A DNA stretch of 64,000 nt from assembly GCF_963506605.1 (NCBI RefSeq), contig NC_083277.1, positions 41,974,001 to 42,038,000 on the forward strand, read 5' to 3'. This stretch comes from Zootoca vivipara. Lineage: Eukaryota. Positions 1 to 64,000 of the stretch are shown here, piece by piece. Position 1 is the stretch's first letter. Every line of letters starts with the position of its first letter. The notes under the pieces were generated by a model that did not search any database, had not been told where the DNA came from, and worked only from the letters and a program-made list of their open reading frames with translations. A program made the position numbers and the translations under genes.

Positions 1-392
1 TGTCAGCAGCAACACAGCAAACACTAGGAAGGCATGAGAGAGGCTGACACTTTTGCCTATAGCTCAGTGTCATTCTTTTTGGCACACATCTCTGCTAAGC
101 GTTGGATGAGTTCGGTGGATCCTTTCCTTGCCCCCAAAGAGGCATGCAAACCTCTCGGGCAGAAGTAGCGCCTCTGAACATGACCCATCTGCTTTCTTCC
201 TCAAACTAACAAACAGGGTCGGTGTTGTTAAAGGAGTGCCCAGGTAGACCAGGACAATCTGCACACAGCTTTGCTGGGTTTGATGGCCTCTTGCACCCCT
301 CCAAGACAAAACCATGTTCAAGATGCTGGGAAGTATACGTGGAGGTTCTGAAAATGGAAGCCTCCTTCTAAGAAAGATCTGTACTGATGCAG

Positions 393-393
<1 letters not shown>

Positions 394-472
<79 letters not shown>
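394..472. repeat. Compound (TG)n(GA)n microsatellite
   Basis: Direct reading; other (TG)n or (CA)n runs at 1711-1747, 2960-3002, 33802-33829 and 38964-39002. Confidence 0.98.
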
Positions 473-476
<4 letters not shown>

Positions 477-1708
477 GGCTTTCTTTTGATGGCATGGCCT
501 CTTCTAGATTGAATCAAACTCACAAGAAAACATAGCCACTTACCCAATCAAGCCCTTCCCGAAGAGAGAAAAAAGTCTGGTTCCAATATACATCAGTTTA
601 AAATGGAAACAGAAACTCCAGTATTCCACCAACCCACCAATTAGCTTTCTCTTTTTCTGATGATCAATAAACATTGCAGACATCAATTGAATTATAAAGA
701 GGGTAGAAAGTACAAACAGCATCCAAAAAAGTAGGAGACAATCTTTCTTGAGATCAATGGAACAAAGAGAAAATCTGGATCCTGGTTTGGCTATATATAC
801 ATACACAGACTGGAAAAAACCCAGTGTAAACAAGCTCTTTAATGGAGCCCAACAGGTCACATTCAGGGATGATGAGTACACAAAGGACTTTTGCATTCAG
901 CACGTCTGGAATGATCTGCACTTTTACATGAGAAAGAAGTTGCATTTCATTTCTTTTACATATTTGCACAAAAGCATGCCTGGGTCTTTGCTTGCTTCTC
1001 AGCCTTGTTTCCTCCTAGCTTGATTCTTATAAACAAGTAAGTTCTGCTTAATTTTTTTTTCTGGGCCCAATCCCCCATCTTCTGCCTTTGCAAGGGTCAG
1101 TGATAACTGTGCCCTCTGCATGGCATCAGAGGTAGATTGCCACCTGCCTCTGGGCTTGGCACATAATGGTTTCCTCCATTTCTACATGGGAGGATAAAGG
1201 CAGCTCTGACCAAAAGCTGGAGCAATCCCACCTTTGCTCAGGCAACCAGTGGGAAAGGTCAGAAAGCTTAACAGGAGCCCTTTCCCTCCCAGGGTAACAG
1301 ACTGTGGAATGTATTTGAGAATCATTAAAAAAAGAAAAACCCCATTCCTTTTTCTTAGTCACAGTTAGACCAATCAAAAGGCGTCTGGCCTGAGCGAGTG
1401 GAAGGGGCGGCCGCAAGCCAGCTGCCACCCACCTTGGACCATCACAGAAAAAAAGTCCCCCCAGTGTAAACATTAAGTCAGTTGTGTTTAACATTAAGCT
1501 GTAGCATTCTGTGGTAATAAGGCAGTAAACGGAGCATTGTCGCCGCTGAAAGTGAGTTAAGAGACATCAACATGCAAGGGAAGCCTGAGATTGGAATTAG
1601 ATCTTATATAGCACCAAAAGACCAGTTGCTTCTCTTATGAGCACAATCCTCTCGGCCACCAGAGCTAGAAATTTAAACATTCAGACAGATATGTGGTACA
1701 CTCCTGTA

Positions 1709-1749
<41 letters not shown>

Positions 1750-1751
1750 GG

Positions 1752-1987
1752 CAGGGGTCAGCAAACTTTCTCAGCAGGGGGCCGGTACACCGTCCTTCAG
1801 GCCTTGTGGGGGGGGGGCGGCGGACCACATCCTGAAAAAAAAGTGGACGAATTCATATGCCCCACAAACAACCCAGAGATGCATTTCAAATAAAAGTACA
1901 CATTTTACTCATGTAAAAACATGCTGATTCCCGGACCGTCCATGGGCCGGATTTAGAAGGTGGTTGGGCCTTAGTTTGGGAACCCTG
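1752..1987. mobile_element. Non-autonomous hAT element
   Basis: TIRs CAGGGGTCAGCAAACT / AGTTTGGGAACCCTG; 8-bp TSD GTGTAGGG. Confidence 0.88.
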
Positions 1988-2958
1988 GTGTAGGGTGTTA
2001 TTTGGAAGCAACCTTCTCAAATTATCCCTGTATTTGGAAGAAAACAAATTTGACATATCTGGGAGGAGGCTGCTTTTTCCCTAACTTGGAGATTTTAATG
2101 GATGGTTCTGCTTTCAAACAGGCAATTCTTGGTGATGGTTCTGAGAGAACACATTGCCACGAAGGGACTGTATCACATGCCCTTATGAACATTGAAGTCC
2201 TACTCTTTGATCTGGGTGAGGGCAAGGGTTTTATTGGTAGCTCTGCAACATTTCCTCAGTGTCACCACATTATTGCTGTCTGGAAAGGCACTCTTCCGCT
2301 CTAGCACAATAAAAGCGGGGCACTTCTCCACCTCAGCCCATTTGTGGAGTGAAAAGTCACAGGATTTCAGCAGGAAGCTTATGGGACACACACCAACTTG
2401 TTTGTCTACCCTGAAACTTTTGCAGGAGCAAACAGTATTGACAGGGATTGCGTATAACTGCCCTGACACCATCATGAGAGCAAATAATCACAAATGCACA
2501 ATGGAAAGGTAATCTGGAGAGGCGCACAGTCCTAAGCGGAATTAAACATCACTAGTGGTACCCCACTATTGCTTAAAAAAAAGGGTGGTTAAAAAGAAAA
2601 CAAACAGTTGTTCACCGAGGCCCCAAAATTAACTGGGTGCCCTTGAGAGTTGAGTAAATTGGGGACAAAGAAGAAATGAGTACTGTATATGGGCACCCAA
2701 AGGAAGAGTGGAAGAAAGTGTGAAAAGCAAATTAGAATTACAGGTTGTTGCTTTATGTGCGTATGTGTGCATTTTGCATTTCTATTTCAATTTAAATAAG
2801 CACAAGTGCAGTGATGAGGGTCGTTTCTTCTAATGCCTGGATAGAAAGGATGGCTTTTGACAGCAATGCAACTTTTCTGAATCTTTTAAGGCCATTGAGA
2901 ACTATAATTTGTTAAAAACAAAAGCACCTGGAAATGCATTTGGTTTAGAGCTGGAGAG

Positions 2959-3004
<46 letters not shown>

Positions 3005-3266
3005 ATGTACATAAGATGATGTAAATGTTTAGTTCATTTCAAGACAAGAGAGAAATACTTACAGTCCAGGGAGTAAGAAATGTACTGTACTGTGAAAAAA
3101 TGAGCAAGTCAAAGCTATTGACTAATTTTGGAATAAGTGAGGCGAAAGTGTACAGTTAAAACGCTTTGGTACTACTGTAATGAGACTTAGGGCTACAGTC
3201 CTTATGCATACTTACTCACTAGAGAGTAAACTCCATAAAAAATAGTGGGACATTTCCATGCAAACA

Positions 3267-3327
3267 ATAGGATTGCACCATAACATGTATAGGATTGCGC
3301 CGTAACATATATAGGATTGCACCATAA
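3267..3327. repeat. Roughly 3 x 22-bp tandem repeat at the end of a short palindromic repeat (3189-3280)
   Basis: ataggattgc(a/g)cc at 3267, 3289 and 3311. Confidence 0.85.
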
Positions 3328-5580
3328 ATCACAACTGGATTTCACTAGTTTCTACCTAGAGAACATATTTGTGTTGTTTTGTATATATGCACACCAGGAC
3401 ATGAACTGCTAAATGAAAACGATGAATGAATGATTTCCTCCCTTGTTTAATTCGGTTGTGGTCTACAGCTCATATTCATAGGTTTTCTAGATCCGTATCA
3501 GTATCCAAACTGCAGAATTACAGAGAGAACTCCTGGAAGATTAGCACTTGCTTATGAATGCCAGGAGTCAGTGGCAGACCTGAGCAGCAGCATGAAAGGT
3601 ATGGAGAGATGGTGGAAGCAAGTCAGGTGCCACTTCTGTGTTAGTTTGGGGTGCCACTCTGGTACCCTTCTCCAACCTGGTACCCTCCAGATGCTTTGGG
3701 TTCCCATCGTCCCTGACCATTGGCGACCATGGTGGCTGTTTGGGGAAGGCTGGCACTATGGGATAACCCTCAGATTGACATAGATACTTCCTGAGTAATC
3801 AAGAACCTCACCACATGTGGATTACATCAGTGGTATAGCATACCACAAACATAAAATAATGCTATTCCACGGGTGGGGAAACCATTGAAGGACCCTTTAA
3901 AAACAAGGTTTTGAAAATAACGTGGAAAAGCATCCTGCCACAGTTTAGGGCACCAATCACTACCAAGATGAATGAGATCAGCATCACATTAATGGAATGT
4001 CTGGAATCCTTAGAATGCTTTCTTTTTCATTTGATGAGAGCGAACATGCAGAGGTTTGGTGGAAGGAAATAAGTTTTCCACAAAGGATTTCTTTTGAAAA
4101 TGGGATGCTTTGGAGAATTCTCCAATCTCTCTTTCAGCTTTTGGTGAGGGTTGCCCAATCCCCGCCCACACACACCCAAGGTAGGGCTTCTGAACTTTTG
4201 TTTTTTAAACATATCATTCTGAATTTTTCAATGCTGTGTGATGTCAAAAAAAATTCAGCAGGTGGCTGTAGTCAGGGGTAGATCCTGACCTGCTAAATTC
4301 CTGCTGCTGCTAAATGTAAGAGTCCCACTCTTACATCAGTTTAAAATGGGGGGGAAACAAGCCACCCTGTTTTCGAAGTTGTGTCCTAAACACTGTATAC
4401 CGTGACACTCGCACTCAGGCCCCAAGGAATAGGAAATTGGTAGGTGAAGTGCAGGCTGACAGTGAAGCACCGTGGTTAATGCCCGTGTCAGGAAGGAAGA
4501 AAATGAATGAGAAAGAGGAAGAGAAACGCAAGTCTCTCATGTGCTCCACGGCCAGATCAAAGCTAAGTTTAGGAAGATGCACTTCAGGGAGCTCAGATTC
4601 TTCCATCTCTTCACTGTCAGCCCCACAGGATGGATGGTTCCCAATACTCACTCTGGCTGCAAAAATGTCTGAGAAGAGGACGGAGGCCGTGTATAGAAGA
4701 GAATATGAAATATATGCGAGGCCTCTAAATTGAAACAGAAAAGCTGTTCCCACATGGGGAAGCATTCACAAGAGCTCCATGAAAGCTCCTGGCTAAGGAA
4801 ATGTGGGGATTTTTTTGGCGAATTCAAGGGTCTAATCACGGGACTGACGGCTTGGGCCAGTGGTGGGTGTGTTTGGGCCTGCCCCTTCCCCAGCAAGATG
4901 GCTGCCACTTAGAGCTGCCACCGTGAGGATGTCAGGCAGGGGCCTGCCTAAAGGGCAGTCTGAAGAGGGCCTTCCAATGATCTGTCGCTCCATTTTCCCT
5001 ACCCTGCAAGGCCCTCTGAGGAGCCCTCACTCGGAGAAGAAGCCTGCATAGCATCATGCCACAGTTTGGACGTTATCACTGCCAAAGACAAATGAGATCA
5101 GCATCACGGCAACGGAAACAGCAGGACCGTAAAAATAACCATAGAAATTTCTCTTCTCTCTGATTACAAAGTTACAAAAATGTATAAAAAACCCCCTTCC
5201 CGGACCCTCCCACCCTTTCACGGTTGCACAGAGTATAGAAATGTATCAGAAAGGAAGATTTCAATTGGTCTGGGTTGTTGTTTGTTTTTGTTTATATGAT
5301 TTGCTCATGGTGTGTTAACTTCCCCACCTCATTCCCTCGGAACAGGGAGAGTGGCCAGTGTGGCACAGAGGTACCCCCCCCTTCAAAGACACCTTCCTTC
5401 CACAGCCAGGTCTTGCCTGACTCTCGGCCCACGAGTTCTCCACGTGGTTGATCTGGGCCCCCAGTCAGCCTCAGTCCTTCGGTGGTAGGTGCCCTGAGGG
5501 GTTCCCAATCCTCTGCTGGAAGTGCTTGGCCCCAGCAACCATTCCTGCTTCTTCCTTTGTTCTCACAGCAGCTGGACCCC

Positions 5581-5608
5581 TCAGGAATGACCTTCACTTC
5601 TTGTTATT
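5581..5608 (-). CDS. CELSR3: CELSR3 terminal coding exon 35 with stop
   Basis: ctgcaaag|A ATA ACA AGA AGT GAA GGT CAT TCC TGA = (E)ITRSEGHS*; resembles the mammalian ...RSEGHS C-terminus as I recall it. Confidence 0.92.
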
Positions 5609-6074
5609 CTTTGCAGGGGGATGGGAAGAAATGAAAGATATAATTAAGATGGACATTCCTTTCTTAAGTTGCCTAAAAACAGAACATCTCTGTTCAGAAT
5701 GAACTGCGTATATGAGTTTGAGGAAATGTCCCCCCCCCTCCCCAGATTAGGCCAGCAATTCTGCACAATTTTCCAGCCAAAAGTTCTCCAGCGAGAATTT
5801 TCAGCTCAGTTCCTGCAATTGATGGGGCTTTTAGACCACCCTGAGTGGTGGTGAATCCCAAGCACCTAGTTCAGGACAAGAAAATCACAACCCTCCCTGA
5901 CATGCGAATACCTTCTCCACCCCTGAATCAAGATTTTCTCTCGTTCAGCTGTTGTCTCTTCATTAAGGAGATCCACATTTCTAAATTCACCCACCTTACG
6001 GGATAGGTCACAGGCAACATGAATTGGACCAAGGAGGGGGGGGAAAATGCCCTCTCAGAAGGGAAGCCACTTAC

Positions 6075-7179
6075 TCTGAGTCTGGCGAGAGCTCGGAAAT
6101 ACTGTGGGATGTTGCAGAGCGAGGTGGTGAAGGGCACAGCATGGAGGGTGTCGAGGATGTCTGGGCCACGGAAGGCGTGGGTGTGGTCTGTGGGCCTGAG
6201 GGAGTGCTGGATGATTGCACAGAGGACAGGACAGAGGAGTTAAAAGATGCTAGGATGGAAGAAAGGATATCTAATTGCTCTGTGGAGGGGTGACGGCTGG
6301 GGATGGCTTCTAGATTTTCTCTAGAAGGGAGCCTCCTGGAGAGGAGTTCAAGGTTTTCCCTGGAAGGCTGCTGTCTGGAAAGAGGCTCCAGATTTTCCCG
6401 AGAAGCCTGCCTGCCAGGCACTATGTCCAGATGCTCTCTGGAATTAGACCTCCTGGATAAAAAGTCCAGCTGCTCTCTCGACGTCTGCCTAGCTGTTGCC
6501 AGCTGCTCCCTCAGAGGCTGCTTCCTGGAAAGCAGATCCAGCTGTTCTCGAGAAGGGTCCGTTCGATCTCTCGAGGCTTGCCTGTTTGGCATAGTGTTTA
6601 GCCACTCCCTAGAGAACTCCCTGACTGGCCCCCCACAGTCTAGCGGTTCTCGTGACCCAAATCTACAGGGCAAAGTATCTAGATGGTCTCTAGATCCCTG
6701 CCTCCTGGGTAGGGTGTTCCCATGATCTCTTGGATCGTGTCCAGAAGCTGCTTCTGCTACATTTTCTTGAGACCCATGCCTGCTGGGTATGCTTGCGAGG
6801 TGCTCTCTGGACCCGTGGCAGCTGAGGATCGTGTCTAGGTGCTCCCTTGACCCAGGCCTGTTCAGGATGGTGTCCAAACGCTCTCGAGAGCCGTGCCTGC
6901 TGGCAACCGCTTCGAGGCACTCGCCGGAGGTATTGCGGCTCAGCTGTTCTCTGGACATCTGCCTCCTCATCAGCATGTCCAGCTGCTCCCGGGAAGAGTA
7001 GCGGCTCGCGGGCTGAGAGAGGCTGCCTGCCCCTGAATAGATCCTGCCGTAAGAAGCGGCGGGGACGGCCCGGTGGCCCAAGGTGGAGGTTTTGTACCAG
7101 GTAAGGTCATTGGCCATCCTGCCCATGGAGGGCAGGCCTTGCAAAGTCGGAGGGTACTGGAGCCGATTCTTCAGGATAC
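6075..7179 (-). CDS. CELSR3: CELSR3 exon 34 (repetitive cytoplasmic tail)
   Basis: ILKNRLQYP...STLGHRAVPAASYGRIY...STEQLDILSSILASFNSS...SISELSPDS; 1105 nt, phase 1-2. Confidence 0.96.
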
Positions 7180-8378
7180 CTACACAATGTAAGCAAAGCA
7201 GAAGGTGAGAAGGATGAGCCTCTCTCCCAGGGCTCTCTCCGAGAGCTTTCCATTGGAAATGCCCATCCTAGCTATAGTCCTCTTACTTTGTCCTATTTCC
7301 CAATAGCAGGTCACCTTTGCATTTCTATTGATAGGAGAAAGCTTCCTGTCCCAATCAGCTTCTTATCCTACATTTACTATTTTCTGTCAATATCCCTCCT
7401 CACGTGTCTCTCTTTATGGCCTCTTCCTGCTGTTTCTGCTTACTTGAAGAATCACTTTATCCTTTGTATGTCCACTCAACTGCTTCAGTCTGCGGAACTA
7501 GCATTTTACAAGTGCTACACAATGTTGGGAGGATTCTATCCTTCATTATGGCAGAACCTGCACTCTGGGAATCCCTGTCCCATGGAGGCGCCTTTTCTGT
7601 ATTTTTGGCATATGCCATTTATCTCAAGATCCTCTCCTATACTGACCGGTAGTAGCCCTCCCTGTTTGAGACAGGAGTTTCCCCCAGCCATTTCTGGAGA
7701 TGCCAGAAATCTTTCTCATTCAAAGCATGTGTTCTAACACTGCACTATGCCCCTGACCTTCCCTGGACCCAAAGCTACCCAGCAAGCATCATGGATGAGT
7801 AGGGATTTGCTACCAGGCCATCTTAGAGGCCATGTAAGCCTGGGTCACTTCCAGCTTCTGAGACCCCTGGCCGTAATAAAGGCAGCGGCAATAAAATTAT
7901 GACGCATGAAAACAAAACAAGGTGCTCTCCCCACAACCCCCCAGACAAAAGAAATAAAAGAAAAAGGAGTGAGACATAATCTGAATAGCCTTAACAAATT
8001 CTTTTCTAGCCTATTTCTGTGCAAATGCACTAATTACTGAGGGAAGTCCCGCTTTTGTGGATTTTTACAGATGATGATTAATTCAATTTATATACCACCC
8101 TTTATTCAAAGATCCCAGGGCAGTGTACAACATTAAAAACATAATTGACATAGCATAATAATAAAAGACAATGAAACAATCACTGGGGGGTGGGGGGGTG
8201 GGGAAATTCATAATAACAGCTCTAAGCTGAGTGAGTGTGACACAATTTGATCCACTACTCATAAAAGCAGCTGTGATGCTTATTAAAAGTGAAAAAAACC
8301 CAACAAGCACCTGAATGGGAAGCCCCCTTTGAGCTTGAGGCCTGGGCCACATGGCCCTCCCACATTGGCCCTGCTTGC

Positions 8379-9145
8379 TGTAACAGATTAGCCCCAGGAT
8401 GGAAGATTTATTACACCCCGGATTAGAAAGAGTTAATCCACCTCCAATTTAACTGACAGCGCATCTTTAGGAGGCGGGAGGGTTTAAAAAGGAGGGAATA
8501 ACTCTTTTGGCAGTTGGAAGAGGGTGGAGTGTGGAGTGTGGTGACGAAGAGGAAAGAAGAAGGGTGTGGGGCCAGGATAGTGGTGGTTTAGGTTAGGCTT
8601 AGGATAACTTGAAGTTAAAGTCTGACAGAGTTAATGTATAACTGTAACTAAGCTTGTAAATTTATGCATCGTTAAGAAAAGAAAAACCTATGTTCTCAAG
8701 TAAATAAAATTCATCTTCTTTTTGTGCCAAAGAGTATCGTCTTGGTTATTCCAGCAGTGTATTAAAACTCACAGAGGTGTAGACTCAGAAAAGGGCAAAA
8801 CTTACCTAAGGAAAAGGGGATAGTTTGCGTCCTAGAGTCACACAGGAAGGGCAGTATGGTGAAAACCTAGAGTGCCACAAGTTTGCCAGGGTGATATGGC
8901 AGACTGATACAGTGGGGATCTGAGTTGAGGGAGTCCCTGTTCTGTAGGCAAGAGGTTGTTCATTCAAAATAGCCCTGAGTGTTCGTGAGATCAGGCCACG
9001 AAAGCTGGAATTAGTCTCTCTTTACTGAGAAGCCCAGAATTGAGGGGTTTATTTTAAGGCGTAAGGAATTGAGTGGGGATTGCTTTACCCCGGTACCCTT
9101 TCGTCTCATAATCTATTGGCAGCGTCAGCGAGGGGGTTCGTCGCA
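8379..9145 (+). mobile_element. Solo LTR (767 bp)
   Basis: TG...CA termini; 5-bp TSD CTTGC (8374-8378, 9146-9150); internal TTTAAAA and AATAAA on +. Confidence 0.8.
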
Positions 9146-9187
9146 CTTGCCACTACAAAGCACTGGCCACAGTTCAGTTTCTCTTAC

Positions 9188-9388
9188 CTTTCCGCTGCCT
9201 CTGCGTCTGAGTGAGGGAATTCTCATCACCACTGGTCAAGGCCAAGTCCGGCTGGTTGTTGTTGGCAGCGTCCTTGCTGGCATCGAATCCAAGTTTCCGC
9301 TCAGAGCCCCATTTCTGGAGGGAGCAGGGGTGAACTTCACATTCACCCAGCGCTGGCCAATAGGACATCAGGTCATTGCCATCTACAT
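9188..9388 (-). CDS. CELSR3: CELSR3 exon 33
   Basis: VDGNDLMSYWPALGECEVHPCSLQKWGSERKLGFDASKDAANNNQPDLALTSGDE; 201 nt, phase 1-1. Confidence 0.96.
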
Positions 9389-10047
9389 CTAGAGGGAGGA
9401 CATGGCTGGTATATTACCAGGTGGACAAAGTGCATCTCAGCAGACTAATGTGAGAATTCGCCAGGGTATTTGATTACGTGCTGCGAGGAAGAATTGGTTA
9501 AGTTTTTCATCCTTTGCAGTGGATGGTGAAAAACTACTAGCGATGTGGCACATTGCCAACTCCCCCCCTGCGTAGCACCCACTGCATGCTGCTCAACTCT
9601 AGGGGCAGAGAAATAACAAATGCCTGGACCACACCTGTACTGAAGGTAATATACAGACTATCAGGTAACGCCCCCCCCCCCCTTTGGGATGTTTGCAGAG
9701 ATCTCAGAGTGCCTGCATGAGCTGGAAGAGATTATTGCAAGAAGACTAAGAGAGCAATTAAGTTTTTAGTTTAATTCACATGCACAATTATTTTTCTTCT
9801 TTGCAGTGAAATGCAGGCTCCTTAATCTTAAGAAAAGCTACCCACAGGCAAATCCTTGACTACTGGGCCATGTGGGCTGTGGATTATGGGAAATGGAGCC
9901 CGAGACCACAAGATCTACACTCCTGTCTTAAGATGTGCGTTCCATGTTTTGTAATGGGCCCTGACATGTTAGCATAGTGCATAGCTCAGAGCTTGTTGCC
10001 CAGCTTGGCCTGAGAGTCAAGGCGTTTCTCTGCCCAGCAGCACTTGC

Positions 10048-10221
10048 CTTTGGGTGTGGTGTTAGAAGGGTTGGTGAGGAGCCTCTCGCTGTGTGCTGCC
10101 CTTTTGAACTGGCGCTGGAACCTGCCGCGGAGATGCACATTTTCCTCGCTCTCTGACGATGGAATCGAGAGGCTGCGCTCCTCATCAAGCGAGAGATCGC
10201 TGTCCGAGTCAGAGTCTTGAT
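10048..10221 (-). CDS. CELSR3: CELSR3 exon 32 (GC donor)
   Basis: QDSDSDSDLSLDEERSLSIPSSESEEN...RAAHSERLLTNPSNTTPK; donor AAG|gcaagt; 174 nt, phase 1-1. Confidence 0.9.
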
Positions 10222-10454
10222 CTGAGGGTAGATATGTAACAAATTGTAAAGAAGGTGGGGTTGAGGGAACAGCTTTTCAAGTGATGGCTAATAGCTTTCC
10301 AGTACATAAACTGCCCTCTCCTGAGCAAGCTGAAGTTATGAACTCTGCCAAACTGGAACAATGGGTCGGTCTAGCAGCACATACCATGTCACTGGTTCAC
10401 AACCTCTAAAGGACAAAACATTAGAACAGTGGTTCCCAAACGTTTTGGGGCCAC

Positions 10455-10870
10455 TGTCAGGGACTGGTTGGATGCAGAGGAATTGTGGGAAGAACCAGCT
10501 GAAGAACCCCGAAGGGAAGAAGGCTCAGAGCCCAGGGAGTGGTGGTGGGACAATGATGAGTGGTCAGAGGGAGAAGACTGGGAGCAGGTGTCGGAAGCTG
10601 AAGGGGCAACAGGGCTGTGTGAGCTGGGAGAGTCTGTGTCAGACAGCAGTCCAGAATCAGAGGCAGAAGCTGAAGCAGGAGAAGAGGGAAGCTAAAAGGC
10701 AGAGATGAGTCAGGCTGGTGAAGAGTCATCACAAGTGTCTCCCCCTCTTGCTGTGACAAGAACCCACCCCCTGGTCTCCCAGAACCAGAAGAGGCATGAA
10801 AAGATCAAAGGAGAAGTTAGTTTTGAACAGGCGCAGTCTCAGATTGCTTAGGAAAAACCCTGGAGGGGAG
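10455..10870 (+). mobile_element. LTR-like remnant
   Basis: Starts TGTCAGGG after a MITE-like end; purine-rich body; no TSD found; boundaries approximate. Confidence 0.4.
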
Positions 10871-11092
10871 AGAACTTGCTAATTCTTCCCTTCCCTAGAA
10901 AAGTCTGCTCACTTAGTCACTTGCCCTTGTTGCAGGCCTGGTCAGTGCTCAGCATATACTGTATAAAGATGTGACAAGATGGCATACAGCATTGGAATAT
11001 TTCTTTCTGATTTGGGATCTGGAGACACCCCTTCACCTTTCACAGCCACAGACCTCCCCATCAGAAGCATGCCTCCTGGATTTTGGCCTTAC

Positions 11093-11199
11093 CTGGCCCT
11101 GCGTCACGATGAAACATTGCTATGTCAAGGTCTGTTGGACCAGCATGGTTGAGCAAGTTGTTATCCAGAGCAGAGCCTTGATGCGCCATCATGTTCTCT
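11093..11199 (-). CDS. CELSR3: CELSR3 exon 31
   Basis: ENMMAHQGSALDNNLLNHAGPTDLDIAMFHRDAGP; 107 nt, phase 2-1. Confidence 0.94.
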
Positions 11200-12004
11200 C
11201 TGAAACTCGCAAGAGAGAAATACTCAGAACTCTCGCCTGTCTCTTCAAGTGAGAGGTCAGAAATCAATGTTGGGAAGTGCTCAGTGGTAAAAAGGTTTGT
11301 TAGACAAGCCTAGTCCATGGACACCTATCATAGGGTGGAATTCAACATAGTGCTAAGGAGATTGTTCTGTCAAAGCAAGCATTTCTACATGCCTGATGGA
11401 ACAATCTCCTTTCTCCTCGTCCCATGTGTTGTTCTGGGAGTTCTCTCAATGCTTCAGAGCAAATCCTTGTGTAGTAGGAAGGAAAATTGGGGAAAGCGCC
11501 GTTGGGCTAGTGGGAGTCCTTGCACTGGCTTCTGCTAGCAGAACTGATTAAGAATCATAGAACTGTAGAGTTGGAAGGGACCCCGAGGCTCATCTAGTCC
11601 AACCCCCTGCAATGCAGGAATTAGTTGAATCTGGCCCATAGTAAAAGTATAGTTCATGAGCTCTGTTGCTGGTTTTTATTATGATTATTATGATTATTTA
11701 GAGCCCTGTTCTTCTGGGAATCTCTGTCCTGCATCAAGAGAGAAATGTGGAGGTGAGTGGTGTCATGAGTGGAGGTGAGTGGTGAGTGGTGAAAGAGCCA
11801 TTCCGATCTGCATTGTCATTCCATTTGCTTTCATAGCTAGCCTCGCAAGCAGAGGAACCACAATTAAGTCCCAGGGGATGCTTTGGTCTCCAGCGGAAAG
11901 CCTACCCTTCTCAGCATGCAAGTGCCTATAGCTGTATGTTCTCAAGTGGTGCTGGGGGTGGGCAGGACAGAGACTCATTCATCCCTGCTGCTGCTGCTGC
12001 TTAC

Positions 12005-12141
12005 CTGAGGTAGCCCCGCTGGCTGGAATGGGTCCGAGCTGAGCGCACACTGCTGACAGAAGAGATGGTGGAGGCTCCCAGGGTGATACGGATGAGGCCG
12101 CTCTCCTCAAAGAGCGCTGTGTTGTTGTAGGCGTTGGGACC
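12005..12141 (-). CDS. CELSR3: CELSR3 exon 30 (cytoplasmic tail)
   Basis: GPNAYNNTALFEESGLIRITLGASTISSVSSVRSARTHSSQRGYL; 137 nt, phase 0-2. Confidence 0.95.
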
Positions 12142-12539
12142 CTGGAGTGGGAGAGTGGGGGGGGGACACACACCACAGAGTAACCTCTCTAGCTAGGGAG
12201 ATGTCCGAGGCGCTTCCATGCCCACCTGCCAAAACTGGCCTGCCCAAGAGTGGTTCAGTTCTGCATTTGACCCTCAGGCTGGAAAAAGGCTCCCCCTCCC
12301 CGGATACACTAAAAGGACTATTTCCTTTAGAAGTAATGAGGGCAGTAGGAAGAAGGCCTGAACCCCTTCAAGGATGCATGCCTGGGATAGGCCAGGTGAC
12401 TACAAGGCAGTCCTCCTGCACCTTTTGATCAAAGTGTTAAGGTCTCCTCCGGAAGAGGACAGTATCCTAGGCTTTGGATGGAGCAAGTTATCCTCCCATC
12501 TCCCTTAACCCAACGAGTAAGATCAAACACAGCTCCCAC

Positions 12540-12653
12540 CTGACCACTTCTGGTGGATTCCTCGCCCTGACCCTTCTTGCCAAGGCAGGCTAGTTTCCAG
12601 GCTTCCTGTACCTCCTTGTTCAGCACACAGAACAGAATCAGTACTGCCAAGCC
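12540..12653 (-). CDS. CELSR3: CELSR3 exon 29
   Basis: GLAVLILFCVLNKEVQEAWKLACLGKKGQGEESTRSGQ; 114 nt. Confidence 0.95.
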
Positions 12654-14089
12654 CTGTTGGGGGAGGAGTGGATGGATAGGGAAGAGGGGCTGTTAATCTG
12701 AAACTTAGAAATCGGTGTTACGCTTTGTCAGGCCACTGGTATTCTGATTAGGAGCTGCTCTCCAGATTTCAGGCAGCTATACCTGGAGATGCCAGGGGCT
12801 GAAGATGAATCTTCCGTATGCAGCGCATATCCTCTGCCACTGGCCTATGCGTATTTACTGAATCTGAGCCGCAAATGCCATTTATGACCAGGAAAGGTGG
12901 ACCAGGAAAGCAGGGTGCACACCATCCACTTGTCCTGTCTTGCATGGCATATGCCAATCCAAATTCTTCCTCCTTGTTACGGAACATGCACAAAACCACT
13001 ACTACATAAATACTGAGTGTTAACATTCTAATTACCAGAATGACTACATTAGCTTTCCGCTAGAGGGAGCAATTGGTCTCTATGTGAGCTCAAGGATAGG
13101 AAAACTCTACATAGAAGCAGGCAAATATGAATCATCAGATACTCTAAACATAAACTGCAGGAAGCTGTGTGAGTATAGAGATCTAACAAGACTACAGCAA
13201 ATCAGAAGTACTGAAATAAGCATACAGCCACCACCGGATATCTCAAAATGTCTGCAAAGTCACACAATATTTAATTCACCTTTAAGTAATATTTTGCAAG
13301 AATCTTAGCAAGTGAATTCTAGGGGGGTGGTAGACTCATTTCTGCTCCCTCTCTATATGTTTCATCCATTAATTCCTTGCTTCCTATTTAATTTTTTTTA
13401 TGCAAATGCCTTCTGTAAAACCTTTATTGTATGTACTTGAAAATAGGGATGTGCAAATCTGGTCAATTTTGCATTCTCTGTTTTTGACACATACACACAC
13501 ACACACACCCGGTCTTAAATTCAGTTTGCCGCATTTTCAGTTTGCAATGTGTTTTAAGGAAAATTCCCTATGTGCATTTTGTACCATTTATTTTGATTGG
13601 AGAAATCCATGGCAAAATTTGGAAACAGCATGCATTGTTTTGGAAAATGTGAATTGGGTAGGTTCATATTAAAACACGAAATGTCTTGCTTCTGGACTGG
13701 GAGGGCCGCCATCATGATTTGGTATGTTAATCACCACACACTTGCTGGCTGATATCTTGACACTTACAAAGCATGTGCAATTTACAACAAATGTGCCGGT
13801 TGTGTTTGCAATTTATTTAGATCTGCACACCTTCAAACGCAATGTAATGGAGCAATCACACCAGATTGGCACATGTGACTTGATCCAGAGAAATTTGCAA
13901 CCAGTTTTGCCAGTGAAGAAGGTGTAGACTTATGACTCCCAAACCACATGTGGTTCATTTGGGGGAACTGGTGAGAATGAGTTATGTTCTGCAGGATTGC
14001 TCCCACCAGAAGCCACTATCCTCTTTGTCTGCTCCACCATATCCTGATTCCTGATTCCTAACTATCTTTATCCTATCGCAGAGAGTTAC

Positions 14090-14216
14090 CTGAAAGCTGC
14101 AGAGGACAGTGTAGAGGTAGTGGAAAGCCAGGACACTGTTGTTGACAGCCAAGAGGCCAAAGAGCCAAGCAGTGCTAATAACTAGAAGCAGAACGAAGGA
14201 GCTTCGCAGCGTCATA
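14090..14216 (-). CDS. CELSR3: CELSR3 exon 28 (TM6-TM7)
   Basis: MTLRSSFVLLLVISTAWLFGLLAVNNSVLAFHYLYTVLCSFQ; 127 nt, phase 2-0. Confidence 0.96.
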
Positions 14217-14652
14217 CTGGAGAGAGAGAGAGAGATGGAGAGAAAGAGCCACCCAGAAGGACAGAGACAGAGGTTAGAATCTGTGGTTGAGCTGCAGGAC
14301 AAGAGACACTAAACCCATTTCTACACAATCCAGCCACATCCATAAAATGCTCTGGGAACAGGCTCCCAAGAGGGCAACTCTTTACTACTGAGGGCGCAGG
14401 GTGTTTCCCTAACTCACAAAACAAGTGATAGCGGCCAATACTAGCTGAGTACTGACGAAACTCACCACTCCTGCCTCAAGCAATTTCAGTTGTGGAGGAG
14501 GCAGACAATCCAGATGACATTTAGAAGGAGAGCATCTCAAGGCAGAGTGACAGAAAAGTGGAAGGACACTTATGGGGAATGGAAAAGGGATGCTCTGGCA
14601 CCATAGAGCATGTTTCTGCCTGAGCAGATCATTGTGATTAGTTAATACTCAC

Positions 14653-14732
14653 AGAACCGATTTCTTCTTGGCTTCCTTCTGGCCTGGTGAGCACAGCATC
14701 TTTGCAACCAGCAGAAACATCACCCCATTCAT
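14653..14732 (-). CDS. CELSR3: CELSR3 exon 27
   Basis: MNGVMFLLVAKMLCSPGQKEAKKKSV; 80 nt, phase 0-2. Confidence 0.94.
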
Positions 14733-15598
14733 CTGGAAGCAGACTGGCTAGTTAGGAACAGTCATGTTCAGGCACTCAAGGGGAAAGCTCTGTTGTGTTT
14801 TATATTCGTTGTCCATATCCCACCCTTCCTCACATCCATGATCCTGCTTGTCAACATTGCCCACACTGTCTTTGAGGATGTTGTATTTGGTGTGCATTGC
14901 ACAGCTGGCTTCATTGGACTCTGAAAAAGAAAAGCTTTGTCTCCCCTCTTCCGACTCCTCTTCCGATTCATGGGACAGGGCAAAAGATGAGAAGATCACC
15001 AAGGATGGGGTCACAATGCTTAAAGGCTCACAAGCCCCCCCCCCCTAGAGTCATAAAGTGTGGAAAAGTACATGAAAGTTGAGCTGGATCAGGCCAGGAG
15101 CCCATCTGGTCCAGCATGCCCAAACAGATGCCCGCAAGAAACTTGCAAGAAGGATGGGCACCAGAGCACTCTCCCCTCCTGCTGTTTCCAGCAACTGGAA
15201 TGCAGAAGCATATTGCTCCTTACTCTGGAGCAACAGCAACAGCATCTTGGCTGGTACCAGTGATAGCCTTATCCTCCATGAATCTGTCTAATCCTCTTTT
15301 AAAGCCATCCAAGTTGGTAGCCATTACTGCCTCCTGTGAGAGCCAATTTTATTCACTTGCATTATGTCACTTATTTCTAGAGACTGGACAGAAATGATAA
15401 AATGAGAATGAAGGGCCAAAATTGGGGGGAGGGGCAGGAGGGAGAGGAGAGAAAGGAAAAATAAGTGCAACACTAAACCTTAATGACAGGAAAAGGAAGC
15501 AGAGGTACAGCAGAATGGGGACCAAATATGCTGAAGAAGGAAAAGGAAAGGCTACAGCATCCTGGCAAAGAGACTGGACAAATGTGAGAAGTGCTTAC

Positions 15599-15711
15599 CA
15601 CAATGACAACAGCAATGGGCCCTGCAAAACTCCAGATCAGTTTATCATGGATGGAAATCCAGCAGAAATCTGGATTCCCAAAGCCCTCTGGATCTAAGCC
15701 AACAGATAACC
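15599..15711 (-). CDS. CELSR3: CELSR3 exon 26 (ECL2-TM5)
   Basis: LSVGLDPEGFGNPDFCWISIHDKLIWSFAGPIAVVIV; 113 nt, phase 1-0. Confidence 0.96.
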
Positions 15712-16292
15712 CTGTCCAAAAGGAAGGAAGAAGGTCAGCTGAACAATGTATTATGTTCTACATTCCTAGTCAATATACTTTCCACATCCTTGTAGGTCAA
15801 GGCAAACCTGCTTCCTCTGTTCTCCTTTGATCTACTCAGCTTCTGATGCAATCATAAGCAGGAATGCTACAAATAGAACTCTCCGGTGGTCTTGCTTTTG
15901 AAAAGGCTTTTATACTCCAGGAGTCTCACTTCTATGACAAAGTTTGAGAGCCTCTGATCTGCGAGACTTGCTGCTGACTAGCCACACAAAAGAAGACCTG
16001 AAGTCTTGGCTCCCCAAAGACATAGGCTTATGACTGACACAAGCAGTTACTCGCAGCATTTCAGCTGAACAACGGCTGTGGGAACTGAGGCGATCCACAC
16101 TGCAATGGCTGCAGCTTATGCATAACGTCTTGGTCACATGGCATTGCAGAAAAGGCAAAGTTTGAAGCTCTACTGTAGGTTTGTTCCAAACCAAGCACGT
16201 TATGCATGCCAATTGCCAGGATACATTTCTTTCTAGACGCAGACAGAGGGGGGGGGAGGAAATCCTCACTTCCTAAACACATCTGCACTTAC

Positions 16293-16467
16293 CAGTGATG
16301 ATGGCAGGGACGCCCCAGCCAATGGCGTAGTAGAACCTCATAGCTCCATAGTTGATGTTGCGGGCCTCCGTCTGCATGCGGTAGATGTGGAGGCCTTGCA
16401 CAAAAAGCCAAGCAAAAGTCGAGAGGAAGAAGTAGTGCAGCAAGATGGCAATCACCGTGCAGAAGAA
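16293..16467 (-). CDS. CELSR3: CELSR3 exon 25 (TM3-TM4)
   Basis: FFCTVIAILLHYFFLSTFAWLFVQGLHIYRM...MRFYYAIGWGVPAIIT; 175 nt, phase 0-1. Confidence 0.97.
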
Positions 16468-16797
16468 CTGAAACAAGCAAGAGCAGCACAATTCAAAGAC
16501 GTCCTCTAAAACAGCATGAGTAGTTTGCCCCTGATCTGAAACTAATATTTTGCAACATTTCCCTTAAGATCTCTATTGCTTCAGGAGCCCAAGACATTTT
16601 GTGGCCTGAGGCAAAGAGCAAGATGCCTCCTCCCACATCCCCTGTGCAGGAGCTGACAGGCTTGGCAGCTGAATCTTATTTCAGTACTGGCAATGGGACA
16701 GTCTTAGTTAGGGGGGTGCAGAGCGTGTGGCACACATAGCTCAAAGCCCCCAAACATACTGAGCCTAGGACTTGCCTCTTGCTCCTCCTCCTCTCAC

Positions 16798-17004
16798 CTG
16801 GTTTTCAGTGCGGTTGATACCCAAGAGGAAGAGCAGCTCGGAGAAGAAGAGGGTGACCGAGATGTTGCAGTGGATGCCCCGCGTGTTGGACTTGAGACCT
16901 TTCAGGCATATCAGGAAGGAGAAGGCCAGCAGCAAGAACAGAAGGGAGAGGGACACCAAGGAATAGGTCACAATGGCCAAAGTCTCCAGGTCACCTTCCA
17001 GTTG
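16798..17004 (-). CDS. CELSR3: CELSR3 exon 24 (TM1-TM2)
   Basis: QLEGDLETLAIVTYSLVSLSLL...LKSNTRGIHCNISVTLFFSELLFLLGINRTENQ; 207 nt. Confidence 0.96.
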
Positions 17005-17354
17005 CTGCAAGGAGAAACCAAAGGCAAAAGGAGAAGTCAGAGAGGAAGCACACAGTGACCTGATGGGCATGTTAACACTAAGCCATGGTTTATTAGGCAT
17101 GGTTTACTAAATGCTGACAACACCCTTGTGGCTCCATGTTGTTTCCTTGCCAGCCACTCTTGGAAATTAGACCTCCCACTCATTCCCTGATTTATACGTT
17201 GCACATGAGTAAACAAACCTGGCTGTCTCTGACACATCTAGTTCGGTCTTTAGCGATTCCAAGGCCCACTGTTTTACTTTTTATCCCTGGCCTCTCTGAT
17301 CACACCTCTCTTACTGCTTTCTAGGTCTTGCTGTGACCTTGTCATCAGAATTAC

Positions 17355-17481
17355 CTCTCGGTGGGAGCTGTCCATCAGGACCCCGAAAGTGCCAAACTGG
17401 GAGCAATGACAGCGAACGTGCGTGGCGTTTCGATAAACAAGATCACAGTCCCGTGCTGTCCAGAAGCCTGTGGGCTCAATC
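17355..17481 (-). CDS. CELSR3: CELSR3 exon 23 (GPS motif)
   Basis: IEPTGFWTARDCDLVYRNATHVRCHCSQFGTFGVLMDSSHRE; 127 nt, phase 2-0. Confidence 0.96.
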
Positions 17482-18112
17482 CTGCAGTCACAAAGAAATC
17501 CAAAAAGAGAGGCCTCAAAGGAAAGAGTCTTCAAGGTGACATTTTCTTTTAGAGGCAGGCATGAGGATACTCACTGAGGATCTATGAATTATGCTTGAAT
17601 TGTTGACCTTTTCGGGTCAGACTCAGGTCCATTGATTTTAATGCATTTTCTCATACTCATAACTAACAATAGCTATCACCCTATATCTTTAAGTTACTAT
17701 GGAGGGTGCCTGTGAATGGAATTCAGCGTGGCATTAAGGTGAACAGTCCATCAATGCAAGGATTTCTTTTTGTGCCATGGAAACTACCCCCACCTCTTCC
17801 CTGCACACGTCCCCTAAATCTGTTCTAGGGATTCCCCTCAACGTTCTGGAGCAGATTTGGGGGTGGCGCAGGATACATGCAGGGGGAGGAACATCTAACT
17901 GTGAAAGCAGAAGTTGTTCCACATGTGCAATTATTTACTTGAAGACCATTCATTGTATTTATGCTTTGAATAATTTTTATGCCCCTCATGGAATCCATTG
18001 GGCAAAGGGTGGCTTAGAAGTGTTTCAAATGAACAGAATAATGTCAAGGGCCTCAAAGTAAAAAAGGAAGCGAAGGATGGCTCCCTGGGAAAGAGGCAGC
18101 AAAGCAACTTAC

Positions 18113-18280
18113 TGGCTGGAGTGATTCCACTGGACACAGAGGGGCTTGCTGCGGTTGGCTGTCTCCAGCAGGCGGAATTCTAGCACTAGCGGGGTCGCCA
18201 AAGTGCTCTGGAGGAAAGTGTGGTTGCTGAAGACAGACACGCTCACTATGGGGGAGTTCATAACAGGGTTTTTGGGCAGC
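18113..18280 (-). CDS. CELSR3: CELSR3 exon 22 (GAIN)
   Basis: LPKNPVMNSPIVSVSVFSNHTFLQSTLATPLVLEFRLLETANRSKPLCVQWNHSS; 168 nt, phase 2-2. Confidence 0.95.
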
Positions 18281-18474
18281 CTGCAAAGAACAAAGGCAGC
18301 TTGTTACTTGATGACACCTGGCAACACCACTGGGCCCAGACTGGTCCATGCAATGGGAGAGTGGGCTATTGCTGACCAATCCTCGACCAACTGTTTATGG
18401 TCCATTCAAGTAGGAGTCGTAGGTCTTGAGATGGTAGCAAAGAGCCCAGAAGAGGAGTAAGCAACGGGTGGTAC

Positions 18475-18661
18475 CTGAGATTGCGCCGATCCACCTGGTA
18501 GCGGGCAGGAAGAAGTCCTCCTAGAGTACGGTAAATTATGAGGATCAGGATGGTTACAGCAGGCTCAGGTTCTGGCAGGGAGTGCTTGGGAGGGGAGGTT
18601 TCCACAGTGTCATTGGTTTCACTGTTTACCAGTGTCAGTGCTGCTGTGCTGGGAGCTGGAG
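18475..18661 (-). CDS. CELSR3: CELSR3 exon 21 (GAIN); acceptor position ambiguous
   Basis: ...PEPEPAVTILILIIYRTLGGLLPARYQVDRRNL; first AG after the pyrimidine tract gives 187 nt, phase 1-2. Confidence 0.88.
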
Positions 18662-19646
18662 CTGGGAAGGCAGAACAGGAAGGAACCGGTGGTATTTCTG
18701 CTGTGCACCATTTAGAGGCAGGACAGAAGAGGAGAGAGGTGCCTAGCATTGTGGTGGTATCATCTCTCAAGTTCTTATACTTTGACTGAGCTGAGCCCAT
18801 TGAGCCCAAAGGGCCAATCCTTTGAAGCAGAAGGAAATTCCTCCCCCTTCGACACAGGGGTAGGTAACCTATTTGGCCCAGCAGGCCAGATATTTATCTC
18901 CCTCTAACCCCAGGAGTGAATTCTTGACAGATGGGCGAGATCACACACCTGTCAATCATCTGACACCATAGTGATACCAAGTGATTGACTGGTGGGTGGT
19001 CCTCACCACTTGTCAAAGTCAACCAGCAGGGTGGGCATGGGGTGATAGTGACCAAGCAGCACTGAACCCCCCCCCCAACAAATCACCAGATGGGCAGAGG
19101 GTTGAATTCTGCTTTCTTCAGGCATTGACCATCAAACCCTCCCATCTGCCAATATCATCCACCCATTGAGTGGAGGTAATTTGATTACCAATGTGTGGTT
19201 TCACAAAAACGGCAACATGAGCCAAATTGGAATCCCTGGTGGGCCAAGATCAGCTCATGGGCGAAAGGTTCCCCACCCCTAGTCAAAGAGAAGAGCTGTC
19301 TTTTCGTTGCTCAGAAGGTGCTGCTTCCCACTAGGAAGTTCTCCTAGGTCTTTCTCTCATGGGAAGCAAAGGGCTTGTTCTGTTACAACTGATCACAAAC
19401 TTCTAACAATGCTTCAAGTAAATTAAGCAGCCCTTCTCCAAGGCTCCAAAAGAAGAACGGGAAGCTCTCAGAGGGGGTTCCAGCCATGAGACTTCCGTGT
19501 GCACTTTGCTCTTTCCCCACAGCACTGCCCAAAGGAACATAAATGGGTGCCCAGTGCAACCTGAATGAAGCAGGCTGGGAAGGAGGCAATCACTTCTTGG
19601 TTTCTTGGTTACCTTGGTCTGGGCCTGGTGGAGCTCAGTCACTTAC

Positions 19647-19796
19647 CTTCCACTTTGTGGGGTGTAAGGACTGAGAGGGGAAGCACGACGTGGGTGTGTG
19701 GGTCCCACATGACCTGGCCACGGAAGAGGGTGCTGTGATATCGGGGGTAACGCCTCCTGAAGTGGGTGTGGTTCTCCATGCGGTCAATGCTGAGCA
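19647..19796 (-). CDS. CELSR3: CELSR3 exon 20 (GAIN)
   Basis: LSIDRMENHTHFRRRYPRYHSTLFRGQVMWDPHTHVVLP; 150 nt, phase 1-1; acceptor tract is a (CCCT)n repeat. Confidence 0.95.
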
Positions 19797-20537
19797 CTGC
19801 ATGGAGGGGAAGAGGGAGGGAGGGAGGGAGGGAGGGAGGGAGGGAGGGAGAGAGAAGCAGATTTGAGGTCTCAGAGTTGGCCTACCTGAGTGAATGATGA
19901 GAAATGAAAAGGGCCCCTTGGCCAGAGAGAGGCTTCCAGCTTCAATGGAAAAAACATGCATAAGGATCAAGTAAGGTACAAATATATATGCTGGCTTATG
20001 TTTATTGGTGGAACATGTTTGATGCTCTCAGAGCTACTTTCCACAGCGGTTTCTAGCAAACAGAGATGTGCATGGGCAATGTAGTCATAGCCATCTGTTT
20101 GTAAGAGAAGGCGTGCACTCTGTAGCCTACTTCGAGAGGTTTCCTGCCCAACTGCAGAAAACATACTTGTATTACTTCTGCATGCATGAGACGTGAAGCA
20201 CCTACATGGAATGAAGCCAATGGCTTGCCAACACTTGCCTACAAAACTTGAAAGGAACAGTGTAAGGCAGGCCAAGAAATGCATTCACACCTGACCTCCC
20301 ACTGGTGTGGCATTCTAGCACTCCACCCGTGCTGCCTTGCCCCCACGATTGAGCCTGTGCTACTCCAGCCTCTAGCCCAGAAACCCAACGCATCCTCAGC
20401 AAGCCCATGGCTGCCTGCAAGCCAGGAGTTCACAGATGGTGGCACAGATCATACAGACCTTCAGGTTGGTCAGTGAGCTGCTTGCGGCCTTCCAGCAACG
20501 CCTGCCCTGCCCTGCCCCGAGCAGTGCTTCTACTTAC

Positions 20538-20721
20538 CAATATTGGGGGTCACCACGCCAACAGGGTTGAGGTAGGTGAGTTTCATGTTGCTGGCCAGTG
20601 TGCCCGTGTACTCCCTCAGCTGTTCCATCAGTCCTGCGCTGCTGTGGTCATTCTGCAACAATGCTTCCCAGTGCTCTTGGTTATCCAAGGCCAGCACCGA
20701 GCTGCCAGCCCGCAGCAGGTT
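20538..20721 (-). CDS. CELSR3: CELSR3 exon 19 (GAIN)
   Basis: NLLRAGSSVLALDNQEHWEALL...NMKLTYLNPVGVVTPNI; 184 nt, phase 0-1. Confidence 0.95.
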
Positions 20722-22518
20722 CTACAGAGCAGAGACCAGAGGTGAAACATCAGAGGATGTAAAAATCCTCCTCGCATAATGGGCTGCATCCAACTCAGTT
20801 CCACTTAGAGTAGACACAAAGAAATTAATGATCCTAAGCAAGTCATGTCTATTAATTTCAGCAGATCTGCTCTGAATAGGACTCGCGTGGGACACAACCC
20901 CACTGTCCTTTAGAAGGCTGCAGTTTCCAGAACTATTTGGTTTTTAAATCATTTATTTCATCATCTTCCACGATGGAGCTCAGGGGAGCATACATTGGTT
21001 CCCAGGCAATCTCCCATCCAGGCGCTGACCAGATGGGGAAAGGCTGTATCTCAGTGCGCTGAGCACATATGGTATTTTTTAATGCAGATGGTCTCAGATT
21101 TAATCCCTGGCATCTCACGTCTTAAACTGGATGGGTACATGGATCTTTTAGGTGGGAGGCTAATCACAGAAGAAAGGTAATAAGTTGCCTTTTCAAATCA
21201 GGCACTTCTTGTCTAGACACCTGCCTCAAGAATCTATTAGAGGCCACTTGTTTTGAGGCTTTGGAAACTTCAGGCAGTAGGTGCAAGAGGCTTTATATTA
21301 GAATTAGGCAAGTGTTGTATAAGGCGGATTTGGGGTAGAGGGAAGACCTGGGTAAAGATTTGGTGGATTTGGGGAGGAGGGATGGCTGGCTATTTGAAGA
21401 GCAAATGCTTCTAATCAGAGGCTTTCCCTATAAGCTTGTGAGCAGATGGGGACATCACACAGGAACCAATTAAAAGTATGTGTAGAAAGGGCAATGGGAA
21501 ATGTGGGAAAGGTTGCAAAGAAAATGAGATTATTTTCTCATGTGGCAATCTTGCAAATAAATAAAACAGTGCAAGGGAAAAGGGGTTTTGGATAAAACGA
21601 AACAGGCGAGAAGAAATAAAGGGCCTCTAGATTCACAAGTTATCCCGTTGAAATGGTTGTTTGAAAGAAACATGCTCGCAGATAAGGTGCACACAGTGAA
21701 AAGAAAGAAAAAAGAACACTTATGGGAACTTGGCACTTTGCTCCAAAACTCCTAATAGCTTCATATAGATGCTAAATAATACTGGGGACAAAATTGTGCC
21801 CTCTGGAACCTCTGTGCTGTGGGTACAAAGAGCATTCCCCAGTGTTACCCCCTGGACTTGAACATGCTGGTGGAAGAGGAACCACTGTAGTACTCAGATA
21901 CCTACCCCACAAGTTGATGCAGGAGGGCACCATGGTCAAGGGTATCAAAGGCAATAACATAATGCGATAACATTGAGGAAGCATTGTAGTATAACCAATG
22001 CAGCAGAATGGGTAAGTCCAGTGTAACTCCATCCTAATATACGCAGTTCTGTACACCTCACTTGGCTGGAGTTTCTGCACTGCAAAATTCGCACTAGTAC
22101 GAATTTCAGTTTGCGTATTGATTGGGAAAGCGCTGACTAGGTATAGTCTCCTTGAAATGCAAACTGAATCAAATTGCTCCCCCCATCCTTACCTACAGCT
22201 AAGCCATCTTTGCTCAAGACATTTGAAATATCTTAAATCATTTTTATTGTAAGCTGCCCAATCTAGAGATATAGTAAGTAAATAAAGAAGCAAGCCCTGT
22301 AGAATGAGTGCAGCAGGTAGGAAATGTCCCGTTATGTGTTGTGTTTTGGCACCATCTTCTGTGATTAGCTTTATTGAGAAAAGCATCTAAGCCCTGCAAC
22401 TCCCCCTGCCACCCACTTCCTTGAGGATCCTACTTGTCAGTAGGATGGGCAAGCAGCTTCTTTGCAGCCTAAATCCCCCTCCATCCATGTTCCCAGTAAC
22501 CAGAAAAAGTCCCCTCAC

Positions 22519-22728
22519 CTCGTTGAAGTGGGCATCCTGGGTCGCTGTCAGGCCAAAGCCATGCTGCCTGCTCTCAAACGCCATCAAGTGGGACAAAAGG
22601 CGATAGGTGATGTGAACGTCATTGCCGAAGTAGCGCTCCATCTGATCGGTCACTGCCCGCAGTTGGTGGGCCAGCTTCTTGGCTTCTATGGTGTTCAGTT
22701 CCGTCTCATTCCTTTCCAGACCTTCCAG
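22519..22728 (-). CDS. CELSR3: CELSR3 exon 18 (GAIN)
   Basis: LEGLERNETELNTIEAKKLAHQLRAVT...FESRQHGFGLTATQDAHFNE; 210 nt, phase 0-0. Confidence 0.96.
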
Positions 22729-23082
22729 CTACCAACACAGAAAACAAGGGAGGTGGATGTGTGTGGGGGACCATGCAGTGCCTCTAGGAACTGAAACATA
22801 GCTCCTGTTTTTGAAGAGGCACAAATCACACAGGGAGGAAAGGGGCTTCTTATGTTGCTGATGAAGTGGTGGGGATTAGGGACCACTGGAAACCATGAAA
22901 CAGAACTAGCTAGAGGTGAAACTGCCATTGTGTCCATGGCTAAGTTCTAGCATTTACTGTGTCAACGAGGGAATGAGAGAAGAGGAACATCTAGTTAACA
23001 GATGGTTCTGATATATAATCCCCTGGGGGGAAAGGAAGCAGAAAAAAGAGAGAGGGGGGATTTTATGGTAAAGCAATAAAAA

Positions 23083-23466
23083 AAAGGTAAAGGTAAAGGA
23101 GCCCTGGATGGTTAAGTCCAATCAAAGGTGACTATGGGGTTGTGGTGCTCATCTCACTTTCAGGCCAAGGGAGCCAGAGTTTGTCCACAGACAGCTTTCC
23201 AGGTCATGTGGCCGGCATGACTAAACCACTTCTGGCGCAATGGAACACTGTGATAGAAGCCAGAGTGTACGGAAACACCGTTTACCTTCCTGCCACAGTG
23301 GTACCTATTTATCTACTTGCACTGGTATGCTTTTGAACTGCTAGGTTGGCAGGAGCTGGGACAGAGCAATGGGAGCTCACTCCATTGCAGGGATTAGAAC
23401 CACTGACCTTCCGATTGGCAAGCCCAAGAGGCTAAGTAGCTTAGACCACAACGCCACCCACGTCCC
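23083..23466 (-). mobile_element. Sauria SINE (Squam1)
   Basis: (AAAGGT)n tail on +; body matches the copies at 45104 and 63509. Confidence 0.88.
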
Positions 23467-24378
23467 TATCTCTTAATAATATATAGCTTTTAACACTTGC
23501 CAACATTTATCCTCACATTTCTGTACTTTATCCCCATCCCCACCCAGCCACCCTGCTTTTCTCTATGAAAGAGCCATATGGATCTTAGGTAGAACTACCT
23601 ATGCTAAGCTTCTTTACCATGCCTGGTGTATATGATGTCATGTAAGCAGGATGCATAAAGGCATTTGTTTCTATAGAGATGGGAGCAGATTCCCTCTTAT
23701 TGATAGGGTGGTAGAAGCATCTATCTAAGTATTTGGCTAATAGTAGAACAATGGAGGGAGGAGCTTCACTGCAGAGAGATGGGGTGGACAGAAGCTGATC
23801 ATTCTGCTTTCCTAACGTTCAATTAGCTGCCTTTTCTAATTCCAGGCAACTCAACTGGGTGGTGATTGATCTGACTGGATGGCACACAGTTTATAGCCTA
23901 GTCAGTTTCAGCCCTAAGGGGAAGTTTTGCACTTTGAATGCCCTCGATGAGCTACTCAATTTAGTCAGACCTCAGCATCCTTTCTGCTTCAGAAGTTATT
24001 GCTGTAGAAGCCACTGCTTGCACTGTCACCTTTGCTGTGGGTCAGCAAAATCAAACCAACAGATTTGGTGCCGGCTATTTGCAGGAACGGGTTGAGAGTT
24101 ATTGCACAAAACAGGCCAGGAAAGTTTGAAAACCACTGTTTTAGCATAAACGTAGACATAACACTTGGGAGAGAAGCCATGCATTGCTGACAACATTCAT
24201 TCTGAAGCAGGCTGTATGTGTGCAGCCCATAACACACATTATCTGCTGCGCAGACATCCCAGGGCAGTCAGTGTAGGCTTTGCACAGATACTGTGTTGCT
24301 TATGCAGCTCAGAAATACCACAGCTATGAGCCAAGCAAAGCCCACACAGACAGGAGACAGACAGACAGAGAGGGTTAC

Positions 24379-24473
24379 CAATGCTGAGAGCTCCTTGAAG
24401 GCAGGTGATGTGCAGTTGAAGAGATCGGGTTCCAACCAGCCTCTTTCCTCATTGCAGTGCCGAACTGCTGCAC
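24379..24473 (-). CDS. CELSR3: CELSR3 exon 17
   Basis: AAVRHCNEERGWLEPDLFNCTSPAFKELSAL; 95 nt, phase 1-0. Confidence 0.95.
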
Positions 24474-25597
24474 CTAAGAGAAGGAAGAATGCCTAAGTTA
24501 AGAAATGAATGACTGAGGAGGACATTCCCTGCTGTTGCTGCTGCCTCCCACTAAGAGATTGTCAGGGCAACAGCATCATGCCAGGTCAGGCTCACTGAAC
24601 GAAGCACTGGCAATACCATCAACATCAACAAGAACATCAGCATCAGTGAGGGAACAGATTCAGAAGAGGCTGCACAGACCCTACATTAGCATCTATGAGC
24701 CCTTTGCTAAGGTCACCACCCTGATTTCACATTCACAAATTTGAATTTTGTGAGAGTTCTCCCCCCCCGGCAAATGCTGGGGTTAATTGTTTTCAAGCTG
24801 GGCCTGAAAGAACTCATCTGTCACAGATTCTCTGTCATGTATCTAGCACATCACATGATATTTCAGTTACCCCATGAATGGACAGATAAAAGCTTTTGAA
24901 GGAGAGGAGTAAATATTATGTTGTGCAAACCCTTATCAAGCTCAAAAACAATTTCTGATTTGGAAGACTTTCTGGACTACTGTAAGAGTCACTTGAGATG
25001 ACTCCACAAGGAAGGATCAATGCACAGCTACAGCAAATCAGAACTGATGTAGAATTAAAATTTTATTGGCGAAGCTAATAAATCTCATTATCAGCCTCTG
25101 GCTGTATGCGGTCTTTTCTGTTTTTTTTTGCCTTGTGCACTCCTGAGAATGAACCATCTCTCACTGTACGCCTGCAGAGCCGATCAAACAAGGGGAGGTA
25201 ATGTTGAATCATGATAATGATTTGTCAAGCGCTACTGGGAGGGAAAACAGCTCTCCAAACTGAGATTGCATTTTTTTTTTTGAAAAAATGAAAATGAAAA
25301 CTGGGATAGTTCTCATACAGACATCCAGTAAGTTTGACCAACTGGTTGTATGGGACTTCAGCATGACTAGGTTTCTCTGGATTGGGGCAAGATTTTATTC
25401 CCTTATCAATTATGTTTGCAGCACTGATGCTTCTTTGACAGTGACCCATTTGGTAAGGGAAGTTGGGGAGGACTCTAGAGGGTAGGAGGCATGTACAAAC
25501 ATAGGGAGAAGGAAGGAAGAGATGAGGATCTGAGTGAAGTATGAAAGATCCACACCCAGGACAAGTAGGGGTGGGGATCCCTCACCAAACATCTTTT

Positions 25598-25794
25598 GGG
25601 AAAAGGCAACAGCTCAGTGGCAGGACATCTGCTTTGCATGCAGAGGATTTCAAGTTCAATTCTCAGCATCGCGAGGTAGAGCCGAGAGATTCCCCTGTCT
25701 GAAATCCTGGGGAGCCGCTGCCTGTCATTGCAGACAATACTGAGCTAGATAGGCCAAAGGTCAGACTCAGAGCAAGGCAGTTTTCTATGTTCCT
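25598..25794 (+). mobile_element. tRNA-derived squamate SINE
   Basis: AGCTCAGTGG A-box, GTTCAATTC B-box, ...ctatgttcct tail. Confidence 0.75.
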
Positions 25795-28584
25795 CTTAGA
25801 TTCTGAGTGACAGCCAGGTCAGATGTTATAGGGCGACCTCAGAGCATGGTAAAGTCCCCCCGAAAAATTTATAATTTGGCCTAATATTTGGATTGTTTGA
25901 TGATTGAATAATATGTATAATTCAGAATATACGATGTGGTTTGATTGGATTGTTAAAATGGAAATTTTAATAAATATCATCATTATTATTTTTTTAAAAA
26001 GATGTTATAGGCAATTGTCTTGTTTGGAGAGACAAAAACGGAAGATGACGGAAGAGGCTACATGGACAATTTGGAGCAGAAAAATGGTAGGCATTAATTA
26101 AATGCTATCTTTCCTCCACTGTTTCTCCACTCCACCTCACCTCCTCCACATCACAAGCCATTTTTCAGTGGGGAGGAGAGGTCTGTTTGGGGCAAAGTAC
26201 ACATGTTTGCACGTAACATCTGGTTTAGCCCCGACACGCCACCTGCATGTTTTAAATTTTTCTGCAGTCCGAAGGGCTAAAGACAACCCAAAGGGCTTTA
26301 AGTCAAAGACATGTGACAGTCCCAAATTGTGTTTAAGCCACAGAACACTGCGCTGGAGTGCAAGGTCCCACCATTTGTGGCACCAATCACAGCCATGCAG
26401 CTTTCTAGAACACTTGAATTGTCACCAGCATCACAAAAAGCCAGAAAACCCACACTACCAATATCTATACAGAAGTGATATAGATATCTAGTGGGAGCAT
26501 TAAAGGCATCCTTAATGCTATATTCCATATCACAAACAGCACTGACACCATTATCAGCATGACCTGCGCCATCTGCCATCCTCACCGGTGGCACTAGAAG
26601 TGTGTTCAGCAATGACCTGAATGGGAAAGACACCAGCAAAGTAACAACAGCTGTGATCTCTAATAGTTCAAAAGCATGGCGGGTGAATCTGTCAACTTTG
26701 CTGCTTTGCAAATGGGGAGGGGAAATGAAGTTGTGGCAGGGCCTGGATTACGTAAATCAATGCTGGAGTCAAATGAATGCTGCTCCTTAGCAAGTATGGG
26801 CTTCTATATCTGAGCTGAGATCTCCTGTGTTGAATAGAGTGTCCACAGTCCAATCAGCTGAGATGCCCCAGGCAGTCCCTAAAGCTTCCACAGTGGAAGG
26901 CTACCCATTCTGCTAGCTCAGGATTCTAGGCTTAATTCTCCATACGCTTTCTTGCTCTCAGCGAGAAAGTCTGGGAAGGTCCTTTCCAAGGGCTAGGATA
27001 TCATGACCCCCGCATATCTCTGTTGCTCAGCTGGTCCATTGGGGTGATGGGTGGATTGTCCGGCCCTCATCTGTTGCCTGTAGGGCCAGCTATTACTACA
27101 GGCTGCATGGCCAACACTGTACTGCTCCCTAAGACACCCAGTGACCCAGAACATATATAACCATCTTCCCTGAATCAAGATCTAGGGGAACCTGTCCCGA
27201 GTTTCAGCAGCAGCCAGAATTACAGCAATGAATGTCTGGCTCTTGTGTCAGTCCTCAGCCCCTTCTCAGAGCAGTGTAAAAAACTGAGGGGAAGCATCAA
27301 GGAAAAGGTTTGAGCAGTTAATCATGCAAGGCTCTTGAGGTTAAACAACAATAGCAAGAAAGCAGTCGGCCTGCCTGAAGCACAAGAACTAGAACCCAGA
27401 GATTGTACATGTGGTGTTATAAGGTGGGGCAGAAGCTGAGCTTACTCCACATCTGAAGGCAAGCCCTGTTTAGGGAGGCTTTTTAATGTTTAATAGATTA
27501 TTGTATTGTATTTTTCTGTTGGAAGCCTCCCACCTAAGACATTTAAGCAGACACAGATGGAGGCTGGTGCCCATTGGGATGGATAGGGTGGAAAGCAGGG
27601 AGATTACGTTACATGTAACCACAGCCAATGATAGATGGAGCCTGCTCTGATTTTGTCCCTATCATCCTCCACCTTGCTGAATGCTACAAGAGCAAAACTG
27701 AGACTGAGGAGGAGCATTCTGACAGCCAGTGCCACCCCCTAAACTAGTTGTAAGTAAGGAGGCAAGTACGTGGGAGCTGGCTAAGGGCATGCAAAGTTTG
27801 GTGGGGTAGTGTCCCGATAGACCAGCCTCCACTGGTATATATCTAAAAATGTGAAGGGTGAATGCAGCAGCTGAGGGTCTGCAAACATGTGTATTTATGT
27901 ATCATCTTCATCCAGTGAGCCAGGACTGACTGCATCTCCTTGCTGAGAGCACACTTGGTAAAACATGTGGCATGGCCAAGACAATAATTAGCAGAAAGCA
28001 AGAAAGCCAACACAGCAGGCAAAAACCAAGCTGATTTCTTTTGTTCGTACTTGCTTTTGCCAACACATGCTCCATCATCACTACCATCACCATCATCATC
28101 ATCGTCACCGTCACCGTCATTATTATTATTATTATTAAGTCCTGAAACTGATAGGTGGAAAGCAGGCACAGCCTACACCATTGGCTGTGCTGGCTTTCCA
28201 CCTCTCAGTTTCAGGACTCATTGGTTGGTAGGGACGGTTGAGGAATTCCTCATAATTCCTAAGAGAACATCAAGGCAGTAAGCAGAAGCGGAAGCAGGTT
28301 ATACAAGCACAGAGGGAGTGGGAGGAAATAAAAAGGGGGAATTGCAGGCCATTTCCTGCAGGTTAGTGTCTGGTGGAAGGCAAAGAAGCTGAAGGGTCAG
28401 GCAGGATTACAAGGAAATCAGGGCCAAGCAAGGCAAGAACGAGAGTGCCAGCAGCCCTTGCAGCTGATGGGGAAAGTGTGGGGTCCAGCGGTGTCTCAAG
28501 CAGGAAGCAGGGAATGGAGAAGCCACACAAAGCAGCCCTTATAAAGCAGGTGAGGGGAGGAAAAGAGACAGCAATAGGCCTTAC

Positions 28585-28599
28585 CTGCACCCCGCAAAC
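28585..28599 (-). CDS. CELSR3: CELSR3 15-nt alternative microexon (G to GLRGAG)
   Basis: Long pyrimidine tract...ctgtgcag|GTTTGCGGGGTGCAG|gtaagg; symmetric phase 1-1, matching the flanking exons. Confidence 0.8.
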
Positions 28600-28789
28600 C
28601 TGCACAGGTGGAAGAGAAAGAAACGTAGAGAAAAGGGACAACATTAAAAGTTCTAAAGCAATGCTAATGCACTGTGAGTTTCCCAGGACAGAGTCTCTGC
28701 TGAAAGGCAACTGTGCAGAAGGTTCCCACTCCTGTGTGTGTGTTTCGATCCTTTGCTTTTAGGGTACTAGAGGTCAAAGAGAACAACAA

Positions 28790-28966
28790 CTACCAGACCT
28801 TTAGAAGGCATCTCAAGGCAGCCCTGTTTAGGGAAGCTTTTAATGTTTGATGGATCTCTGTATTTTAATGTTTGATGGATTTCTGTGTTTTAGAATTTCT
28901 GTTTTGTTGGAAGCCGCCCAGAGTGGCTGGGGGAACCCGGCCAGATGGGCGGGGTATAAATAATAA

Positions 28967-29021
<55 letters not shown>
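28790..29021 (+). mobile_element. L2 3' tail with (TTA)n
   Basis: ggaagccgcccagagtggctggg...ataaataataa followed by (TTA)n. Confidence 0.85.
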
Positions 29022-29023
<2 letters not shown>

Positions 29024-29359
29024 CCACAAAACTTATCCAAAGAGTATATTTGGATTCAAGCAAGCAATGGCTTAAACAAAACAACGGTGCGACTCCTCCC
29101 CACCCCCTATCTGTAAACATTCCAAGGCAACCCATCTCCTTGAGCCTAAAAGACAACACTTCCCCAAATCATTCTGCCAAATGCTGTGCCTCGATCAGAG
29201 CATCTATATGTGGGAATGGGTGGGACAGCCCAATGCCCTGCAACCCACTCCCCCACTATGGACAGCAGTAGTACAAGGCAGTGTTAGAACTGATAGGTGA
29301 GAATGGAAGGGTAGCACATTTCAGATTAAACTTGAGGAGAAACCTCCTAGTGGTAAGAG

Positions 29360-29501
29360 CAGGCACCCCCCCCCCAAAACTTCAGTCCTCCAGATGTTTT
29401 GGACTACAGTTCCCATCATCCCTGATCACTGGTCCTGTTAGCTAGGGATCATGGGAGTTGTAGGCCAAAACATCTGGAGGGCCGCAGTTTGGGGACGCCT
29501 G
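29360..29501. mobile_element. hAT MITE inserted in a CR1-like fragment
   Basis: CAGGCACCCC...GGGGACGCCTG; palindromic body; 8-bp TSD GGTAAGAG. Confidence 0.88.
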
Positions 29502-30378
29502 GGTAAGAGCTTCCTAGTGGACAGGTTGCCCCAGGAGAGGATTGGCTCTCATTTGCTGGAGGTACAGTATTTATTTGTTGATCAAATAAATAGTTGTGCT
29601 GGTGCAATGGGGCTTCCTCCCTCTCTTCTCCCGTGTGCCATCCATGCACCCCTAAATTGGCTCAGGAGGGTTGGGACCCTCCCCAAAACAGCACATGTGG
29701 GGGAAGAGGAGAGACTGTTTTGTTGGGCAAGCAGAAATGCTTGCGCTGACTGAGTGATCTCCTTAGCACCTTTTTGAATTCCACCCTACATTTCTCACCT
29801 TTCCACCCAGTGGCAATCAAGGTGGCTAACCAGAAGAATTCAAATGCAGTAAAACACACTAGAACAGCAACAAAAGTACAAAGGAAACCACAGCAAAAAG
29901 AAGGCTAAGACAATGCAAAACAACCACCACCTGTTAAAAGCAACATCAATATATTTACAAATCAGCTTGCTGGGTGGCTCTCTGACAGGGATGCTGTGGA
30001 GATTTCTGCACTGAGCCGGGAGTGGGAGATTGGGCTGGAGCATCTCCAAAGGTCCCTTCCAACTCAATAATCCTGAACACTGGCAGCATCACCAACACAT
30101 TTCTATTTACTGTCAGAAATAATCTATTGCCAGGACAACAAACATCTTTGATCCAACAAACATCTTTGATCCAACATTGGATCCAAGGCCCAATGTCTTC
30201 AAAATGTTATTGATAACAATGGCTCCCAGAAATCAGCCAGGACAGTGTTGGAAAAAAGAAGACAGAAAAGATATGCTTTAGAAGAAGGGGGACTAGCAAT
30301 GACTTGGGTCTGCTGAAACCAAATAGGACAGATCCAGTCTGTCCATAAAGTCATCATCCTGCAAGTGGAAGCACTTAC

Positions 30379-30480
30379 CCAGTGAACCTTTGGGACAAGG
30401 CACCACAGCTGTCAAGCCAAACTTGGTTTGAGGCCACCACACCCCAGATCTCAAAGATTTAGGACAGGCATCGTAGAGCA
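30379..30480 (-). CDS. CELSR3: CELSR3 exon 16 (hormone-receptor domain)
   Basis: LYDACPKSLRSGVWWPQTKFGLTAVVPCPKGSL; 102 nt, phase 1-1. Confidence 0.96.
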
Positions 30481-31250
30481 CTGTGAAGCCAAACACAGAA
30501 ACGTAAGTCACAGGGAGTCTAAGGGAGGGGTTTTATTCCACACAATGCCTCGATTGAAGACAGGGAGGCCTTTGAAGAACTCTCAAAACTGATCAGTGTA
30601 ACATCAAATAAAATAAAACATTGTCTAAAATGAAATTTCAATTTTCAATGGTATTTAATAGCTTATAAAGCACAAAAAAGGAACCTAGACCACAAAACTA
30701 CAGAGGCAGCAGATTTTATGCACATACGGTGGCCTTGTGAGAAAAATTACTTCAGGGGATGATGCAACTCATTAAAGAAATATTAGGCTGTGAACTGCTG
30801 AAGGGACCCAGAGGGGCAACTTCCAAATCCTTTGCAGCATAGACCTGAGTTGTGTGATACAGAATCTGCGCGGAGTTGTGTTCTGCCGAAAGAATTTCAT
30901 ATGGTACTTGGGCAGCAGTGACCAGGAAGCCTCTATGACTGATAAATGTCTCAAAGATGGCCATGCTAACTAATTATGTTAAAATAAGGAATGAATAAAG
31001 GTGGGAACGAGATGATTTGCATTTAGTCCTGGAACAAGATAAGTAATGATCCAGTTCCCCTCAAATCGGCTATTACATTCACCTGACCCTCTGCAATTTA
31101 TTTGGACTTCCTGAGGGGCCAGGAGCAAAAACGGGCAGAGCAAGCCCAGCTCTGAGGAACAGACAGCTACAGGTGGAGCAATCTCCCCAGTTTGACAGGG
31201 GAGAGGAGAGACTCCCTCAGAACTGTTTAGAAACGTGGATGCCTACTCAC

Positions 31251-31434
31251 CCTGGCACCCGCTGGGTGTCACCTCGGCAAAAGGGCTGTCGCAGCTGTTG
31301 CACTGCCGGCCAATCACGCCAGGCCTGCAGTGGCACTGGCCCACTTCCTGGTCGCAGGAACGGGAGGAGGAGCCGATGGGGTAGCAGTCACAGGGGAGGC
31401 AAGTGTCGCTCCCTTTGGGGCGGTAGTGGAACTC
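31251..31434 (-). CDS. CELSR3: CELSR3 exon 15 (laminin-EGF)
   Basis: EFHYRPKGSDTCLPCDCYPIGSSSRSC...CDSPFAEVTPSGCQ; 184 nt, phase 0-1. Confidence 0.96.
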
Positions 31435-31693
31435 CTGCAGGGAGAAGGGAGAGGGGCAGGGGAGGCGGTTAGAGAGCCGGGTCACAGGAGGAGAAGCGGG
31501 GCAGCAGGGGGAGCGAAGGGCAAACGAGACTGTGGGCAAGAAGGGAGGGCCGACACAAGGGAGCCCAACGAAACAAGCAGGAGAAAGGGAGCAGGGCCTG
31601 GTGGGACAAAGAGAGGAGCACTGTTAGGGCAGCAGAAAGCAAAGGCTGGCCCAGCCCAGTCCAGCAAGTCAGTCAGAACAGGGAGATTCTACA

Positions 31694-31825
31694 CAGGGTT
31701 TCTCCAACGTGGGTCCCCGGCTGTTGTTGGACTACAACTCCCATCATCCTTGACCAATAGTCCTGCTAGCTAGTGATCAGGGGTGATGGGAGTTGTAGTC
31801 CAACAATAGCTGGAGACCCAAGTTG
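31694..31825. mobile_element. Palindromic hAT-like MITE
   Basis: ggactacaactcccatca...tgatgggagttgtagtcc inverted arms. Confidence 0.7.
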
Positions 31826-32880
31826 CAGCCAGTCAGCTTGGGGACTCTGGTTCAGGGTCCCAGGGGCTCAGAAGGTTCCTTTGCCGACCTGATCCGGCTA
31901 TGCTGCTGGGCTCTGCCTTGCCCTGCCCCTGGTAGCTGCTTTTGAGTGAGAGCCAAACTTGACTGCACAAGTGGGTGTGGGTGTTAGTAGGGGGGTGGGG
32001 TTGGCAGCACTGTGCCAGCCCTGCTTCCTCCATTCCAGTGCTGCCAAAGTGCTTTCGGCCACCTGATGACGCAGGGTCCTCCCAATCCACCATGCCTAGT
32101 GGGCGCCAGAGTGAACAGCAGCTCCTCAGTTCCTTAAACAGCCTCTAGCCTGGTTCAAGCACTATTCCTAAGCCTGTAGCGTTGGGTTCGGGTCAAAAGT
32201 GATGTGCTGATAACAGGCAAGAAGGCAGGCGGGGACAGGTATTGAGAGAAGGAAATGGAGGACTCTTGCCAGGTGGCGCATAGAAACATAGAAATGGGAG
32301 AGACCACAAGGGCCGTCTAGTCTAACCTCCTGCAATGCAGGAAACTTTTGTCCAATGTGTGGCTCAAACTCAGGACCCTGAGATTAAGAGTATCATACTC
32401 TACTATCCCAGCAATCACACAATCTGTATTGATTTATTTCCCACCTTCCCTCCAAGGGGCTCAAGGTTGTAACATGGTTCTTCTGATTCACCCCACCGCC
32501 CATTTATCCTCACACCAATCCTGGAGGGTAGGCTAGACTGAGTGAGATTGACCAGGCTAAGATCTCTCAGGGAGCTTCATGGCTGAGCGGGGATTTGAAC
32601 CCTGGTCATCTCAGGTCCGAGTCCAACACTCTAACCGGTATGCTGCACTGGATAAGGGAGACCTGAGAACAAAAATCTGGAAATGCATGAGAATGAATAT
32701 CAAGGCGAGGTTTACATTCCCATAGCTCGGTGCAAGCATTATGACATTGCAGAGCCAGGAATGGGGTTGAAAGGCTATATTGCGGGTGGGGGGCAAAGTG
32801 AGTCAAGTGCTTGCTCAGATCCTAAGGGGAGCAAAGCCCCAAAACATTTCACAGAGAGAAAGAAAGCTCCGTTTTCTTAC

Positions 32881-33001
32881 CTTACAGCGACATTGCCCAT
32901 TGGTCTTATTACAGTCTGGGTCAAATCCTTTGGCTGCATCGCAGTTGCAGGGCCCACATGTTGGATTCCCCCACCAGCCCTTGGGACATTGCTGATCCAT
33001 C
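32881..33001 (-). CDS. CELSR3: CELSR3 exon 14 (laminin-EGF)
   Basis: MDQQCPKGWWGNPTCGPCNCDAAKGFDPDCNKTNGQCRCK; 121 nt, phase 2-0. Confidence 0.96.
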
Positions 33002-33405
33002 CTGCAAAGTCAGATGGATCCCTGATGTTATACATCCCACACAGCACAACAGCCATCTTTATCAGTCTTCCAGGAGCTTGATCGCCTTCTTGTTTTTCCT
33101 CTCTTCCCGAAATTGCATAAATGCGGGTAGGGGCTGTCGGCCACCTGCCTTGGTGTGCAGGCCTGCCCCATCTTACATTGATACGCTCAGATCACCTCAC
33201 TGCTAATTAGCCATGGCCAAATTAAGCTGCTAATCAACTCTAATGGGAGGAACAAAATGATGCACAAAGAACGAAATTCTCTGGTATTCCTCCTCAGTGG
33301 CCTATCTGTTAATGACTGGAGTGGAGGAGACCAAAGCAACAGGGAAAAGAGCTTTACCTAGGCCCATAGGATGTTGAGAAGTACGGAAGCAGTCCTGGAT
33401 CTTAC

Positions 33406-33547
33406 CTGTGCTCACAGTATTGCCCAAAGTGATTCTCTCCACATTCACAGATATAGCCGTGGGGAGCCCCAGGCTTCCGTCGACACACTGACTTGTTCTT
33501 ACAGGGGTTCAGATGACAGGCGTCAACGCAGTTGGCACCATAGTAAC
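33406..33547 (-). CDS. CELSR3: CELSR3 exon 13 (EGF)
   Basis: YYGANCVDACHLNPCKNKSVCRRKPGAPHGYICECGENHFGQYCEH; 142 nt, phase 1-2. Confidence 0.95.
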
Positions 33548-33898
33548 CTGGAAGGACAGGTTAGAAGTAATGTTCTAACTGAACCCAGTGAGTTTACTAA
33601 GGTGGAGTAGATCACAGTGCCAAGCCCTTGTCAATTCTCTTTTTCACCCACCCATCCAAAAAGAAAATCCTGCAACAGAAGAAGCCAAAGGCTATGATTG
33701 AGGTATAGGGATTGTGCAACTCTGCTTGATTTACACACCTTTGGCTGAAAAATTTGGCTTATTTGATCACTGAATTGGGAAGCCCCACCCCACCGCGCCT
33801 CCACACACACACACACACACACACACACAATGACTGGGCAGCTTGTGAAAATTATGGTTGAGTGATCTGTGTTGCTTGTGCATCTCCTACCTGGCTGG

Positions 33899-34038
33899 AT
33901 TAGGATTAGGGCTGGGGTTAGGGCTAGAAGAAGTGTGCATGCACACGAAAGCTCATACCAATGACAAACTTAGTTGGTCTCTAAGGTGCTGCTGGAAGGA
34001 ATTTTTTTATTTTGTTTCGGTTAGGGTTAGGGTTAGGG
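33899..34038 (+). mobile_element. Penelope-like fragment flanked by telomeric repeats
   Basis: 23-bp TSD (33876-33898, 34039-34061); PLE segment 33927-34019; degenerate TTAGGG on the left, (TTAGGG)3 on the right. Confidence 0.8.
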
Positions 34039-34053
34039 TTGTGCATCTCCTAC

Positions 34054-34222
34054 CTGGCTGGCAGACGCACGTGTAGCTTTGCCACTTGTCCTGGCACAGA
34101 CTGTTGGCAGGGCAAGGGTTGGAGTCACAAGGGTTGGGCACAGTACATCCTGCTTCCACGTTCAGAGTGCTGCTGGGCTTGGGTAACGCCATCCCTGTGG
34201 CTGTGTCACCTAGGCGTACTCC
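34054..34222 (-). CDS. CELSR3: CELSR3 exon 12 (EGF)
   Basis: GVRLGDTATGMALPKPSSTLNVEAGCTVPNPCDSNPCPANSLCQDKWQSYTCVCQP; 169 nt, phase 0-1. Confidence 0.95.
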
Positions 34223-34771
34223 CTGAATGCCAAGTGAAAAGGGGCATTATACAGGATCTCTTTAGGAAAGCCAATGGACCATTTGGCCAGCCTCTCAAGT
34301 ACTAGCGACTGTTTTATACAATTACCCAGTAGCCTTTGCCAAGCTTTCTCTTCCCTTATAATCAACTATTCAGGTGTCCTATAGAAAGCCGCCCCCACCA
34401 CCTCTGCCCACAAAGAGTGGCAGTCCCTACAAAGTAAAAAATGTGTGGCTTGCGGCACATCCGTACTATAGATTTAAAGCACTCTTATACCACTTTAACA
34501 GTCATGGCTTCCCCCAAAGAATCCTGGGAGCTGTAGTTTGTTAAGGATCCTGACCTCCCAGATACTCAATTTCTAGCACCCTTAACCAATGAAGGTCCCC
34601 AGGATTCTCCATGACTATTAAAAGTGGTATAGTGATGCTTTAATGTACAGTATGGATGTGACCTTCTGGCTTTGCGTTTCTTTGTTTTCTTACATTTCCC
34701 ATTTGTGAATACTGCCTGCCACAGAATCAAAACAGAGAAGGTTTGACATTTGGAAAATTGTCGGGACTTAC

Positions 34772-34882
34772 CTGGATGCAACCCTCCAAACCGTGATGCA
34801 CTTTACCAGACTCCAGGATTCCCCCAACATGGAGATGCTTCACTTTCAGGCCATGTAGCTCATTTCCAACAACTACAGTGTC
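34772..34882 (-). CDS. CELSR3: CELSR3 exon 11
   Basis: DTVVVGNELHGLKVKHLHVGGILESGKVHHGLEGCIQ; 111 nt, phase 0-0. Confidence 0.95.
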
Positions 34883-35104
34883 CTGAGAAAAGAAACCCAA
34901 CCAATAGCATTTTCATACTTTACATGTTCTAAAAAGAAGCTCTCAGCTATAAGGCAGAAAGAGACCATTAGTATTGGTCAGAGAGGGAAGGAAACAGGCA
35001 ACAAGGTTCTGCTAAAAATGCTCAAAGGGGTGGAAGAAGAAGACTCGCAAAATGTGGATCATTTGTGCCACTGGAGACAATGTGCCCCCACCCTCAGGGC
35101 TCAC

Positions 35105-35290
35105 CTGGTAAAAGCCAAAGTCCAGGTTGAGGGTGATGATGTAACGTGTCTCTCGACCACTCCGGACGTCCTGTAGCTGTAGCTGGAGGTCGTGCCACGT
35201 CCCATCACTCAAGTGCATCTGATCTAGGAGGAGCTTGGTGGTGCGCCCAGAGCCCCTGTTCACCATGAAGGAGAGCAGGCCAGAGTCCAG
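35105..35290 (-). CDS. CELSR3: CELSR3 exon 10
   Basis: LDSGLLSFMVNRGSGRTTKLLLDQMHLSDGTWHDLQLQL...LDFGFYQ; 186 nt, phase 0-0. Confidence 0.95.
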
Positions 35291-35542
35291 CTAAAGAAAG
35301 GGCAAAGTTAGAATGGAGCAGATTCTACCCAGGGAGCAAGATCCAAGAAAGCTCAGAGAGAGGCTGGTAAGAGATGGATCCAAGGGAGATTTCCAAAGGC
35401 CAGAGAGGCCTGGAGGGTGGAAGGTCACAGTCAGCCCCTGAGATAGATGATTTTTGGTTTTACAGCTTTAAGTGGAATGAATACCTCTCACAACATTTGC
35501 TCACAGCACAGACGATAGGCTTGTGGGTACTGGGAACGGTAC

Positions 35543-35712
35543 CTGGCAGAGTATGGTGGTGTACTGGCCAGCATGTGCCTGAAGCAGCACTCCGTTCAGT
35601 TTGCGTGTCCGGAATGCCAGGCCCATATACCACGGGGTGGAGATCTTCACTTCATTCTTGAAGTCCCAGAAAAGGATGCTGTTGCCACGGAAATGGTGAG
35701 GGTGATGCATGG
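35543..35712 (-). CDS. CELSR3: CELSR3 exon 9 (laminin-G 2)
   Basis: MHHPHHFRGNSILFWDFKNEVKISTPWYMGLAFRTR...LCQ; 170 nt, phase 1-0. Confidence 0.95.
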
Positions 35713-36069
35713 CTGGGAAAGAAAAGAGGAGCCTCAGAACAGATGCTGGAGATCAGAACAACGTGATGAAGCTTGTGGCGGGAGATGCCCCAAAGCCCCC
35801 CTTGCTTCCTTCACTTCAATGAATTTTGTGTCATTTTGTGCCAAGGAAATGTCCCTGGATTAGGCCTGGGGAGAGGAGCTGGATGTTTAATCTCACTTAA
35901 AATGATGAGGAGTGGACACACCGTGCAGGAGGAAGGCAAGCAACATGACCAGATGACAGGTCTAGCAGGTCTGGGCCAAACACTTGAGAACTGCAAATTT
36001 AGACGATTCTACAAACTGGGAGGGAAAAACATTTGAGGGCTGCCTTTTTTTCTTTTCTTTTCTTTTTTA

Positions 36070-36244
36070 AGCTAAGTGTTCGAGCATGTGCTTTGCATGT
36101 AGAAGGTCCCGGGTTCAATCCCATGCATCTCCAAGTTGGGCTGGGAGAGACCTTGGTCTGAAATCCTGAACGGTTGCTGCCAGTCAGTGAGACAATACTG
36201 AGCAAGATGGGCCAATGGCCTGACTCAGTCAAGCCTATGTTCCT
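36070..36244 (+). mobile_element. tRNA-derived squamate SINE
   Basis: GGTTCAATCCC B-box; homologous to 25598-25794. Confidence 0.75.
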
Positions 36245-36571
36245 CTGTGAAATTGTGCTTTTCTCTTCAACATGCTTAAATCTGATGCCTGATTCTTTCC
36301 TGACCACCACTCACATGCAGTTTAAAGGGAAAAGTCACAATTTAGATATACAGCACATATGTGCTCTATAAGGCAGTATGTTCTGACACTGAATACAAAA
36401 CGTACTATCAGTTTTGCCTTACTTTCCTTGGGAACCCACATCCCCTTCCAACAGAACCTTTCCAAGGCTGAAGTGTTGCATTTCGTTTTGACCATACCTC
36501 CTGGTTTGCACTTGACAGTCCCGGCCACCCCTTCCACGTGCCTCCTGAATATTTCACAAAGTTATACTCAC

Positions 36572-36697
36572 CATGCCTGCACTCCTTGCCTCCAAAGCCT
36601 ACTGGGCATTCGCAGGAGAAGGAAGACCAGCCCACAGTGCAGGTGCCACTGTTCTTGCAGGGGTTGGAATCGCAGAAGGAGTGCTTGGCATGGCAAC
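36572..36697 (-). CDS. CELSR3: CELSR3 exon 8 (EGF)
   Basis: CHAKHSFCDSNPCKNSGTCTVGWSSFSCECPVGFGGKECRH; 126 nt, phase 1-1. Confidence 0.96.
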
Positions 36698-37414
36698 CTG
36701 GGGACATTGCAGATGGACAGCACAAGTGAAGACAAAGGATGTTACTTGGAATAGCTTCTTCTTTGGCTTCAACTCCCAACTCTCCTAAACTACGATAACA
36801 GGCCCTCAAAGTTGAACATTAACAATAGGCAGGAACATCTCCTGATGCCATCAACTTCCTCATTCAGTCCTTCAAGCACTGCCTTTCTTCGCAATGTCTG
36901 GAAGCTGCAGCAGACACCAAGAATGGTCCTCTCCAAGTCTCACCTTTCCCTCTGGAAATGCCTTTCTGGTTAGGCACAACAAATATGAAGTCCCCAAGAA
37001 ATCCACAGTGGGAAAGACTGATTTGGGATGGTGACCTGAGGATACAGAGCCTTTCCCATTAGGTCAGTGGTTTGGGTCTGGCCCACGTCCTGCCCGGGCA
37101 ATGAGAAAGCAGAGGTGCCTCTATTAGTATTACAACCGTAGCGTCAGCCAAATGGTCATGCACGTTCGTTAGATAAAACCAAGGAGCAATAAACATACAG
37201 GGCTGAACCTCTCTTCTTCCAGGAGTCTTGCCAGAGCTACAAAAGAGAGGGCCAGCAGCCTATGGTATAATTAAAACAATGGCCTGGTTCCCTGAACCAT
37301 CAAGCCAGCTATAGCCAAGCGCTTTGCAACACTGCAATGGAAGGCAAGGGTGATATGGGAGAGGAATGAGCCATGGCTTGGGAGAGCCATCCATGATTAA
37401 GCAGCTGACATTAC

Positions 37415-37578
37415 CTGTTGCGGTCCCATTGTTTGCAATGTAGGAAGCCAGGTCAATGCGTTTACTGTCAATGTACAGATCTCTCATGCACCCCACAAAC
37501 TCCCTGTGCTCCACTGGAAAGTTCTCAGGCAGATTGGGGACCCCTCCAAGGAGCAAAGGCCCAGTGAGGTCCAGCGAT
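37415..37578 (-). CDS. CELSR3: CELSR3 exon 7
   Basis: SLDLTGPLLLGGVPNLPENFPVEHREFVGCMRDLYIDSKRIDLASYIANNGTAT; 164 nt, phase 2-1. Confidence 0.96.
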
Positions 37579-38529
37579 CTGGAGGAAGAAAAGGCCCGTA
37601 AGTGGTATTTGTTGAGGGTCAGCTGTCCGAAAGGTTACCTTTAAGCTAGAAATGGGAGTATAATGGGAAAGGGGACAAGCGTTTTGCTTCATCTACAGAT
37701 CAGGGAAATGCAGAAGCCCCCCGTGCACAGGCATTTTGACATTAAATGCAGCCATACTGTTCAGGTAGTCCCACCCTCCCCGAGCCAAGCATGCAGGATT
37801 TAGGACAAGCCATTGGCAGCCAGGACTGTGGTGGGACACCAGATCTTCCACGTAACACCACAAGGAAGGAAGAAAAAAATGAAATTCATCCCACCAGCCC
37901 ACACTCTATTGCTGTTAGATATTTAGCATATAGAGTCCTCTAGGGTCTTGCCATTATAACTTTGACAAATGGTATGTAATATCAACCTACCTTGCAAGGT
38001 TGCTGTAAGCATTACTGAGATGACATATAATTAGTGCTTCAAAACATGCTATATAAACTACTCAGAAGCCTAGTTTGGTATCAAGCAGTGGAAAATAAAT
38101 TAATTAAATGAAGCTATCATAGTTGTCCTTACGACAGAATAGTTGCCACTCACAATTTTAATTTTTATCCCCACTTTGTATACGTGAACTGAAATGACAG
38201 GAAGACCTCTAGACCTTCACTGAATTAACCACCGCTGATTTTGTGTGTTACAAGGTTGCTAAAGGGTAGACCAATTTGTGTTAAATGGTCTTAGACATTC
38301 TGAAGAACACCATGAGAAAGGCCCGTGTAGTGGGAAATTTGGGGTTTTCTTAATGAAAGTCATTGATTAAAAAAGAAACCTTTACACTCCCACCATTTCA
38401 TTCGGTTCACTGAAAAGCAAGTGTTAGCATCCAAGCGCCAATGCAAAGAAGGCTATCACATGATTACTTGAGACCCATGACTGATTCTGACACTCACAAA
38501 CAAACATTAGTTGGTAACACAATACACTA

Positions 38530-38768
38530 CAGTCGTACCTCGGGTTGCGAACACCTCGAGTTACGAACAATTCGGGTTACGAACTGCGCAAACCCGGAAG
38601 TATTTTCGCCACGCGTGCGTGCGCAGAAGCGTCGCGCGCATTTGCGCATGCGCAAAGTGCAAAAATAGCGCTTTGCGCATGCGCAAAATGGCGTTTCCGT
38701 GTTACGAACTTTTCGGGTTACAAACTGCGACCCGGAACGGATCGCGTTCGTAACCCGAGGTACCACTG
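38530..38768. mobile_element. Tc1/mariner (Tigger-like) MITE
   Basis: TA|CAGTCGTACCTCGGGTT...AACCCGAGGTACCACTG|TA. Confidence 0.9.
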
Positions 38769-38960
38769 TAATCCCAACTAAGGAAAATCCTGAAAATGAA
38801 GCTTGACTTGTAAAAAGTCTTCAACAGTGTTCGTTCCAAAACAGACACCCCAATATTAAGAGGCCTCTTGTTATTTCAGAAGTCATGTTCAAACTTTTCT
38901 CATGTTTCTCATCTATTTATCATTATATCCAGCTCTTATTTTGAGTAGAGGCTTGCATGT

Positions 38961-39003
<43 letters not shown>

Positions 39004-39689
39004 CCCATGTCCAGTATAAGGACTATCTTCTTTCCTTGCCATTCATTCCTATTTGCTTCTAACTTCTCCATCTTTCATTATGTTTGCAATCTCCTCTTCC
39101 CCTCTTCCCCCCCCTTTCCTTAACCCCCATTCCATTTTTGCCCTGCTATCCTCAACTCCCCACTTTCCTCTCTCGGCCCCCTTTCTGTAGGTGACTTCTG
39201 ATGCATGACTTAGTTACACAGAAACAGCCACAAGCAAAACAAAATGCGCAAAAGAAAAAGCTAATATTTCCCTTGCCTGGATCGAAGCTCTGGACTGATT
39301 TGTGCATGGGCAATGTTTTCTAGCCAGTCTGAGCCATCACACACAGGCAAGTGCATTGGACCTGACAAGTAGGGTGTCCAGAGGATTGCCCGAGGCTCCT
39401 GCTTGCAATTGCTACATTGTTCTAAAGGTACTGCTTTATTGTGCATTTTAATTATGGAAATTTGTGTTTCTGTGGTTTGTGCAACTTAGTTTTGTAAAGT
39501 CTATTTTGGCATTAAACACCATGTGTGTATGTGTGTGTATGGGGGGTAGCCAAAGTTGTGCCCTCCAGAAGTTCCTGGACTACAACTCCCAACATCCCTG
39601 ACCATTGACTACGGTATTGATTGATTGATTTCTATCCCACTGTTTCCTCCAAGGAGCCCAAGATGGCAAGATGGCCTCGGCTCAGTATA

Positions 39690-40115
39690 CCTGAAGAAGT
39701 GTCTCCACCCCCATCATTCTGCCCAGACACCATAGCTGCCAAGTTTTCCCTTTTCTCGCGAGGAAGCCTATTCAGCATAAGGGAAAATCCCTTAAAAAAA
39801 GGGATAACTTGGCAGCTATGCCCAGACACTGAGGTCCAGCGCCGAGGGCTTTCTGGCGGTTCCCTCAGAAAGGGAGAAGCAAAGCTACAGGGAACCAGGC
39901 AGAGGGCCTTCTCAGTAGTGGCACCCACCCTGTGGAACGCCCTCCCATCAGATGTCAAAGAGATAAATAACTACCTGACATTTAGAAGACATCTGAAGGC
40001 CCTGTTCAGGGAAATTTTTAATGTGTGACATTTTAATGTAATTAAATTTTTTGTTGAAAGCTGCCCAGAGTGGCTGGGGAAACCCAGCCAGATGGGCGGG
40101 GTACAAATAAAAAAA
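39690..40115 (+). mobile_element. L2 LINE 3' fragment
   Basis: RAFSVVAPTLWNALPSDVKE; same 3' UTR as the 55838 copy. Confidence 0.88.
39731..39820. mobile_element. 90-bp MITE with 9-bp TSD, inserted in L2
   Basis: TIR CATAGCTGCCAAGTT / AACTTGGCAGCTATG; TSD CCCAGACAC. Confidence 0.85.
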
Positions 40116-40457
40116 TTATTTTTATTATACATGGTTCTCACCATGGTTCTCACCCTCCTCAATTAATCCCCACAACAGAGCTATGAGGTAGATTAGGCTG
40201 AGAGGCAGTGGCTGGCCTGAGGTCACCCAGTGAGCTTCATAACCGAGTAGGGATTTGAACCCTGGTCTCCCAGGGCCTACTCCGACACTCTTACCATTAC
40301 ACCACACTGGCTGGTGTGGTGTTATGCTGGCTGGTTGGGGTGGAAGGGAGTTGGAGTCCAACTACATATGGATGTAGCACCTTAAAGACCAACTAAGTTT
40401 TTATTTTGGTATGAGCTTTCGTGTGCATGCACACGAAAGCTCATACCAAAATAAAAA

Positions 40458-40497
40458 GGTATCTGACGAAGTGTGCATGCACACGAAAGCTCATACC
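40458..40497 (+). ncRNA. Minimal type I hammerhead ribozyme (Penelope-like element type), intact core
   Basis: GGTAT-CTGACGA-A-GTGTGCATGCACAC-GAAA-GC-TC-ATACC; stem I GGUAU/AUACC; predicted cleavage after C40492. Confidence 0.85.
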
Positions 40498-40507
40498 AAA
40501 ATAAAAA

Positions 40508-40547
40508 GGTATCTGACGAAGTGTGCATGCACACAAAAGCTCATACC
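40508..40547 (+). ncRNA. Second tandem hammerhead copy with a core mutation
   Basis: Identical to 40458-40497 except GAAA to AAAA at 40535. Confidence 0.75.
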
Positions 40548-41003
40548 AAAATAAAAACTTAGTTGGTCTTTAAGGTGCTACTGAAGGAAAATTTTTATTT
40601 TGTTTCGACTCAGACCAACACGGCTACCTACCTGTAACTACATATGGATGGTCACAGGTTAGCCATTCCTCCTAGACAGGGTACAGAGCTGAGTAATAAA
40701 AACTGCAGCTGCCTCTGTAGCTGTGGGGTGGGGAGGAAGGCAAAAGCCCAGAGAGAAACAATGGCACAGAGCAATCTGTATGCATAACTGTGAGACTCCC
40801 GCTTACACTGCAGTAGGGTGTGGCTTATAGTAAAGCACGTGATTATGTTCCAAGCTTCTCCTTCCCAACTTCCACTTGAGCATGAACTGGAAATGGACCT
40901 TTGACTGCAATTGGGGGGGGGGGTTAAGGAAAGGTGTTTCTACTTAGTTCTTTGAAGAGTGGGCAGCACATTTCTGGTCTAGCTGCAAGTGGGAAACACT
41001 CAC

Positions 41004-41161
41004 TTTTTGGAACTGGACTGCATCCCCTCTGCCGCACAGGAGTAGTTCCCAATCTCGTTGCCAAACTGCAGTGCCACAGATGCATCACATTTGTCCACCA
41101 TCAGAATGGCCACTTTTTCTTTGGAAGGTCCCTGCACAGAGCCCAGGGAGCTGATCTTGGG
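41004..41161 (-). CDS. CELSR3: CELSR3 exon 6
   Basis: PKISSLGSVQGPSKEKVAILMVDKCDASVALQFGNEIGNYSCAAEGMQSSSK; 158 nt, phase 0-2. Confidence 0.95.
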
Positions 41162-41843
41162 CTGAAATGATAAAGCAAGGACTAAGCGGGCATCATCCAA
41201 ACAAACAAAAAAGCCACATTGCCTTATTCTCAATTCACTAATGTCCCAATGAAACATTCAGGAAAAAAGGCAAGTCCGAATGCAAGAAGTGGGTGGGTGG
41301 GGAGAAGAATCCCTGCAGATAGAAAACTAGCAAGGGACAAAGAACATCAGATGCTTATTTAATGTAACCCTCCCGATGCATTTCTGCAGAAAATCCTTCC
41401 TTTGAAGCAAGGGTTAGCATTAGAGGGGAAATTTGCTGCAAAGCAAAGACTATTTCCAGAACAGAGGATTTTCCTTTCAAGACTGCAACAAGAGCTAATT
41501 TTCCTCTCTGGAAGGAAAGAGTTCAACTACCTCTCCATTCCTGGTCTGATCCTATTAATTATCAACACTACACCCCTGCTAGTGCAATTCACATTTTTTT
41601 TAAAAAGCCAGCGTATTTGATGCGAAGAAGTGGTTTGCTGGGTGGGGCAACAGTTAGCCAGGTTTTTTTAAAAAAAATAATCACAAGAAACAAAATCAGG
41701 CCAGAGAGAAAAATCTGATAGAATGAATCTGTATCATATTTCCCCTTAAAATCCATGGCACATGGAAAAGAACTGCAGAGGAAGACAGAACCAGGATAAC
41801 AAAATAATCACAATGACAGAAAGCCAAAGATGCTAGCACCTAC

Positions 41844-41932
41844 CTTGTTGTAATAGTGAAGCTGCACCGTATGCCATTGCCCATCACTGACACCTCCCGG
41901 CACATAGGGAGCAACAATGGTGCTTGACTCTC
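41844..41932 (-). CDS. CELSR3: CELSR3 exon 5
   Basis: ESSTIVAPYVPGGVSDGQWHTVQLHYYNK; 89 nt, phase 1-0. Confidence 0.95.
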
Positions 41933-44537
41933 CTGCAAGGAGAGACATCATAAACTGTCAGCCAGGCAGACTTTAGGCCAAACTAGACAATATGTAAAAT
42001 GTGTGATTTTTTTTTAAAAAAAATGTCCCTTTTTCTTCTTTAAAAATGGCAGACATAGGGAACCAAACAGGAGCAGGACCACGGCACAGGGGGGCATGCT
42101 AATTCTTCTCCGCTGTGCTGCAGACCCACTGAGAAGGGTTAAACCGCACCCCAGTTGTCACTGCCATGCCCTGCAATCCTGATCCTGCTTGGGAGCCTCC
42201 TACAGCTGTTACTTTTGAAGGAAAAGGGCACATTTGGCCCTTTGACAAACCCTAAGGAAACACTGCTAATGTGTGGTAGGCAGTATCACTCTTCCAAACA
42301 TATCAAGATAAGAGAGTCTCGCTTTGGCCCATATAATCACTGACAGTTCATCACATGTAGGCATGTATGTAAAAGCACAACTTGTGGAAGACAGCATGAT
42401 AACACATGTGCTGTGCATATGCAGAAAGACAGAGAGGGAGAGAAGTTGCTTTGAAACATACAGTAGCATTAATTTAGTATTTCTAGATACGCTTTCTAAG
42501 AAATGAATAAGGCACTACAATGTTAGGAAGAAGGCATGCACCCTTCAAAGCGATTCAGTCAAATGGTTCCAAGTATATTGGCAAGGGAACATAGGAAAGG
42601 CAGCTGCTTTGGAGCTAATCTTTGCCTGGCCCTTCCAAACATCAGCTCCCCATGTTGAACAGAACCTGTTACAGCCAAATCCTGTCTAGGATATGTAACA
42701 ACTTGGTAGTGTCTTTTTGAAGAGGATTAAATTTGAGGAAGAGGAGGTGATTGGTAGCTTTTAAAAAGGCAACAGAGAGAACCAACCCCCTAAAAATGTG
42801 TGGTTCCCGCCTTCATTCTTTGTATTTTTGGTCATTTATTAAATAGGCTGATTGTCTAATTTAATTGGTTATGGGATTTTAGGATTGAAAGGTGGAATGT
42901 AAATAATATAAATACATGCATGCACATAAACATGCATGCACTCCTAAGCAAAGCTGAGGAATCCAGTATCACAGTGTTGATCTGAATTTTCCCCCTGCAG
43001 CTAAGCAAGCAAACAAGCTGAAGCTCTTGGGTTCCTATTTGTGGCTGTGGTCAGCCATTGCACCCCGGCCATCGACTCAGATACATTAAGAGTCCCGGAA
43101 ATAACAGCCCTTTCGGTAACTATATTTAAGGCACTTGACATCTGAACATTGCCTTTGAAGTTGAGCAGCCCACAAAAGGCTATATATCTTCCGATGGAAA
43201 CTGATGTATAACGGACATGGTTTTGGGTGGGTGGTCTTGTTGTGTCATATAACAGGATGCCTTTTAAACCACAGCTTAAAACAGAACATGGCTTCCCACT
43301 GACGCAGCTCCATCATTTATCCCAACATGAAAAGCATGCTTAACTAGTCCTCTGAGACACAATCTAATTTGACTGTTTGTGACCTTCAGACCCAACATGA
43401 TACGACGACGTACAAATACATATTATACAGGCACGTGAACACAAACATTGCTGCGCATACAAATATGTTCCCTTGCAATCTACACCATTTTATACTCCCC
43501 CCCCCAACTTCATGCCTGCTCACACCCTTTACCTATGTATAAATAGTACCCTTGTGATTCCCCATTAACACTCTTTATTTATAATAACTTATTAAATTTC
43601 TATACTGCCCTTCATCTGAAGTTCAAAGGGCAGTTTACAACAATATGTACCATAATAACGAACAAAAAATTATACATGCCCCCAGTTTAAAAGGCCATAG
43701 ATTGTTTAATTAGCCAAAGGCCTGAGAGAAGGGAAATGTTTTTGCCTAACACCTAAAGATATATTGTGAAGGTGCCAGGTGAACGTCCTTGGGGGAGCTT
43801 TTGCACTCAACCCTTTTGCCCTGTGCAAAGCATAACCCAGCATTCCTCTTCAGTCTCAGGGGTTACAAACGCACCACCATTGATTGCAAACACAGTGCAA
43901 CACAGAAACCCAGCCCACCGGCTTATCCTGTTCTACCAATGCATTCAATGCCTCAACACAGATTCACAAAGAATCACACTTTCAGGTACAGACCCTGAAG
44001 ACACAAGGCACACACCAGGAGTTCAAACCTGAATGCTTTCCTAAAGCCCCGTGCTCCTCTGCAGGGCTGCTAATATGATCTTCTGAGCCAGGTACATTGT
44101 TTGTGTTTAGTCCTCACCCCCAACCCATCCTGTGTTAGTCCTTTTGAGCCCTGGAACCCACTTGCTCCCCACAACAGTTTCACTTGCACCTCCTTTCTGC
44201 AGTCCTGCATTGCTGATTCTGCTTTCTCTCCAATAAAGCTCTTTCCACCCCACCCTATTCTATCATGAACATGTTTTGCAGTACCAGGAGTCCCAAAAAA
44301 CCACAGACATCGGCCATCACTCTTCTGTTGATAAGAGAATGGAGCCTGTGTCCCTTGGAGCTGGTAGAGCAGAAAGCAGGGAGGCCAACAGTAGGTGGCG
44401 CCAGACCCAATGTCAGGCAGAGCCAACTCATTCTGGTTTCGTCCTCTTCCTCCTCCCTGCTGAGCTCTACAAAGGAGGCACCCCCTGTTGTAAGAAAGTA
44501 GGTAAGTAGGTACTGCAGACCCATCTGCATCACCTAC

Positions 44538-44653
44538 CTGTGGAGTACTTCAGCTGGACCTGCCCATCCACAATCTCTACAGCCAAGAAGTCATGCTTCT
44601 CATTTAGACGTCCGTTGTAGATTAGGAGGCCACTGCGCTCTAAGGTGGCAAAT
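44538..44653 (-). CDS. CELSR3: CELSR3 exon 4 (laminin-G 1)
   Basis: Manual translation FATLERSGLLIYNGRLNEKHDFLAVEIVDGQVQLKYST; 116 nt, phase 2-1. Confidence 0.95.
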
Positions 44654-45103
44654 CTAAACAAAACAATACAGTGATAAAGCAGAGAAAGAATAATCATTTC
44701 TGTGAGTTCTTAATGAGCTAGCCTGGGCCTGAGATGAATTATGACATTCCCTGGGGCAATATTTCATCAGGTACAGTTGGCTGAAGAGAATGTTGCTATT
44801 GCAGAATGATTAAGATTAAGATTCAACCATCAAGAAAAAAGGAGGGTTGGTGTCTTTCTTTTTCTGCCTTAAATGGCAGGCCAACATCCAACAAGTGAGA
44901 GCTAACACTGCATCCCATATCTGGTAAAGCTGCACTTGTTTAATTTCTATTGTATTGTGTTTTTTAATTGCTGCAACCCACCATGGGACCTTATGGTGAA
45001 GGGTGGGTACGACAGATTAAGATTATGATATGATATGATAAGATAACAGCCATTCTGCAAGGAGAAAAAAAGGGGTTGGCAATTCTAATAATAATTCTAA
45101 TAA

Positions 45104-45469
45104 TGCGGGATGTGGATGGCACTGTGGTCTAAACCACTGAGCCTAGGGCTTGCCAATCGGAAGGTCGACGGTTTGAATCCCTGCGACAGGGTGAGCTCCC
45201 ATTGCTCGGTCCCAGCTCCTGCCAACCTAGCAGTTCAAAAGCATGTCAAAGTGCAAGTAGATAAATACAGTAGGTAAGGGAAGGTAAACAGTGTTTCCGT
45301 GTGCTGCTCTGGTTTTGCCAGAAGCGGCTTAATCATGCTGGCCACATGACCTGGAAAAACTGTCTGTGGACAAAAGTCGGCTCCCTTGGCCAGTAAAGCG
45401 AGATGAGCACCACAACCCCAGAGTCGTTCGTGACTGGACTTAACTGTCAAGGGTCGTTTACCTTTACCT
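45104..45469 (+). mobile_element. Sauria SINE (Squam1)
   Basis: tRNA-like head, (ACCTTT)n tail, TSD TAATTCTAATAA. Confidence 0.9.
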
Positions 45470-45699
45470 TAATTCTAATAAACTTCTTTTCTTCCAGCTA
45501 GATTTTTAAAAGCCACATTTGAAGAGTAGACACTCAGCTAGAGCTCATATCTCAGCCCAATCTAGTATGAAGGAGAAACCCAGAAAGGTCAGGCAAATGC
45601 ATTTTGGAGAGCAGAATGGAAAATGATTATCATCAGCTGGAGCTGAAAGATGGCTATTCTGTTAACTGACATAACAAGGCTCCAGCTCAAATAACTTAC

Positions 45700-45922
45700 G
45701 AGAGGGAGAGGGTCAGGTGGAACCTCTGGCGAAGTCCTCGGAACATGATGAAAGATTTTGGGGGGAAGGAACGTGTAGACACTTCACAGTAAGGCTTTTC
45801 GAAGCCCCCAGGTGGGCACTGACATTGAAAGCCGCCATCGGCAGAATTGGTGCAGGTGCCTCCGTTCCTACATACGCCAGGGACGCAGCGTCCTGCCCGG
45901 CTATCCACCTCACAATTATCAC
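45700..45922 (-). CDS. CELSR3: CELSR3 exon 3 (EGF, start of laminin-G 1)
   Basis: DNCEVDSRAGRCVPGVCRNGGTC...RSFPPKSFIMFRGLRQRFHLTLSLS; AG/GT; 223 nt, phase 1-2. Confidence 0.96.
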
Positions 45923-47816
45923 CTGTTGGGGGGGGGGGAACAGAAGAAAATAGATCAAGGGGCTTCTGGGAGTGGAAGAGGAAAAGGCTGAGAGTTCCTG
46001 GCATTGAACAGGGTGGAGTAATATATAGATTGCTAAGACAAGGCACCTAATATGTCTGCATACTGTCAATCATGTTTGTGGTGCTCCAGAAAAGCCAACC
46101 AGGTGCAACAGCTTCCAGCCTGATAAGCCTCTTCCTCCTGATTATACCATATGTAAAACTTCATGCATCAAAGCATTCTAGTTTAGGAAGCCATGCTTTG
46201 GAGATCAAAACCCTGCCCACTGCCATATACACCACGGAGAACCATGACATCTCCTTCAGACTCCAGCTTTATCTCAAGGACCTCAGCTCCACCACCCTGA
46301 AAGCTATTGGTTGCTCCACACGGCCAAGGAGAAACTTATGCTGAACTCCCAGCGAATATCTCCTGTGAACTAATTTGAAAAGGTCTATTAGATTAGCTCC
46401 TTTACACACAAGGCAAACATTTACTCGTCTTAGAATTGGTGTCTTCCAGTCACTCGAAGAAAGAGATTGTGTGAAGTTCCTGATGGGCTGGCCATGACAG
46501 CAGATCCCTCAGTCGAGTCTTCCTTACCAGGAACAAAATCCTTATATATAGTTCCACCGTAAGGCAGGGTGACCATTTCTCATTTTCAGAAATGAGAATA
46601 ATACCTGTACATTTTGTCTCATATTTCAGGTTCTACAAGTGCTAAAAGCTTGCTTAAAAAATAAAAAAAGCTGGTAATTATGGTTCATACAGGAGAGGGT
46701 GAACTCCCTCCCTCCTGTGGACACCCATGTATGGTTCTCCTCACAAAAGCACATTAAACTCAGCTGAGGAATTTCCCTCAGGTTTATAAACATATCACAA
46801 ACCCTTACTCTTGTCAAACCAGCCACATAGGCCTACTCTCCTGAAGCTTCAGCAGGCCTCATTTCCAGGGATATGCGTGAAAACAGCTTGGGATGGGGAC
46901 TAGCAATTCCCTCACCATTTCATGCATTAAAAAGATTTGTTTTCTAACACGAGTATCGCCAGAGCCATCACCAGGGGACTCATAATTAGCTGATAAGAGC
47001 ATGAAACACCAAGGTCATCCATCCAGATAGAAATGTTCAGTGGGGAGCATTTTGTAAGAGCTAGTATGACAATGTGCATATATTAGCAATTTCCACTCGC
47101 AGGCAGGGTACACGGGGCTGCCACCATCACCATGCTTGTTGACTACTGAGGAGGCAGCAAGAAGCCTATTGCTCTAGTTTAAAGCAGGCCAGGTAGCAGC
47201 CCTAGGGGAAACGGACGGCATCTATCTCTTTCAAAAGAATTGCCACAGTTGCTGGACGGGCACCATGAGGAGCTCCCGGCAGTGGTTAGCAACAGCAAAT
47301 ATCTCTGCTCATTACAGCTGCCAAGCCGGGGCAGTTTTCAACACAACTGGAATCTGCGTCCCTAAATGTGGCTTCTGGAAGATCTCTCCTGTTTGTATTG
47401 TTGTGTCCCCAAAGAGCCACTTGGTGTCGCCATCTACCATTTGGTGCCTTGGGGAACCCGAAGCAGAGCATGCACCATCCTTCCGACAAGCTGAACTGAC
47501 AAGCTGAACTCTTCGCTGTCGTCACCAATACTGGGCCTGTCAGGTTTGCTGCTATAGTTTCCCCTTGGCTGAACAGGAATGCAGAGTGTTGGGAAAGGGG
47601 AGTTCTCTTTGCCAGTGGTTTGTCAGTCTGTACACAGGTGAGGAGACAACCACTCTTGGGCCCAGCTGAGAGCTAATTCCTTCGAACCTTTTGTCGGCAA
47701 GGCTCATATCCCATGCATCGCAGCACATCTGAGTTCAAATACTGCTCCGGTTCACTAGAGCACAGAGTCTAGCTCTCGCATGGGATTGGGTATTAGAATC
47801 ACTCACACCTTCCAAG

Positions 47817-48183
47817 CATAGCTGCCAAGTCTCCCGCTTAAAAAATGCGGGATCAGCAGCACCGCGGCACCGGATGTCACTTCTACGCATGTCTGGACAT
47901 GCATAGAAGCAACTTCCGGTGCTGCCGCCGCCCGATTTCCGGTGCCCAGGCATGGGCGGAGCGGCACCGGAAGTTGCTTCTACGCATGTCCAGACATGCG
48001 TAGAAGCGACTTCCAGTGCCGCGCTACCCATGTCTGGGCACTGCAAATCAGGCGGCGCCAGCACCCAAAATGGAGCCTCTGGCAGGTAGGAAATCCGGGG
48101 GATTTCCAGGATTCTTTTCCCTTCGGGAGAACAGCGAGAAATGGATTAAAATCTGGGGGTTTCCCACGAAAAATGGGGACTTG
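47817..48183. mobile_element. DNA element sharing the CATAGCTGCCAAGT TIR, with CpG-rich internal hairpins
   Basis: Left TIR intact, right TIR partly deleted; flanks share CTTCCAAG. Confidence 0.7.
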
Positions 48184-49150
48184 CTTCCAAGTCTGACAGA
48201 AGTGTACTACTGGGCTCATGTTCTCCTTGTACAGGGGGGAGAAATGGGTCCCAATACTCAGTTATGATGAGGGCCACACAGCCTTGGATCCAACAATGAG
48301 AGAAGCAGTTGCTTCTTGCCAGATTGTGGCCAGAAAAGACAATTAGTTTGCAAATGCCAATATCCCCCCCCCCCACTTCCACTTCTCTGAAGCTGAAGAG
48401 AGGCATTTAAGAGACAGAGGCAAAGAGAGGGCTGGCTAGGATTCTAAGGAGCCCATCATGCCTATAGTTTTCTGAAAGAGGCGCTCTAGAATGGAAGTAT
48501 TACAAATCTAGGCAGATCTAGAGCTGTGGATGGAAAACTAACCACAAGGAGCAGGGAAAGATGAACACCTCCTGCTACACTGTACTGGACAGTTGCCACA
48601 GCTACTAGGCCAACATACAGCTCACCCTGTCCATTGGTTTTGTTCCTCACAAGTATCAAGCAGCATTAAAAGACATGTGCTATGCATCTCCAGCAGCACT
48701 ATTTAAGCAGAGGGCTTTGTAAAAGACTGTCTCTGAAGCCAGTAAGAGATCTGGAAGGCTAAGGGTCGGGGGGGGATGGGGGAGTTATTTATGTACTTAT
48801 TTATAAAATTTCTTAATTGCTTTATGTCCAAAAGAATCTCAAAGCAATGTACCAAACAGAAATGGATACAATTTGATGAATACCACAAAAACCCTATTAA
48901 AATAACATTATACTCTTCCAAAATTAATAGTGACCAGGCCAGGATCATCATTCTAGGAAGGCCTGGTGGAATGAAAAGGTCCTCAATGGGTGCCAAATTC
49001 CCAAAAGGGTTGGAGCCCATCTGATATTCACCAGAAGGCACTTCCAAAACACTTATTCAAAAGACAAGGCTTGTAATTACAGATTATAGTCATCCCTGGT
49101 TGACAGATCAAACTGTTTTCACAATCCAAATTTACCATCATTTCACAGTA

Positions 49151-49471
49151 CAGTGGAACTTCGGTTTATGAACACCTCGGTTTACAAATTTTCGGTTTAC
49201 GAACGCCGTGGACCCACCTGGAAAGGATTAATTCACTTCCCATTACTTTCAATGGGAAAGTTTGCTTCAGTTTATGAACGCTTCAGTTTATGAACAGACT
49301 TCCGGAACCAATTACACCCATGCTTCGGGTTAAGTACGCTTCAGGTTGAGTACTCTGCGGACCCGTCTGGAATGGATTAATCCACTTTCCATTACTTTCA
49401 ATGGGAAAGTTCGCTTCAGTTTATGAACAGACTTCCGGAACCAATTGTGTTCATAAACCGAGGTACCACTG
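49151..49471. mobile_element. Tc1/mariner MITE with internal duplication
   Basis: TA|CAGTGGAACTTCGGTTTATGAAC...GTTCATAAACCGAGGTACCACTG|TA. Confidence 0.9.
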
Positions 49472-50587
49472 TACAAATCTGTCTGGCTGACACTGGAATG
49501 TGCCCTAATGTCAGTAAACAACAATGCAATAAGGAAGGTAATCTAGAAAACTCAGCAGGCCTGGAACAGATTAAATGAGAAAGAAAATGCTTTTCCAAGT
49601 GGCCCTACGATAGCTTTCTTTTTATATCCAGGAGATTTGTTATTTGTCTCTGTGCCACAACACTCAGAGATGGTCCTCCCCATCATAGATAATATTTGTG
49701 ATGATTTGGAGGAAGTTGAGTAATGAGTGCTAGAGTCATAGTCCTGAAAAGGACTATGATTCATCCAGAAGGAGATAAAGTCTTGTAGAGGACGGACCAA
49801 ATTACCTGTACACACAATCTGATACAAGCAAGCAATGCCTATCTAGGCTCAGAGGGGCATCCTGATTCAGGGCTGAGAAAAGCGCTGTTTTCAAGACGCC
49901 TTCCTTCATCAGCCTGCTCCTCCATTTCATCCCCTTTCTGCTAAAGCTCAAGGATGATCTATGCAGCTATTGAAGAGGGAGCCGCCACCTCTTTAAATCT
50001 AGGAAGAGGGAATGGTGGGGCTCTGTGTAGTTTCCACACACCCCCAGGGGAACCTGAGGCATTTCCCATTGTCTCTGAAATGAAAGCGCCCTCTTTTTGA
50101 TGAGATCCGTAATTATTCCCTCCAGTCTGATACCAGGGGGAGTGAAGACGGGAGTGGGAGCCACATTTAATCTGTTCCAACTGGAAAGACAGAAGCTTCG
50201 CAAAATATTCATGGGCTTCAAACTTCCATAGCACTATCTGCTGCTGCTGCTGTCTCTACACCTCTGGTTCTTTTGGGCTGTACCACACTAATGACCCTTT
50301 CTTGGGTCTTGAATGCTAGCTCCAGCAGGGTGGACACGTGTCCTGCTTTAGAGTCCTCTATCTGAAGGGCTATCTGGTCATAAGTCCAGTTCAGAGAGAC
50401 AGACCCACAAGACGGGAGAGCAGCAGGGGCCTTGTGGGTGCTCATTAGCAGATAGAAACTCCTGCATTGAAGAACGAGCAAACACACAGGTCACGTAGTC
50501 GCAACCTTCCTCGTTGTGGGTTGCATTTTAATTATAGCCGCTGTTTTGCTTGCTTCTATCTCGCTTGTGTCTTTGGCGATTACTCAT

Positions 50588-50650
50588 ATACCAATGACAA
50601 ACTTAGTTGGTCTCTAAGGTGCTACTGGAAGGAATTTTTTTATTTTGTTC
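50588..50650 (+). mobile_element. Penelope-like fragment inside an RTE 3' end
   Basis: ataccaatgacaaacttagttggtctctaaggtgct..., nearly identical to the 33927-34019 copy. Confidence 0.75.
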
Positions 50651-50794
50651 CGAGTAAGATTGTCTTCCATAAACATGTTTTTTTCCCCTCCAGTGTGTAG
50701 ATCATTGCCAGTTTATTTATAGTGGGAGTAGATCGTAGTCTCTTGGAAGTTGGACACCCCTGATCTAGTCCAACCACCTGCAATGCAGGAATCT

Positions 50795-51351
50795 TTCTCT
50801 TTTCCCCCGAATTTTTTAATTCATTTTATATTAACACATATCAGAACAAAAACACATAATACAGTACAACTAAAAAACAATAACACAATAACCACAAACA
50901 CAATAACAAACACAAAAAAGAAAGCAAAAAACAATACAAATATAATCTTATCTTTCCTTCTTTTTCTCTAATCATTGTTATGAGGACTTCCCCAAGTCCC
51001 CCCTAACTGATTTTCCATTCACTTCATATTTAGCAGATTCATGATTCATAATCTAACCTTTTTAGTTTTACAACTATATCATTACTCTAAATTCTTCACA
51101 TTATTACACTTGCCTACTTTCATCTTAAATTATACACAAACATCTGTTTCTAACCTTAAGCCTAAAATATTTTTCCTTCCAAAGACATTCTAAAAAAGAA
51201 AATTTATATACTACAATATTTCTCTAAATAAACTTTGAACTTCTTCCAATCTTCTTCCGCCATCTCTTCCCTCTGATCCCGGATTCTCCCAGTCAGTTCA
51301 GCAAGTCCATCATCTTCATTTGCCATTCTTCAACTGTTGGTAATTCTTGTT
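50795..51351 (-). mobile_element. L1-clade LINE 3' fragment
   Basis: ELPTVEEWQMKMMD...IRDQREEMAEEDWKKF resembles squamate L1 ORF2 C-termini; T/G-rich 3' UTR on the minus strand. Confidence 0.65.
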
Positions 51352-52607
51352 TCTTCCATAAATACGGTTTTAACAATGAGTCTGTAAGTGACTGTGGAGG
51401 CCAATTTTGGAACCACACATCCTTCCACAGTGGGGACATGGTTTCTGGGTGGGAGTTGATCACAGTGTGTATTTGCCAAGTGTGCCTTCCTCTTAGCATG
51501 TTTTCCCCTTGCATCCTGAGTTTGAGTGTCTTCAAAGCCCATGACACCTTTGATAAAGGCTGTTCTCCAACTGGAGTGCTCGCAGGCCAGTGTTTCCCAG
51601 TTGTCAGTGTTTATACTACATTTTTTTAGATTTGCCTTGAGACAGTCTTTAAACCTCTTTTGTTGACCACCAGCATTACGCTTTCCATTTTTAAGTTCGG
51701 AATAGAGTACAGTGGTACCTCGACTTACGAAGATGATCCGTTTCACAGCCATCTTCGTAAGTTGAGGTTTTTGGATGTCAAAGCGCCGCTGATGCGCATG
51801 CGCGAAGTGCGATTTTGCGCTTCTGCACATGCGTCGACCGCGTGCGCCGCTCTGCACAGGCGCAGAACACAGATGCAGGGTGCGCCTGGTTAAAAGACTT
51901 CAGGAGTTGTTGACTTCGGAAGTCGAAACCTTCGGAAGTCGAAGCATTCGGTTGTCGAGGTATGACTGTAGTTGCTTTGGAAGACGATCACCAGGCATCC
52001 GCACAACATGACCGGTCCAACGAAGTTGATGTTGAAGAATCATTGCTTCAACACTGGTGATCTTTGCTTCTTCCAGTACACTGATATTAGTTCGCCTGTC
52101 TTCCCAAGTGATGTGCACAATTTTTCGGAGACACCGTTGATGGAATCTTTCGAGGAGTTGGAGATGGCGTTTATAAGTGGCCCATATTTCACAAGCATAT
52201 AGTAAGGTTGGTAGTACAATAGCTGAAGCTCTATGACGAAAGTTACGGTAACCTTACTCTTTGCTTTCCGCCTGCTCAGATTGAAGAGCTTTCCATCTGT
52301 TCGATATATGATTTCTACTCCGGTGGGGAGTTTCCCTTTGACAAAGTGTAGGATCATGGCAATGAAAATAATGAATAGAGTTGGGGCAATAACACAACCC
52401 TGTTTAACACCTGATCCCACTGTGAATGGTTCACTTTGAGAGCCATTGTCATCTGCGATTGTTGCTGTCATATTATCATGGAGGAGCCGAATGATGTATA
52501 CAAATTGTATACAAATTTATCTGGGCAGCCAATTTTCAGAAGGACAGTCCACAGGGCATTACGATTTACAGTGTCGAAAGCCTTAGTCAGGTCAATAAAT
52601 AAATGAA

Positions 52608-52638
<31 letters not shown>

Positions 52639-52760
52639 ATACAGGGGTTGGTTTTGCTCTCTGCATTTTTCTTGAAGCTGTCGAGCGGTGAAAATCATGT
52701 CCACTGTCCCCCTAGAAGGCTGAAAACCATTTTGGGATTCAGGAAGGGTCACCTCGGATA
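51352..52760 (-). mobile_element. Degraded RTE-clade LINE reverse transcriptase region and 3' end
   Basis: LPESQNGF..RGTVDMIFTARQLQEKCREQ, FIDLTKAFDTV, GVKQGCVIAPTLF, QLRWTGHVVRM; frameshifts, (TAAA)n and a MITE insertion. Confidence 0.92.
51710..51968. mobile_element. Tc1/mariner MITE nested in the RTE LINE
   Basis: TA|CAGTGGTACCTCGAC...GTCGAGGTATGACTG|TA; splits the RTE peptide LPKQL/LYSEL. Confidence 0.9.
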
Positions 52761-53580
52761 TTGTTACGAGGCGGGCCTTAGTTTGGGGACCCCTGCCATA
52801 GATGGTCCTTGTGGTTTTAAAGAAACTCTGTGCATCCTGAGTTTCGGCTAAGTGCAGGATCTCTTGAGCTTTTTTTTTTATCCACCAGGTGTTTTTTAGT
52901 TCTCTGGTTCTTCTTCAAGCAGCCATTTCAAGAGGAGATTTCTTTCTATCCCAGTTTGTATCTGCACTGAAGTTGTTTTTATTTATGAAATTGTTTTAAT
53001 GGTTGATGTTTCTGTTGGAGACATTTTATAGGAAACAATTCATAAATGCAAATAAATAGAGAGCAACTCTCTGGCTATACCTTTGAATGTGCACATTTTA
53101 TGTAAATCTGTTTCTGCCTTTGCCCTCTTACTAGAGTGTTGCCTTTCTGCAAATTCCTTATTTGCTCCACAAGACTCAATCTAGATCATGGCTTCTAGAT
53201 ATGACAGCTGAATACAGCTTCCAAGGTTCAGAAGGATCCTTCCTCTACATACTACTATTTCCAGAGGAAGGGGAAGAGCAATGGTGCGATGCTGAGAGTG
53301 TGCCTCTGTGATCCTGTTTGTGGCCTTCCTGGAAGCATAATCTAGCTGGCAATGTGGGCAGCAGGAGAGTGGACCCGAGGGACCTTTGATCTGACCCAGC
53401 TGGGCTCTCCTTGCCCCCTAATGGTCACTTCCAGTTGGCCTGCCAATTCCAGGTATTGAGTATCACCACATGGGGGTTTATAGGGTTGCCAGTTCACATC
53501 CCACAGATGCTGCTCATCTGTGAAGTAGGAGGAGAGAAGGGGTAAGTGTGACTTCTCCTACCCTGTTCTCTCTCACCTAT

Positions 53581-53750
53581 GAGAGCCAGTGTGGTGTAGT
53601 GGTTAAGAGCAGTAGACTCGTAATCTGGGGAACCGGGTTCACGTCTCCGCTCCTCCACATGCAGCTGCTGAGTGACCTTGGGCTAGTCACACTTCTCAGC
53701 CCCACTCACCTCACAGAGTGTTTGTTGTGGAGGAGGAAGGGAAAGGGTAG
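53581..53750 (+). mobile_element. Squam3/MIR-like tRNA SINE
   Basis: gccagtgtggtgtagtggttaagagc head, gtgaccttgggctagtca core; related minus-strand copies at about 40167-40314 and 32430-32652. Confidence 0.75.
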
Positions 53751-53776
53751 TGATAAAGCAGGATATCATATCCAAA

Positions 53777-53861
53777 CTTCTCTTCTTCTTCTTCTTCTTC
53801 TTCTTCTTCTTCTTCTTCTTCTTCTTCTTCTTCTTCTTCTTCTTCTTCTTCTTCTTCTTCT
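53777..53861. repeat. (CTT)n microsatellite
   Basis: Direct reading. Confidence 0.98.
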
Positions 53862-54378
53862 GGCAATGATCAGGGGAAGCAGCGGGACTGGGCAACCCTC
53901 GTCTCCCACGGCCACTCCACAGGTAAAAGCAGCATCTCTGCGTTGTGGCCTGGTGACTCAGGAGCTTACCCACAGTAATGCTAAAAATTAGAAGAGCAGA
54001 AGCAGTGGCCCAAAAGGAAGACCCCTCATGTGCGGCAAGATTGCGCACCAGACTGACGTGACTACAAAGGAAGATATTTCACAGCTGTATAGAAGAGGGG
54101 TTTTTTGGCAAGCAAAGCTTGCCATGCATTGGGCAAGAAAACCTGAAACCTATTCAGAAATACCAAAGGCCCTGCCTTCCTTCGCATCTGCTCACCTTAT
54201 GTCTCCTGTTTTCACTGCTGTGTTGTTTTGATGGGGTTGCTTTATTGCCGGTTCTAATGATAGATGTTTGAATGGGGTTGCTTTGCTGTGTGCATTTGTA
54301 TTTCAGTGCAATTGATTTTTTACACTTGTAAAACTGCTCAGAAGCCTATTGAGTGGCTTACAAATTAAATAATGAATA

Positions 54379-54645
54379 CAGTGGTGCCTCGCTTAACGAA
54401 TGCCCTGCTTAATGAAATTTCCGCTTAACGAAAGGTTTTTTCTAGCGGAGGTTGCCTCGCTAGACGAATTCATTTTATGAAAAATTCGTCTAGCGAATCG
54501 TGGTTTCCCATAGGAATGCATTGAAATTCAGTTAATGCGTTCCTATGGGAAAAAAATGAATAAAAAAATTCAATGCATTCCTATGGGATTCGTTATAAGA
54601 AAAGACCCATGGAACAAATTAAATTCGTCTAGCGAGGCACCACTG
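54379..54645. mobile_element. Tc1/mariner MITE
   Basis: TA|CAGTGGTGCCTCGCT...AGCGAGGCACCACTG|TA. Confidence 0.9.
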
Positions 54646-55616
54646 TATAAATATTCATAATAATAACATAAATAGCTAGAGTGATAAACACAGAGAATCT
54701 GATGGGGAGGCACTTCTTCATCCACCAGTCCGTCTGTTGGGTAGGCTCAGCTCAGCCCAGAGCTACTTAGCAACAGCCTGTAAGGGGAGGGGCAGAATGG
54801 AACCCCACCCCCAATTCCTCCACTGATTCTTTGCTCTGTTCTTTTGGTCCTGTCCACTCTCCTAAGGAAATGGGGGAGATGCCAGGAAGTGACAGGGAAG
54901 CAAGTGCACATTAACCCTCCTCCTAATGTGGGCTTGCACTTCAGACGCTCAGGGTTAATTACCATTGACTTTGCTTATCTCTTCCCCAGCCAGGCTTGGA
55001 GACGCCTCTCTCCCTCTTGGCAGGCCGAGGTGTGCAAAGCCAGTTTACTCATTCCCTCATCCTTTTATCAACCGGCAGCCCCTGGCTCCTCTGTTCCTGA
55101 TTGTCTGTCCGGTGAATACGTGATCTATCCTGTAGATCAAGGGAACAGGAGGCTTGGTAGGGATGATATGTTAATAGCTGTCTCAGCTGCAAGAAACTAT
55201 CCATGTGTGTGTATCTAAGCGAAAGAACTGCAATGCCTATCTTCAGATCCATCCTGCTCATGAAAAGACCATGTCACAATTTCTTGAAGGAAGCCTCATT
55301 AAGCTCAATAGGCCTTCCTTCTGTGTATAAAAGGCTCGGGTTCAGGCGTGCATTTCTGTAAACCATTAGGCTGCTAAAATCCTGTTAAAGTCCATTCAGC
55401 TAAGTTTTACTCCGCATGGATCTACTATAAAGAATGAATATGACTGTGTTAGGTCGGTTAACTTCAATAGGTCTACTCTGGCTAAAACGTAGGTTTCTTT
55501 ATATTGTTGTAATTCAGTTATAGTTTAATATAAGTCACTAATATAATATAATATAATATAATTATATAACATATATATAATATAATATATATGTTTAATA
55601 TAAGTCACTTAGAGAC

Positions 55617-55686
55617 CCATTGTTAAAACCGTGTTTATGGAAGACAACCTTACTCGGCTACGAGTGATCACCAAAGAAGAAGAAGA
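55617..55686 (+). mobile_element. RTE 3' end
   Basis: Reverse-complement match to 51352-51378 and 50571-50677; (GAA)n tail. Confidence 0.7.
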
Positions 55687-55837
55687 GTTTAATTACTCTT
55701 TAATATTTTTAAAATCTTCTGTGTTTTAATTTGTGTAAGCTGTCTGGAGTCCCAGTCTGACTACCCAGTGGAATATCTAAGAAGCTTGATTAATGCAACA
55801 GAAAAACTGTTGTCACAACTCTGCAACCTTTGGAACA

Positions 55838-56285
55838 CAACAGCCAAGACCACATAACACTAGTCCTGAAAGACCTACATTGGCTCCCAGTACATTTCCA
55901 AGCACAATTCAAAGTGTTGGTGCTCACCTTTAAAGCTCTAAACAGCCTCAGTCCAGTATACCTGAAGGAGCGTCTCCACCCCCATCGTTCTGCCCGGACA
56001 CTGAGGTCCAGCGCCAAAGGCTTTCTGGTGGTTCCCTCACTGCAAGAAGTGAGGTTACAGGGAACCAAGCAGAGGGCCTTCTCGGTAGTGGCGCCCGCCC
56101 TGTGGAACACCCTCCCATCAGATGGCAAGAAAATAAATAACTATCTGACTTTTAGAAGACATCTGAAGGGCAGCAGCCCTGTTTTGGGAAGTTTTTAATG
56201 TTTTATTGTGTTTTTAATATTTTGTTGGAAGCCGCCCAGAGTGGCTGGGGAAACCCAGCCAGATAGGCAGAGTATAAATAATAAA
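55838..56285 (+). mobile_element. L2 LINE 3' fragment
   Basis: DHITLVLKDLHWLPVHFQAQFKVLVLTFKAL...RAFSVVAPALWNTLP; (TTA)n tail. Confidence 0.9.
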
Positions 56286-56286
56286 A

Positions 56287-56346
<60 letters not shown>

Positions 56347-56571
56347 TACTACTACTACTACAGTTCTGTGTCTATGCTTAAAGCAACCTTTTTCTTAGGA
56401 CAGCATTAAGTAACACATTGGAATACTAAGCAGATTTCCCAAGAACAAGTACACAGATATTTGATACGTTTCTTCAAGTATATTTTACTTCCAAACTCTA
56501 GGCTTCTGCTGGAGAAATCAACATTTCAACCTCAGTTATTCCTGCAGCCCTGAGAACAACCTCTCATCCAT

Positions 56572-56860
56572 GGGATAGCTCAGTTGTTAGGGCATGAAAC
56601 ACTTAATCTCAGGGTCATAGTACGAGCCTCATGTTGGGCAAAAGATTCCTGCATTGCAGGGGGTTGGACTAGATCAGGCATCCCCAGACTCAGCCCTCCA
56701 GATGCTTTGGGACTACAGCTCCCATCATCCCTAGCTAACAGGACCAGTGGTCAGGGATGATGGGAATTGTAGTCCCCAAACATCTGGAGGACCGAGTTTG
56801 GGGATGCCTGGACTAGATGAACCTTGTGGTTCCTTCCGACTCTACAGTTCTATGATTCTC
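56572..56860 (+). mobile_element. tRNA-derived SINE with CR1-like 3' tail, interrupted by the MITE
   Basis: A-box-like TAGCTCAGTTG head; tail ggggttggactagatg...ttctatgattct; related pieces at 11553-11622 and 32282-32410 (minus). Confidence 0.75.
56675..56810. mobile_element. hAT MITE (same family as 29360) nested in a SINE
   Basis: CAGGCATCCCC...GGGGATGCCTG; 8-bp TSD GACTAGAT. Confidence 0.9.
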
Positions 56861-57489
56861 ATCTCCAGTGACAAGCAGACTCTCAGAACACAACCCTGAT
56901 GCCTGTATTTCTAATTTGGTGCACTAAGCTCTTGCTGTAAGGCACAACAATCTCTGCTCCTTCTGTTGCCATCCTAGAGCCTGCACTTTTCAGTCTTCAG
57001 CAGACTGGCATGAATGATTCCCCTGGAGGAAAGTGTGGTTGCAAAGATTTATAACTCACAGTCTGTCCACCTCTGCAATTCTCTCAATACCTTCCTTTGC
57101 AAGATATCCTGCCTGTTAAGCCTTAAGCTGGAACCCTGCTAGTAAGTAACTAGGTCTGCTTGAAAATCTTCTCCATTGCTGCTGGCCATGTAGCCTGACT
57201 ATGGAACATGGCAAGTACCTGCCGATCACCATCACATTTTCCTCCCCTCCCAGCTGGCTCCCTGCTACTCTCCACCTGCTGGCAGACGAGTGCTTACATT
57301 ATAGTAAACCCAAAGCTCTAAAGCAAGAATGGGGAATCATTTCTGGCCTGCAGACCACATATTTATCTCCCCACCCCAGCGGTGCCAATTTTGACAGGCG
57401 GGCAGGGCACTTCACTGGATCCCACCACTCCAGCCCTTACAATAGGGATGTGGGACCTGTGGCCCTGCAGACCATCAGTCTTCCAGTTA

Positions 57490-57713
57490 CAGGTAGGTAG
57501 CCGTGTTGGTCTGAGTCGAAGCAAAATAAAAAAATTCCTTCAGTAGCACCTTAAAGTCCAACTAAGTTTTTATTTTGGTATGAGCTTTCGTGTGCATGCA
57601 CACTTCTTCAGATTGCAGGTTATCTGAAGAAGTGTGCATGCACACGAAAGCTCATACCAAAATAAAAACTTAGTTGGTCTTTATGGTGCTACTGAAGGAA
57701 TTTTTTTATTTTG
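57490..57713 (-). mobile_element. Penelope-like element terminal remnant with inverted repeat
   Basis: 16-bp TSD atcagtcttccagtta (57474-57489, 57714-57729); same terminus as the 40375 copy, reversed. Confidence 0.85.
57618..57658 (+). ncRNA. Minimal hammerhead ribozyme
   Basis: GGTTAT-CTGAAGA-A-GTGTGCATGCACAC-GAAAGCTC-ATACC; stem I needs one bulged U. Confidence 0.75.
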
Positions 57714-58657
57714 ATCAGTCTTCCAGTTAGCCTTAAAACTCTTGAGTGAATAGCATTTAAAAAACAAAAATGATAAATCCAATGCTAACTTTTTAAAAGA
57801 ATAAATGGGGAGGACCTGATCGCCATGATTAAACTCTTCCAATCAACAATTCTGATTTTAAAAAGGAAATGTTAGTTAAATAACACTTACCGGTACATAA
57901 AAGAACGTTAGAGATTTATAGCAAAATAATGCTAATAAAGGGGGAAGGGACACCTTTCAGTCACAGTCATTTTAGCAACATTATTCCACTCTCGCCAATT
58001 AAATGCTTCCAGTCCCAAATGAACATTAACTACTTTTGTTTATGGGCAATTCATGGGTAGCAATGGGGGATCATGCTTAAATTAATAAGTGCTAGGCGCG
58101 CGCACACCCACACATCTTTTTTTAAAAAGGATTTCTTGGATTCTGCCTTGCCCACTTCCAAATGGCTGCTCAGGTGGGCTGGATCTTCCCTCCCCCATCC
58201 ACAGCCGCTGTGTCGTGCCCATGAACAGGCAGAAAAAGTGCAATATCCCCAGTAGTGTAGAAAGTCAATTGCAATTCCACTTATAGCTTACAGTAGAAAA
58301 GCAGTGATTTATTAGCGCTCAGAGCCTCCCGTTTGGAAGCAGCTTTGGTATAAGCTTTGGTTGGTTAGTCAGGCTTGCAGACCAATAATCCAATATCTTG
58401 CGAGAAGGTGATTGAGGGAAAGTTTTTCTTCTAGTCACAGTTGTTGTAACTTAAAGCCCCCGTAACAGAGGTTGTGCACGAACCATGCACTTAAAGCACC
58501 AAGAATACTCGAAACTGTTGGTAGTTAAGGGTGCTGGGAATCATAGCTCTTTGAGGGGTAAACTACAGTTCCCAAATTCTTGAGAGCAAGCAGTGTGTGT
58601 TTTAAATGTGTTTTTAATGTACATTTTAAAAAGGCTATTAAAAAAGTACTAGGCAAG

Positions 58658-58703
<46 letters not shown>
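58658..58703. repeat. (ATA)n microsatellite
   Basis: Direct reading. Confidence 0.98.
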
Positions 58704-58704
<1 letters not shown>

Positions 58705-59012
58705 TGTTATTTATCTATACCCTGCCTATATGTTCCCGGGGACATTAGATGAAATCCAGGGACATTCTAGGGATGGAATTTGTCTGGGCACTTATTTGCA
58801 AATACGGGGACTGTTCCCGGGAAACAGGGACGTCTGGTAACCCTAGTCTAGTATCCTCAGTGCAGAATGTGGATCCCTTTGGCACCCAGACTCCGCCTGG
58901 TCCTAACTAGGCATATGGAAGCCCCTGAGAACAGAATTTCATTTGGGAAAATGCTGCCCCCCCCGTCCCACAGCAAGCCTCCTTTTTTGCTGAGGTTCGC
59001 TCACAGCCTTAC

Positions 59013-59645
59013 CTGTGAAGTGCTGGTGGCAAATGCAGGTGTAGCCGCCCTCCTTGCGGGTGCAGACCCCTCCGTTGCGGCAGGGGTTGGAATAGCAGAG
59101 GTTGATCTCCATCTCGCAGTAGTCTCCGGTGAAGCCCTGGGGGCAGCGGCAGCGCAGGCCCGTTATGGGGTGGATGGGCCGGAAGAGGGTGGAGACGGAG
59201 GCGATGAAGGGAGCCGAGCTGTCAAACTTGAGCACCGAGATACACTTCATGTAGTTCTGGCAGGGCTCGCGGAGGCAGACGTTGTCATCGAAGGGGAGCA
59301 CCTCCAGCATGGAGACCGCGGTCAGGGTCATGCGCTTCATGTACAGCTGCTCCTGGAGCTCCTCCGAGCTGAAGAAATGGCCGCTGTGGGGCGCCATGGC
59401 AGAGAAGCTGACGTTAAGCACCTGCCCGCCGACGTCCGTGTCGTTCTGGATGTTGAAGATGAAGACGTCCTCCTTCGGGGTGGCCAGGATGGTGGCCACG
59501 CCCTCCAGGAAGTTGGCCAGGAGGGGAGAGAGGAAGCGCTCCTGCCACATGTTCTCCAGCCGCACCGTAATGCTGTTGGCCAGCATGTCCTCGGTGATGA
59601 CGATGACACGCAGGACGCACTGGGCTGTCACACTGTGGATCCCGT
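59013..59645 (-). CDS. CELSR3: CELSR3 exon 2 (end of cadherin region, Flamingo box, EGF-like repeats)
   Basis: ctgcag|ACGGG acceptor, ACAG|gtaagg donor; [14 protein letters not shown]...[13 protein letters not shown]...[13 protein letters not shown]...[10 protein letters not shown]; 633 nt, phase 1-1. Confidence 0.97.
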
Positions 59646-59769
59646 CTGCAGGGCAGAGAGGGGAGAGGTTAGGACAGGGGGTCGGCGGGAAGGGCTTCAA
59701 ACGCAAATGCTTGATGCAAGAGAAAGTGGCTCACAAATTGAGACTGGCAAGAGGAGCAGAACACAACAA

Positions 59770-60075
59770 CTTATTTAATTGTTATTTATAGCCCGCTCCA
59801 TCTGGCTGTGTTTCCCCAGCCACTCTGGGTGGCTCCCAACAGAATATTAAAAACACGATAAAACATCAATCCTTAAAAAAGGCTGCCTTCAGATGTCTTC
59901 TAAAAGTGAAATAGTTGTTTGTTTCCATGACATCTGATGGGAGGGCGTTCCACAGGGTGGGTGCCACTACCGAGAAGGCCCTCTGCCTGGTTCCCTGTAA
60001 CTTCACTTCTCGCGGTGAGGGAACCGCCAGAAGGCCCTCGGAGCTGGACCTCAGTGTCCAGGCTGAACAATGGGG
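59770..60075 (-). mobile_element. L2 LINE 3' fragment
   Basis: RAFSVVAPTLWNALPSD on the minus strand. Confidence 0.88.
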
Positions 60076-61375
60076 GTGCATACCTTTGCGGGAGAACGGC
60101 AAATTCTCTAGGAAATCACAGACCAGTTCCAAAGCTTGTGGGTCACTTAACAGGAATGTGTTTTAAGGAAGTACACTCCTAAAAGTTGTGGTGTTATGTA
60201 TGGGAATATGAGTTTTGCTTACTGTATTTTTTTGGGGGGGGAGTCTCTGAATGGGGAGGGAGGAGCTGGGGTTCTGGAAGTGGATTATAGCAAGCTGCGA
60301 GAAATCAAGAGCATAGAACACTCTGTCCCCCATAAAGGCAGCTAAGGGGAACAATGGACATGTGGAGGGTCACTTTGGATATGATGAACCAATCATCTGA
60401 TGAAACCAACTAAGAATACTACAGTATAGCAACTTAAGCACTAACTGTTTTAGTCTAAGCTTTCGTTGAATAGAGCCCACTTCATCCAATGCATCTCACA
60501 GACGCGCACAGGTGGGAAAAGGCAGGTGACTCGTGTGAATTCCTTCCACCACCTGCAGCTTCTACTGTATACAATGATTAAAGGTCCACGAGCCTGCCTT
60601 CTTTTGCATTGGACCAGCTTAGCCAGCAGGAGAATCCTATGAGCAGAGTTCCACTCTCAGGTGTTTATGGCCCAAGTTTCTACAATAAAGTATATAGGTA
60701 TGATGGAACAGGTGCAAGTCACGCCCACACCATGCATTTAAAGCACACCTGATGCACATTTAAAGCGCATGGCTCCCCCTCCCCAAAGAATCCTGGGAAC
60801 TGTAGTTTCGCCTTCACAGCAGCCTTGACAAACAAAGAGTTCCCAGGATTCTTTTGGCTGCAACTTTAAACACACATTAAATATATAGTGTGGATGTGGG
60901 ACTGGTGTTTTTAATCCACACAAGTTTTTCACACATCAAAATGCCACCCCATATTTCCCCACTCCCATTTAATCCGGGGAAATTCCAATAAGAAAGAAGC
61001 CTGTTGCCAATTATTGATTTGCCACAACTCAATGACTCGCTCACAATATTAAACTTGCACCTGAAAGCACCAGGGGAATTTAAAAGGGGGTGGGGTGGGG
61101 TGGATCTGGACTGTTCACAGCCATGTGGACAGGGATGCATCGGGATGGAAGGTGAGGCCGTGTGCTGGGAAAAGTGGAAGGCAAAGAGCTGTGGCTCAAT
61201 GGTACACCACCCATGGACTAATTCTCTGTTTTGGCATAATACAGCTCCCTCTATCCCTATTAGCCATCTATTGATATTAATTGCAGCTTCCAGACTCCAG
61301 AGGCTCAGACCAGAGGAGAGAACTGGGTCCCTGCGGCATGCTTTTCCATGGCCTGCACAAACTTCTGCAAAAAAA

Positions 61376-61489
61376 CATGAGTTTGACCAAACTGCGGGAG
61401 GCAGTGCAAGACAGGAGTGCCTGGTGTGCTATGGTCCATGGGGTCACGAAGAGTCGGACACGACTAAACGACTAAACAACAACAACAAA
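61376..61489 (+). mobile_element. BovB/RTE 3' end
   Basis: gtccatggggtcacgaagagtcggacacgact...(CAA)n tail. Confidence 0.85.
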
Positions 61490-62202
61490 TTCATTCATTG
61501 CTAGAATCTCGTGAGCGATTTGCCTTGAAATACATCTTCCGCCTATAAGCTCTTCAGGGCAGGGTTGTTGCTTATGGATACTCAGCAATAGACGGAGGAA
61601 ATTTACAGGACTGTAGCAATGTTTTACAATCACCATAAGGAGCCTTGCCATTCACCACCAAATGGAGTACTCCATCTTCAGACTTTTAACTCGCATGCTA
61701 TTTGTCACTTTACACACACACACACACAGCGCTCTCCACCTAGTGGCTTTGCTCTTGCCTTGCAATTGCCAGCTACCCTTCTCTTCCTGGAGCAGGATGG
61801 GGGCTGTATGAGGGTTAGGGATGAGGTAGAAATTAAATACAGTTCGTGGCTAAAGGCAAACCTCCCTCCTTGTCCCAAACATATCCAGACTAGTGAGGAC
61901 AATTAACTGGATCCCTGAAGGGTTGTATTGTGATGCCCCCCCCAATGAGGTCTGGGTAGCCACTGTTATCTTCTTCAATGGGCTTGTTTACAACAACCTT
62001 TACAACATCTGTGCTACCAACTCTCAAACTGTGAGATAGTTGAAATATATGCAACAAAAAATCAATTTGAGTCGTGCAACTCAAATTGCATCAACTAGAA
62101 CCGTTTTATTTAAGCAATGTGGACTAAAGTTGTTTCTGGGGTCCCTCAAGGATTAGGGACCCTGAAAATTAAGCTTCATTAGTTTCCTAGTAGATCTGCC
62201 CC

Positions 62203-62641
62203 TGTCCTAGCTGTCTAGGCAACCGTGGACCGCGGACCAGACTATTGGAGCCACAGCATAGGACCCACACCACCTTCTTAAACTTCCTTGTCTGACTCTG
62301 TGCAATCAAAGACCTGAAGGCTCCTCTCTAACTGTTCCCTTCTAGCATGGTGATAACAGCGGGAGTAACTCGGGATTCCAAAGACACAAATCTCTCTGAG
62401 AGCGCCACAGCCTCCCCAGACTCTGAGACCCAGCACAGCTCTTTTCCTGTCTCCTTCTACCCTCTCTCTGGCTGCCCAGTCTCCTCCTCTCAACCCCCCT
62501 CTTCCACCACTACCGGCAGCTGCCTAGTGGATGGCACATAACCCCACAAATCACTGGCCCCTCCCCCTGGATCATCCTCCTCCCCCTGCCTCCTCGGCCC
62601 ATGCATCCCCCCACTTCTCAGGCTCCTGCCCATTGCTGACA
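62203..62641. mobile_element. LTR-like remnant
   Basis: TGTC...GACA termini and composition similar to the 10455 element; no TSD. Confidence 0.35.
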
Positions 62642-63508
62642 ACAGTACATTGCTATTGCTAGAACAGTACAGAAACACAGTCATCCTTCAAAATTTGCAC
62701 TTCTCCGAATTTTGCAATGCAATTCTCCAGTCGAGTGTACAAAAAAAATGCATATACTAGGGTAAAGTGTGCATTACAATACTGTACATATATTAGTGAA
62801 AGTAGCATTAAAATGCATTATTCTGGGGAATGTTTTTGCAAAAATGAGTATTTTTGGCAAAATTGCAGACAAAAGCTTTTACGGTATTAGGAGAGGTTTG
62901 CTAGTGGATTTTGCACGAGGACTTTAGAATAAAATCACATGCGGGTGTCGAAATGTGGAGAACCGAACTTAAGATTGTGGGGGGTGAGAAATGGAGAGAA
63001 ATGGTTCAAATGGTAACATTCAGTGGTGGATCTAGGAAGAACCGCTGTCTGAAACCCTAGGAAGCTGCAGCCAATCAGAGCACATCCCAATATGAATGTG
63101 ATGGAATGGTCCCCTCCTGGAAAAGAGTTTCTGAGGAATAAGAAGTCAAGCCATTACACCCTGCCCATATGTCTTTGCTCTCTTTGTGCTTTTATTTATA
63201 CACATTTCATATTTTCTCCCGCAGCTGAAAAATGGCAAGGTGCAGCTGTGGCTATTTATAACCAGAGTGTGCGCTCCTCTCAGCTATAACAAAGCACCAC
63301 GGGGCATCCAGCCAGAGCGGCCACTGCATTAGCGGAACTCTGTGCCCTCGGCAATGCGCTGCGGTTGCACAACAGTTTATAATGGTGCCCACAAGTGTCA
63401 ACAGGTAGCGAGCTGCCTTAATTCTCCACAGAGGACTTTTTGAGTTAGCACCAGGTGGGGGAGAGAAGATTCTAGGAACATATAGGAAGCTGCCTTATCC
63501 AGAGTCAG

Positions 63509-63894
63509 GTAAAGATCAAAGGTAAAGGACCCCTGGACACTTAAGTCCAGTCAAAGGTGACTATGGAGTTGCAGCGCTCATCTCGCTTTCAGGCCAAGCG
63601 AGGGAGCCCGCGTTTGTCCACAGACAGCTTTCCGGCTCATGTGGTCAGCATGACTAAACCGCTTCTGGCGCAACGGAACACCATGATGGAAACCAGAGCG
63701 CACAGAAATGTTGTTTACCTCCCCACAGCAGCGGTACCTATTTATCTACTCACCCTGGTATGCTTTCAAACTGCTAGGTTGGAAAGAGCTGGGACAGAGC
63801 AATGGGAGCTCACCCCATCGCAGGGATTTGAACCACCAACCTTCCGATCAGCAAGTCGAAGAGGCTCCGTGGTTTAGACCACAGCGCCACCCGC
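63509..63894 (-). mobile_element. Sauria SINE (Squam1) nested in an older SINE
   Basis: 12-bp TSD ATCCAGAGTCAG (63497-63508, 63895-63906). Confidence 0.9.
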
Positions 63895-64000
63895 ATCCAG
63901 AGTCAGACCATTGTTCCAGCTGGCCCTGTATTGTCTGCACTGACAGGCAGAAGCTCTCCAGGGTTTTAGGCAGGAACTCTTTCCCAGCTCTACTTGGAGA

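What the first reader, a model, noticed from the sequence alone, without database searches (positions are those of the whole stretch)
40360..40650. 50-bp tandem array of minimal hammerhead ribozymes plus a perfect 60-bp palindrome
Seen: GTGTGCATGCACAC recurs at 40421, 40471 and 40521. Unit 40458-40497 is a complete minimal hammerhead: stem I GGUAU/AUACC, CUGACGA, palindromic stem II, GAAA, and a self-complementary AGCU in place of stem III. The predicted cut is after C40492. The next unit has G12 changed to A. Positions 40398-40457 form a perfect palindrome. The block has a 15-bp TSD. Established: Penelope-like elements carry such stem-III-less hammerheads, which cleave as dimers of tandem copies. 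Inference: cutting at consecutive sites would release a 50-nt RNA (AUACCAAAAUAAAAAGGUAUCUGACGAAGUGUGCAUGCACACGAAAGCUC) that is essentially only ribozyme. If circularised, it closes stem I with a 10-nt A-rich loop. The array could therefore be a rolling-circle or template-jump copy of a very small retrozyme-like circular RNA.
Basis: partly seen in the sequence, partly recalled or inferred. Interest (0 to 1): 0.8.

Follow-up and report, generated by a model that had tools for sequence, protein, structure and literature searches.

The report
Penelope retroelement stub with duplicated hammerhead
This is a short dead-end insertion of the tail of a very common lizard Penelope-like retrotransposon, whose built-in hammerhead ribozyme motif was locally duplicated; it is an odd but ordinary by-product, not a copy of a tiny circular RNA.

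Summary
There are 2.7 tandem 50-bp units (40421-40557), a perfect 60-nt palindrome (40398-40457), a 15-bp target-site duplication, one complete minimal hammerhead (40458-40497) and G12>A in the next unit.

The block 40375-40635 is a single 261-bp, ORF-less, 5'-truncated insertion of the 3' end of a Penelope-like element (PLE). It has that class's usual inverted-plus-direct layout, an optional ~33-nt AC-rich tail, and the family's own stem-III-less hammerhead. Four more copies of the family lie in the window, and public reads show it is enormously abundant in two related organisms. It lies antisense in a CELSR1 intron.

The circular-RNA reading is not supported:
- The novel junction (AAAATAAAAA|GGTATCTGA) is not the ribozyme's cut-and-ligation site.
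- Other family copies leave this sequence exactly there (canonical upstream ...TTTCAGT|GTATCTGAAG).
- The array runs on into the ordinary PLE tail.
- Only one of the three cores is intact.
- The unique flanks have no RNA coverage.

The duplication was most likely made when the insertion was resolved, perhaps with one later slippage. Whether the junction recurs elsewhere in the genome could not be tested. This scan noted many similar PLE fold-backs on other DNA of this genome, two with a 'triplicated stem II'; I did not check those. This is a known kind, of low interest.

The parts
40360..40374 (.). Left target-site duplication AACTACATATGGATG
   Evidence: Exact 15-nt direct repeat with 40636-40650.
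40375..40434 (-). Inverted arm. It is the reverse complement of helix II + GAAAGCUC + AUACC + AAAAUAAAAA + CUUAGUUGGUCUUUAAGGUGCUAC, and it carries the canonical junction into the downstream region.
   Evidence: Inverted repeat I1, arms 40374-40434 / 40521-40581, 60 of 61 complementary; the one mismatch is at 40420, the partner of 40535. Aligned with the other family copies.
40398..40457 (.). Perfect 60-nt palindrome centred on the self-complementary helix II (GTGTGCA|TGCACAC). This is the point where the inverted and direct arms join.
   Evidence: Inverted repeat I3, 30+30 nt, 100% complementary, no spacer.
40421..40557 (+). 50-bp tandem array, 2.74 units: a 37-nt partial unit plus two full units
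   Evidence: TRF period 50, 98% matches, score 267; repeat family D1.
40421..40447 (+). Unit 1. It has only the 3' half of the hammerhead (helix II, GAAA, AGCUC, AUACC) and no CUGANGA box. Potential cleavage site after C40442.
   Evidence: Sequence; not found by the descriptor.
40458..40497 (+). Unit 2, the only complete minimal hammerhead. Parts: GGUAU / CUGACGA / bulged A / GUGUG-CAUG-CACAC / GAAA / AGCU-C / AUACC. Monomer cleavage site after C40492.
   Evidence: Descriptor hit at 40463-40492 with helix II 6 bp and helix I 5 bp. RNAfold of the 40-mer gives helices I and II at -10.1 kcal/mol.
40508..40547 (+). Unit 3, the same motif with G12>A at 40535 (CpG>CpA). The catalytic core is presumably disabled. 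Potential cleavage site after C40542.
   Evidence: Sequence; missed by the descriptor. 95% of family RNA reads have G at this place (table 3).
40457..40458 (+). Non-canonical junction ...AAAATAAAAA|GGTATCTGA..., repeated identically at 40507|40508
   Evidence: Family contigs and RNA reads stop matching upstream of 40459 and 40509. They continue instead as ...TTTATTTCAGT (table 7).
40558..40602 (+). Canonical PLE 3' region downstream of the hammerhead, up to the 'short' 3' end class (...TTATTTTG)
   Evidence: Alignment with the copies at 33.9, 50.6 and 57.5 kb.
40603..40640 (+). Optional AC-rich 'tail' (TTTCGACTCAGACCAACACGGCTACCTACCTGT, plus possibly AACT)
   Evidence: Present only here and in the inverted arm of the 57.5-kb copy; the other copies end 33-38 nt earlier. 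This matches the 30-40-bp PLE tail described in PMC8557442 and PMC11167929.
40636..40650 (.). Right target-site duplication
   Evidence: The junction with the unique flank is confirmed by contigs from two samples (records 8 and 24).

Best explanation
Positions 40375-40635 are one 5'-truncated, ORF-less insertion of the 3'-terminal part of an abundant lizard Penelope-like element. That part comprises the hammerhead, about 60 nt downstream, and a 33-nt tail. The insertion was made by target-primed reverse transcription, and it lies antisense in a CELSR1 intron.

As in many PLE insertions, an inverted 5'-truncated copy sits next to the direct copy. Here the two arms meet at the 14-nt self-complementary helix II, which produces the perfect palindrome. 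The hammerhead is simply the family's own minimal, dimer-type motif.

The 50-bp periodicity comes from a non-homologous junction between the end of AAAATAAAAA and the start of GGTATCTGA. I infer that this junction formed once, while the two minus-strand cDNAs were being resolved, either by template switching or by end joining. I infer that it was then doubled, either by a second identical switch or by replication slippage between the resulting 37-bp direct repeats.

The locus is a dead copy. One core is intact, one is missing its 5' half, and one has lost G12 to CpG decay. There is no sign of transcription.

Shown: the anatomy, family membership, non-canonical junction, abundance, strand relative to the host gene, and lack of flank expression. 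Inferred: the order and mechanism of the events that formed the junction.
For: Anatomy:
- The window holds four more copies of the same family. They lie at 33.9 kb, at 50.6 kb and as the two arms of a fold-back at 57.5 kb (own 16-bp TSD). None has the 50-bp repeat.
- There are two classes of 3' end, 33-38 nt apart. This is the PLE 'tail'.
- An inverted 5'-truncated copy next to the direct one is a listed PLE hallmark (PMC8557442). The anole PLE protein nicks and extends both target strands and starts reverse transcription internally (PMC11167929).

The motif:
- It matches the PLE minimal hammerhead consensus: a bulge between A9 and 10.1, a long helix II, G10.1-C11.1, and a palindromic 15.2/16.2 pair (PMC4209133).

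Reads:
- Word depth over 40380-40640 is 1e5-1e6, against 4-16 in the unique flanks, in two organisms.
- Family contigs and 621 + 400 RNA reads break off just upstream of 40509/40518 with a different upstream sequence.
- The family consensus has A where both units here have C (40467, 40517).
- 94% of laid RNA reads run on into unlike sequence, and depth is 0 beyond 40665.
- There is no pile-up of read ends.

Folding:
- For the two-unit RNA the double-hammerhead fold scores -18.6 kcal/mol, against -37.0 for a fold in which adjacent helix-II palindromes pair with each other.
- For the whole insert the values are -104.1 against -124.5 kcal/mol.

Host gene:
- CELSR1 lies on the minus strand (E 1e-103).
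Against: - The same blunt junction occurs twice, which a single random event does not give. It needs a second step, or a template that already carried the junction.
- The unit boundaries enclose almost exactly the ribozyme, and the G at 40458/40508 extends helix I to 5 bp.
- Two other notes in this genome describe PLE fold-backs with a 'triplicated stem II' (not checked). If these have the same structure, a reproducible mechanism or a propagating subfamily would be favoured.
- 61 of 4,472 laid RNA reads were not flagged as partial. For 150-nt reads that may require spanning a junction; I could not resolve this.
Confidence: 0.8

Rival explanations
1. The array was inherited from its template. 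On this view a master locus (a nascent hammerhead-only 'mini-retrozyme' derived from the PLE end) already carries 50-nt tandem units followed by the normal tail. Its transcripts are copied by PLE reverse transcriptase into several loci.
For: - Two identical junctions, and a private C7 variant shared by both units.
- The CTGACGA variant exists in a minority of family DNA and RNA (table 3).
- Other 'triplicated stem II' fold-backs are noted in this genome (untested).
- A 2026 preprint reports tandem hammerhead 'non-LTR retrozyme' families with consensus lengths down to 51 bp, derived from PLE ends.
Against: - No other copy in this window has the junction.
- The bulk of family DNA and RNA diverges exactly at the junction.
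- No skip-50 or back-50 joints appear among the best-supported joints (table 5).
- The 50-nt unit lacks the tail region where PLE reverse transcription starts, so it could not be mobilised alone.
Confidence: 0.12
2. One reading: hammerhead cleavage at consecutive sites releases a 50-nt RNA that is circularised. Rolling-circle reverse transcription or template jumping on that circle then produced the array.
For: - The unit equals helix I, the core and a 10-nt A-rich linker. A 50-nt circle can fold with helices I and II (-5.1 kcal/mol).
- Circular intermediates have been proposed for PLEs and retrozymes (PMC4209133, PMC7229834).
Against: - The circle's ligation junction (C17-A1.1) is the ordinary sequence. 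The novel junction lies elsewhere and must exist before any circle can form.
- The array is continuous with the linear PLE 3' region and tail on one side, and with an inverted arm bearing the canonical junction on the other.
- Known metazoan retrozyme circles are about 170-400 nt (PMC7229834).
- PLE minimal hammerheads cleave poorly in vitro, or only with protein. No reads ending at the cleavage site were found in the anole (PMC4209133, PMC11167929) or here.
- In dimer mode, site 40492 depends on the G12A core.
Confidence: 0.04
3. The copy number of the 50-bp unit, or the palindrome, is an assembly artefact in a repeat-rich hairpin region.
For: - No public contig spans the whole block.
- PLE tandem/inverted structures are known to trouble assemblies (PMC8557442).
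Against: - The tail-to-flank junction is confirmed in two samples (records 8 and 24).
- The units carry a private variant and a single CpG change, as real diverging copies would.
- The block is only 261 bp, well within a single long read.
Confidence: 0.03

Closest known systems
Minimal hammerhead ribozymes of Penelope-like elements (Cervera & de la Pena 2014, PMC4209133; Lunse, Weinberg & Breaker 2017, as cited in PMC6765202)
   Same: It has the CUGANGA and GAAA boxes and an unpaired nucleotide between A9 and 10.1. Helix II is long and closed by G10.1-C11.1, helix I is 4-5 bp, and there is no loop 3. The AGCU is palindromic, so helix III can form only between two motifs. It sits at the end region of a PLE.
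   Different: - Helix II here is a perfect 14-nt palindrome. In tandem RNA, adjacent helix-II palindromes pair with each other and out-compete the active fold.
- The spacing between motifs is 50 nt. The usual spacing is the family's roughly 140-nt partial-tandem unit or a roughly 3-kb full unit.
Complex tandem/inverted PLE insertions with a 30-40-bp tail (Craig et al. 2021, PMC8557442; Frangieh et al. 2024, PMC11167929)
   Same: It is 5'-truncated, has an adjacent inverted 5'-truncated copy, has the optional tail at one end only, has a TSD, and has a very high copy number.
   Different: - The internal repeat is not the normal partial tandem (tail followed by the next hammerhead; joint 40641>40509). 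It is a 50-bp sub-unit bounded by a junction with no evident homology.
- The sequence family differs from Poseidon_Ac, whose hammerhead and tail differ.
Non-LTR retrozymes of animals (Cervera & de la Pena 2020, PMC7229834; Li, Clavereau & Pollet 2026 preprint, doi 10.64898/2026.07.22.740005)
   Same: Tandem units each carry a type I, dimer-dependent hammerhead and derive from a PLE terminal region. Consensus lengths down to 51 bp are reported.
   Different: - There are only 2.7 units, and only one complete motif.
- There is no evidence of unit-length or circular RNA, and no evidence of other loci.
- The units sit inside one PLE insertion rather than forming an array of their own.

Membership tests
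PLE-type minimal type I hammerhead | Conserved boxes CUGANGA and GAAA in the right order and spacing | tested here: met
   Unit 2: CUGACGA at 40463-69 and GAAA at 40485-88. Unit 3 has AAAA at 40535-38. Unit 1 lacks CUGANGA.
PLE-type minimal type I hammerhead | Long helix II closed by G10.1-C11.1, with an unpaired nucleotide between A9 and 10.1 | tested here: met
   A40470 is the bulge and GUGUG(C)/(G)CACAC gives 5-6 bp. These are the features listed in PMC4209133.
PLE-type minimal type I hammerhead | No loop 3, palindromic 15.2/16.2, U16.1 and H17 | tested here: met
   A-G-C-U-C at 40488-92.
PLE-type minimal type I hammerhead | Self-cleavage, as a dimer | not testable with these tools
   No pile-up of RNA ends at 40442, 40492 or 40542, but standard RNA-seq is a weak test. 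Thermodynamics disfavour the double hammerhead by 18-20 kcal/mol.
PLE-type minimal type I hammerhead | Match to a curated covariance model | tested here: inconclusive
   No Rfam hammerhead family reached E<=10. The only hits were sub-threshold matches to miRNA hairpin models, caused by the palindrome. My reading, not tested: the Rfam hammerhead models expect a helix III, which this motif lacks.
Penelope-like element insertion (5'-truncated copy) | Parent element encodes RT plus GIY-YIG endonuclease | not testable with these tools
   This copy has no ORF, and Pfam scans of eight of the window's long ORFs found no PLE ORF. A full-length copy of this family could not be fetched. An earlier scan note (s1-848849) reports one in this genome; it is unchecked.
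Penelope-like element insertion (5'-truncated copy) | Hammerhead motif in the terminal repeat region | tested here: met
Penelope-like element insertion (5'-truncated copy) | Optional 30-40-bp tail, giving two classes of 3' end | tested here: met
   Copies end either at ...TTATTTTG(TTTCG) or 33-38 nt further on, at ...CCTACCTGT(AACT).
Penelope-like element insertion (5'-truncated copy) | Adjacent inverted 5'-truncated copy, and a TSD | tested here: met
   Arms 40374-40434 / 40521-40581 and the 15-bp TSD. The copy at 57475-57730 has the same layout.
Non-LTR retrozyme | Tandem repeat with at least two consecutive units holding complete hammerheads (operational criterion of the 2026 preprint) | tested here: not met
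   Only unit 2 is complete. Unit 3 would have qualified before the G12>A change.
Non-LTR retrozyme | Unit-length linear and circular RNAs | tested here: inconclusive
   One RNA run, about 6% of it read. There are no ends at the predicted sites, and the reads come from other copies. No small-RNA or RNase R data were available.
Non-LTR retrozyme | The same unit at several genomic loci | not testable with these tools
   There is no eukaryotic genome collection to search. The exact-ORF look-up was empty.

The most novel reading that the evidence does not exclude
The locus is a member, or the birth site, of a hammerhead-only 50-nt tandem element. That would be the smallest retrozyme-like unit so far: essentially nothing but a dimer-type ribozyme, riding on the PLE tail for reverse transcription. 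The other 'triplicated stem II' fold-backs noted in this genome would then be its siblings.
Probability: 0.08. Interest if true: 0.55.

Novelty: new member of a known kind. Interest (0 to 1): 0.2.

Why it matters
It matters little by itself. It is a clean, young example of how PLE insertions are resolved at a palindromic hammerhead helix. It also shows how a terminal PLE fragment can start a short tandem repeat, which is the first step proposed for the origin of animal non-LTR retrozymes. If the same junction turned out to recur at many loci, it would define a retrozyme-like unit close to the minimum size possible, and that would be worth an experiment.

Tried and rejected
Searches that gave nothing:
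- Rfam in permissive mode found no hammerhead family, only sub-threshold miRNA-hairpin matches caused by the palindrome.
- Exact-pattern scans for the hammerhead found 0 hits in metagenome contigs (2 scans), prokaryotic genomes and viral contigs.
- Exact look-up of four ORFs spanning the junctions found none in the collection.
- The held supplement of the 2026 preprint was only an oligo order form.
- The Lunse et al. 2017 paper is not held.

Mechanisms considered and rejected on the sequence:
1. Alternating snap-backs about the helix-II centre and the AUACC-loop-GGUAU centre, which are 25 nt apart and so would translate by 50 nt. Rejected because CUGACGAA is not the reverse complement of GAAAGCUC, so the units are true direct repeats.
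2. Fold-back of the first cDNA on itself as the source of the inverted arm. Rejected because the arm carries the canonical AAAAA-CTTAG junction, not AAAAA-GGTAT.
3. Back-splicing. The canonical upstream ...TTTATTTCAG does look like an acceptor, but no GT donor follows AAAATAAAAA.
4. Reverse transcriptase skipping a hairpin base, which would also delete the A-rich segment.
5. Realignment by microhomology. Only GGU is shared, and it would leave CTTAGTT in the repeat.

Inference dropped:
- I first read the DNA contig counts at 40535 as showing that most genomic copies have A. I dropped this, because short contigs with G fit unit 2 equally well and are laid there instead.

Full report
**Observation**

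- TRF reports a period-50 array at 40421-40557, with 2.7 copies and 98% matches.
- The repeat finder reports three in-register units, a perfect 30+30-nt palindrome at 40398-40457, and an exact 15-nt direct repeat at 40360-74 and 40636-50.
- I ran a descriptor for the stem-III-less hammerhead. It requires CUGANGA, an optional bulge, helix II, GAAA, and A-N-N'-U-H. It hits 40463-40492, plus two motifs in another element at 57.6 kb. That is 3 hits in the window, against a mean of 0.005 in 200 dinucleotide-preserving shuffles.
- The next unit has A for G12 at 40535, a CpG>CpA change.
- The first unit lacks the CUGANGA box altogether.

**What the block is**

The inverted repeat is longer than the palindrome: arms 40374-40434 and 40521-40581, with 60 of 61 positions complementary. 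Name the segments as follows:
- a = GGTAT
- c5 = CTGACGAA
- S = GTGTGCATGCACAC
- c3 = GAAAGCTC
- a' = ATACC
- L = AAAATAAAAA
- D = CTTAGTTGGTCTTTAAGGTGCTAC
- T = the rest, ending in the tail

A prime on any other segment means its reverse complement. The 261-bp insert then reads D' L' a c3' S | c3 a' L | a c5 S c3 a' L | a c5 S c3* a' L D T, where c3* carries the G12>A change.

The window holds four more copies of the same family: at 33926-34019, at about 50590-50650, and a fold-back at 57475-57730 with its own 16-bp TSD and two arms. None has the 50-bp repeat.

The copies end at one of two places 33-38 nt apart. One is ...TTATTTTG(TTTCG). The other is ...CAGACCAACACGGCTACCTACCTGT(AACT).

High 5' truncation, an adjacent inverted 5'-truncated copy, a 30-40-bp optional tail and a hammerhead in the terminal repeat are the published hallmarks of Penelope-like elements (PMC8557442). 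The purified anole PLE protein nicks and extends both target strands. It also starts reverse transcription at two internal sites about 34 nt apart (PMC11167929).

The motif matches the PLE minimal hammerhead consensus in every listed feature: an unpaired base after A9, a long helix II with G10.1-C11.1, and palindromic 15.2/16.2 (PMC4209133). The sequence family is not Poseidon_Ac.

**Reads**

I laid three sets of DNA contigs and one raw RNA run on 40320-40760.
- Word depth is 1e5-1e6 over 40380-40640, against 4-16 in the unique flanks. This holds in organism A (two independent samples) and in a related organism B. The family is therefore extremely abundant.
- Contigs from two samples run from the tail into the unique right flank (records 8 and 24), which confirms that junction.
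- Family copies stop matching the locus just upstream of 40459 and 40509. They continue instead as ...TTTATTTCAGT. So the canonical sequence is ...TTTCAGT|GTATCTGAAGAAG, and the junction L|GGTAT is not canonical.
- The consensus has A where both units here have C (40467, 40517), TT at 40590-91 and C at 40603.
- A joint from 40641 back to 40509 ('goes back 133') shows the family's normal partial tandem of about 140 nt.
- Of 4,472 laid RNA reads, 94% run on into unlike sequence. Depth is zero beyond 40665 and before 40365, and no position collects read ends. The RNA therefore comes from other copies, and this locus is not detectably transcribed in that sample.
- 61 reads were not flagged as partial. 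I could not resolve whether any of them spans a junction.

**Context**

An ORF on the minus strand at 58939-59706 matches CELSR1 residues 935-1158 (E 1.2e-103; EGF domain). The insertion therefore lies in a CELSR1 intron, and the hammerhead strand is antisense to the host gene. The host pre-mRNA carries no complete motif from this locus.

**Folding**

- The 40-nt unit folds into helices I and II at -10.1 kcal/mol.
- For the two-unit RNA, the double-hammerhead structure scores -18.6 kcal/mol. The minimum free energy is -37.0, in a fold where the two self-complementary helix-II segments pair with each other.
- For the whole insert, the best structure containing the double hammerhead is 20 kcal/mol above the minimum, which is the long fold-back hairpin.

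In the double-hammerhead topology (Forster et al. 1988, as drawn in PMC4209133), the enzyme strands of one motif act on the cleavage site of its partner. This is established knowledge applied by inference. The only intact core (unit 2) would then cut at 40442 or 40542. Site 40492 would depend on the G12A core. The present sequence therefore does not predict a 50-nt product.

**Why the circle model is not supported**

- A circle made by hammerhead cleavage and ligation joins C17 to A1.1, which is the ordinary sequence. The novel junction lies 15 nt downstream of the cut site, so it must exist before any 50-nt unit can be released.
- The array is continuous with the linear PLE 3' region and tail, where reverse transcription starts.
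- The inverted arm carries the canonical L-D junction.
- Known metazoan retrozyme circles are about 170-400 nt (PMC7229834).

**Most likely origin**

Because c5 occurs only in the direct units, at least one L|a junction must date from the insertion event. I infer that it arose when two minus-strand cDNAs were resolved, one primed from each target strand. They joined at the palindromic helix II, and a non-homologous switch or end-joining made L|a. The second copy then came from a repeat of the same switch, or from slippage between the 37-bp direct repeats. The G at 40458 and 40508 differs from the consensus T. It may be a subfamily variant, or an untemplated base.

**What remains open**

I could not search the rest of the genome for the junction.
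- Scans of metagenome, prokaryotic and viral collections found nothing.
- Exact ORF look-ups were empty.

Earlier notes of this scan list many PLE fold-backs in this genome. Two are described as having a 'triplicated stem II'. I did not check them. If they share this junction, the rival reading of a propagating hammerhead-only unit would gain weight.

A 2026 preprint already reports PLE-derived tandem hammerhead families with consensus lengths down to 51 bp. It proposes that PLE ends seed such arrays locally. Even that reading would therefore extend a known kind.

Noticed in passing
window 57475-57730: A second PLE fold-back of the same family has a 16-bp TSD (ATCAGTCTTCCAGTTA). Its inverted arm has the full tail and its direct arm ends at the short site. 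It carries two opposed complete minimal hammerheads, 57611-57582 (-) and 57624-57653 (+), around an 8-nt centre TGCAGGTT.
   Followed up: partly
window 40632-40642 and 57478-57492: Both long-tail copies meet their target at the same letters (...CCTACCTGTAACT), and both TSDs begin with (T)AACT. Family reads also match up to 40638-40642. This suggests 4-5 nt of microhomology between the nicked target and the RNA at the start site of reverse transcription, or a target preference.
   Followed up: partly
window 33926-34019: A 94-nt copy of the same PLE end starts inside the CUGAAGA box (GAAGAAGTG...). It is flanked on both sides by short TTAGGG-type repeats inside a longer direct repeat. Another report of this scan already covers it.
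   Followed up: no
window 50590-50650 and 33960-33975: A subfamily of the element has ATACCAATGACAAAC in place of ATACCAAAATAAAAAC. Many public contigs diverge from the locus at 40499/40549 in the same way.
   Followed up: no
window 58939-59706 (-): A CELSR1 coding exon (last cadherin repeats and first EGF domain; E 1e-103 to PDB 8vy2) shows that the host gene runs on the minus strand.
   Followed up: partly
window 40160-40335: There may be a SINE-like repeat directly upstream of the insertion. Support is thin: a very weak tRNA-model match at 40240-40311 (-) and raised public-read depth at 40335-40364.
   Followed up: no
window 40575-40640 (family RNA): RNA reads from the family are abundant and strand-biased, about 4:1 with the first mate on the + strand. 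Whether this means sense or antisense transcripts depends on the library type, which is not on record.
   Followed up: no
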